A DNA stretch of 61,996 nt, counting the filler, from Choristocarpus tenellus KU-1152 (lineage: Eukaryota; Protista; Phaeophyceae): assembly GCA_964200185.2 (NCBI GenBank). It is 11 parts of 11 records of this genome, joined end to end, with 100 filler letters (N's around TTAATTAATTAA, not from the genome) between each part and the next. Parts side by side here need not be neighbours in the genome. Positions count along the whole stretch, not along the records: positions 15,734 to 29,740 come from CAXNAD020001302.1; 10 more parts are not named here. The stretch is one strand, 5' to 3'. Every line of letters starts with the position of its first letter. Positions within the stretch are counted from its first letter, which is position 1. Below, one piece after another: positions 1 through 61,996 of the stretch. A program made the position numbers and the translations under genes. The notes beneath the pieces are model-generated. The model was not told where the DNA came from. It did no database searches and saw only the letters and a list, made by a program, of their open reading frames with translations.

Positions 1-61
1 TCTTTTGTTCAAGATAGTATTTTGTATCTAAATCTTCATTTGATTTTATTATACTTGTTTT

Positions 62-360
62 CTCCCCCCCCCCCCCCCCCCCTCCCCCCCCTTGCTCTTT
101 CTAAGCATTTTGCACGGTTGGTGGATCATTCGGTGGGGTAACAGTTGAGGGTGTAGAGTAGGAAAGCACCTTCACTTTGGCTGACGTGTAGGCGTAATTC
201 CGACTATGAGATGTCTACCTTCCCATCGAATTAATCCGTGCTGTGACAAGAATAATAATAATAACAATAATAATGAACCCACACAAAAAAAAAGTTGACA
301 GTATCACCTTTTCCATCCCATTAGCTTTGTTCCTCGTATGGAGTGAGTCTGATGATTTAC

Positions 361-391
<31 letters not shown>

Positions 392-397
392 ATATAT
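62..397. repeat. Simple repeats: poly-C (62-91), (AAT)n (~252-274), (AT)n (361-397)
   Basis: Directly visible. Confidence 0.9.
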
Positions 398-3300
398 GTG
401 AAACTCCATTCGAGCGTGTGCCACAAATGTAACTGTCACATTGGGACCCCCTCACACACCTCACCTCCCCAATTCGCATTCAATTTTTGTCCGGGTTGGA
501 TCAGGTCCTGCACTATCAGAGGAGTTTTTGTTAAGGGTGGGAAGGGCGTATGAGGCCACCGCAAATGTCAGAACGACCTCAATGGAAGGAGCACTCGCCA
601 TCTAAATATTTGTAAGACTTGTTTTGACACTTAAGGGAAAGAAACCTTTTCCTCACCACCACCATGTAGAACCAAGGAGGAGGGGAGGAGGTAGTCATCG
701 TGAGGGCCCTCTCTTTTGGGGGGGGGGGGGATTGGATCATTTCTCTTTTGTCTACAGTAATAGCGTTTCATGACTGATAAAATTAAATCTGAATCTGAAG
801 GATTTGAAGTAAAATCAAGTCCCTCTTACCCATTCCTGTGATACAAGTCAGTACTAACATACATACATACACATCAAGTGGCAATCGCACGTGGCGGATT
901 CCAATGCGTGGAAGGGTCCTAGATTGGTATGTATAAATACTTTTAGTGCTCTTACCATGGTCAATGTGTTCCATTGTTTTTAACAAGTGAATCACACCGT
1001 ATTGTTGAGGGCGTGAGGGGGGAAGTGGCAGAGCTAAAACCAAATGTATTTATTGTGTGTCAGGAATAGGTACAGTTACACTCGTGTGTACTTTTTGTTC
1101 TGTGGAGTGTGTGTGTGTGTGTGTCTGAAATGGAGATGCATTTTGGTGTGGTAACTACAAGTTCTGCTTGTTCTAACAGTTCAATACAGTGTCATTCAAC
1201 TTCCCGTCACAGATGATGAGATCCCAGTATGGGGATTTATAAGCATTAAGAAGAATTTTGATTTCCATCCAATGAAAATTTATTATTTTTTGGCGTTGGT
1301 ATCCATTTTGATTATATTTTCCTAATCATGGAGGACAGCCATCCACAAACCCCCCACAAGAGAACATAAACTGACTGTTATCACTCGACCACACAACAAA
1401 AATAACGATGCTTAACACTATCGCAATCCACTCTCAAGAAGCAACAACTCCTACGCTATACTATAATAACAATTAGCACAAAACAAAACATACCAGCATA
1501 AGAGGCAGAAGTACCACCGTAACCTCCACTTGTCTTTTTGAACACAAAACACATTGCAGCTGTGCACCTCAAGAAACACTCACACAGACAGCAGACAACC
1601 AAACACGCGCGCGCGCATCTCTACAAAAATGTTCAGTACATACCAAACATCAGTGTATTTCTATTCAAACAGAAGGTACCTATAGTGGAGGAAAAACGGC
1701 GAAAGGCCTGGTTTAACCCCAATCACTATGTAACACATAGCACAGACATTGAAAAACATGGGGTTAATACATTCCCCCTTACTGCAAGGTCCTATTGTGA
1801 AGGTAACACAAAAAGACATCATCTTTGACACAATGCTTACATGAGACACTCCATTACCTGGGCCTTGCCCTTGGGAATGCAAGCCCCCCCCCACCACCTA
1901 GATCACTTATCACCATGACTATCTTGTGGTGTTAGGTTCTCAGGTGGCTATAAACATATCTGGAGGGCACTATACTACACAGTGTCCGCCCAGAACACGG
2001 TGGATCTCGAGGAAGGTGTGCATGGGACAACATCCTCTTTAAAAACGAAGTCACTGTCTGACACTCCAGCCTACAGTTGAAGGCCTATTCAATAGGTCCT
2101 GGTATTCCTCATACAAGCAGATCAATTCGACTTTCCGATGAAGTCGGATAGTGTTGGATCTGAGAGTCCACCAGCCAAAAGGATTAGATTGATAGATACC
2201 AATGTGGACGTGATATGTGCGTGGTTTCTATTATCCATGCCTCGATCAGTCAGGTCACCGAGGAGCCTCAGGCACGTTTGCATCATCTGTCCGGGGTTGG
2301 ACTTGCTCTGAGGTGGCATGGTCTCGGATGTGGAGATCTTGGGAGGATCCTGGCTAACCCACTGCTTCAGAGAAAGGTCCCACCTATATCTCCGCAGGTT
2401 TTGGTTTGGGATGAGGGGGCACTATTTGTAAGAAGGATGGAGAGTTGGAAACGAGGAAATTTAGCAAGTTTATAGAGCTGTTCCACATTTAACATGTTTG
2501 AAGATGACTTTCTCCAGCCTCAGCAAGTGGGTGTTCGGCTAGGAAAAATAATCAGCACACGATCGACACAAAGACGTAGTCCTTCCCGCTTCGAAACCCT
2601 CCATTTATACCGAAATAGCATATCGTCAACTTCCCATACTCTCACCTAAGTCCCTTCCGAATCGATGGCTTAACAGTGTTACTGGCGGCGAGTTTCATCT
2701 CATCCTCTGTCTGGCGTACCCACCGGTCAAGTTTTGGGTCCCAGGTTAACCCTCGCCACATATCCCGAGGGGTAGTCCGCGTCGTTATGTCGGAAACGCA
2801 ACGGCGACCCCCACTGACAGTATAGGTTCAATGAGGGGGAAAGGTGGAATGGTGTATGGATTCGCGTTGTTACCTGATGATGGAACATGGTCTCGCAAGG
2901 CACGTGTAAGGACTAGAATTTAGATCGTGAACTATGTTGTTGTCTCACCGTGGCGAGCTTACTGGTCGATCGGTTGGGAGAAGCATAGTCTGTATCACAA
3001 AGCAGTCGACAGGAAGGAAAATGAGGAAGGACATGGTAATCGCCACGAGCAGGGCTGACATCTTGAGCACCATGGGTTCAGTATAGGTTCTTCTATCTTC
3101 GCTGGAGGATAGTGATTCTGCCGATTCTGGTAACAAAGGTGGACAGAATTAAGGCACACAGTTGTCTCCTGGCAAGAAATCAAATATCCTTCAATAAGAA
3201 CAATTCAGTCAGTAAGCCCTGATGCTGTTGATGGTCCGTGGGTCACACTGGGATAGGTGAGGTCTCAGAATAAGCGAGGTATGTTGTTATGTGTTTGGAA

Positions 3301-4691
3301 TGGGGCCAGTGTTGACTTTCTTTTGTTGATTCTTAATTTAAATTGTGGGCATTTTAGACTGAAGTTAAATAATGGAATAAGACTGACTGTTACTACACAG
3401 AAAAGTACAGCACTACTGACTGTCCAATCAGTGTTCGTGAAAACCCAAGTATTAATGAAGTCTGTTTGCATATTTTGTTCTTGATACTTACCTCATTCTA
3501 CATCAATATACATCAACTTCAATTCGTGGCTACCACAACATCAACATACCCCACAAAGAATACCTTGATTATTAGTACCAGAAACACAGTTGAATGAGGA
3601 ATGACTTAGAGAAGACACAACCCACCACAAATCCCAACACAGAAGGCCGACCAACAACAAAATACTGCAACATGGTCATTATACTGAATGATTGGAGTCA
3701 TCAAAGATGACATAATGGACTACTGGATATATATGGTTAGTAGTAGTAGTGTGTATGTGTGTACGTATGCAACTTACATACATAATGTGTACGTATGCAA
3801 CCTACACATACATCACACACATAAAGTCTACTGATAGATGCTACACCTCACCTCACACATGTACCCACCTATGATATGTAACTGCTCTTCTTCCTCTTAC
3901 CAACAAATCCAACTCCTCTCACCCACCCTCTCATATACTACATAATACATAGTGCATATTTAATACCGCTATAGGAAAGGAAGTATGAATCGTGAATAAT
4001 ACTGTTATATATGAAAGGAAGAGGTATTTAATATCGTTTTTTGACATACCTTCTGGAATACTTCGATTTTGACTACAAACAAAATATGGTTGGAATCTTG
4101 GGGGTACGTCGGATCTAATGTGGTTGATTGTTTGTCTTAACTCCACATGAAACCGAAAACTCGTTCCGCTTAAGGCCAAATTTGGAAAAAATACTCCAGC
4201 CGTACCAAGTAGACTAGAGGCATTCAAATCCACCGTAAAATCTGCTGCGGGTCGATTTATCCCATGAAATATATGGGAGTGAAAGTTGATATCCTTACAC
4301 ATCTATCAAGCTATATTAGTATCTTTAATTCACAATAAAGGGTGCAATTGGGTGTATTGTGTCAAGAAGGGGATTAAGTCTTTTTTCGGGGTTAATTTGG
4401 TTGTTTTCATGTTTACACGATTGTGTTCCCAGTTATGATGTGAAATGGATACAATTGGAATGCTGATATACACGGGGCTCATAGGATATGTTTTTGGTGG
4501 CTTGGATCGTTGTGGTTGTGAGTGCAAGAACATTTTGAGATAATAAAAAATGCTTGGAGTCCTCTGAGTGTACTTTGATTACTTCATGCTGGATCATCGT
4601 TGGATGTTCAGTATCAAATTACAGGCTCAGATTCGTCAGCTTCAACGTTGTCATTGTTGCCATCTTCCACCCTGAGATCCACCTCATAATA

Positions 4692-4756
4692 GAGCCAAAG
4701 TATCTTAGAGGGTAGAGCCGCGTCCATTTGGGGTCCAAAATCCAATGTTGCGATTT
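4692..4756. mobile_element. MITE family A, partial (short-spacer end)
   Basis: GAGCCAAAGTATCTTAGAGGGTAGAGCCGCGTCCATTTGG..., truncated by gap. Confidence 0.9.
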
Positions 4757-4856
4757 NNNNNNNNNNNNNNNNNNNNNNNNNNNNNNNNNNNNNNNNNNNN
4801 TTAATTAATTAANNNNNNNNNNNNNNNNNNNNNNNNNNNNNNNNNNNNNNNNNNNN
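4757..4856. other. Artificial contig spacer (44N-TTAATTAATTAA-44N); identical spacers at 9047, 15634, 29741, 40223, 43712, 46717, 50874, 53603 and 57883
   Basis: Ten identical 100-bp blocks with a six-frame-stop linker. Confidence 0.98.
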
Positions 4857-5488
4857 GACTTGAAATTTGGGTACATCCTTGCCAGCCCGTCGCACTGGCT
4901 GCCATGTAGACTAGAGTACAGGAGGTGGAAGGTGTAGGACTTCCTAAAAAACTTCTGTACAATGTCATACGATACCTGCGCCCCCTCATGGTTAAGTGAG
5001 ATCGGGATATTTTCCCCCATCCCTGGCATATTGTAATTGCACACCCATTGTACATACGCCTTCGCACGTCCCCACACCAGCTCAATGGGATTCAACTCAC
5101 AGTGGTACTTGAGAAGAATCAGGATGTAGTCACCAAGGCGATCGACCAGTATCTGCAGGCTGGGTTTCACAATTTTGAAGTCCTCCTACCGAGAAAGGAC
5201 ATGGGTCATACTCATTGCCAAATTCCTATTCTCTCCCTTGCCAGTGCTGTCCTTAGTCATCCTCGGTTGAAATATCCCCCCTTTCTGAATCACTGCCTTA
5301 GCCACTTGACCTTAACTAACTTTTCTTCTATTGGCATGTCTGGATGGGATATTGGTGGGTCCTCCGCTGGACCAAAGGTCAATGCCTGACGCGTACGTAC
5401 TGGCATTTTGGGTGTGGCCTTCAGAATTGTGGTGGGGTTGAGGTTTGGTAGGGGCTTTCCCTTCCTCGTCCCAGTCACTCCGATGCTC

Positions 5489-5746
5489 GAGTCAAAGTAT
5501 CTTAGAGGGTAGATCCACGTCCATTTGAGGGTCAAAATCCAATGTTGCGATTTTTATGTAAATTTGACAATCGCATTTGTTAAGAAGTGTTAAGATCCTT
5601 GTTCCAGTCACACCTTTTCATAATGCATATATTTTTTCTACTTCGAAAAAATTTGGAGTAGGAAAATGTCATAAAAGAACCCATGCGAAGCCAAGCACCA
5701 AGCAGACAAACAGGGCAAAACTTGTACCCTCTAAGTACGTTCACTC
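5489..5746. mobile_element. MITE family A, full length, inserted in transposase
   Basis: GAGTCAAAGTATCT...TTCACTC. Flanks GCTC/GTTC (4-bp TSD with one mismatch). Confidence 0.92.
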
Positions 5747-6218
5747 GTTCATTCTCGCTACTGCAGGTGTGCACCCTCCTAAAGGCAATCACGACAGGGA
5801 GATCAATCAAAGAAAGACACTGGCCTGTAGACTGGATGTATGATTGCTAGCACGTCCATCAGATCGGCAATCTGCTCTAGCATCTTGGCTGCATTCCAGT
5901 AACCCTCCCTGTTCTTCCTATAGTCCATGAGGTAGAACAACCACGCCATCCCCTTCTCGTCCCTGTACAGCATGTCTGTGTCTCAATATTTCTCAACCTT
6001 ACCATCTAAGCCCCCGTCCTCCTCCGTGGCCCCAATAGCAGAGAATTGGCAGCATTGACGGTGAAGGTCTTGCACTTGGTGAATTTCATTCTCTCAAGCA
6101 CATAGGAACCCATCCCTTAACACTGTTCCCGAAACCATGATGATTCCTGTTCCTTAGGACTTGTTCTTCAGAGTTGAAAGGCTGTGATACCGCCACGCAA
6201 AGTTCTGGCCGTGATTGG

Positions 6219-6450
6219 CTGTTGATCAGAGAGGGAGGGAGAAAAAGAAGCATGTCACTGGGTGTATTACACCATCAGAGTAATCACAACGACATAGTTG
6301 ACCTCCTTCTTCCCAATGCCCGATGGAATACTCGTAAGTACGCTGTGCACTGGAGTACTGGGCTTGTTATTTGGAGTACTTCAGCTAACCTTCTTGCTAT
6401 GATAATTATTCAGAGGACTCAGAGTACTCCGGAGAATTCGAGAACCTCAC
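6219..6450 (-). other. Spliceosomal intron within the transposase
   Basis: Minus strand reads GTGAGG...TTCTTTTTCTCCCTCCCTCTCTGATCAACAG. Removing it restores QDESIFRSNHGQNFAW in frame. Confidence 0.8.
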
Positions 6451-7507
6451 ATCTGAATATGGATTCGTCTTGAAAGCAAAGCAGTTCTCGCTCCCCATCC
6501 TTAAATACCTTCTTCAATGTTACTCTCTGTCTGAGCTCTGCCGAGAAGGCTTCCAAGGACTTCTCAACAGGTTGCCACTCTCGTCCGCTTCCTGTAGGGA
6601 AGACACTTCGGGAAGACACTTCGGGGTTAATGTTCCAGGTGTCCACCTCTGCCGGGCTGGCGTTGATCCGCTCCTCTCGAGAGTTCCAGCAGTCGAAAAT
6701 ACTCAGGGATGTACTCTTCGTCACGATATTTCACCACATCAGCCCTGTCGTGCCCATCAAAGGAGTGGCATTATTTCAAACCAGTAAAAGCGCCAACCGA
6801 GCTTCTTCAATCACTCCTGTCTCCTGTGCAGTGCGGTTGCAGATGCTGTACACCCATGCCCACTCTCCTACTGTGCGGCTTGTGCGCAGACCATAGAAAG
6901 TGTCAGATACCTCTGTCATGCTCTGTGCCATATCCGGCAGGATCTTGTCATTGATAAAGTTGCAGAAGTCCTCCAGCAAGGCATTGGCTTCCCCCTTTTT
7001 GACTGCATTACTCCTGAGTCAGTTCTCACGGTGTATTTTAATATCCTCCTCATGAAGGATCCACCGTCGATCAAAATTCCCCTTTAAGTGGAACTCTGAC
7101 TCCCACCTGCGAGCCGTATGCAAATTCATGTGACCATACCCCCGTTGCTTGCTCCTTAGCAGCTTCACGCGAATGTGCCCCCAAGAGCATCATGTAGTAG
7201 ATTCGCAATGTCTGTGCCTTGATGAGAAGCATAACTGTCTGGAAGTTGGCCATCCCGTCAGAAAATATGCTGCGGTTGCTTCTCTGGTCATGAATAATAG
7301 CATCGATCATCTGATCCAGGTAGATTATTGATTGGCAACAGAACTCCTTCTCCTCCTCTGCCCTCTCTTCGGTCAGCTCCTGCTCCCTGCGGGCATGGGC
7401 CAGCTTGGTGAATGCCTGGGACCCCTTGCTTCCACTTGAGCGAAGGCGCTGCAGCTCTGTCATATTGACCTCTAAGGCATTCCGCAAGATCTTTCGCTTG
7501 TCATTCT

Positions 7508-7686
7508 GTTCGAAAGTATCTGGGGGGTGGGTGGGGGTCTATACTAGGGTGTCCATTCAGGTCTTAACCAGGAAAAGTGCACGTACATTATCAATCCGAT
7601 GTATGCAACCAAATCACCAAAAAATCGCGACATCGAAAAATGCACCCCAAATGGATAGCCGCCACCCCCCCCAGATACTTTGAGCC
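7508..7686. mobile_element. MITE family B (~175-180 bp), full length
   Basis: ..AAAGTATCTGGGGGG...CCCCCCAGATACTTTGAGCC, flanks share TCT. Confidence 0.9.
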
Positions 7687-8365
7687 TCTATGTCCAAGAC
7701 CTGCACTTTGAACGTGTCCTGGCAGTTCTAAGCACTGCGACAACCTGTCCCCGTACAAGTTGCTCTCTGTACGTCCTATACAGTTCTTGAATCGCTCTCC
7801 GCCCAAGGCTCCCCCTCAGACGTTCAGCACCCTCGCAGGCACCACCATGTTCGGTTTCGGTGCCAGAGGATTCGGTGCCAGAGGTCGCACTGCCGTCACC
7901 CCCAGTTGAACTCCGTCGCAACTCTCGCAGAGAACAACTTTGTTCATCACGTTGGATGCTGATCCCCCCCTACTGTCATTCGTTCGCTTCCCACACATGT
8001 CAGCCAGTCCTCATCATTGAGCTTGGCCAAGAATACACGCTCTCCGTTGTAGTTGTGACCCCTCTTTGATTTCTTGTTGTGCAGTGATTGACTGGTCTAC
8101 TCGATCAAGCACGAGTCCCCCCTCTCGATACACGGCAATCACCAGTGTTTACGCTCTGCCCAACCTCAGCCTTCGACTTCTGTGAATCTTGAAGCCCGGG
8201 GGTAGAGACCGCACCATGATATCCAGCATGTCCTTTGACAAAGGGGCTTCCGCACAGCCATTGTGCCAAGTTCTGCGTAGACGCTCTATGTTGCCGTGAG
8301 CTGTGTACGAAGCTTCAGCTCCGAAAGCCTCGCGCAGAGTGTGCTTGCATGAACGAAACTGTTGA

Positions 8366-8688
8366 GGTCAGCTCATCTTGATTTTTTCGAGATGATATAA
8401 GGGGAGTTGATCGGTGATCAGCATATCGAATTAAAGCTGAGATCATAGGCAGTCGTTTGGCGCAAAGAAATCCTGTTGCAAAAAAAATTCTTGGTATGAT
8501 TTCGAGCGATTTTCATTTTTTTGCTCATTCAACCGAACCTTACGGCATTTACTAAATCAACACAAAGTAATTTGCGACCAGAGTTTTTTCCCCAATCGAC
8601 TGCCTATGATCTCAGCTTTAATTTGATATGCTGACCACCTATCAACTCCCCTTATATCATCTCGAAAAAATCAAGACTGGTCTGATCC
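8366..8688. repeat. Inverted repeat with ~85-95-bp arms (fold-back or MITE-like)
   Basis: 8376-8460 (TCTTGATTTTTTCGAGATGATATAAGGGGAGTTGAT...GGCAGTCGTTTGG) is the near-perfect reverse complement of ~8592-8676. Confidence 0.88.
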
Positions 8689-8982
8689 TAGAGGCGACCG
8701 CCGACAAAATAGCTAAAATACAAATATAGTAACTACGCAAGCACACTTCATAAGTGCTACAGCATGATAAGCTGTCCTTGACGATCTGTTGTCGTACACA
8801 ACTAGTTGTTATATTATTATGTATTAGCTTGCATCAGAGTTTAGAAGAGAGTGAGACATCATCACCAGACGGGGTTCACCAAACATTACAGCAAAACAAC
8901 TCAGTGAAGCCAAGAGACCTGAACTCAGCGAAACCAAGACACCCGACAGTTCTCTAGAACACTTCAGAAACGCTCCTAATCT

Positions 8983-9046
8983 GAGTGAAACTATCTTAGA
9001 GGGTACGAATTTTTCCCTGTTTGTCCATTTGTGGGGCTTGACTTCC
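8983..9046. mobile_element. MITE family A, partial (long-spacer end)
   Basis: GAGTGAAACTATCTTAGAGGGTACG..., truncated by gap. Confidence 0.9.
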
Positions 9047-9146
9047 NNNNNNNNNNNNNNNNNNNNNNNNNNNNNNNNNNNNNNNNNNNNTTAATTAATT
9101 AANNNNNNNNNNNNNNNNNNNNNNNNNNNNNNNNNNNNNNNNNNNN

Positions 9147-9247
9147 CACTTCCTAACCAACACAATAGCCAAAAGTACAATGAAATCGCAACATTGGATT
9201 TTGGTTCCCAAATGGATACGGCTCTACCATCTAAGATACTTTGGCTC
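9147..9247. mobile_element. MITE family A, partial (short-spacer end)
   Basis: ...CCAAATGGATACGGCTCTACCATCTAAGATACTTTGGCTC after gap. Confidence 0.9.
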
Positions 9248-9397
9248 TGAAGCAAGTTTTTTATTTTCCCCTCGTCATATTTTCAATTATTGGAAGGCAT
9301 CTTTACCCTACGACTGTATTCTAGATAGGTTCCATTCACTCACAATCTCCTCCCCTCCCTATCGGCAATCTTTGTATGTGCATTTTATTCAACGGCA

Positions 9398-10030
9398 GGT
9401 GCTGGATTAAGGTCAACATTTTCCCTGCACCCTTCTTAGCAGAGCTGACCTCAAAGTTTAGCAAACTGCTTGTACCTTGAACAAGTTCACCTCCAGCACT
9501 GACGACTCTGTTGAGGACACCGATGAGCTGATTCACATCATGCAGCACTTGAGTGTCGGCACAAGGAGCAGCCATGTTGATGAGGATCTCTCCGATGCTC
9601 TTGATGCTCTGCACCTCAAACCCGGCAGAAAACCGTCTCAGGCTTCCATTGATGCGGCAAGAGTGTGGATTGGTGTCAAAGACAACGATGAGGTGGCCAA
9701 TGTGATATTAGAGGACATGAAAGACCAGCTTCTCGAAGAATTCTTGTACCAATCAGGCGATGAAAGCTCGGGTGACGAGGATGACGAGGGGTTTATGGGA
9801 GGGGGGAGCACATCGGGAGCCATGAGGAAAGGAGCAGCCTCTTCAGTGCTCTCGATTCCTCCACCGCCATACTCTAAAGTAGCTGACGAGTTTGCAAGCT
9901 TAATAATAACTGCCGAAGAGTGCAGCACGAACAATGTTTCGTACCATCTCTGGAAAGCAAAGCTTGCTTAGCTCAGCACAACCGGGGCAAGAGCAATCAA
10001 ACAAGTGGATATTTGCGATTTATTGGCAGT
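9398..10030 (+). mobile_element. C-terminal remnant of a pogo/Tigger-like transposase
   Basis: After a CAG acceptor it reads CWIKVNIFP (like the pogo CWxKAxILP motif), followed by an acidic tail (ORF 9477-9971) and a terminal KQVDICDL resembling the Q-x-x-I-x-x-F tail of pogo transposases. Frameshift and stop present. Confidence 0.5.
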
Positions 10031-10140
10031 TGCGTTTTTTTTATTAGCGAGTAAGTTGTTTTACTCAGTGCATGCGATGGGGGGTGCATGGTGGTGCAGC
10101 TACATATGATCCACGGTGGCGTTTTTGATACTGTACCTTT

Positions 10141-10321
10141 GGCCCAAAGTATCTGGGGGAGGGGGGGAGGTCTACACCAGGGTGTCCACTTGGGTCAAAA
10201 TCAGGAAAAGTGCACTGACATCATCCGTCCAACGTATGCAACCGAATCACACAATAATCACGACATGAAAAATATCGCCCCAAATGGACAGCCACCACAC
10301 ACACCCCAGATACTTCGACCC
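10141..10321. mobile_element. MITE family B, full length
   Basis: GGCCCAAAGTATCTGGGG...CCCCAGATACTTCGACCC, TSD unclear. Confidence 0.9.
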
Positions 10322-10632
10322 TCTATAATATCCTTGTAGAGTGCAATTGAATACGTAGGGCAGGGCATAGGAGGGAGATTGACTTTGAACGTTGATTTGA
10401 TTTGAACTGCGAATCGTCTGTCCAGTCATCAGCGGCTTGCAGGTGCTTTTCTTGGGAAGGTGTACTATACCTACAAGTAAATACATCGTAGTAAGTGTAA
10501 TTTACCAAAGTTACAGTACTGTAAACATATGACATTGGAATACTGTCCAGGGGTGGTGTAGATGTGGTGCTTGCTGCACCACCACAGCTTCATTGGAATG
10601 GGCTCATCGAGGGCAACGTTCAATACATATCT

Positions 10633-10894
10633 GAGTGAAAGTATCTTAGAGGGTACGGGTTTTGCCCTGTTTGTTCATTATTTGGGATGTGACTTCCCTC
10701 GGGGTTTTTTATGACATTTTCTTACTCCAAAATATTTCGGAGTAGATAAAATGTGTACGTTACGAAAGGTGTGTCCGGAACATGGATATTGACACTTCCC
10801 AACAAACACGATAGCCAAAATTTCATCAAAATCTCAACATTGGATTTTGATCCCCAAATGGACACGGCTCTACACTCTAAGGATACTTTGGCTC
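10633..10894. mobile_element. MITE family A, full length
   Basis: GAGTGAAAGTATCT...GATACTTTGGCTC, perfect 4-bp TSD ATCT. Confidence 0.95.
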
Positions 10895-11334
10895 ATCTAC
10901 ATGTAACTACTCTAGAAGGCACATATGGGAAGCACATACAGCAAAGGCGTTCCTCTGTCGTCATTCGGAGACATGTTTAAAGTGTCTTCAAACACTGTTG
11001 CTCAATACAGCATAGATTTCTCTTATACGATCTATTTAAGTGAAAAACGTTCTTATGTATAATGTGAGAGGATAATATCACATCTATCTGCGAAATGTCA
11101 GAGGGCATCATATAAACTATACTATTAATATGAGAGGATGAGGATATGAGAGATGGTTTTGGGGGTTGGCCCCACCCTCTCTTATATCGGTACACCCAAC
11201 TGTACGAGTTTTTCCAAAGTGTCGCTCAAGCCGAACCATGTATTTCGAACAAGTTCGATATAGATGCATGAGATCACACGCCTCCTAAACAGGATCCGTT
11301 TCGACTCCTTCGGACACAACTGCCGGTCTACCAA

Positions 11335-12130
11335 GTGAAGTCAATTGGGGAAGGAAAGTTCCTCATTAGCCCTAGCATGCCACCAGAGCCAGTGTGGACA
11401 AGGGGCAAACGCATGGGCCTCTACACAACCCCTGGAGCCGGCATGCCAGATCCCCCCCATAGAAAGCTTACAGCCAGCAGATCCCTAGGGAGGAATGAGG
11501 CCCTGTCAAACAGGTGCCCAGTGGTGGGATGCAAGAGGCAAATGTTGACACCAGACGTGCCCGTACCTGCCACAGAGCAGGAGGCCAGGTACGACAGCAC
11601 ACACTCATGGTGAAACGCCTAAGCCAACTATGGAAGGGAATGAGCATCCCTTGCACTACAGAGGACAGCAGCCCCTTCACGGTAGACAGGAATCTCTCCG
11701 CATGGATCTAGTCTTCCATGCAGGGGCACTTGCGGACGCTGGAACAGCCTCCTACCGGGACAATGGCCTTCTGCTGGATGTAATATTTACAGAAGTGCAA
11801 ACAACCTCCAATCTTACCCATTCATCCACCAGCTATGGTGTAGCTGCTGCTGTAGCTGAGGCGTGAAAACACACCCACTACGAGGGCTCTTTTGATCCTC
11901 ATAGTTGTAACCTCAACACCTTCGCGGTGGAAATTTTTGGGCGCCTCGTCAAGCAAGCTGAATGTTTCCTGGATGAGCTGGCTACACACATGGTGAGGGG
12001 GAGAGGAACTGGAGGATATGACAGGATAGGAGCGGTCAAATCCCACCTATGCCAAATAGTCTCCACAACAACGCAAGTGGCATTGTCCAGACGTGTCGTG
12101 CATTTTAAGCTAGAGTCACCAGGGAGATGG
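11335..12130 (+). mobile_element. 3' remnant of a CRE-like non-LTR retrotransposon (zinc knuckle plus restriction-like endonuclease)
   Basis: Frameshifted ORFs join to CPVVGC...RTC...RQH...RMDLV...LLLDV...AEA*KHTHY...FAVEIFGRL...FLDELA, the CCHC plus PD-(D/E)xK RLE layout of CRE-clade LINEs. Confidence 0.8.
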
Positions 12131-13575
12131 TCACGGAGGGGTTTGTTGTATTCTTGGGATGCCTCCCTCGCTCCTCACTCTGGGGTGCAGGAATAGGTAG
12201 ATTAGAGGCACAGGAAGGCAGTGGTACAACATAGTGAAAAAAAAAATAGATTAATGTTTCTCACATTTGTGATATATTTTAGTTCTTTAGGGTTTGTACT
12301 AACATGTGTGAACAGTTTTCATTCATTGGTTTTCCCCCTGACATATTTGTGAAATGTCAGAGGGCATAATAATAAGATAATATAGACGGCTCTATTGTTG
12401 CCATTCTTGAAAGTGTGAAAATCCAAATTTTCATCAACAAACGAAATGCATCCATCTCCTCAAGTACATATTCCTTTTGTCATACTGTAACATCAAATCC
12501 AAATTTAGTACAAGAGTGCATCACGTGTACCCCAAAATACTGGAATTATGAACATCGGTGTAGAATCTCGGTACAATAAGTAAAACTTACAAACAACCTT
12601 TCCAAGGTTGCATCACCACCACGATACTCTGTCGAACCAGGCCTCGTGTCATTTAACTTGATATGGTCACCTTCTTTGGTGTCCCTTGCTGCTTTAGTGA
12701 TGAGGGAACTGTCTGACCTCGCGATTTCCTGCCTCCATATACCGAGACAAATACCTGACCTGCTTGGCATTCTCCATCATTACTCTGGCCTCTTCCTTCC
12801 CATGATGTCGGATATATATTCTGGATTGTGGTCGTATAATCATCTAGAATCAGCACAACGACTTGTAGAACAGGTTGGGACGTCTCATCCCCGCCAAAAC
12901 TACTTGCCCAACCCAATCCATCATAGTTGTGGAGGTTCCATGGGGGTCTGAAACCCTTGGTATCTCGACACATAGCACCAACTTCTGCAGTCTGGTCATC
13001 CCACAGTAGATTTCCAGGCCTCCGAAGGGAAAGCTTGTTCCGTATGATCTTGTAAAACCACTAGTGATCCTCCGTGAAAAGTCATATCTCTCTCTGGACT
13101 TGATAACACCCTCGTCCCTGACGCTTTCCTCTTTGGTGAAGTTGTTATCACCTACATGAAGGGGGTTCTCCCTATCTTCCAAAACTGTCAAGTGTAGCTT
13201 TTTGCTCTCAAAAAGGCAAGTGTCATAGCGAGCCTGTCTGTATATTTGGTAAAAGTAGCATGGCTACCTTGTGCAGCTACATCAGTCCCAGCTGCGCCTC
13301 CTTTAGCGAGAGTATTTGTAAACTCACACACTTAAGTCTGTTGAAGAGCTTCCAAGATGGGACATATCGCCAAAAGCTGCTATTGGGTACAAGTATTTGA
13401 GTAGATCATAAACTGACATATATTAATTAGAGATCCTGAGTCTGCCGTGTCATGGCATCAACTAACACAGTCACGATTCTGACTCATCATACCATCATGT
13501 ACAGTATTGCTATATACTGTATCGAATATACCTTAAACGTGCATGAGACCGTCACAAAGTGTTATATGCCTATAC

Positions 13576-13751
13576 GGATCAACATATCTGGAGGGGTGGA
13601 GGGGGTCTACACCAGGGGTGTCCATTCGCCCTGACCAAGAAAATTGCGCTTACATTACCCATCCGACGCATGCAACCAAATCACCCAAAATCGCGACATG
13701 GAAAAATGGGCCCCAAATGGACAGCCGCCACTCCCTCAGATACTTTGAGCC
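13576..13751. mobile_element. MITE family B, full length
   Basis: Perfect 4-bp TSD ATAC. Confidence 0.92.
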
Positions 13752-15553
13752 ATACCGGCACACACATCATAAGCATAACACAGGTTACTGCGACGATCTT
13801 TGTGAAAGGGGACTGTTATTGTGTTTGGGGACTCCTATCTAGCCTATACCTATTCTTGACCTCCACAGTATCGACTACAGGAGCGTTTAATTCCATCGGC
13901 CTCTTATTTTTCTAAAGAAGTAGTTGTGATTGGAACTTGGGAACGGTGTATGGCTAAATATTTCTGTTATGGGCTTGTCCAAGCTTTATTTCTTACACGC
14001 GAAGGCAAGGGTTTGGGAAAATAGGCGACTTAGGAGTACATGTTCTTGGTTTTCCCCCTTATTTTGTCACATTACGAAAATAGGGCGAGCTGGGTGATTT
14101 TGTAAAAGGGAAGAGGCCTATCTCCTCCTACTGCTATGACAGGATATACATATTGGTTCATGGCAGGCACATTTTTTCTTAGACGTAGAGGAGACTGCAT
14201 TTTGTAGAATTTAGAGAGATCAACATGATGTTTATTTTTTGAGAGGATCTCATCATCTCAAAAAGAAAGGTTCCACCAGGGAAACGGGTGATCAACCCAT
14301 TCTTTCCTTCTGGTACTGACTCTTTTAATGCATGCACCGCGGACATTGATCCTTACTTCATGAACCTCCTCCTACTCAGAGTATTAATTTCGCTCGTTTC
14401 TTGCTCCCCGTCACTCATGTCCTGTCATGTCCTGTCAACTCCCTCCAGGCCCGAATTCATTGAGCATATGGCTCATTTGTTTTGCAGAATGGGAGGGATA
14501 GCAAGATTCTCGTCATCCAGGACAGAGCCACGCACGAATATCGAAGAGTGAATACATGACTATTTATTTCCTTGTGAATTTTTGAATGCAATCCATACTT
14601 CTCCCCCCTGACCACAATAAAATCGCTTGCTGATTGTTAAACTACCCCCCCTTCTCAGCTGACCAAGGCATTCATATACGCATCGTTTGGTAGAGTTTCC
14701 CCTGGTCCCGGGAAGCAGTGCCCTGCATGGATCGATAAACCAAACAGCTCAAGGTAGCTGCATACCCCCTCCGAATGCGTTGAGAGCAATGTCAGACCTG
14801 TAACAAGCACGGGATAAGGAAGCTTGACCGATGTGGATCTTCTGTAAGTAGGCAATCCAATGCCTCCTCGCTGATGGACAACACGACCACCATGATCTCC
14901 AGCCTGCATTAATCGCTCGGTGTGTGTCTCTAATAGCATCTCCCGTTCCTTACCATCTTTCTGGCACCTGGTTCCCCTAACCTTCTACACGCCTCGAATA
15001 TCACAGATCCCTGGGGTGGTGGGTAGCATTGCTTGGAATGGAGCTCTACCATACACTCTGCTACTGCGGCCTCATATGGAAACCAACCTCCATACTCTCA
15101 CCAGTAACATTGGCAGAAGGAGAAATTGCCAAAGCTGAAAAGATCACAGGATCGGCAGCATTACAATCTGATTTTTCATTCAGGGTGGCTGAACTTCTTC
15201 GCTCTTTCACTCCTCCACTCCTCCACTCCTCCACTCCTTCACTCCTTCACTCCTTCATAACTCCAACTACTACAGGAGGTTCAATATCAGCAGTCCCTCC
15301 AGCACCACTATGGGAGTTGGAGTAGGTACCTCAGTTGGAGTAAGAGTGGAGGCACATACATGCGGCACTCCTATCAATTAGACTAACAGACAATTCCCAG
15401 TCATCTTCACTCACCATGCTTTTGACCATGAGAGAAGGTATTTCTTTAGGTCATGGACATAACAAGAAGTAGTAGCGCAATCTAACCCCTCCTGTTCGGC
15501 ACCATTCCTGGGAGCCTTCTCCACTCCTCTGAATACATCCCCCTAAAACAAGC

Positions 15554-15633
15554 GACCCAAAGTATCTGGGAGGGGGGGGGGGGTCTACCCCAGGGTGTCC
15601 ATTTGGACCAAAACCAGGAAAAGTGCAATTACA
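15554..15633. mobile_element. MITE family B, partial
   Basis: GACCCAAAGTATCTGGG..., truncated by gap. Confidence 0.88.
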
Positions 15634-17921
15634 NNNNNNNNNNNNNNNNNNNNNNNNNNNNNNNNNNNNNNNNNNNNTTAATTAATTAANNNNNNNNNNN
15701 NNNNNNNNNNNNNNNNNNNNNNNNNNNNNNNNNTTCTCCATGGCCCCCTGCCCTACTCCCCCCCGTGCTTCCCCCCCCCTGCCCCCCCCCCCCCCCCTCT
15801 ATCTCTTCTGGTAGCACCCCTGTGACATCACTCCCTCCCTGTCTAAGTTCATGACATTCTTAGGGATTCCCAGCACCCTCCCCTGTTCTTGAACATCACC
15901 CTCTCCCCTCTCCTCTGTACACTGCCAACTCTCTACCAACCCCAAACACACTAGTTATTGTTACTACCTCACATGACATGAGAGAGTGTATATTGTGTGA
16001 TAAACATCCTTGTGCCACTTACAATCTTTGTGGAATCCCCCTCCTTGTCCTCAAATCAGAAAAAGACAACCCAGACACAAAGCTCACTCATAGAGGAACT
16101 GTCCCCTCATCCACTGCAAACCTCATGCTATGAAGTCTTTTGATGGCTGAATGAGGAAACTTTGGAAGGGAAAAGTTAATAACTCATTGTATGATGTACT
16201 GAGTATTTGGTAATGCGCTAACATCATCTAACTAAATAATATTCAACACTCTCTGACTCAAATCGCGACCAATGACTAAACTATTTTCTTGTTTTTCTTG
16301 ATGTGATGATATTTACGAGGATATCTGTGCACCTCTCATCTCTTCAAGGCACATACATACCCCAAGATGACTGACCACCCATTTGAGGCATCCACATCCA
16401 CAACCTGATTTCTTGTGAAACCTCTCATTTCACGCAACATTTTCATCCTCAAGTGTATCTCCATGTTCATAGTTCAGCGAGTATTCAGAATCCAAACCGG
16501 TGTGGTGTATGTATTGAAAATTTTAGCCCTTGTCTAGAAAGTTCCAGAAAATGTTCAGAAACATATGGAGGTCTTAACCCCTATTGGCATGTTCAGATCT
16601 GTCCTTACTGTAAAGATGTCCTCATGTTGACACTATAGTACTCTGGGGAGAGACTTGCCTTCCGATAGCATCAGCCACAACAGCAGTGAAGGATTGCACA
16701 TGGAAACAAGGTACTGCATAGAAATATTCAATTATCACCCCAATTCCTGCATCATCACTATATCTACTCCCCCCCCCCCCCTCTCCCTGTTGGTCACCTT
16801 TCAGGCAATGCTTCGTTTCTGGTGGCTTGTAACAACTGCGGCAGCTTTGGCAATGGTTGCCTTTACACTGGTCAAGGTATGGTCGTGCTTTTGAGACGCA
16901 TACCCTCCTCATCTCTCTTGGTTTTTTCTTGTGGGCATGGAAACGCTTGGGTACCGGCTTTAGTTCACCGGCTTTAGTTCGGAAATATTTTGTTGGCACT
17001 TTGTGCATAAGTCTGGGGAATCAATTTGTAGAAGGTACCATCAGATCTGTCCGTGTTGGATTGGAGATGAGTAAAGAAGACACATAAAGCTTAGGGGATT
17101 GTCGGTGCAGTGTTCATCCTCAGCACATGAAAAAATATCATCTTAATGTCAATAAAGTATATGTTGAAAATGTCAACAGAGTAAGGTAATTGACTAAAAA
17201 GAGATGAGAGGTACCAGAGTTGCTGGCACTTTGTTACAAGTAGATATTTTCCAAAATGTATTCAAAATTTGCAAACAACAGAGAAATCAGTCAACACTCT
17301 CATGTCAAACTTAGCACTTCACCCATAGAAAAATGGGTGAAATTCAACATAGGATTGAAAAACTAGCTTACAATGCAAACTTGCCAACTCTTGTATTCTT
17401 TGGGTCATCATAGGTACAAAACGATTGAAGTTACACATGTAAGTCTATTGAAAAGCTGAGAATATACAAAATTATATTAGGCATGCACTAAGTGCAACAA
17501 TAAGGATGTGTTAGTGATGATGACATAAGTCCATGAAATTGAGTGAAAAAAAAACACTGTTTTGTTTTCTAGATCAGAGTTCAAGTGGAACATATACATA
17601 GTAGGCATGATTAGATTATTTCCTTAGTACTGCACCGTTTTGTTCATCAGCAACTTTTCATCTGATTTTTTTGCCCTATATTTCCTTTCAAATTGAAACG
17701 AATTTTTGTTCATTTCGTGTGAAAGTGATGACTAGGTCTCTATTGCTGACAATAAAATAATAACAACAATATTTGAGTATGAAGCTCCAAAGCAATAGAT
17801 GGAGAACAGAGAGGTTAAAAAATACATGCAATACAGAAAAGAACAGTAATGGCGGCATGAGAAAACTACACTAGCTTATATGTTGCTGTCTTGAATAAAT
17901 TAATTCCTCTTGTCATCAGCA

Positions 17922-18178
17922 GAACCAAAGTATCTTAGAGGGTAGAGCCGCGTCCATTTGGGGGTCAAAATCCAATGTTGCGATTTTGATGTAATTTTGA
18001 CAATGTGTTTGTTAGTAAGTGTCAATATCCTTGTTCCGGGCACATCTTGTCATAACGTATACATTTTACCTACTCCGAAATCTTTTGGAGTAGGTAAGTG
18101 TCATGAAAACCTTGAGGGAAGCCAAGCCCCAAATGGACAAACAGGGCAAAACCCGTACCCTCTGAGATACTTTCACTC
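17922..18178. mobile_element. MITE family A, full length
   Basis: Terminal inverted repeats present, perfect 4-bp TSD AGCA. Confidence 0.95.
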
Positions 18179-18218
18179 AGCATATGTTTAAATTAAAAAT
18201 AGTTCATACTGCAGGAAA

Positions 18219-18479
18219 GAGTCAAAGTAAACGAGAGGTACCTGGGTATTGACTGTTATTGCATTTTAAGCCAGTTTTTAATCTTATGCAATTCACCCAT
18301 GTTTCTATGGATGAAGTTCTAAGTTTGTACTCTAGAGCATTGCTTTCTCTATAGTTTGGAGACTTTTAGACAGAATTCAGAAAAATCCTGGAATGCATTT
18401 GAAAAAAAAGGCATATTTTGCATGTATTTGTCAGCATCCTTAAAATGCAACTCTGTGTACCTCCCTATTACTTTGACTA
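18219..18479. mobile_element. MITE family D, full length, opposite orientation
   Basis: GAGTCAAAGTAAACGAGAGGTACC...GTACCTCCCTATTACTTTGACT. Internal TTTCTATGGATGAAG is the reverse complement of CTTCATCCATAGAAA at ~51585. Confidence 0.75.
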
Positions 18480-20118
18480 ACTAGAGTAAGTATCTATAAA
18501 TAGAGCACCAGAAAATGCCAGCCGCTGACTTATCTCATATTAAAGCTTACCTCCTTTGAACACCTAATATACTATACATACTGTAAGCCGTTTGCTTCAA
18601 AGTGTATTGAAAGCATATTCAATGATTCACAAAGTGTAGTGTATGTAGTAGGTATCACGATCTATAAATATATTTTGTTGTGCATACTACGTACTCATTC
18701 TTTTCTTGTTCTTTTTTGGATATTCACCTTGTTGACCCTACATACAAAAGCCTCATCACACAAACAAGTTGTCTTCTAGTAATAGGTATATTGTTCCCAC
18801 CAGTACTTCAATATCCCATACTCCTCCAGCGAATACCATGCCTGCACCGTTCCCTTCATCTCCATTTTTTCTTCCCCCGGAAGACAGCACAAAGAGAACG
18901 ATTCCTCTCTCTCCAGTCCATTCCTTGCAGTAGGTATGGAGGAATTCAAAGATTATCGTAGCTCAGCTCCATGCCAACCTGGAGGAGTTGGTGAGAGTCA
19001 CTTTGGCAGGCACCACCAAAATCAAACAAGACCAACAGGTGATTGTGGTTGTCACTGTACCCCCATTATTGACATCGCTTGGTATTCCTTATTCCTTGTG
19101 CCCACAACCTTCCCAATGGCATCTTTCCCTACAAGGCATACCTTCCTGTTTAATGAGAAGCCCTGATTCCATTTTGCTGATGTAGGTTGCAGGATGAAGC
19201 TCCCCTTAACCCTGATCCTGAGTTGAGCAATTGTATCAACCCGGCTCATCCCCAAATAGGGCCCTTCGCTGTACCGATGCTGGCAATACCTCCAACGCTG
19301 ATTGACCATGATTATTAATTTAACATATTGTTGACTGTCACATTACCCCTGAACTGGTCGCATGCATCAAAGGAAGTGGCTGAGCAAAACGCAAGGTCGC
19401 AACAGCTTGGCAAGAGGCTGAAGAGCACTAGGTGAGGACTAGAATAGTGCAAGGGTTAGGACTTGCTTTCCTGTCAGGTGTGAGTTCACAATCCTTTGAT
19501 TGAGGCCAGTTTGTTTGAATGGGAAAATATGGACAAGCGAGTGACACATTTCATTTCCTACAGTGAGATTGTGTTTGTGGTAGCTCTCCAATGACACACT
19601 CTAGAGCTATGTTGGTAGAACCCAGATCATGTCTGGAAATGTTACTTGCATTTGAGTTTGGTTCAAACGGCACAAGTTTTCTGTTCAGGATTTGAGTGAA
19701 TGATTTTATGTGACTCTTCTTGTCACAAACAAACAAATCTGGAAAATAGTACGGCCTGTGCAATATTCCAAAAAATAGCTCCTTGGATTGATAGACCATG
19801 GCTGCCAACTGACCAATCCCCTAACTTGCCAATATTCCCTGATGCAAATCACCATTCCATACTTGTGTTTATAGCCTCTCTCCCTGTGAACACATCAAAA
19901 ATGTATCCGAATTCTACAGGGTAAGCCTGGTATTATGCCAAAATCAGATAGACGATTTCTAGGCTAGAGAAATCCAACTCAGAGAGGAACTGGAGGCAAT
20001 GTTTATGAGGACAACAGATGCGGTGAGATTGGATTGGGTGAGGGGTGTTCAAGTCATATGCAGTTGGCAAAGGACGAAGGAAGAGCAGTTTACTGCAGAT
20101 GACACAGATCAGCAAGCA

Positions 20119-21460
20119 TGTAACCAGTGAACATATTTATTGAATATTGATGATGGTGCTCCCCTCGTTTTGAACTATATTTGACCTATCCTACCTTCAC
20201 TTCCACTCTCAGTCTACGAGTTACTTACAAAAACGCACGGTACTTGCTCTTAGTTTGAACTTGAAACCCAACCAAAGAGTGGTATTTCAATTCATGTCCG
20301 GACTGTTCTACTTGTGTTGAACTAACATGGAAGAGGTACACGGGATGCTTTCTGAACTCAACCTCAACGTTGATTTCAATTACATATTGGACCAAATCTA
20401 AGGAAAAGAAACCTTCTAGTCAAGGCTTGAACCCCTCTTTGACCTTGAAACTATATTTCTGCTACTGTTCTGTGATGCAAACTCAGGAGAAGTCCCTGGA
20501 AGAGACAAATGCCCGTCTTGATATAGTCACAAGAGAAATCTTGCCCTCCTATTTTCTCTTAAGACTATATCCAGACGGGCATTTGTATCTTCCAGGGACT
20601 TACCCTGGGTTGGCATCTCAGGTAGCAATGGTTTAGGTCTAGGGTCAAAGAGGGGTTCAAGCCTTGACTAGAAGGTTCCTTTTCCTTAGACTTGGTCCAA
20701 CATGTGATTGAAATCAACATTGAGGTTGAGTACAGAAATCATCCCGTGTACCTCTTCCATGTCAGTTCAACACATGTAGAAAAGTTCGGACATGTAGTGA
20801 AACATCACTCTTTGGTTGGGTTTCAAGTTCAAACTAAGAGCAAGTACGGTGTGTTTTGTAAGTACCTCGTAGACTAAGAGTGGGAATGAAGGAAGGATAG
20901 GTCAAATATAGTTCAAAACGAGGGGAGCACCATCATCAACTATCAGTACATATTCACTGGGTTACACCCCTCGTTTTGAACTATATTTGACCTATCCTTC
21001 CTTCATTCCCACTCTCAGTCTACAAGTTACTTACAAAACACACCTGACTTGCTCTTAGTTTGAGCTTGAAACCCAACCAAAGAGTGGTGTTTCACTGCAT
21101 GTCCGGACTGTTCTACTTGTGTTGAACTAACATGGAAGAGGTGCATGGGATGCTTTCTGAACTCAACCTCAATGTTGATTTCAATCACATGTTGGACCAA
21201 TTCTAAGGAAATGATTGCTCTTCTACTTGTGTTGATCTAACATGGAAGAGGTACACAGGATCCTTTCTGAACTCAACCTCAATGCTGACTTCGATCACAT
21301 GTTGGACCAAATCTAAGGAAAAGGAACCTTCTAATCAAGACTTGAACCCCTCTTTGACCCTAAGCCTAAACCACTGCTACCTGTGATGCCAATCTAGGAG
21401 AAGTGCCTCAAAGAAACAAATGCCCACCTGGATATAGTCTTGAGAGAAAATGCTACCCTC
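20119..21460. repeat. Direct-inverted-direct triplication of a ~420-bp unit
   Basis: Unit at 20119-20549, inverted copy at 20551-20966, third direct copy at 20967-~21460 with an internal ~100-bp duplication. Confidence 0.92.
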
Positions 21461-22091
21461 CAGGAACAAGTGGCCTTGATGAGGTGAGAGAGTAAGAAGG
21501 GGCTGGTCCAACGTGTGGGGAACAAACAGATAAATTTTATGGATGGCAGTATAGGGCATCTCTCTTCTCATATAGTTCCTTGTGAGATAGAGAGACTTAA
21601 GAAGGCAAGGTTCCACACTATTGCTGGTATGATGCCATTCCCTCTCACACTTGTCACAACCTGACAATTGAATGACGGCACATTTTGCCTACTGTTGCTG
21701 CGATTCTTCATCACTCATCTAAAGGGGAGAACTTGAGGAGGCCAAAGGAAAGGACACAAGCAGAGGGACATCTCTTTCGCAGGTACAACTTCGTCCTGTA
21801 TTCCTCAACATATTGAATGTTGTGTATTTGTAACACATTCAATTCCCTATATTGTTGGGTACATTGAGTGATTGTTCGCCATATGTGCCTGCAGGCCTTC
21901 TCATGATAGAGATTGATGCTAAGACACAAATGGTTGCACAAAATAATGCCAGCATGGACTTTCATCACATGGAGAGGCAGTTGTTGAGAATGTATCTTCT
22001 GGGCACTAAACAAATCAAGTGCTCCATGAAATTGTGTTGGTCCTTCCTCTCCCTTTTGAGACAAAGATGCATAACTCTTGCTATTGAGGTG

Positions 22092-22348
22092 GAGTGAAAG
22101 TATCTTAGAGGGTGCGAGTTTCGCTCTGTTTGTCCATTTGGGGCTTGGCTTCCCATGATCTATTAATGACATTTTTCTACTCCAAAATATTTCGAGTAGA
22201 TAAAATGTATACGTTATGAAAAGGTGTGTCCGGAACAAGGATATAGAGACTTCCTAACAAACATGATAGCCAACACTACATCAAAATCGCAACATTGAAT
22301 TATGGCCCCCAAATGGACGAGGATCTACCCTCTAAGATAATTTGGCTC
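22092..22348. mobile_element. MITE family A, full length
   Basis: Terminal inverted repeats present, 3-bp TSD GTG. Confidence 0.93.
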
Positions 22349-23315
22349 GTGGTGACAAGTCTTGTGGAGCTTGGTCATCGCTTCTCTACTATACTGGTGG
22401 ATGGAATACACATCATGTTCATACCAGTGTTGTAGACTAATGGTCCTATCCAAGTAGTACATGGAAATATTGTGTTGACAAGGACTGGTGTCTGACCTTC
22501 TTGGGGCGCCTTGAGATGATTATGGTGCAGACTATATCTCTATCATTGATGATATAATCTAAGATCTAATGCAACACTCACTCATGTATATTTTCACTTT
22601 TGTCTCTTGTTATGTGGATGGTGGGCTACTTTGGTTTCCAGATTGGAAATACATCTACTCTATCACAATTTTGGGGGAGGGGAATGAGAAAGAACTGTTG
22701 AATTTTTGACTTCCTTGCACTCATCCATTCTCAACGCTATCCCACACCCATTGTCTTTCGTTGGCTGTTGAAAGGCATTGGTCCCAGGTTGCTTCCTTGC
22801 AGAATTGAAACAAGTCACCACTGCAAGGTGTGAGGAGATGCGGGCAAGGTGTCTTCTGCAGGTCTACTTTCTTGCAAGTGGGATCCCCGCCTTCTTTGCC
22901 ACCTTGGACAGGAAGTCCAAGATGCCAGCAATCATGATTTTCCGGGAAAATGTGCTCCCACAGATCCGTTCTAGGTGGGAATAGGCAGAGGCAGATAGGA
23001 AATATGGATTCAAGTTTCAGGGTGAAGGGCAGGCCTATTTGCAAGTGGAGACATGAGTTGACTGAAGGTGTGCTTCTTTGCTTGTTTCAAATCATTTCTA
23101 TTGCTGTGTCCATACAGTGTTTTGTAATACATTTTTTTACCAATGCCATGATCTCGTCCTTTGAGGAGACTCTCTGGGAAGGGGACTTATCTGTTTCTCA
23201 TCTCCTTCTAACTTGCCGTCTAACACCAAGGCACAAAAAGACCGTAGGACCTTACTGTATCTTCCAGCCCACCCTCCATAACTCCCCACAACCCCAATGT
23301 GGGCATTCTGCTAAT

Positions 23316-23574
23316 GAGTGAAAGTATCTTTGAGGGTGCGAGTTTTGGCCTGTTTGTCCACTTGGGGCTTGGCTTCCCATGGGGTTTTAAATGACATTTT
23401 CCTACTCCAAAACATTTTGGAGTAGGTAAATTGTATACGTTATGAAAAGGTGTGTCCAGAACATGTGTATTGACACTTCCTAACAAACACGAGGTGAAAA
23501 ATTGCATCATAATCACAACATTGAATTTTGACCCCCAAATGGATGCGGCTCTACCCTCTAAGATACTTTGGCTC
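23316..23574. mobile_element. MITE family A, full length
   Basis: Terminal inverted repeats present, perfect 4-bp TSD TAAT. Confidence 0.95.
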
Positions 23575-26500
23575 TAATGTTCATCAAATGCCCCTTGCTA
23601 CCCTCCAATGTACACCCACTTACTCTACATGTGTGTTAAATGGTTCAGCGTCATGATGAGGGCAGGAAAAATTGTACTGCGGGCCTTCCGCAAGGCCTTC
23701 TCACTTGGTCACCTTAAGGGCATTGCAGAGGGTGCAGGCCAGTACATCTCGCAACAAGTACAGGTTGTGTTGGTAAGGTGAGACTCAGGGTATGGGGTTG
23801 GGAGTCTTAGTGTACTCCAGAGTATATAGATTGGGAATAATTCTGTGGACTTTCCTCTGTTAAGAACATGCTAGATGTGGGAGAATCTTGCTCATCACTC
23901 TCCCTCATACAGGAATGGTGCTATTGGCATTTTTTAGGCACCCCTGTTTCAGTGGTGCTTCTATAGTGAGAATACCTTTAGAGTTGTGGAGGTTGGTGCT
24001 TTGGGTGTGAAGCAGTTACAGAAATGCTTCATGTGACCATGTTGATCGACATTTGCATGCAACGCAGGACTGGCAGCTGACTGGATATTCCACCAGCACA
24101 TGAGCATGTATTCACATCCAAATAACTACGCCATCCCTTCGCTTCCCCAAAGACCTCAGCAGCAAGGGGTGACGTCAACATCATCCAGCCAGAGGGAAGC
24201 TCAGAGATGTTGTTCCAGAGCTGCTTCCCGTATTTCAAACCACTGTTTGACGTCTTGCCTGCAGTGGGGGATACGCAGGTCAATGCTTGCTACAATCCTA
24301 CGCTTCTTGGAGCTGGGGGGAACGACACTGTGTACAGGTTGACCCTGGACACAACTATTCACCGGCCTTCCAGTGGTCTGGGTCGTGCCCTTGCAATGGC
24401 TGTGTCGTGCGGTCTGATGCACAAGGATGACCAGGGGTTAGTCTCCGTAGCCCTGAAGACCATGGAGCATGTGAGTCTCTGCACTACTCTGTAGTATGTT
24501 CTGAGTGAGCGAGATCTTGTGTGCAGGCCCATGCAAATTTGTGTTCGTGCTTAATCACAAAGAGGATTGACTGCTGCATTTCCATTACTCAGGCAGGTAC
24601 CATCAACTTGGTAGCCCCTTTTCTGCTTAGTGCATGTAAGGAACAATTGCTGTGTCTTTGAACAAGAAGAGACACACTTGACATCTCTGTACACTTATCA
24701 TTTTGTGTGGTGCTTGCTGCAAGTGCATTGAGTGGTGATTTTGATGGAAATCTGATAGAAAATAGAAAAAGGAACTGTGTTGGGACAGGTGCGCATTGTA
24801 TACTCTTGCATAAGTTGTGGTGGTGCATCTGGTTGTACTGCAGAAAGGTAGTGGGACATCCAATACGAGCAAGGTAAATCTGGTATAGCAAAATCTTGTG
24901 GTTTTGGTTTGCTTTGTTTGAAGCCCTCCAGAGTGTCATACCCTCCATGATATGAAGAATTCGCTGCTCCACACCATTGGGTTGTCGGTGGTGTAGATCT
25001 CCCCACTTCTGATGCTGTACTGTTCCTGACTGGTGGCATTCCTCACGGTCCCTGTAAGATTAACATGCAAGACGCTCCCGCAGGATAACCCTTGCGTAGC
25101 CCAGTTTGCAGCTCGTGAAATGGCAATACACAGTCGGTGAGTATATGTCATCATAACCTGACTGGGCATGTGTCCTTGAACCATGAGTGCCTGTGGACAT
25201 AATTTCCTGATAATCATAGTACTACTTGTAGAGATTTCCTTACACTCTCATCAAAGTGTATCCTATTGATAGAGCCTTTCCTGTAGCGGTATGTCCTTGA
25301 CTCTGCTTGGATCTCCTCCACCATTTGTACCACAGGAGGACGGTGGTCAAACCCCCCACCTACCCTACTCAACCTACCCAACTAAAGCACTCCTAATGTT
25401 GCCTTCCTATGTTTATCGCTGGCCCTTCCCACTAAGCCTGCAGCATTGCTCCTCACATCAACGTGGTCCAGCTATTGGCCTTCCGTCCAGGGGGTTCCAT
25501 GCTGCTGGAGACTGGAGAGAGATCCCTGCATAATGTGATGAGTGCACACCGTGCCAGCCCAGGCCCAGACAACTCCCTGTCCTTCCAGCTGAGGTGAAAG
25601 AGAAATAGCTGGTCGGTTTACTACCAAGTTGCTTCCCTTGATTAAACTCTGACCCTGTTTGTGCCTTGAAAACATTTAATTGCTATGCACATGGTGTCCC
25701 AAGACCTTTCTTGAGTACTACACCAAGGTTAGGAAACAGACGTTGTCTGATGGGAATCCGGATGTACTCTTTGTAATCTCGTACGATGGAGGCTCCGACA
25801 TTGTTGTGGGTGTTTTCCCATCAGGAAGTACCACACAATCCTTGCTGAAGGGTGCCCTTGCAATGGTGGTGGGTGCCTTCTCGATCTCGTCTCTGTTGTC
25901 AAAATTCCTTAGCGTTAGGGTTATTTCTTTCTGTGGGCAGACAGTGGCTGTCACTGAGTCAATGTCCTCACTATCGGTGATAATATGCCAATAGCATGAC
26001 TTTTCCAATGACATGTCCCCTCAGTATATTCAGTAAGCCCTTACACCAACCAAGAGCATAACAATTACAATCTTGTGGTGGGTTTGAAAAGCAGGAGCCC
26101 AAGGAGGAAGTGTTACATGAGAAATTGAAATGAGGAAACAAAATACATTCCCAACACAATATTATGAAAACTTAATCAGCCCAGTAATGAGGGTATTATG
26201 CATCAGACCTACATGCCAATGGAAACATATATTGTCTCACTTGCTGTGGATTCTATTTTTTGCACTCCACCTGGGTTGCCCATTGCACATATATAGATGT
26301 TTGATACAGGCTGAAAGGGACTATCCCACCTGCACCTGCATGGCATCATCCACCGTGATGTAAAGCCAGGCAACATGGTGGTGTTTCCCGGGGGAGTCAC
26401 CAAGATAATTGATCTGGGCATCGCAGTATGTCAGTGGGAAAAATAGGATTTGTTTTGGAAGGCCCCTACTTCTTTTTCACTTGCTCACGATACTGCATGT

Positions 26501-27305
26501 AGCATAGTCTGTATGCCTCTAGTCTGACACATGTTTTATTCTGCTCATTGTACCATAGCCACAATTCTCCTCCCAGCAATGATTGTGTCCAATTTCGCGT
26601 TTCGACAGAAGAATGGTACCATTGCTATGTGCTTTGCTGCTACTTGTGAACAAGAGAGTTCAAGACTTGACTGTATGCTGCTTCAACCCAACCTAGTCTT
26701 AGATAGATATGCTGTTGATCTCCAGTTTAGCAACACAGCTTAGTCAGTCCCTTGTCCTCTCTCTCAACACTGTTGCCCATCACATCTGTCCAAAGATGCC
26801 GGAGAGAAGGTGAAAACAGTGGGAACAGTGACATATATGCCCATAGAGGCGTTCCATCCATCTGAGAGGGAGAGCAGTCCGGCCCAGGATGTCTACGGCT
26901 TGGCAGTATGTGTCCTGGAGGCAATATCAAAGGTGATTCGCCCCATGGGTGACCATGAGGTGAGAAGGATCAACGGTCAATATAGTCCAATGGGTAAACA
27001 ACTGCTTTTCTGCGACATGAAATGCAAGTGGCAGATGAGAGTACTATGCAATGACTCCTCAATGTCATGCCCGTCCCCGTACTGCCGCTGGCACTTCTAC
27101 TTGCCAATTGATGCGGTTTTGTGTTCACCCTGTGACCTCTGTGTCTTGCAACTTATGCTATGCAACGTCATACATCATTTTGATGATTTTTTGTTTGTGG
27201 TCTGATTAATGTGTAGAACTTGCCTTTTTACAGGCTGGACCACTGCCAGAGTACTTTCATTTTTTCTTTCCAAGGACACGATGAAAACTACACCGTTCTG
27301 ATGGT

Positions 27306-27481
27306 GACCCAAAGTATCTGAGGGGGGGGAGGTCTACAGTAGGGTGTCCATTTGGACCGAAATCAGAAAAAAATCATTTGCATTATCCATCCGACGTATG
27401 CAACCAAATCACCCAAAAATCTCGACATGAAAAAATTGACCCCAAATGGACAGCCGCCAACCCCCCCAGATACTTTGAGCC
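27306..27481. mobile_element. MITE family B, full length
   Basis: Perfect 4-bp TSD TGGT. Confidence 0.95.
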
Positions 27482-27542
27482 TGGTAGGGACACCGTCTCA
27501 CCGCAATATAGTAGTGGCATGATTGAATGTGGAGCAATAGTA

Positions 27543-27800
27543 GAGTGAAATTATCTTAGAGGGTACGAATTTTGCCCTGTTTGTCCATTTGGGGCTTGGT
27601 TTCCATTGGGGTTCATATGACATTTTCCTACTTGAAAAAAATTCAGAGCAGGTGAAATGTATATGTTTTGAAAAGGTGTGTCCAGAACAAGGATATTGGC
27701 ACTTCCTAACAAACACGATAATCAAAATTACATCGAAATCGCAACATTGGATTTTGGCCCCCAAATGGACGCGGCTTTACCCTCTAAGATACTTTGGCTC
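27543..27800. mobile_element. MITE family A, full length
   Basis: Terminal inverted repeats present, perfect 4-bp TSD AGTA. Confidence 0.95.
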
Positions 27801-29618
27801 AGTACGCACTTCTAAAGTAAATACAGAGTAGGGGGATAGTCACAACCAAGAAAGGTCCGAGTTGGTGGTACAGGGCGCATGAAAATATCATGAAAAGATC
27901 AATGGTAGTATCAAGGGCACGTGGTGTAGCAAAATAGCATATTCTCCTTGAATGGGTACGTACTTCTCTAAGGTACAGACCTCTCCTGGATCGTATGTTT
28001 TTCGAAACAGAAGTATGATATTGTGTGTGTGTTTGTGTGTTCAAGGCGTTAAAACGGAAAATTCATTGTGCCTGAGCTGCCACCATTGTCAAGATATGCA
28101 GCACACTATTTCGGATCCATTTCGTTCCCAAACGGACCTAGACTACTTTGTCAACATCCTTCATCCAACCATATGGAATATTGGACAGGACTCAGTGCTT
28201 CAGGAGCAGGCTGCTCTAGATATTGGGGTGTTCTCAAAGGAGGAAGCAGAAGGTTGGGACTTTGAGGAAGAGGCAACTGTAATGGTGTGTTATGTTTTTT
28301 GAGAGAGGTTCCTCTTCTACTGCTTCGATGTTTTTAACTATTGAATATATGAACCTAGTTGAGGTACAGCAAGAAATTGTACTATAGCCCTAGATAAATA
28401 TGTGTGCACCATGTATTCCGTGGTGATTTCTTGCCACCCCTAAATGCCTCTCTAATTTGCACCATTGAATTGCATAGATGAGGGACATTCTCTGACTGTT
28501 TTCTGCCAGTCCATCGAGAACTGGTTGGTGATGTATGAGACCCCAATCATGGCCTCCTAGGATGGCGACCGTGGCTTGGATTTACAGAACAGCAACAAGT
28601 TTTCTTGTTTTTAAGTCCCGGATAGCTTGATGCAATTGGCATTTCCTGAAACCCTTTCCACATGGAGATCCTGTTGAATGGGATGATTCAAGGTTGTTCT
28701 TTTTTCAGTTGGCGGGAGTTATCATCCCTTCTAGTTGAACTGCCTTGGCCACACTGATGATTGCAGGGACTGATGTTTGCCTGCATTGTGTGCTCTTGAC
28801 TGTGAAAGATGGTGAGGATAGGTTTCCTCCTTTAATTTCAATGATGCTTAAGAAGAGGGGATTTTTTGTGGATTCTCTACTTGTGTGTGTGTGTATGTGC
28901 CGTTGCACAGGCAGGAAGTGCATTATTGCGATCTATGTTGTCTGCTTCAGTATGTGATGGATGTGCGCCCTTAGCACTTTGTTGCCAGTGGTTCGTTCCT
29001 AAGTATGGAGTAATATCCGTGTAGTTTCCTCTAGTATGGAGTCAGCCACTACCTCTTTGCTAGCTGCTGGTGGCTGAAGAGACTGGGGAGCCAATATGCT
29101 TCCAAATATGTGCAATAAATAGTTGGGCTTACATTATATGAGACATGAACGTGTGATAGAGTTGTGCAGGGCCAAGGTAGTATACACTGTGTGATCAAGA
29201 GTGTAATCCTTGCAGTCCGAGTTACTCCACATTTGTTCTTTGGTGGACACACTGCATCACAATGAGGGAGGGTGATTTTCTCTTGTTGCATTCTATCTAC
29301 GTATAGATGTGTGAGTGAACATGGTGTTACACATGTTCTGCTTTGTGGTGGTGGCATGTTGATGCCCTCTTTTTGGCAAACATTTCTGATGTTGTGCTTT
29401 GTATTTGTTTGTCTTTGAATCTACCTGAGGAAGAGGAACCAAGAAATGCCCAAGCCAGCACAATTTGCTGCATGAGGTTCTGTGTGCTCAATGTGCTACC
29501 CTTCTACTGGTTTCTAAGTTGCAGCTTGCTGTATACTTCGAAGTAGTAGTATGCATGTGTGATGCACGTGTGAAATGAGGGAGGGTAGTGTAAAAGTATA
29601 TTCTTCTCAGTTGGTTAT

Positions 29619-29740
29619 GAGTCAAAGTACCTTAGAGGGTGGAGCCGCGTCCATTTGGGGGTCAAAATCCAATGTTGCAATTTTGATGTAATTTTGGCTC
29701 TCATGTTTGTTAGAAAGTGTCAATATCCTTGTTTCGGACA
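29619..29740. mobile_element. MITE family A, partial
   Basis: Short-spacer end GAGTCAAAGTACCTTAGAGGG..., truncated by gap. Confidence 0.9.
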
Positions 29741-29840
29741 NNNNNNNNNNNNNNNNNNNNNNNNNNNNNNNNNNNNNNNNNNNNTTAATTAATTAANNNN
29801 NNNNNNNNNNNNNNNNNNNNNNNNNNNNNNNNNNNNNNNN

Positions 29841-30210
29841 GGGCAGGGAAGACTGAGGGGTGGCTGATTATGCTTGTGACACAGTCATCTAACTCCCCCA
29901 ACCTCAATATCATGGACCTGTGCTTCTTCAGGTCTTTGAAATGTTGGGTGATGGGGGAGCGGTTTGGGTCCGTCGAGGAGATGATGAAGGTCATTAAGAA
30001 ACAGTATGATGAGCATGATTGAAACTACACTTGAGAGGACTTGGCAGCTCTTTCTTGCGGTATACAATCAAGTACTTAGATACAAAAGGGGGGAATGACT
30101 TCAGTGTGTAGCACACAGGGGTAAGGAAGAGGCAGTTGTACGGTGAGCTTGAAAACATGCCAAAGGTAGACATGAACTGATAAAATTGTGATGGATGGGG
30201 AGTAATAATA
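29841..30210 (+). mobile_element. C-terminal remnant of a DD39D-type (plant/oomycete-like) mariner transposase
   Basis: Plus strand reads QSSNSPNLNIMDLCFFRSL...GGNDFSV*HTGVRKRQLYGEL, matching the QPPNSPDLNVLDLGFF...GGNxxxxxH consensus. Stops present. Confidence 0.82.
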
Positions 30211-31563
30211 ATAAAAAGAGCTGAACCTAACCAGAAATTCGTCAAGGATTCCAAATCTTCTTTCAGAAATGAATTTCACCATCTTCAAAAGTTATGGACA
30301 ACGTGGAACATACTTATGGCATGGAGGTAGTATGAAACTGAAATACTTCAATTTGGTTTATCTGTTTATGGAAGAAAGAGAAATGTTTTGTTTAAAGGAG
30401 AATATATAATACATCTATACGATTGTGTACATATGCATGTGGTGCTTGATATTGGAGTATCTATGGACAGGGGTTATCTACAGGGTCTTGGGGTTGGGAT
30501 TAGGACACTAGGTAAGGTCAAGCTTAGGATTATTAGGAGTCAGTTATGGAAAGGGGAGAAGCTTTTATCATAGTATTTGGGTTGATATGGACTCTCAATA
30601 TAATTTTCGAGCCAGATATGGCTAGATCGTCAATGTGACGCAATGGTGAGTACCCTCCACTCTGATTTGTCCCCTCGTCCAATGGGAGGATATCATTCTA
30701 GCTTTTCTACGCATTGTCACGGTTGGAATAGTGTCTTGTATATGTGAGTTATGTATTGTCACTATGGTTCTGAATGGTGTTAAAAGCAAGATTCAAGACG
30801 AACGAACAACAAGTGATAGAAGCTCCGCATATAAGCTCAAACGTTCTTCAAACATCATTTGCCTCCATCCTCGAGCATTAAGGTCACTATTACATTATCC
30901 CATGTAGGTGAGTTATCTCATTGGAAGGCACATAAAACACTATTTAAAAAATAAGACACCATTCAGAACAAGTTTCACTGAGTAGGTGTAACCACCTGGG
31001 TCGGACCCTAATTTTTTAGGTGTTCTACAAGTGAAACACTACAATTTTAGTGTGACAGATTGACATGCTTGCTAAATAAAAAAATATTTTTAGATGTGTT
31101 AATCTAATTGATTTGCGATGTTATACACTCGCTAAATATACCCTGATAGCTAATGGGCAACTACTTTGTGGAAAACATCTCCGTTTGGACTTGTGGTGCT
31201 TTTTTGGGATTGTGGGAAACAGATTGTTCCACCAACATATCCAACAACGCATTTTTTTTATGAACCCCTTAATGGACACTTTCTACTCTCATTCCTCTCA
31301 ATATTATTGATAAATACATAAAATTAAAATGAATATGTAGATAGTTTTTTTTTTGTGAGTGAGTGAAAACATTGTTAGTACTGTTGTGTAAGTATGAAAA
31401 ATTTAATATTATTGTAAGCAGATCCTGTTGTAAAGACTAAATATAACAACCATATCAATCGCGCGGATATACACTGCGTGCATTTTTGGATTGATGAAGA
31501 TGCAACCACAAAGTGAAAGGAGGAAAGGGAGGGGCACGCGTACGACCTACTATCTCAAGTACT

Positions 31564-34500
31564 ATGGCAGACGCAATGGATACAGATGCGCAGGTATCAT
31601 ATACAGCTTTTCTGCGTTTCCTACAAGAGAGAAAAAATGATGAAAAGTTGTGGATCTTTGAAATAGTTGGCCGATCAAGCCCACAAACTTTGGAAATAGG
31701 ACAGTTTAGACCTTAAATGAAGTCAGACAGAAGACGCGCTGAAGTCCTTGTCCATAGTTTCCGTTTTCTTCAAGGGGTAGATCAGTTATTGCTCATGTTT
31801 TTTTTGTTTTATTTAGTAAGCAACCAACCTCTTCATTCTTCTCTATCTCGCAGCTGGACATGAGCCTGGAAGCTCTGATCGCGAAAGGAAAATCCAGTAG
31901 GCCCAAGGCTGGTAATAGTGGAGGTAAGGCTCGCACTAATGGACGTGGTGGGCGCGCTAATCGGCGGCAGCAAAGCGCACCCTACTCTAGGGCCCCGACA
32001 TCCCCCAAGATATCTGGCAGCCTGGGCAAGCGCGTTTTTGTGGGCAATCTTTCGTTTGATGTGACATGGAAGGAGCTGAAGGATCTGATGAAGCAGGCAG
32101 GAGACGTGGTAAAGGCAGACGTGGCGCTTGATCCCAGCGGAAGGTCCAAGGTGAGGTTTCTTGAAGGCTTATTTTAGATATCTTTTCATTGTTTTAGTTG
32201 CTGTCATATCCATTGCATTTATGGCAATCGCTAGGGCTATACATCTCGAAATCTTATTTCCTCTTCCTACGGTGGATGAAGAGTGTCGAAGATCTATTTA
32301 GCCTGTTCGATCCCGCAGGAAGCCTTACGTACCCTACTGAGTCCCCATCCTTCCCAAGATGATATCTTACTGAAGTTGGCAAGATATTGTGGCTGTATCA
32401 CGAGTGCTGCATATGTCTCGTTTGCTTCAAGGGAGTGCTTCGAAATACGAATAAATAGTGAGTACATGCTTGTCCAACCAAGACCCACGATTTGGATAAG
32501 CAGCTTTTCTTGAGAATGTTGCTGGTGTCTTCCCAGCGCCAGCGGAACTTCGTGTTGAGCCGAGAGCGTGCTCGTGTCCAGTGGTTGGTCTTTTGGGTTT
32601 AATATCACCCTGGGGCCCTCGACAGGGATGTAGATTTATTTGGTCTTGTCGATCTTGCCATGGATCTCTTTATCACTCTATTGATACACCCCTGTCCCTC
32701 TTTGCCTCTGCCTCTTCCGTACTTTTCTTACTCAGGGCTACGGGTGGGTGGTGACGCATTTTCTAGGGCGAGGGGGGGGAAGGGTCGAATGTGCTGTTGG
32801 ATCGGGGCGCCCCATTCTTGGGGTTGCTGGCGATGGCGTGGGGCAGATAGCCCGTTGGGGGTGTCTGTTGTTGGGGGGATGGGGGGGTGGGGGTGGGTGG
32901 GTGGGTGGGTGGGGGGGGGGCATTTGTTGACATGTCGGTTGGTTCTGGCGGTTGGGTGGTGCAGGAGGATGGAGACGTTGGGGATGGGGAGGGGAGGATG
33001 TTGAGAGAGGGGGGCAAGGGTGGAATGTGAATTGCAAAGGGAGTGAAGGGTGGTGTGGAGGGGATAATGGGTGACATTGGTGTTTGAACAGGACCTGCAT
33101 TCATGGAATGAGGTCCTGTGGGGGAAATGGTAAGAGCTCCTGAGCTCAGTTGTGCATGTTGCATGTGCAAATTACATAATCATGTCAACATATGGTAAAC
33201 ATCACGGAACTGGAAATTTTGTTTCAATCGTCTTGTACATGGCATGTTTTTAACTTAGTCATTACCTTCATTTTTTATTCTGTCAAATGAAGTAGCAGAT
33301 CAGAATTGGGATGTACCATTAGAGTAATCTTTTCTCACCAGTGTATGTTTTGCTGTTGAGGTTTGGTTTAATGACTCAGAGCAAGATAAGAGTAGCCATT
33401 TTCAAGGATACATAATTGAAACTGTTGACTGTCATACTGGTCAGGTCTGTTGAGGGGAACGTTTGGTGTGCACGGGATATGTATGTGTGAATGGTGGTGA
33501 AGAGTACATGCATGCTATGGTCGCATGCTCTTCTGTAGTAATTTATGGTGGAGGCTGTAGGGGTGAATGTACAATTTTGAAAGCCACGTTCATGCATGTC
33601 ATCAGTAGTGGGTCAATGCAGAACCCAGGTCAATCCCCTTCAGGGACTTGGGGCTTGATATGACTATTATATCTCATGATGCCACCCCCCACATTCACAT
33701 GTTGCACCACATCTAATCTTACCCTTATTTCCCTATACCCTTTGCCATTTTGTTTTCTCTGGGACAGTGTGGTGGAGTTCCGGACCCCTGCTGGAGCTCG
33801 TTCTGCCATTGATTCACTCCAGAACATTGATCTTATGGGGCGTCCTATCTTCTTGAGAGAGGATAGAGAAGCTGCGCTTGTGGCCCCGTCCCGGTCAGGA
33901 ATTACAATGCCAGCAAGGGCATCGACAATGGGACGTGGAGGTGGAGGTTTTCATGGCGGACGTTTGGGTGGTGGTTCCAATAACTGTAAGGTGTGTTACA
34001 CAAAACTTTTATTCTCTGGTGTGGTTTCCCAGTTGTCTTGACAGTGAGCACCAAAATGGTGTGATCATTTCATTGCTATGTTCCACTTGGGTACACCAGA
34101 CGTTTTTGGTGTCTGCATCTGATCATTGATACAGGTGAAGTTGTGGTCTTCCTTATTTTGTTGGTGAAATCTGGGCATGGTTTTGTGAAATACGTTTCTC
34201 ATTACCTCATGTTGTGCAATACCCTTCACCACTTCACCGTATATTATTCTCATTGGGCTTGGAATTCACTAAACCTGTGCACTACGCATATTTTTGACAG
34301 GTATTTTGTGGGAATCTTGCCTTTGAGGTTCAGTGGCAGGACCTCAAGGACCACATGAGGCAGGCCGGCAACGTTATCCATGCAGATGTGTTTGTCAGTG
34401 CTGATGGCCGCTCCAAGGGCTGTGGTGTGGTGGAATACTCGAGGCCATTTGAGGTATAGAGATAAAACTAGGCAGGAACTTGAGGATAAAATGATCAACA

Positions 34501-37364
34501 CTCTGACTGTCTGGAATTGATTACTCTCCTGGCTTCTGTTGTTACAGACTGGATGTACAAGAAATACATTGGTAAAAATAGGGTGATGAAGATATGTGTC
34601 CAATTCCTAAGCGTGCAAGGCTCTATGCTGCTTTGTGTGTCTGTTGTGTCGCATACACAAATCCATATATTGTCGTGAATGGAGAAAATCTATTTCGTTT
34701 ACTTCCTCACACTTACCCTTTGCAAGATGTTTTTTCCACTCATGGTTGTTGTACTACTGTGTAACTTACACTAACACGGTGTTCCCAATACCAGGCTAGA
34801 GCTGCCATTTCTCAGCTTTGTGACACAGAACTCTTGGGTCGCCCCATCCTGGTAAGGGAGGATCATGGAGAAGGAGATCGGCGAGGAGGGGGTATGAATG
34901 GTGGTTCTGCTGGTGCTCGTGTTTATGTGGGAAACATCAGCTGGGATGTGGCGTGGCAGGACCTGAAGGACTATATGAGACAGGTGAGATGTGATGTGAA
35001 GATTGCGTGGTGCGACTGCGGTATGTGTTGCAATGGCTCCTTGCTAAGGGAGAGTCTCTGATCACTTGCAGCAGGGGGTGTGCTTGTTTCTTGTGTTACT
35101 CAGGCTTTGTAAGCACACAATTGATTCTTGTTTGGTGGTGAGGCTGATATTATCATTATTTGGCATGTATGCACCCTTAGCAATAGTGCCTAATATCTGT
35201 TCAATATTTTTCTTTAGAGTGTTTGCTGTGTAAGTGGCATGAAGGCTTATTTTGACTGGTGTGTTGCACTACCAGAATAGAAAAAATTGATAGACAGGAA
35301 TGTGTTTTTTTAATGCGCTCTCAATATATTTTGTTCTGCCTTTTATAATGTTCCATTGTTATCTGTATGTGTCTTGATCTTGTCAATTACCTCTGGAGAG
35401 TTCACTGCACTTCTTGTAGGCATTCCTTGCCTGTAGTTGGGCGTGTAAGTCAACAAGAGTGATTTTGTCCCCTATTATGTCAGGCGGGCAATGTCAAGTA
35501 TGTAGATCTATTTCAAGAGCCCAATACTGGTCGTTCTAAGGGGTGTGCACTTGTGGAATATGAGCGTGCTGATGAGGCTCACATTGCTATTCGGGAGCTG
35601 AATGACACAGAGCTGATGGGGCGGCTGATTTTTGTGAGGGAGGACAGGGAGGAGGTAGGTTTACTATCCTATTTTTTTTCTGTTCTTAAGAGTCTTTTCA
35701 CCTCTACTACTTCTTTGTGTTTTTTTTGTCGTGGTTAGTCTATTGTACATGCGAGGGGCTGATGATATTGTTTGATATTTTTTCTTGTTCTGGTATTGGT
35801 GGGATGGTGCAGTTGGGACACCATTGTTAAATTTCTAGGATCTACTTAGCTGGAGGTCTTGAGATTTGTTAACTGAAAGGTATTCCTCAATGATACTGAG
35901 ATATGACCATAATATCTCACTCACATATAGGAAACATTCCTGTTAGATCCCTTACCTACCCCTTTTGTTGTTGTGAGGTATTGGAGCTGGTGCAGTGTCT
36001 ACCCCTCTGTGATTACCATTCTTGTGTGCGCTTTTGTTGGGTGTTAATTCCTGCTAGAAAACCCTTCTCATTTGTTTAGTTGGAGGTGTCTACAGTGCTG
36101 TCCTACCTATTGTATTAAATCTTTACATAAGGATGTTGAATTGTGTTGCTAAACCAGGCTCAATATCTATGCGCTGTGTTTGTGCTGTGTAGGATATGAG
36201 GTGAATTTAACTCTGAGGAACTGTAGGACCAATTCAACTGAAAATGTTGAGCTTGTTTTCATTATCTCACATATATGACAGCGCGCCCTTGCTATTCAGG
36301 TCTATTCTTTTTTTGCTGTCGTCCATTTCGAAAGCTCCCTCAACATTAGAGGCCTTGCTCGATTGACTTTATCTGCGTCTGAAGTAGGAAGGAGTACCTG
36401 TGCTGTGAAGTAGAGACCTCAAGACACTTGGTATGGCACACAAACTACTTTTTTTTCTTGTGTATACGAAACTGTAGGGAATAGCCCTCAACAAGGGTAT
36501 GGGGTCCATAGGTGGGGAGCAGCAACTCCCAGCAGGTGGTGTGTACCCAGGTGCTGAAGGGCGGCAGGTGTATGTGGGAAACCTGTCATGGGAGTGTGAC
36601 TGGAAGGAACTCAAGGTGTGTGCATTTTATCTTCCTCATGCATGTATAGGTCCAAGGTTTTTTGTTGGGTTGGTGCCATCTCGTGAAGAATCGGAATTCC
36701 TTGGAGGCTAGTGTTTGGTGTACTGTTTTGATCCTAGTGTGCATAGATCTCAAGGGTAGCCCATGGAGAAGAGTGTCGAAAGGTTTGTAATATTTGATAT
36801 TCGGGGTGATGTTTAGAAAGACCAGTCGTGTTGAGAACTTGGCCTAAGTTTGAGGCATTATATTTTTTTGTTGTGATCTCTTTTTAGGTTTAAAATGTGG
36901 TTTTGAGTTTCAAGTGAAGGGCCGTGCGCATTGGAGGTTTTGTGTGCATGCCCCAACGTGCCAACGTGATTGAGAACTTAGTCTGAATACTTTGGGCTCT
37001 TTCTTGGTGTGGATGCTGGCAGGTGTTGCAACAAATTTACTGGCATGCCATGGTCTACTGATTCCAACCTATTCAGTGTTGTACTGTTGCCAATATCCTG
37101 ACCTAAGTTGCATCCTTTATCTCTACCCTTCCATCTAAAACTGCACCTATTTCCTCCTATGTTTGTGGTTTGACTTTTCAGGACCACTTCAAGCAGGTGG
37201 GCAATGTCCAGTTTGTTGAGATTCCTGAGGATGATCAGGGTCGCTCAAAGGGGTATGCCACAGTTCGCTACTCATCAGAGCAGGGTGCAGACCGTGCTAT
37301 CCGGGACCTGAATGAAAGCGTGCTGTTAGGGAGGCGTATTCTTGTACGCGAGGACAATCGCTAG
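31564..37364 (+). CDS. Four-RRM RNA-binding protein, Gbp2/Hrb1/G-strand-binding-protein-like (hnRNP M/MYEF2-related), 463 aa, 9 exons
   Basis: Manual splicing with GT-AG at every junction and an open frame throughout: 31564-31593, 31854-32150, 32736-32743, 33768-33990, 34301-34453, 34795-34983, 35484-35654, 36478-36615, 37182-37364 (1392 nt including TAG). Four RRMs with RNP2 (VFVGNL, VFCGNL, VYVGNI, VYVGNL), WQDLKD/WKELKD helix motifs, RNP1 (RSKGYGVVEF, RSKGCGVVEY, RSKGCALVEY, RSKGYATVRY), C-terminal GRxIxxRED and RGG linkers. Confidence 0.93.
32736..32743 (+). CDS. 8-nt microexon (GGCTACGG) of the RRM gene encoding G-Y-G of RNP1
   Basis: Preceded by a long pyrimidine tract and CAG, followed by donor GTGGGT. 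It supplies exactly the phase and residues missing between ...GRSK (32150) and T-GTG-GTG-GAG-TTC (33768). Confidence 0.88.
32873..32920 (+). repeat. G-run tract (GGGT)n/poly-G with G-quadruplex potential in intron 3 of the RRM gene
   Basis: GGGGGGATGGGGGGGTGGGGGTGGGTGGGTGGGTGGGTGGGGGGGGGG. Confidence 0.85.
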
Positions 37365-40322
37365 AGATTAATAATAATAAGAGTTGTCAAAAGTGCATAC
37401 TGGTCATAGTTTTCTATTGAGAACTTTATGGGATTGTGACAAGGTAAAAAAAGTTGCCTCGGCATGCGTGTCCACACTTGTGTTCTGATGTATAGGGCAG
37501 TGTGTGTGTGAATGTGTGTTTTAGTGGTCGTTGGTAAATCATGCTTTGTTGAAATTTGTGGGTTTGTAAGTGGGAGGCAAGGTAATGGTACATGTTACTG
37601 AGTCTGGAAGGAAGTGCTCATGGTTGGCTCGTGAGTGGAGTTGGATGCAAGAGGTTTGTCCATGAGTGGCTGGAGTGCAAAGCATATTAGCAAGGATTGC
37701 GGTGTGCATTATGCCTTGGGTTGCCTTCAATTTTTTTATGGGTTACTGTAGTATTCATTGCAATAAGGGGGGTGTCGCAGTCTCATTGTGGAAACAGGTA
37801 TCATGTTGTGTCTTTGCTGACAGCAGATAGAAAAGGTAGGATGCTGCATTAGGTTGCCATGTGTCAAGTTGCTTTGACTGAAAGGGTGCCTAGATATGAT
37901 ATGTGGTCATTGGTGGGCTTGGTATTGGAGGGTATTGTCTCAATATTGATGACACAAGGTCCAGTGATAGTTTACCCCTTCAGTTTCTGTGTGTGTGACA
38001 GGGTTTGTCAAAATGGGGTTATTGCTGTGCACAAGACTAAACTGTAAAGATAAAATAAAAATGGATGCGTGCAATTCATTTCAGTGTAAACGCATGAGTT
38101 TGAAGGTTGAATTTTTCTGTTAGATGGCTCAATGAGAGCTTTATTCTCTGCATGTCTCCTATTCCTATTTATTAGCCGTGTTCATGTGTGCACACTTGTG
38201 GCATTGGTGGTTCTTCCTCGAGGTACTACATTGAGGTAAAGGCACTGTCAAAAGTGTTATTGGTTGATAACATCAAGCAGGGTGGAGGGAACTCTTTGTG
38301 TACATGGAAATGCTCGCGTTCAGCTTCAGCCTGCTCTTTTACAGCTGCTTGAGATACAATATTATTTCTTCCTATGCCTCATTGAAACCTTGCCTATATC
38401 AGTGAAATGTGAGCACATGGTAGACTAAAACCATTTTACCGTGACTATTTGTAATGCCTCTGTGTGTGTCTACCTTGTCATGTTTTTGTTCAGTCATCCC
38501 ACTGCTCGTCCCTCTGCCTCCACCCCTGATCTTGTGCGTGACTCAACACTTGATAACGAGGACATACTGCCTTTTTTTAATTGTATATAGCGACAGATAG
38601 ATGGGATGATGTAGGTGGAGTACAGCCTGTTGTGTTTACCACATGAATTTGGATAATCGAAACCAGATTTCCAGAAAAAGTTTGCAATAATGGTTTGAAC
38701 CCACATAATTAGTGCAAGGTTTACCCTCAATAGATCACTGGATCATGAGGGTACTCAACTTCATTGAATGAATCTCTGGTGAGTCCTGCAGAGATTGTAT
38801 AGGGACCATGGTGGTGAGGTGGTGTGGAACCATGCTAGAACATAGGAGATAGTATGAGATCAACCCTGTGTGATTCTGATTATTACAACTGTGGTGTATA
38901 GGATGAAGTGGCTGCAGGTATGTATATTTATTCCTATATATATATAATATATGCATGTCTTGGGAAGACATTTTGACAGAGCTGACCCCACCCATCTTGT
39001 TGACCACGGCAGCCTAGTAAAAATACTTTTTATCCTCAGCTTTCAAATGTTTTAGCGTGGTTGGCTCTACAAGCTAATCTACCCTCAAATGCTATTCTGT
39101 GAAGGTTTAGAGAGCTCTATACAGTCAATGTTCTTTGTGTGGGTGGTAGAGTATATATTTTCATCACCTGGTTGCTCTCTCCAGAAGGGCATGAAAAGTG
39201 AACAATAAACTTGTAGTGAAATCACTATCCTTGTTGAAAATACTCATACAACACCTAGAGGTCAACAGGCAGTACCATAGCACAAAGCACATCAGTATTG
39301 CAGATGATAGGCTATGATTTTGTTGACTAGATCGGGGTGATTCACTGCTGCCTATCCGTTCATCCACCTTTTCCGTGGCCTGTGAGAGTTGTAAGGTCTT
39401 TCGATTAGAGTGATACAGATATGTATCTCAAGTTGATCCTCAATATCCATGAGAAACAACTTAAAACGAATCCTTCACACCCCTTGCTTACTGCAGTGCT
39501 TCCATGTAGTCATCAACTTGTGGATTGGATTCTGTTGACCAATTTGCAAGGGTGTAACAAATATACATGGGAGGTCAGCGATTCAGATCACCCCTTTGTA
39601 AGGCCATTGTGTTATTCCCTTTCCTCAGCAAGTTGTATGACAGAATCCCCTTGCTCAAGGCATGTGTAAACAAGGGGGTACATTCCACATGAATTGGAAG
39701 CCATGAGCAGCCTGGTACAAGTACGACCTCAACCTTCTCCAATTCAAGCATTCTCCTTGCACTTGTCAATAAATGGTTGTTTGCATTTCCTGGTATGTGC
39801 TGCGCTACTTCAATAGAGCACATTCTACTCCATACTTCAAGTTTGTTTTATCTTCATGGTCTTAGGACTTGGCAGTGCTTGTTATGAACGCATGCCTCAA
39901 CAGTCACATAAGAAACACAACAACTCTTTGGGTTCTCGGATATCAAGTTGCATCAGGAATGGGTATGAATAGTATTGCCCGTTCAGGACTTCTATTTTCA
40001 TCTACCCTGGGTGATCGTAAGCCATGAACCTGCAGCATCCAAAAGTGTCGCATTCCTGCACCATGCACATCTAGAGACACAGGTAATACAGACGTGCAGG
40101 AGATCGGGGATCGGGGAGATAAGGATGTTGGGGGCGATGGTGGTGGCCTGCTCACCCTATGCGTCGTCACATGGATTTGTCGCCCAAACTGCAAGTAGGA
40201 GACTTACCACAAAAAAAAAACANNNNNNNNNNNNNNNNNNNNNNNNNNNNNNNNNNNNNNNNNNNNTTAATTAATTAANNNNNNNNNNNNNNNNNNNNNN
40301 NNNNNNNNNNNNNNNNNNNNNN

Positions 40323-40600
40323 CCAGATTTGAATGAACTGGATTATTTGTTTCTGGGAAAATCACTACCATTACCGGATGTGGACCATAAAATATCTCAA
40401 CCTGTTATTGGCCAATACACTATTGATAGCATTGTTGGACATAGACCTGGTCCTGGTCGTCATTCATCCACTAATGTTATTTATCGCCTTCGTCTTTGTG
40501 GCTATGGGCCGTCTGTGATCTTCACAAAAGAATAGAACAGATCCCACAATGCCGTGAAATGATTGCAGCCTATCGTGTAGTAAATGGATTGGATAACCAG
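40323..40600 (+). mobile_element. Chromodomain-like C-terminus of a Ty3/gypsy (chromovirus-type) pol, degenerate
   Basis: YTIDSIVGHR...IYRLRLCGYGP...EQIPQCREMIAAYR fits the chromodomain pattern. One frameshift. Confidence 0.65.
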
Positions 40601-43284
40601 CAAAAATTCTCGTCCCGCAGAGTGTTGACTTGAGAATTCGTGTTTACTCTTATCATTCTCCTTTGCATAGTCTGTATATCGTGCATGGCCGTCGTGTTGT
40701 AACCTATCGTTTCAGAAAAGAGATTGTCGTGTGTATGTGTGGTACAGATATCAGTTGTATTATTAATGGAGTCGTTTAATACAGTGGTGCAATAGTATAC
40801 TAACAGTCACATGTTTCCCATTTCGCTCCCAGAGCTCGCTTTTTGGTTGACCTAGAAACATGTTTACATGGCTTCAAGGCCGATCAGAAGGGAGGTAATG
40901 TGGAAAGCATGTTTGCCCCCCGTTGTGATACTGTTATTTCCGAATGCCATATACCGTTATACCGTTGTACCGATTGAGGTTCCCATTCAAGCATCCATGA
41001 TTCCACTTCAGGACCCTCCGTCAGTATGGAACCATGGAATTATTGGCATCATATTATTATTAAGCCCTTTGACACTTTGCAGATGTGCATGGAATGTTTT
41101 CACGTGACCAGCCACACATGGAAGATCCATGTTTCACACATGGAAGACTTGGGATAGTTTGTCATTCAGATTTTTCACACATGGAAGAACCACTTTGTTC
41201 TCATGTCTTGACTGAGGGTGATGAAACCCCGTCCTTTGATGATGCTCATCACTCCTCAATTTGCACTTGTCCAACCTTAACCTCGTACCCTCAGTTACGT
41301 TTCGTCCTTGTTCATCCGGTCCGTCTTGCCCGGTGATTCTCTTCTGAACCACGCCGCAACAGAATCACACGATTCACAGAGAGAATAATATCTATAAAAT
41401 TATGCCATTCAAGCACAACTTCAACCTGATTTCCCTAGCATTCTTCCCTCCCTATAAATTCATGTACTTCACAATAATACAGCAACTACGTATACATGGA
41501 GTATATATATCCCTTGACCTTACGAAGAACTCAGCATGCGGGTATCTCACTCAAAAGGAAAACCACCAAAATGAAACTGATCCTTCAACTTAAATATTTC
41601 ACCCATTCAACCCTACTTAAATCACTGGTTTATTTCATGTTGGAATCTGGTGTCTATCATGAGCCAGTGTGTGGGCTAACCGTTTCTTTCTACCTTGTTT
41701 TCCTTTAATTATTGGCATATAAATAGAAACGTTGAAATTATCTTCTGTGTCACAGGAACTTTGAATTTTGACTGCTGTTAAGAGAGTGAGATTTGCATTT
41801 TTTGATGGGATAACGTTATAGGATGTAGGCTAAGCAGTAAAATGTGGTGTTTACGAAACAACTATGTTCGTGTTTTGCATCATGTCTTACGGGACATATT
41901 CAAGTGCCTGTTAAAAAAAAGGAGCGTGAGCTGGGGAGGGATTCGACTGCGTACCAGTGTCAATTTTTTGGGAGTTACCCAGGCAACACAGGGCTGGTAT
42001 AGAAATATGATCAATAGTGGTACCTCTCGCTCCAGTTATTTCACCATCTTAATTGTGTACTGCTCTTGAGAGGGTAGGTTCTCAACAAGATCAAAGAAAT
42101 ATTGATGATACACCACATGCACATTTTTTCAAGATCATGGGGGTACACAATTCACCTACTATCATCACACCAATACAAACAAGAACCAGCTTTAATTCGC
42201 TAGTGACACCCCTAATCCTCAGTCTTTTCATCCAAACAATGCGCATCTGACTGCCAACTGGAAGCAACCAACAGTCAAAAATAGCAGCTATATCCCCCTC
42301 ACTATCACAGGTTTGTCACCATGAAAGGTTGCTTTCACTTCTTCCTCTCACCCCTCCAAACATATTCTTCGAAGCATACATATAGTAGTTCAATTATTCA
42401 TTCCCCTCCTCTGCCTTTCCAATCGCACACCCTTGATTCCTTGACCATTTCTCTCTGATCCTGAGAGGGCTTGCAGGCAGGTCTAGGAGCCCAGGTAGTA
42501 CTTGCACGGAACTAGAAACTGAATCCCGATACACACAAAACAAGCTGCACACATCCTGTAGTGTGAGTGCACCAATAGGACATGCACACAGAGACTAGGT
42601 AAAGAATAGAAGCGGATTGGCAAACCTAAGCCTATTTCAATCCAACACATCTCAAGCATGGTATACTTGGCAACTGGATGAACTCAACAAGGGCGACATA
42701 CCACGTCTTTCAATGTTCATACTGCCCTTGTGCTCTTTCGGTCAGGCAGGGTCCATTACGAAATTGTCAGTTGTTGTGTGCAAAAATACACAAGAACTCT
42801 GCTTTCCTCCTCTGCAACGGAACAAAAACGTTGAAGTAAGCAAAAGCTCTGCAGCTCTGCCAGCATCCACAACTACCTCACTTGTTCAGTCAGCACTCAA
42901 CTGGACCATTTGCTGCTACCTCCTCTCAACCTTCCACATACAACAGATAATGGAAAGTGGTCACGTTTTGGACAAGAACCTGGACCAGTCCAGGACAGAG
43001 TTATCTTTCTTTGACAACATGGTTTGGTTCAGCTTTGCCTTCGTGTGTGGCCAGATCATGAGCATCATGATCCAAGTGCCATTTTCAATCAACACGTGAA
43101 GCCTAGGCTGGAAATCACACACAACACAGTACACCACACACTGCCTTTTCATGGTCTAAACCTAACAGCCCAGAGCATCCAGAACTCAAAACCATTACTG
43201 CCCATGCTCGTTTCTCCCATTCAGGTCTGTTTCTGCCTTTCTCTCCAACCCCTCAAAAGCCAAAAAAAAATCCCCCTCAGCCTA

Positions 43285-43711
43285 TCATCTTGCGGGTGGG
43301 AGTGGAAGATCCATGAGCCTATTGAGTTGCAGTCCCAATTGTCGTGTGTGACGCTCACTCTCTTGCCACTTTACCTCGTTCAACAAGAACCGGTCCTGCA
43401 GCTCCAAAAACTCCGCCTTCAGTGCCACCAAGCGGTCCGTGATTGCAGGTCCTGCCCCGGCTCCCCGCCCCAGCCCTGCCCCCCACATCGACCTTGCTCC
43501 TGTCCCTGCCCCTCCTTCCACGTCTCCTCCTCGCGGCCTAGTTCCTTGTGGAGTCCCCCCTGGCCCCGGCATCATCCCACCACCCTGCCCACGGTAGACT
43601 TTCCCTGAGGCCTGAGCCACAACCCCTTGTCCACCTGGAGACGCCAACCTTGCTGGTCCCGGCGAAGCATGCCTTACAGGTGCCCCTCCTGGAGATGCAA
43701 GTCGTCCTGGG
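43285..43711 (-). CDS. Partial GC-rich ORF with Gly-rich segment and coiled coil, function unknown
   Basis: ORF 43285-43647 contains ITDRLVALKAEFLELQDRFLLNEVKWQESERHTRQLGLQLNRL (heptad pattern). It lies next to a contig end and may be TE-derived. Confidence 0.35.
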
Positions 43712-43877
43712 NNNNNNNNNNNNNNNNNNNNNNNNNNNNNNNNNNNNNNNNNNNNTTAATTAATTAANNNNNNNNNNNNNNNNNNNNNNNNNNNNNNNNN
43801 NNNNNNNNNNNACAAGTTGTCAAGTATGCTGGATCTCTCACTTGGATTATCATCAATATAATCGTATAAAAAGGAAA

Positions 43878-44138
43878 GAGCCAAATTATCTTAGAGGGTA
43901 GAGAGCCGCGTCCATTTGGGGGTCAAAATCCAATGTTGCAATTTTGATGTAATTTTGGTCATAGTGTTTGTTAGGAAGTGTTAACATCCATGCTGTGGTC
44001 ACACCTTTTCATAAGGTATACATTTTACCTACTCTGAAACATATTGGAGTAGGAAAATGTCATAAAAAACCCCATGGGAAGCCAAGCCCCAAATGGACAA
44101 ACAGGGCAAAACTCGTACCCTCTAAGACACTTTCACTC
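43878..44138. mobile_element. MITE family A, full length
   Basis: Terminal inverted repeats present, flanks share 3 bp (AAA). Confidence 0.93.
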
Positions 44139-44701
44139 AAATGTCTCGGTAGGACCTCCATGTTACAGCGTGCCCCCTGAGATCACCTCCACAGGATGTA
44201 CAACTCAAATCCAATGACCTTAAAACGACGGTATGGGGACGTTGACCTTGATAACAGTTTGTTGCGTGTCAGATAGCCTTTTTCTCTTGATACTCCAATC
44301 AGTGCTTAGCTCAAAGCTCGACTCAATGTCAAGTTCAAAATAAGAAAAACTGATAAAGGGGGGTAAGGTGTTTTGACCAAAGCCCTCTTATTATTTTCAT
44401 CCACCCAATTTCTTTGGTCTTCTATGCAACTGCTCTATACATACTCCAATCATTATTCTGCACCTTCTTAGGAGCTTTGACATTTTCTTCTGTAATGTTA
44501 CGTATGCATTACAAATCTTATTCTATATCTTCTACGAAATAGGCATTTATTCTGTAAGGCTACCTATGTGTTACTAATATCGTATATTGTTTGCACTTGT
44601 TACAACGCAAGAAACAATGCTCGCACTATTCGTCTGTGACAAATGTTCGTGTTTGCTAAAACATGAGAAGAAATGCTCGCGCTATTCGCCTGTAACACAT
44701 C

Positions 44702-45050
44702 TTGTGTGCTGTAGAAAACACTTCCGCTCCTATATTTGGCGTAGCAAATTCAATTTACATTACTCACTGCTCAGCCCTGACTTGGCTCTTTAAAGCTCAT
44801 GAACTTAGCCCCAAGCTCCACAGATGGGCTCTCCGACTCATGGACCATGACATGGAACTGAAGTTGCGCACAGGTTCGAAGCATCAGCTACCAGACGGAC
44901 TGTCACGACTCTCCTCACTAACTACACCAGGTTTGGAGATCGATGATTCCTTTCCTGATGATCCGTCAGTAGCATGTCGCAAGAGCTACGCTGGACCAAG
45001 AGGACCCGCCTTAGATGGTGTATGTTTGCAAGGCTTAGGTGCACCAGACC
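44702..45050 (+). mobile_element. Ty3/gypsy RNase H remnant
   Basis: KHFRSYIW...ITHCSALTWLFKAHELSPKLHRWALRLMDHDMELKLRTGSKHQLPDGLSRL matches the TDxxAL...RWxxxL...ADxLSR RNase H signature. Confidence 0.88.
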
Positions 45051-46697
45051 CTAGCCCATGCCCACAATGTCCCCTTGTTCTCTCTGTGATTTAGTGGATT
45101 CATAGCTAGAATATAGTTCTCCCTCACATGAAGAACCTAGTTTAGGGGTTGCAAAAATAACACATTGGGGAACAGCTGGTACTACATGTTCAGGAATACT
45201 GTCAACACTGCAAAGCTGTCACACAGAAGCTGACAGTCACAACTCAAGAATTGAAGATTGTCACCCAATAGACCCCAAGATCAAAGTCTATCAATACCTA
45301 CGCCCCCTCCTTCTGGTTGGATGGCCCCAGATAAGATGCCTAGTGTAGACCCGACACTTGCCTCACGGCAGCCTCTCCCACCATCTAACACATCCAACAC
45401 TCTTGTATGGGTACCTTTAAACCTTACCCTTGAAGACGAGGTAGAAGTAAAGGGAACAATGGGAGAAGAGAAGCTACCATGCAAGAAAAGGCGCAAAGGT
45501 ACAACACGGCCAAAGGACAAGAAGGCTAGAGAGAAGAGATGCATCTATCTATAGTTGGGGGGCTGCGAGTATACATCATGATTTAAAAGGGGTTGGGTCG
45601 GCAGTCGCTAAATTTCGAAGTTGTACTAATATTTCGGTAAAAGATATCATACTTATTTGATGTGTTTCATGAACTCATACCCCCACGCATCACTCATACA
45701 TACACATAGTTTGACCTGGGGTCGCTCACAATAGTTACAGATGTCCAATGCTGCAAGTGTAGTGATAGCTACTAGTATCTCATGCACAACAGTTTGGCGT
45801 GCAGTGCTTCAGGTAAGAATCACTTTGATGAAGAGAAAACTGTAGTAGGTGTCAAAAGAATGCCGAAGAACATGGTACATACAAATAGTATATATTTGAA
45901 TTTGGATGTCATTATGAATATAATATTATGGTTAATACTTCATGTATTATCTTCATCAACTTCATGAGCAATAATGTCTGCAGACTAAATACTCTGTTTT
46001 TTAAGTGCTGGGTCTTCTTTAATTGTTGCTATAGGCTACAGTCTTGCCCAACCAAACACGCCCATAGAAGCTCAACCTCACTTTGCAGTTCCCTCTTTCT
46101 TCCTTAAGGTCTTGAAGCACTTGAAGTCTGTCGCTACACAAGTGACTCTCTCAAGATGTGTCAAGCTGGAGACACTAGGGAGATGAGATGGGCAAGGAGG
46201 TGCCTGTCAGGTTCTTTGGATCTTCCCTAGCTCCTCGTCCACTTGTGTAGGGGTAGTTGGAGGCATAGCACCAATGCACACATGACACTGAAATTGCCAA
46301 CCTTGAAGGGAGTGTTGTAGCATAGCGGGTGTTCATATAGTAAATAGTTTTTGGAGAGATACATTGGACATTTATGTTGAGATCTGAATCGAATACATCT
46401 TACATGTAAGCAAAATATGTAGACTACGAGCGATGAGGAATCATGGTGTTGCAAAGCAACAATGAGTAATATGCGTAGTCTGTGTTGTGGATAGATTTGA
46501 TTGTGCTGTAAAACACCGATTTATTTATTCTGTTGTAACTGAGGTCATTGATCTCTCAGTCAAGAATGATGTCACGTGAATTCAGTGTTCTTTCATGATG
46601 AGATACTCAACGAAAGAAGTCCATGCTCTATGGAGAGGCTTGTTGCCTTGGCTGGCAAGGGTTTCCGCGGATGGTTTTAACTCTGATTATATTACAC

Positions 46698-46716
46698 GAC
46701 CCAAAATATCTGTGGG
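46698..46716. mobile_element. MITE family B terminus at contig end
   Basis: GACCCAAAATATCTGTGGG before gap. Confidence 0.6.
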
Positions 46717-46816
46717 NNNNNNNNNNNNNNNNNNNNNNNNNNNNNNNNNNNNNNNNNNNNTTAATTAATTAANNNNNNNNNNNNNNNNNNNNNNNNNNNN
46801 NNNNNNNNNNNNNNNN

Positions 46817-47300
46817 ATCTCTGGTTTTTCTGGCAAGATGGATATCAATTTGTGCCTTCTGGATATCTATCTGGTGGTGACAAACACGCCACAATAAGGG
46901 ACAGTCATCCGTAGTTGGGGTCGATGTGTGCCTCAGGATGTTCCATCTCGGACGAGCCCTTGTACCCCGGGTTGATTGAGTCCCGCCAGACCCTGCACAC
47001 CAGTTAGTTGGGTGGATGCAGGTTGCAAGGGGCTCATCAATCCTGGCGTAACATGTCCTTTCAAGAGGTAACACCTTCTGATACAGGTCAGCCCCAGGGA
47101 GGATGGGAATTGCTACTGTTGTTCCGAGGTGTGTGGTCAAGGATGTGCCCCTGAAACGGGTGCCATATATGCAGTGGCGAATGCGTACTTGTCCGAAACC
47201 AAGAAGACCCTGTTGGCCTCGCGTCCAGTTTGAAATTTAGTCTGGATGGGAACGGATTACGGCGCTCGCTATCAGTGTCGCTCTGGGGCTGAGGGGTGGG
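46817..47300 (-). mobile_element. Possible heavily decayed Ty3/gypsy RNase H-region remnant
   Basis: RHCIYGTRFR followed after a frameshift by ILDHTP resembles RHYLYGxxFxxxTDHxPL. Little else is recognisable. Confidence 0.35.
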
Positions 47301-49381
47301 ATGGGAAAGAGATGTTTCCTCGGTTGAGGTCACGTTTCTTGCCCTGCGGGATGCGCCGAGGATCGTTTAATCTTCGGTCCGGTTCATTTCGAATCATGGA
47401 GAGGTTTTTCCGTTCTGAAATACCATACCTCCCCTCTGCCATAGGATACACCTCACCTCTTTCTTTGCACATGGTTTTGATCCGAAATATCTGTTGGTTG
47501 AATGGAATCGAGCGAGCCCCTCGAACTATGGCACAGCCGATTTGCCAACGGACCTAACGGACTTGTTGGCTCTCGATGGATCTCATTGGTTTGAAAATGT
47601 TGAACCAAGTCATATACTTCTGAGAACCTGTTGCTGAACCCATATCTTGCTCCCACAGTTTTGTAAGTGTGATGCTGCTGAGTCAGACGCCCGTCCTGGT
47701 ACGTGTGAGGCCGTGCGGGTTTGAGCGTTGTGGGTATAATTGCAGACCAAGTTGGACACAAGCGCTGAGCACCAAGCCATCAATACACCCTCCGTGTCAC
47801 GCACTTTGCAGGATGGGAGGTGGACAGATTCTGGGCCTGGCTCTCCTTGCAACGAGAGCAGCAGTCGCAGTGCTTGCAGCTCACACACCCCTGCTATGAG
47901 AGACTGTGTTACAACAAGACAGAAGGTTGGGGGTTGTAGTGGGGGAATGGGTGTGGCATGCTATTAACACTAGCCTTGATGCGGTAGGGCCGAGTGTAGG
48001 AGCAATTGAAAAATGCAATGTATGCGGAGTAGATCACAGTTGATCATCTGACCCCTCTCCAGGAGTTTAAATGCGTGATACCTGCCATACCAACCACAGA
48101 TATCTATCAACAGATTGGCATGAGAATATTGCCTTCCATGGAGAAGGCGTTTCTGTTTGATTACAAATCACAAACACAAGATTTTGTTTCTAGAAGGCGA
48201 TATCCAAGGAAATCGTACGATTACGGAGACAAATGAACATTGTTGGCTCCCCCCCCGCCCTTTCCCTGTCTTGCATCGCTCAAGGTGCGTCATGCTGAGT
48301 CTTTTACTATTCCTTCTATGACCCTGTTAGCTGATCATCTTGGGGCAGAGAAGACGAATAATGATAGGTTACGGTGAGTACTGGTGAAGAAGGTTTTGAC
48401 CCCTCATCCCTTCTCTCTCTTGTACACCCCATCAGGCGTTGTGGCCTCATGTTGTATTTTACCGCCCTTGCAGGTTTGATTTTGTATATTCCTTGTAGTG
48501 GCTAATAATTGGAATGCACCTGTACTCATCTACGCTTTTGTGACATATTATTATTGTTTTGTGTGTGTGCAGCACAAGTTGGGGGAGGGTCTGTATCACC
48601 AATGTCAACATGTAAGGAAGGACAATTCTGGAGAGGGATTGAATGGCAACCTCCCATGACCATCCCCCACATTTCCTTTGCGGGTCCCACCCCACCTCCC
48701 CCCTCCCTCTAGATGTTCACATCGATGGATCTTCCACCGAGTTGACACACTGCCATGTGGAGTGGCACATGATAGAACCGCCACAAGGAGATTGGAAAAT
48801 AGCCCTCCTGATCTTTGACCAAAGGAGGTCAAGGTCAAACCTCATCTTTTTTTTCGATCGGGACATCAGTCATTGTCACTGCTTCTCATATTCTTGAACA
48901 ATGCAATCCAACCCAACCTTCAATGTGATATGTGTCTGTCATCTTGTACTTTTTTACATATGTGACGAGAAGGTCAAACCCATGAGAGAGGAGAAACGAG
49001 ACCCGGACGTTGAGAAAGTAGCAGTACTTTCGCCACTTTAGGCTAAGTACTGATAGTGATAAGAGATACAGTGTGTTCACATGGGATGTACTCCCAGTTT
49101 ATTTTGGTGAAGGTGTCATGTTGCCCTCTGCATTGAGCCTTTGTGAATGTGATGGCATTAGGGGATGTGCCTACAAGTGCCAGAGGTGCATAACATTGGT
49201 AGTAGGTCAAGAAGTGAATCAATCACACCATAGCAGTATCAGTTCAGTGGTTAATATAGGGGGATTGGTTTATGATTTGTTGATGGGAGGAAGAAAGCTT
49301 ATAGGTAGGACATCACTCACTTGCCAACAAATATAGATGTCTCACTGTTGGCTTTATCACTGTTGTACTTGTGTCGTGCAG

Positions 49382-50705
49382 GGCGATGGGCACTGAATCA
49401 AGTGAGGTTGAAGCAACTGAGGGTGGATCAAGCGAAGGTGAAGAACGCGATATCGGACAGCTGAAGCTTAATATCATTACACTGAGTAACCAAGTCAAGG
49501 TTTGTTCTAGTAGATAAGGTTGTGATTAGATTGGGGGTGGCGGGGCTTGCAGAAGTGGATGGTATGATGTGCATCTCATTTGGTTGGTAAGGTTATGTTT
49601 TATGATTATTTTTCATTCTTCCCGGAGGCTGGGAGGTTGGGAAGCCCTAAGCCATTTCGAATGCTAAAAGAATCGATGTTGACAAATACTCAACGTGCTG
49701 TTGACCACATGCCCAACCCCAGCTATGCTGCTCTGCTGTGAATCCCAATGGCGTTTGGCTGATCATATCCGGTGCCGTCCATGCCAAATCATACCGACTC
49801 TCTGTGGATTGTGCATTGAACTTGCAGGAGTCTGAGCATGAGAGGAGGCTTGCAGAGGGCAGGGTACTTGGATTGAGTTTGGAGCTAGAAGGGGCATATA
49901 GGGTGAGGATTGCGAGTCTCTGTGATGAGCTGAAAAAACAAATGGCCTAGATGAATGGTGGGGGAAAACAGGTTGTGCAACACCTGTTGATGGACGTTAT
50001 ATTCTGAGGAGAGAGGACGGGCGGTTGGGAGTTGTGCGTGTGTTTGATATGCTGACATTCTAGCATTGATGGCACACCCATTTAAATGAGGGTGCATGAT
50101 GTGCTGCTAGTGTGTGATACTGATATCCTATTTTATGCTAACCTTCACTGCCACCCTGCCTCCCATATTCAACCTGAATCAAGTCCCCACCAAGATAGTG
50201 AGGTACAGAGATTGAGAAGGAAAAGCATCTCCATTCCACATTGAACTAATAGGATGCCTATACACCTCAACCTCCTCTACCCCCTGGATTTCACTATTAA
50301 TGCTGTCCGTATGCGTTATTCTTGGAACGACTTCATACCGCATGCAATCAAGACCACGACACTTAAACTTCGACTGTCACAGAACCGTGAATAGAAGCTC
50401 ATTGAGGGGACAGCGGTGGAGAAGTTGAAGAGGGAGGTGGAGGAGATGCACCCGGACGTGCGCCATTGGAAGAGAGTGTGGCTGATGATCTCAAGCGGCA
50501 GATTGGGGCCCAGGAAGAAGATGTCAGTGCAAATGCAGACTCTTTAGCTGCAAAGTGGGTGAGGCGTGTCCAGGAGATGGCATTGGCGGCTAGGAGGATG
50601 GCGTCCGAGCTATGCAACCTGAAGAGGGTGCTAAATGGGAAACATGGTGAGGAAGAAGAGCCAAGCCGTGGCAAACAGTGCGCAGATGATGAGGTGGCCG
50701 TTTGA
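49382..50705 (+). pseudogene. Spliced coiled-coil protein remnant (three exon-like blocks)
   Basis: AG/GT-bounded blocks at 49382-49499 (…DIGQLKLNIITLSNQVK) and 49828-49902 (ESEHERRLAEGRVLGLSLELEGAYR), then ~50383-50705 with an in-frame TAG and a frameshift. Confidence 0.55.
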
Positions 50706-50856
50706 AGAGAGCACATAATGTCCACCTCTCTCCAACAGGCCACCTCATCATCTGCGCACTCTTTGCCACGGCTTGGCTCTTCTTCCTCACGATGTTTCCC
50801 ATTTAGCACCCTCTTCAGGTTGCATAGCTCGGACGCCATCCTCCTAGCCGCCAATG
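50581..50856. repeat. Near-perfect hairpin (119-bp arms) made from coding-like sequence
   Basis: 50581-50699 versus reverse complement of 50738-50856. I see two mismatches. Confidence 0.93.
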
Positions 50857-50873
50857 AGCCAAAGTATCATAGA
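50856..50873. mobile_element. MITE family A terminus at contig end
   Basis: GAGCCAAAGTATCATAGA immediately before gap. Confidence 0.7.
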
Positions 50874-50973
50874 NNNNNNNNNNNNNNNNNNNNNNNNNNN
50901 NNNNNNNNNNNNNNNNNTTAATTAATTAANNNNNNNNNNNNNNNNNNNNNNNNNNNNNNNNNNNNNNNNNNNN

Positions 50974-51337
50974 CTGTCAACGCATCCAAACAGTGGGTAT
51001 ATCGGCAATGAACGATGAAACACCTCCGCCAGTCCCGGTAGTCCGAGTCGTCCAATAGTTTCGGTGGTTGGGTTCTCGATCTCTTTGTCGTGGGGCGAAC
51101 AATATGTGCGCCTGTCCCCAAGCTCTCCGAAGAACCGGACCTCCGACTTGCTCCACTTCTGATGCTCCCAGCATCCAAACTGTTTCCCCTCTCTGGGAAA
51201 TTTTCCCTCAACATGGGTTCCATAGGACCCACTTCGACTGGTATGCGTGATGAGAGGATACTTTTGATGACATCATTTGAACGTAGCATCAGGGTATGAT
51301 GTTCATTTGAGGCGTGTAATGAAGGAGGAGAATTCAT
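50974..51337 (-). mobile_element. Probable copia-type gag N-terminus, truncated by contig end
   Basis: ORF ends in PPKLLDDSDYRDWRRCFIVHCRYTHCLDAL, resembling the PxLxxxNYxxWxxxF/M motif of copia gag. Confidence 0.5.
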
Positions 51338-51418
51338 GAGGGAAGGAGGAACGGATTTCGTACGCTGTGTTGTTATGTTAAGAGAAATGGGGTTCCTAGC
51401 AAGTTGTACTTGTTAAGT

Positions 51419-51683
51419 GAGTCGAAGTAAACGATATGTACCCAGAGTTGCATCTTAAGAATACCGTCTAATAGGTGGAAAATACTGCTTTTTGTACATA
51501 TGCGTAAAAAGGAATATTTTTCGAATTGTGTCGAAAAGTTGCAAACAATAGAGAAGTCAACCCTCTCTAAAGTCAAATATAGCGCTTCATCCATAGAAAT
51601 GTGTGGAAATTGCAATAGATTGAAAAAATGAGCAAAAATATTAAAACGACCACAAACTGGGTACCTCTCTTCTACTTTGCCTC
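51419..51683. mobile_element. MITE family D, full length
   Basis: GAGTCGAAGTAAACGATATGTACCCAG...CTGGGTACCTCTCTTCTACTTTGCCTC, 3-bp TSD AGT. Interior matches 18219-18479 (inverted) and ~17180-17410. Confidence 0.8.
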
Positions 51684-53702
51684 AGTAGGATTTGCGATGA
51701 CAGTGGGATATTGTGGTTCTGGTCTCTGGACAATGTAGATTTATGGGAGGAGACATAGATTTTGTACCTAAATCAGAATGTAATGTGGAAGGTGTTGCTG
51801 AAATCATCAGGGTAAGATTGGCGGTGTTGTTACAATGTGCGGGGTGGTTACTTAGTTCACCGTGAGGTGGGTAGATATCGTTCGCTTGAATCGATCCTCG
51901 AAACGTTTGTGGAAAATATGTTACTGTTATGTTTTGTTTTAAAGTTAATTCGTTATAGAACAAACAGTGATATTGTTTTATTGCGTGGTAAAGTCTCCGC
52001 AGACCATTAAAATACACTGATTTTCATCCTCACATATCTTGAGTTTTTATGGTTAAGGAAGTATTTCAGCATGTGTGGTTCATCATCATTCATTCTCTAC
52101 TCAACACTAGTGTAGTTCACCTGCACATACCAGATGAACATTTGCCAAGCTCTTATCACCAGCCTTTTCCTCTAGACAAACACGTACAACCAACCATGCA
52201 CATACACTTAAAACTGTTGGAAATAGTTTTTTCCCCTTCTTTTCCTTCCTACACCGTTTAGCGGTATATCCATCCACAGGATCCTTCCTTCTACACTTGA
52301 CATAATATTAAAGGTTAATTTAGTTTGGGCTATGAATATAGGGTGTTAGGCATCACGTTTACAACTTCGTTAAAAAATATATGGCCAAATTCCATCCCCC
52401 TCTTAAGATACTTTGGCTTTGTTTTCAGCATGATAATTTCCCCCTCACGGTGCGAGGGGGTGAGATTTGTAGATGATCATCCCAACACCAAACTCGTGTT
52501 CTATTGCATTTCCACAATGTATGCCCATTTGTTGAAGTATGCATGCCATCGATTATTATGTACATCTAAAAGTATATGTTGAGCATGTAATTTATGTCCC
52601 CATTTATTTTCAACAGCATGATTTCATAACTAGCACTGCACCAGGAGCATCATTTGCCACTACTACTGCTTGAGTATAAGATGCAGAAAGGATATCTTAC
52701 AATCACCCTCCTCCGACTTGTAAGTATGAATGAAATGCTCAACTTTCGTAACTGAACTGTCACAAACATTATGAACTCCAACTGTAGACCAGAACATACT
52801 CTATAATCATTACTATACTACTGAAAATATTTTGTTGTACGTAATGCATATCTAAAAAAATGAAAAACGTGACATCAAAATCCTCCCTACAACCGCTATT
52901 TCCGCTGGCAAAGGCAACGTCAATCATGCGATGTCAACATATTATTTCACGGTTACAAATACCATTATAATATATATGGTTGTATACATTTTCAAGGTCA
53001 GAAACAGACTAAACAACAGCGCAAGTGTAACCATGTAAGACTCTAATATGGAAAAAATTTCGAGTTGCATAAATTCCTTACATTCAACACTACTTCGTCT
53101 TTGTTTTGGGTCTGGTAAAAATTCCGACAACGAAGTGAATCAAATTGTTCGCCGCAACTCTTTTCATTATTCGGACGGACTAGGGAGGTGCTTTCCACGG
53201 TTAGGCTTAGGCTTAGGCTTAGAGTTAATACAACTCTGTCGTCCATCTGATTCATCAAAAAAGCTGCAGCAAACGATCCAATCCACTCTGATATCAGAAG
53301 TATTACCAGCTCCCCTCTGTTTTTCCCACACTCTGACACATCTCCAAAACGTCAAAGGCTAAAATAATATATTTATATAACCGGCACCCCACTGTGCTAT
53401 ATGAGTTTGTCTGCTTAGCTTAGGTGGATATCCGTCCACACCCTGTTATGGGAGAGCCCAGGTTCCTACCTTGGTTAAACGTGATTCTCACAAAGAGAGT
53501 GCGGCGAAAAATGTTCTTGTAGGTATAACTGTTACAGGCGAATAGCGCGAGTATTTCTTCCCGCGGCTTAACCGGCGCGAGCAGTGTACGCGCGTGGGGA
53601 ACNNNNNNNNNNNNNNNNNNNNNNNNNNNNNNNNNNNNNNNNNNNNTTAATTAATTAANNNNNNNNNNNNNNNNNNNNNNNNNNNNNNNNNNNNNNNNNN
53701 NN

Positions 53703-53866
53703 GGGGGGGGTGGCGGCTGTCCATTTGGGGCCAATTTTTCCATGTCGCGATTTTTGGGTGATTTGGTTCCATACGTTGAATGGATAATGGAAGTGTACTT
53801 TTCCTGGTTTTGTCCCAAATGGACACCCTGGTGTAAACTCCCTCCCCCCCCCAGATACTTTGGGCC
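53703..53866. mobile_element. MITE family B, near-complete, opposite orientation
   Basis: Reverse complement of the family B body, ending CCCCAGATACTTTGGGCC. Confidence 0.92.
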
Positions 53867-54921
53867 ACATATACGTGCATTTGGGATTATGGTGGCATAT
53901 GGGTAACGATGCCGATTTATGTGAACAAGTGTTGTCAGTTGTTACTACTGTTGTTTGGTTGGTGTCTGGTTTTGTTGCCATGTCGTCTTTGGCACAGTTG
54001 ACAGTAGTGGTTTGGCATTGTGCCTCTCTTCGACATTGTACTAGTACTGCTAGTTGTGCCTTCACTGGTTCTTGTTCTCCATTATTTTTCTAAACCAATG
54101 ACAACAGCAGCGTTGCTATTACAGATATTGCTCATACTCAATACACAATATTATAACAGTTGATATTTTAAAAGCTACCATTGGCAATAGTACCACAGAA
54201 AGAAGACAATAGTGAAGATAATCAACTACAGAAAATTTGGATTAACACCGTTGACACCTACGACAACAGCGCTAGAAGAAGGGGCAGAGAAGCAAAAGTG
54301 GAAGTGCAGGTGGTGCATATCACAATGTGCGTGCAGCGCTGTCAATGTATTTGGTGGTGGTAGTTGTGGTAGCGTTTTTAATACTGGTAGCAAGTAGTAG
54401 TAACAGTATAAATTACAGAATATTTGGAATTCAGAGTCACTCATTGAAATCAAGAGTGGCACTTCTTTGAAGGTTTATTATTTGAGACCATTCCGTTCGT
54501 GAGAGGGAATAAATTATGTACTTTCTCATGCATAGTGTACTTTGCTACTGTTGAAAACCTTGAAATGAGACCAGTATAGTGCTGTGTAGTGAGCATACGC
54601 TCTCTGTTGTCATTTTAAGGCCGATAAAGAACACAATAATGGAATTGTCCTACTATATCTGCCCGTCCCACTTTGTGTTGTTGCGGTGACAGGTATAGTG
54701 GTACCAGTAGCTTACGCGTCTGAGGTTGTTCCGTCATAACTTTTGAGGTAGACATCGGATAAAAAAAATAAAAGAATATTCGTGATGCCCCCCACAATGC
54801 CCCCTAGAGCACGGGGGCTTCGTTTTGTTTTATCCATTTTTTCTATTCTTGAAGAAAGATCGGTTATATTGGAGTTCGAACCCCGGATTGTGGGTCACCA
54901 AGAGTGGCAACAGATATACTA

Positions 54922-55320
54922 TTACTTGATTAATGTATAGGGTTTAGAAGGGGGAAAAGCCTCCCCACCCATTGTTCCTGTGTGTTCACGCACCCACTCT
55001 TTGACCTCGGTAACGATGTCCTCGTCGAGGCCCAGAACGAAATGCCTCTCATCGCGCCCTTGTTCCGACACCTTGATGTTGCCCTTAGTTAGGAAGCCTC
55101 TCTTCCACTCACTCACAGTTTCCGACCTGACCATCGCATATCCTGCTGTCATCTCGAGCGCCGTTTGACGGTCTTTCCCGTCGCCCATACACAGGTACAG
55201 GATTCTCAGTGTTAGAGCCTTTACTATCACATTTCCTCGTTGAGCCCCGGAAATGGGTTACCTTCTTTCGGGCTTCAGAGCCCTTGTAGCCCAACCCCAA
55301 TACCTTCTTTCTCGTTTCCT
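54922..55320 (-). mobile_element. N-terminal fragment of a second, divergent transposase of the same family as 4857-7500
   Basis: IVKALTLRILYLCMGDGKDRQTALE...KGNI...FVLGLDEDI aligns by eye with LIKAQTLRIYYMMLLGAHSREAAKE...KGEF...WILHEEDI at ~7040-7230. Confidence 0.6.
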
Positions 55321-55336
55321 AAGCCACTCTGGCTCA

Positions 55337-55606
55337 GATTCAAAGTATCTTAGAGGGTAGAGCCGCGTCCATTTGGGAGTCAAAATACGATGTTGCGATT
55401 TTGATGTAATTTTGGCTATTGTGTTTGCTAGAAAATGTCAATATCCTGGTTCCAGACATACACATGATGCCTACTCCAAAACGTATACATTTTCCCTACT
55501 CCGAAACATGTCAGAGTAGGGAAATGTCATGAAAAAAAAACGAGGAGAGCCAAGCCCCAAGTGGGCAAACAGGGTAGAACTCGTACTCTCTAAGATACTT
55601 TCACTC
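55337..55606. mobile_element. MITE family A, full length
   Basis: Terminal inverted repeats present, flanks share 3 bp (TCA). Confidence 0.92.
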
Positions 55607-57813
55607 TCACATAGCTTCCAAATAGCTAGGGCCTGCTGAAAATTTCGATTACTAAGATATTCTACACCCAGGTTTTCGCTTAGGCGTTTCCTGAGCGCAA
55701 TGGCATGCAGTCGTACTACTCTCCTCCTAAACCTTCCCTTCGGCCGGTCACTCTGGTTCTACCTTTGCCCGCCGTGACCAGGCTTTCCCACAGACTTCGT
55801 CACTGTACCACACCTGGTGATGGACTTGATGCTCTCTTCCTGCTTTCCCGAGGCGGCAGAGACTGCAGAGTAGTGCTCCAACGTGGTTGAAGATCCAACC
55901 ACCTTTGTGTGGTAATGCTTTCCAAATGCATCTTCTCTCAGCATCAGTGTCGCGGCAGCATGGCCCATTGTTTGATGTGATCATACTGCTGCGCCAAAGT
56001 ACACGCACTTTCTCATCGCCTAACATCGCACCAAATGTCACACAGTACTTGTTTTTTTGTCGCCTCTTGACAGAGAAGGTACCGAGGGTAGATCGAGGGG
56101 GCAGAGTGGGCTCGACGGCTCTCCTTTTCTCACCGTTGTGGCCCATATTGCTGTGGGGTCACCTGTTTGTGTTTTCACAGAAAGTCTGCAAAAGGCGTTA
56201 AAAAGATGTCCGAGATTCTTGCTTTTTTTTGGCATGACCACACGCACCCTACCGTGAAAGGGGCCTTTACCAGACCATTTTTTTCCAGGGAATTCAGTCA
56301 ACCACTTCATTTTTGTATCTTTTGAGGTTGTAATCGTCAAAATTGCTCCGGAGGTATTCCCCCGCGTTTTTGTCGTTCTTTGACAGGGATATAGTTCCCG
56401 TTTGCTGGAGTTAGTACATTCCTGGATACAAATCTTCAACCCCTCTTGGCATAAGCGTTCATTTTATATCTATATTGTTGCATACCTCTGGTGGCAAGAC
56501 AGTGAAAAAAAGCCACAGACCTCGAAGCTATTGGTATCACTTTACGACTACCCTTTGATATTATATTATTATGCCTTCTGACATTTTCCAGGTGTGTGAG
56601 GGGGGAAACAAATGAAAACTATACATATATGTCAGTATAACCCCTAAAGAAATAAAATATCTTTAATGAGAAAAATACTATAAAGACACTATACGTGTGA
56701 AAAACACTAATTAATTACTTCGCCATCAACACTGTACTACTGCCTGTGCTTCCAATCTACCTACTCCTGCGCCCCACGGCAGGGTCACTTAGATCTATTA
56801 TCTTCCTGACTAGCAAATCTGCTTTTAACGCATCCCACTTTTTGACCTCACTCCACCCCTGCGTTCTTCTTTTCTTTTTAAGAACATTAAACATTCGATC
56901 AACCACTGTGAATTCTAAGAATAATAATAGTTGCTCCACCGAAATTGGTTCCACCACCTACATGACTAAATAATTAAAAAAATTAACTGCTTTTCCTTCT
57001 TCCACAAAAATACTTCGCAATGGTCCACAAGAAAATTCTGCGCCAATGAGTTTACAAGTACAGGAGGAAGAACGTCATCATCGTGTATTTGTTGTGAAGT
57101 TAGTAGAAGATAAATAATAATATTATATTTATATTAGATTACGCTTATTCTAGTTAAGCTTATCTTTCGTTTCGATACGAGAGGAATATACGATCTTTGT
57201 TTTTTCCTACAATACTGTATTTCTTACTACAATTACTGAACACTTTTGCGTTCAAAGCCATCTTTTCTTACCCTTCTTAACACACACTATTTAATTGCTT
57301 TATGTTGACAATAGTATACTCAAAATCAATATTCCCCCTCTCCAAATTCAAAGTAAGACCATAATTCGACAAAGGGCCTTTTTCTGTAATGGTATAAAGT
57401 TGATATTTTCGTCGTTTTCTTGGGATCATTAAAATACAACCCTACCTGCCTCTCAGTTGAGTTGGATCTTTTGCAGTGGAAAACACTATCTCCGTCCCAA
57501 AGGGAACTTGAGAGCCCTTTCCCACAATATCCTCCCCCCCCTCCCCCCCCTCTCCCCCCTCTCCCCCCTATTTTGTGGGCACCTAATTCAGTCAAGAAAA
57601 TTTCTGTTTGGTTTCTAAGGCACCTAAACTTTCCACCGCGAAGGTGTCGAGATTAAAAGTATGAGGATCAAAAGATCCCTCACGGTGGGTGCGCTTTCGC
57701 TTCTCGCCTGGAGTATGTATATATGTATTACTCTGCCCACTGACATTTTGCGGATGTGTCAAGGAAAACCAACCTACATTAAAAGGACTACTGCAATTAC
57801 ATCAGTACAGTAA

Positions 57814-58066
57814 GGGTCAAAGTATCTGGGAGGGGGGTGTCGGCGTCCGCTTTTCACACTTTTTTCGGTTTTCACTTTTTTGNNNNNNNNNNNNNNNNNN
57901 NNNNNNNNNNNNNNNNNNNNNNNNNNTTAATTAATTAANNNNNNNNNNNNNNNNNNNNNNNNNNNNNNNNNNNNNNNNNNNNCGGATTTGAAATGTCCGC
58001 AAAAAAACGTTGTTTGACCGAAACGGACTCCCCCTCACAGCCCCCCCCCCCCAAATACTTTGACCC
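57814..58066. mobile_element. MITE family C ends on both sides of a gap (57814-57882 and 57983-58066)
   Basis: GGGTCAAAGTATCTGGG... and ...CCCCAAATACTTTGACCC, with interior unlike A or B. No matching TSD, so possibly two copies. Confidence 0.7.
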
Positions 58067-61000
58067 ACTCCCTGTAATTGCTGGCCTTCAAGCCCCTAAA
58101 TTGTTGTCTTCTGGATCGTTTTCCACTTGCCCTCCTTGCTCTGTGGTAGGATCTTGACCTGGTACGGTACGTTTGGTCCTTTATTTTTCATGATCTTGAA
58201 ATACTAGAAGATATAGGACACACCTCACTGTGGGATCTCTTCCGTTTCCCAATAGTATCTGCCACAACATATCAAGTCATGCAGATCGCTTCTGCAGATT
58301 TCTAAGCTCAAAGGTCTGGCATGATATACAACCGCTCCATGTGCTAAGTTCGGCACTGTGCCTAACTGACTCGATATTTGCTTTCCAACTGGCCTGATCT
58401 GGGCGCTCTCAATCGATACTTACCAGTGTTGCTACTGCTTTCGTCATCACTGCCGCCTCTACTCTACTACTACTGCTGTGATTACAGCCGCTGATCATTG
58501 TAACTGAAATGGGACCAGTATCTCAATGGGGGAGTCGAGTGTCCATTCGGGATCTTTGTCACCCTGCAACGATTTTTCTTGTCATTTTGTGTGAACAAGT
58601 CAGACGTACGAGCAATACTCTTAATCAGGACGCACCTTCCTATTCCACCCATCTGCCTGGACCAAATCTAAAGGAGAATCACCTGCAGAACAGGCATCAA
58701 ACTGGGGTACTGGGGTGTTGTACAACACCCTATCAAGCCTCAAATAGACAGTTTGGGCTAACCAACCACCCCTCTCTGGGACACTATGGACCATTGTGTG
58801 TACCTAGAGTCTATCCTCTAAAGGGTGTATTCACCGAACTTGATGGTGTGGTGTAATCAGGGTCACTCCAACCACCGAAATACTGCTCTACCGTCAATTT
58901 GTACATATATTGCAAGAGATAACTCTATATTTACCCTGATATTTCGAAAATGAAAACAGGGAGAAACCTACTAATACTACGAACCTACCTACTCGAGTAA
59001 ATTATAATAGTAGTGTCGCCAATGTATGGGGTATACTTCGAATAAAAAGGGTTAGTACTACTATAGCATCGCACTTCAAGATAGGGAGGCAGATAATGAT
59101 TTCGCCACATATATCACCAGTCGTTTGTCTCAATCTATTTTTCTGATCATCCACCCCTTCGCTACTTGTAGTAACACGTGTTGTAGCATCTACAAACTCA
59201 TATTTCTGAGGTCATCACCAAAGCCACAATCACACTTCGTTCTAGTTGTAGCCACTCCCTCGACTTGGCAAAGATATTGATATTGGGAAGATCACCAGCT
59301 TTCATGTCAAGACTGACCAATGCCTCTCTCACTACAATGTCCTCTTCGAATGCTCAGATTTAGCCTCTCGAAGGACTTTGTGAGGTCAGAAATGGGGCTG
59401 ATCATGTGCACTGTAGGTTGCACCACGACGAATACTATCGTAAGCGAGTTGTACTTGCACATGTCGAGGTTAAGCATGTTTGCATTCAAACAACTGTGAC
59501 CAGGGTCAAGAGATGGCATACTACCATACCTTTGCTACTGCTCGGTGGGAAGAGAGATGGATTGTGCGACAAGAAAATTAAAGCCTTTCTCGGGGAGACA
59601 AATGGTACTGTGGGTGTGGTAAGGACGCTGACAAGATAGGAGTCGAGATCTACATGAACCTGACCTTGGCTCTTTTTCAGGATGCTCTCGCCTCACTAGT
59701 ACGAGTATCCAACAAACATGTGAGCAGCAACCTATTCACCCTAAACTAAGTAAGCGATCTCCTGACCCAAGATAAGCTCACATGCCTTCAACCACAGTAG
59801 GCAAGGTGTAGACATTGTTGATATCACAGACTTGATTATGGTTTCATCATAAACGCCATTACGTCCTTGAAGTCCTAGATATTCATGTGTCATGCTTCCT
59901 TGACTACTAATTCATATCTAGTCATTGTAAGACCATGCATTGTCCGTGCCCTTCATGGCAGTTCTTCCTGTATACACCAACCAAAGCAATAAAGTGAACA
60001 CTCAAAGTGAGAGACCCGGCATGTTCGGTGACATTTCCATTATGGCGCCCTCTATGAGCCTTACCTTCAACCTGCAGACTTGTAGATTGGAGCTACAAGT
60101 CCTCCCCCAATCTGGATACGGATCCATGTTGTCACACACTCCATAAAAACGACGTCTATGCCCAATGAACAATGGTAGCTACGTTGTGAGGTAAGAAATG
60201 CATTATGTAAAGTTTTTTTGCTCTGCACAGGATGGTCAAACGTCTGCACACTGGCACATGGTTTGCAATGTACGATGATGCAGCAGTGATCTGCGTCAGC
60301 CATAAGCCGAATTCTTACCACCCTTGCGATTATTTTTCTCGTCCACTTCAAGGTATTTCTGACCACATGACCAAAAACGACTTCGCCACAATGATATCCG
60401 TGTATAGAAAAAAAATACCAGGCTTATTGACCTGTCGGCCAAACTTAAGTCAGGCCTAGTAGGAAGCTAACACTGTATCGTGTTTGAATAAATGACTGCT
60501 TCTAGTTTCAAAAAGAAGAAAGAAATTATGGCAGACCTCATGCTAGAGTCCCTCGAACTACATTGACCGCGTTTTTCCTTATTCATCCATCTACAACACG
60601 AATTCACCCTTCCTCCTTCCTTGCCTGAAAAGAGGTATTACTATATACTCCAACAGTGCACCAGATGCATATTTTACCTTGTACGGTGGAGGTTGCATCT
60701 ACTACACTGCCACAGTAGACGAGAATATTTGCATCAAGATGCATGATGGATTGTATGTACTTCAAGAAATGCCTCCATATTTCCATTACTACTGCTACGG
60801 CTTCATACTGCTTTTCTGTACATTTAAATTCGGTGCGTGTTTTTTCAAATCAATGTAGAAAATATAATTCATATTCTATCCTCCCACGTATTGAGGATAT
60901 TATAACAAAGAATACACACGCACACAACACCATCCTATCTGAAATACCTAAATGCACCCTTCCCACCCCCCACAAAATATCGACTGTGTTCCATCTCACA

Positions 61001-61975
61001 AACAGGAGGGCTCCGGAACTGGGATGATGCAACAAATGTACCACTTCAGCACTACGGAATTATTGAGGTGTCTTGGGAAACTTCTTTTGTAGGAACTGAT
61101 TTGTGTTACCGCAACCTGTTAATGCTGTTTCACTGGGATTGGTGGTTTGGTAATGGATTTAAAATATAAAAAGCTAGAATCGGATTCACATCAAATGGGA
61201 GGGCCATCACTTCCGTTGTCCTACTTGCCCCTGTTGCCGACAAAAAATGAGGCAGGAATCCCATTCATTTACTTGTACACGTTCCACTGAAGGCAAATGT
61301 CAAAACGACTGTATATAGCAGATTCCAACTGCCCTTGAGCAAATACTCGTTCAAGTGTACGAAGGGATGACCTCCCGGTGACTGTGCACTCTCCATTATG
61401 GCAACAAATAGGAATCGAGGTGAGGGTGATGCACCCATCCCCATAGTTCTATACGACGCATCTCTTGTTGGAACATTTCATAGCCTTGCAGCAGTGCCTG
61501 GATTGTGTGTCGTTGGCAAGTAAAGAATGCAGCATTTGTGGTATTAGGGTAGTCAAATTTGGTTAAATAGAGTAAAGTTTGTAGTTCCTAACAAATTGCC
61601 AATGCTATGGTTGAGGGGTTAGATTTGGTAGGAGATAAGCCCTGTTGCCTTCAAGATATATGTATAGGTCCGCTTTTGTATGGACGAAAACATTCAAGGA
61701 AAGACATTTTCTTTAAATCTCGATCTTGACATGACTCACAAGGCAAGTATAGCAGTAGACAACTATCTTACGCATAGCATGCTTTAGTATTAATATTGGG
61801 ATATGTATTGTGTGCTGTATATTGGTCTTGACAGTCACATTATGTACATGCTACTGAATAATGTGAGAGTACACCTCAAAGGCAATTGAGTTTGAGATAT
61901 CAAGTAAGATATCGTGCTCTACAATGGTATATGTACCAAATGCTGTCTGCATAATCGTTGTTGGCATCGTCAAGG

Positions 61976-61996
61976 GGGTCAAAGTATCTGGGGGGG
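61976..61996. mobile_element. MITE family B/C terminus at window end
   Basis: GGGTCAAAGTATCTGGGGGGG. Confidence 0.75.

Follow-up and report, generated by a model that had tools for sequence, protein, structure and literature searches.

Unequal spacers at the ends of two abundant MITE families of Choristocarpus tenellus and a possible pairing of short with long ends

The window analyzed here is a stretch of 61,996 nucleotides assembled from 11 parts of the genome of Choristocarpus tenellus KU-1152. An earlier note on this window had claimed that MITE families with different interiors share asymmetric ends, in which two sequence boxes are separated by a 16-bp spacer at one end and by a 26-bp spacer at the other, and had likened this arrangement to the 12/23 rule of RAG recombination. 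The locus thus raises the question of whether the two spacer lengths reflect a rule by which a short end is paired with a long end, or whether they have a simpler origin. The analysis was focused on the piece at positions 15734-29740 (14 kb); copies 5489, 10633, 43878, and 55337 of the earlier note, its other family B copies, and its family C lie elsewhere in the window. In the piece, family A is represented by four complete elements and family B by one, together with one partial copy. The complete family A copies are 257-259 bp long and have pairwise identities of 84-86%, and the interior of the 176-bp family B copy is unrelated to that of family A. The sixth copy, at 29619, was absent from the earlier list; its short end is present and the rest is lost at the edge of the piece. 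The annotated features are as follows.

17922..18178, plus strand: complete family A MITE of 257 bp with the short end on the left, the copy described in the earlier note
17918..17921, plus strand: left target-site duplication (TSD), 4 bp, AGCA
18179..18182, plus strand: right TSD, 4 bp, AGCA
17927..17935, plus strand: box1 of the short end, within the 22-bp imperfect TIR at 17922-17943
17936..17951, plus strand: 16-bp spacer, the initial 8-9 bases of which are common to the long end
17952..17961, plus strand: box2 of the short end
17975..17987, plus strand: box3, confined to the short end and 13 bp internal to box2
18065..18097, no strand assigned: internal hairpin of family A, stem of ~14 bp
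18129..18138, minus strand: box2 of the long end
18139..18164, minus strand: 26-bp spacer of the long end
18165..18173, minus strand: box1 of the long end, within the TIR at 18157-18178
22092..22348, minus strand: family A copy with the long end on the left, spacers 26/16, imperfect TSD GGTG/GTGG
23316..23574, minus strand: family A copy, spacers 26/16, TSD TAAT
27306..27481, minus strand: family B copy of 176 bp, spacers 26/16 and G-rich, TSD TGGT
27543..27800, minus strand: family A copy, spacers 26/16, TSD AGTA
29619..29740, plus strand: family A copy truncated at the edge of the piece, with only its short end present

The elements span 176-259 bp, and the ORFs overlapping them are short chance ORFs only. 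Their small size, TIR-bounded and non-coding organization, TSDs, and dispersal at high copy number support the assignment of families A and B to non-autonomous DNA transposons (MITEs). Family A also contains two internal palindromes, namely a repeat with 8-bp arms that overlaps box3 (17965-17989) and the hairpin at 18065-18097, and the whole family A element folds at z = -6.7.

A scan of the piece for box1-N(x)-box2, with one mismatch tolerated per box, gave 11 matches, six with x = 16 and five with x = 26; no other value was observed, and 200 Markov-shuffled controls gave a mean of 0.005 matches. Within the piece the distribution of spacer lengths is bimodal, with 16 or 26 bp in all 11 ends, and one end of each kind is present in each of the five complete copies (4 A, 1 B). 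The 16/26 spacing reported earlier for the family A copies 17922, 22092, 23316, and 27543 and for the family B copy 27306-27481 is therefore exact in every case. The confinement of box3 to the short-spacer end was likewise reproduced: this box occurs at each of the six short ends of A and B, 13 bp internal to box2, and at this position of no long end, where the best match (8-10 of 13 letters) falls elsewhere. A box3-like word of this quality in the long spacer of family A was discounted, since it is not kept in B. Apart from these ends, a lone box2 variant of the GTCCG form was observed on the minus strand at 28128-28137, immediately preceded by a box1-like word without any spacer; it is possibly a chance occurrence or a decayed end of family C, a third family of the earlier note.

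The two ends of family A are identical at 20 of their first 22 bases, and this 22-bp imperfect TIR includes the initial 8-9 bases of both spacers. The family A end is thus better read as a 22-bp TIR, followed by a gap of 8 or 18 bp and then by an inner inverted box. In family B, both spacers open with a G-run. The earlier statement that spacer sequence is not conserved consequently applies between the families, but not within A, whose ends have the 8-9 bases in common, or within B, whose spacers share the G-run start. Box2 starts 30 bp from the tip at one end and 40 bp at the other. The 10-bp offset between the spacers amounts to 0.95 of a helical turn, which agrees with the difference of about one turn noted earlier and means that box2 faces the same side of the helix at either end.

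The simplest origin for the shared spacing would be descent alone, with A and B being deletion derivatives of one ancestor in which one end had undergone a neutral indel of 10 bp, and with the spacing itself devoid of function. Several observations agree with this: the short and long spacers of A align with an insertion, so that the asymmetry did originate in an indel; the G-richness of the proximal spacer is common to A and B; and, outside the piece at 15734-29740, the earlier note lists family B copies with spacers of 28-30 and 15-18 bp and family C with 17 and 24 bp. Comparison of A with B, which involves two families only and a single B copy corrected to majority letters, points in the other direction. 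Box1 and box2 are identical at 19 of 19 positions at both ends and box3 at 12 of 13, whereas the linkers agree at 25 of 65 positions (38%, or ~1.3 substitutions per site) and the similarity of the interiors does not exceed that of shuffles. Nevertheless, all five distances are equal in the two families: 5, 16, and 13 bp at the short end and 5 and 26 bp at the long end. In a rough neutral-indel simulation, run at 1-1.5 substitutions per site with an assumed rate of 0.05-0.1 indels per substitution, all five distances were kept with a probability of 0.001-0.05. Moreover, a GGTCAA word between box2 and box3 is common to A and B one base out of register (shuffle p 0.007) and the total of 13 bp is kept, which suggests compensating indels.

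Conserved boxes, diverged linkers, and retention of every distance favor a length constraint over recent descent, and the claim that boxes and distances are conserved across A and B while spacers and interiors are not (19/19 versus 25/65) is borne out. Recent derivation of A and B from one ancestor, named earlier as grounds for rejecting the idea, is unlikely given the linkers and the unrelated interiors. With near-invariant boxes, linkers at 38% identity, five kept distances, and an apparent compensating indel all standing against it, we regard descent with a functionless spacing as improbable, and we conclude from the comparison that spacer length is under constraint. Within each family, the proximal spacer is closer between the family's own two ends than to the matching end of the other family; the ends thus co-evolve, and the 10-bp difference nonetheless survives in both families. 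A related AAAATC word follows box2 at the short end of A and at the long end of B.

The genome-wide behavior of the families was assessed using contigs from two sequencing runs of one organism aligned to positions 27100-28000 at 80% likeness. The numbers of aligned contigs were 47,235 and 31,932, and the summed depth, which is not a copy number, was ~3 million at both ends of A versus 20-33 in the flanks. These data point to a family dispersed through the genome, with copies numbering very roughly 10^5, an order that agrees with six copies in 14 kb. Unaligned contig ends start exactly at 27481, 27543, and 27800, and the flanks lack a consensus (agreement of 0.33-0.37), which indicates that the termini are right and that insertion is dispersed; the flanks of the insertion sites in contigs have a mild AT lean. 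Run X3, which comes from a different organism in the same study, yielded a single weak read out of 12.8 million, and this was not counted as presence.

The depth ratio of long to short ends of family A was 1.00 and 1.13 in the two runs, and no indels in either A spacer were found among the listed variants, every one of which would be outranked by a variant at 1%. The long spacers of family B carry 1-3 extra G in 4.5-9% of the sampled depth and its short spacers in ~2%, as expected from slippage in a G-run. The depth of the B long end is about ten-fold below that of its short end, probably because copy 27306 differs from the majority at no fewer than 11 of 70 positions, and given this under-sampling the spacer distribution of B is not well measured. 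The 15 best-supported joints, ranked above 357 others in a count that does not cover every event, are all located at element termini and represent neighboring insertions; no symmetric 16/16 or 26/26 form and no joint of two like interiors was found among these 15. Many of the contigs aligned to 27100-28000 contain A and B elements adjacent to each other, in all orientations and with varied gaps. At such a density, composite elements could form from neighboring ends, providing a natural test set for a pairing rule.

The equal numbers of short and long ends and the lack of symmetric copies do not prove such a rule, since both are expected from clonal amplification alone; the same applies to the pairing of unlike ends in all five complete elements of the piece, which clonal descent would also produce. 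All of the data presented here, including the offset of 0.95 turn, can be explained by binding that is constrained in phase at each end separately, with box2 set at n or n+10 bp as the footprint of the autonomous parent, no pairing rule, and like ends working too. Because symmetric elements would require a rare rearrangement, their absence is weak evidence against this explanation. It is less easily reconciled with three other features: (i) the proximal spacers are homogenized between the ends of each family, yet the length asymmetry persists in both, (ii) box3 marks one end only, and (iii) like ends work poorly in the tested systems with unequal spacers, piggyBac and ProtoRAG. We therefore hold phase-constrained binding without pairing to be a possible but somewhat unlikely account.

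The explanation that we prefer, to which we assign about an even chance, is that the two ends are functionally different and that short-plus-long pairs are favored. Families A and B would be moved in trans, by cut and paste, by a DDE transposase, most likely of the Sola2 type. Its catalytic core would hold the outermost 22 bp, with box2 gripped by a DNA-binding domain that is tethered separately. Box3 would be an extra site of the short end, so that this end would nucleate assembly, and the long end, being one turn longer, would be captured next, giving a synaptic complex that is asymmetric. Like pairs would then transpose far less well than short-plus-long pairs, and amplification would have been limited to elements with one end of each kind. 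In piggyBac and ProtoRAG, unequal spacers impose left-plus-right pairing, and by analogy this precedent favors some exclusion of like ends here. An obligate rule of short-plus-long synapsis is a stronger statement, which we infer from the arrangement of the ends. Stronger still is the proposal that a Sola-type transposase independently evolved a strict one-turn (16/26) pairing rule like the RAG 12/23 rule and that this rule was conserved across diverged families; we consider this proposal unlikely.

The affinity of the elements was examined using their termini and TSDs. Four of the five complete copies have exact 4-bp TSDs (AGCA, TAAT, TGGT, and AGTA), none of which extends to 5 bp, in agreement with the 4-bp duplication described earlier; at copy 22092 the TSD is imperfect (GGTG/GTGG), off by one G within a G-run. 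The target 4-mer has A or T at both ends in five of six copies (AGCA, TAAT, TGGT, AGTA, and TTAT), and the TSD may thus lean mildly towards WNNW, a trend recognized post hoc in a small sample. The element ends begin with GAG, GAA, GAC, or GGC. Sola2 elements generally have GRG...CYC termini. The GRG...CYC termini and the likeness to Sola2 proposed earlier fit family A, with GAG in eight of its nine ends and a 4-bp TSD, but the two ends of the B copy, GAC and GGC, depart from this pattern, and no transposase was found in the sequences searched. The relation to Sola2 would accordingly be one of resemblance, not membership, as judged from TSD length and termini only. Sola3 and Kolobok elements duplicate TTAA. 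An assignment to piggyBac, Sola3, or Kolobok was rejected, the TTAA duplication being absent from the TSDs AGCA, TAAT, TGGT, and AGTA.

Identity with Transib/RAG was also rejected, as the earlier note had argued: there is no terminal CAC heptamer, and the TSD is 4 and not 5 bp in four of four exact cases. A wider alternative would place the elements in a different superfamily or in one not yet described, such as a remote Transib/RAG-like lineage with altered terminal sequence and TSD length; the one-turn offset would then have been inherited and would not be convergent. Such an offset has so far been described in Transib/RAG, RAG transposition sometimes yields 4-bp TSDs, and no protein evidence ties the elements to Sola2. 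However, the 5-bp TSD and the invariant CAC terminus of Transib/RAG-like elements are both missing, box1 begins 5 bp from the tip, and box2 is unlike the nonamer, so that we judge this alternative very improbable.

The search for an enzyme covered 20 of the 89 stop-free frames of at least 55 aa in the piece, and comparison with Pfam (without a Sola model) gave only a weak kinase match; an Atlas search with a coding-looking stretch at 22867-23016 gave no match. Neither the piece nor three public collections (viral, metagenome, and bacterial genome) yielded an autonomous element or a transposase. The end pattern gave 23 matches in the viral collection, first 0 and later 10 in the metagenome collection, and 4 among bacterial genomes; all were attributed to chance, since their spacers are scattered, none of the spacers is G-rich, and no match has a partner end.

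The piece has a GC content of 43% and a CpG observed/expected ratio of 0.33, the latter suggesting a methylated eukaryotic genome. Copy 17922 is enclosed by a pair of 41-bp inverted repeats (88%) at 17306-18327, which suggests an older TIR element of ~1 kb that may have been the target of the MITE insertion. The region 20133-21451, unrelated to the MITEs, consists of a ~400-bp unit in forward, inverted, and forward orientation with a partial duplicate (87-93% identity), which together form large palindromes; the arrangement could be of the Penelope-like or foldback type. Matches to Rfam, in this region as elsewhere, were sub-threshold hairpins only, and none fell in the MITEs. A spliced protein-kinase relic lies on the plus strand at 24040-27000, with the glycine loop, the VALK lysine, HRD and DLG motifs, an activation segment, in-frame stops upstream, and a weak Pfam kinase match. 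Its first exon has no true homologue among 1.8 billion representatives, and two matches from an exon-by-exon search were rejected as unrelated bacterial proteins. By eye, the minus strand at ~19050-19350 has a degenerate translation that resembles LTR-retrotransposon RNase H, with no Pfam match. The minus strand at 22666-23310, between copies 22092 and 23316, reads as a decayed coding sequence that is interrupted by stops and has no Pfam or Atlas match.

Comparison with known systems revealed partial counterparts of the A and B ends. The Sola2 elements DFa-1/2/3 of Dictyostelium fasciculatum have 4-bp TSDs and GAA/GAG termini, and published Sola2 ends also vary (PMC3627910). They resemble A and B in the non-TTAA 4-bp TSD, the short imperfect TIR, and the G-purine termini (GAG in A), whereas the TSDs of the DFa and PPa elements are AT-rich (AWWT) and those of A and B are mixed with a mild AT lean. 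By eye, a 12-letter AT-rich word recurs at both ends of DFa-2, at position 25 in one and at 31 in the other, and DFa-1 lacks this repetition; as a weak lead, Sola2 may thus have offset inner boxes. In the searchable literature, outside which the defining 2009 Sola paper lies, no description of a bipartite 16/26 design for Sola and no study of end recognition by a Sola transposase were found.

In piggyBac of Trichoplusia ni, a 13-bp TIR is separated from a 19-bp inner repeat by a gap of 3 or 31 bp (PMC5861402), and the wild-type enzyme neither excises nor integrates left-left donors in cells (10.1101/2022.09.26.509586). Like A and B, it combines a terminal repeat with an internal inverted box, unequal left and right spacers, and a 4-bp TSD; it differs by its TTAA-only duplication and its offset of 28 bp (2.7 turns), as compared to the variable TSD and one-turn offset of A and B. 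On the weaker reading alone, A and B would be a well-defined MITE clan of very high abundance, whose ends are unequal in the manner of piggyBac. The hAT element Hermes has an 8-bp TSD. Its left end, which carries extra subterminal sites, nucleates the complex (PMC10368747). This resembles the role proposed for box3, with extra sites at one end starting assembly, but Hermes has many short scattered repeats whereas A and B have two fixed boxes.

ProtoRAG of amphioxus has bipartite TIRs with rigid 27/31 spacers and prefers the asymmetric pair (PMC8289069); it differs from A and B by a 4-bp offset, a CAC terminus, a 5-bp TSD, and the RAG1L/RAG2L enzyme. Ends resembling RSS12/RSS23 are found in Transib5, Transib2_AG, and TransibN1-3_AG, non-autonomous families included (PMC1131882), and Transib/RAG-like elements have an invariant terminal CAC and a 5-bp TSD (PMC1131882, PMC7204232). 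RAG RSS and Transib ends share with A and B two boxes, a spacer of constrained length, and a difference of about one turn (11 bp versus 10 bp in A and B). In contrast, A and B lack the CAC heptamer and the A-rich nonamer, and have a 4-bp TSD and a third box at the short end, and a pairing rule would be a prediction from their sequence.

The novelty of the pairing concept was therefore overstated in the earlier note: piggyBac and ProtoRAG are established cases in which unequal spacers go together with a need for one left and one right end, and a 12/23-like offset has been described in several Transib families. The new point is the one-helical-turn offset in a non-Transib element with a 4-bp duplication, of which no report for Sola or another element with a 4-bp TSD was found in the literature searched, the defining Sola paper being outside it. 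The A and B ends supply three candidate binding boxes with exact distances, and a directional recombinase that recognizes box sequences of its own might be a useful part for genome engineering. As to the origin of the 12/23 rule, ProtoRAG has 27/31 spacers and 12/23 spacing occurs in only some Transib families. A one-turn offset in an unrelated superfamily, if true, would show that this geometry is a repeated means of distinguishing two transposon ends and is not peculiar to the RAG lineage.
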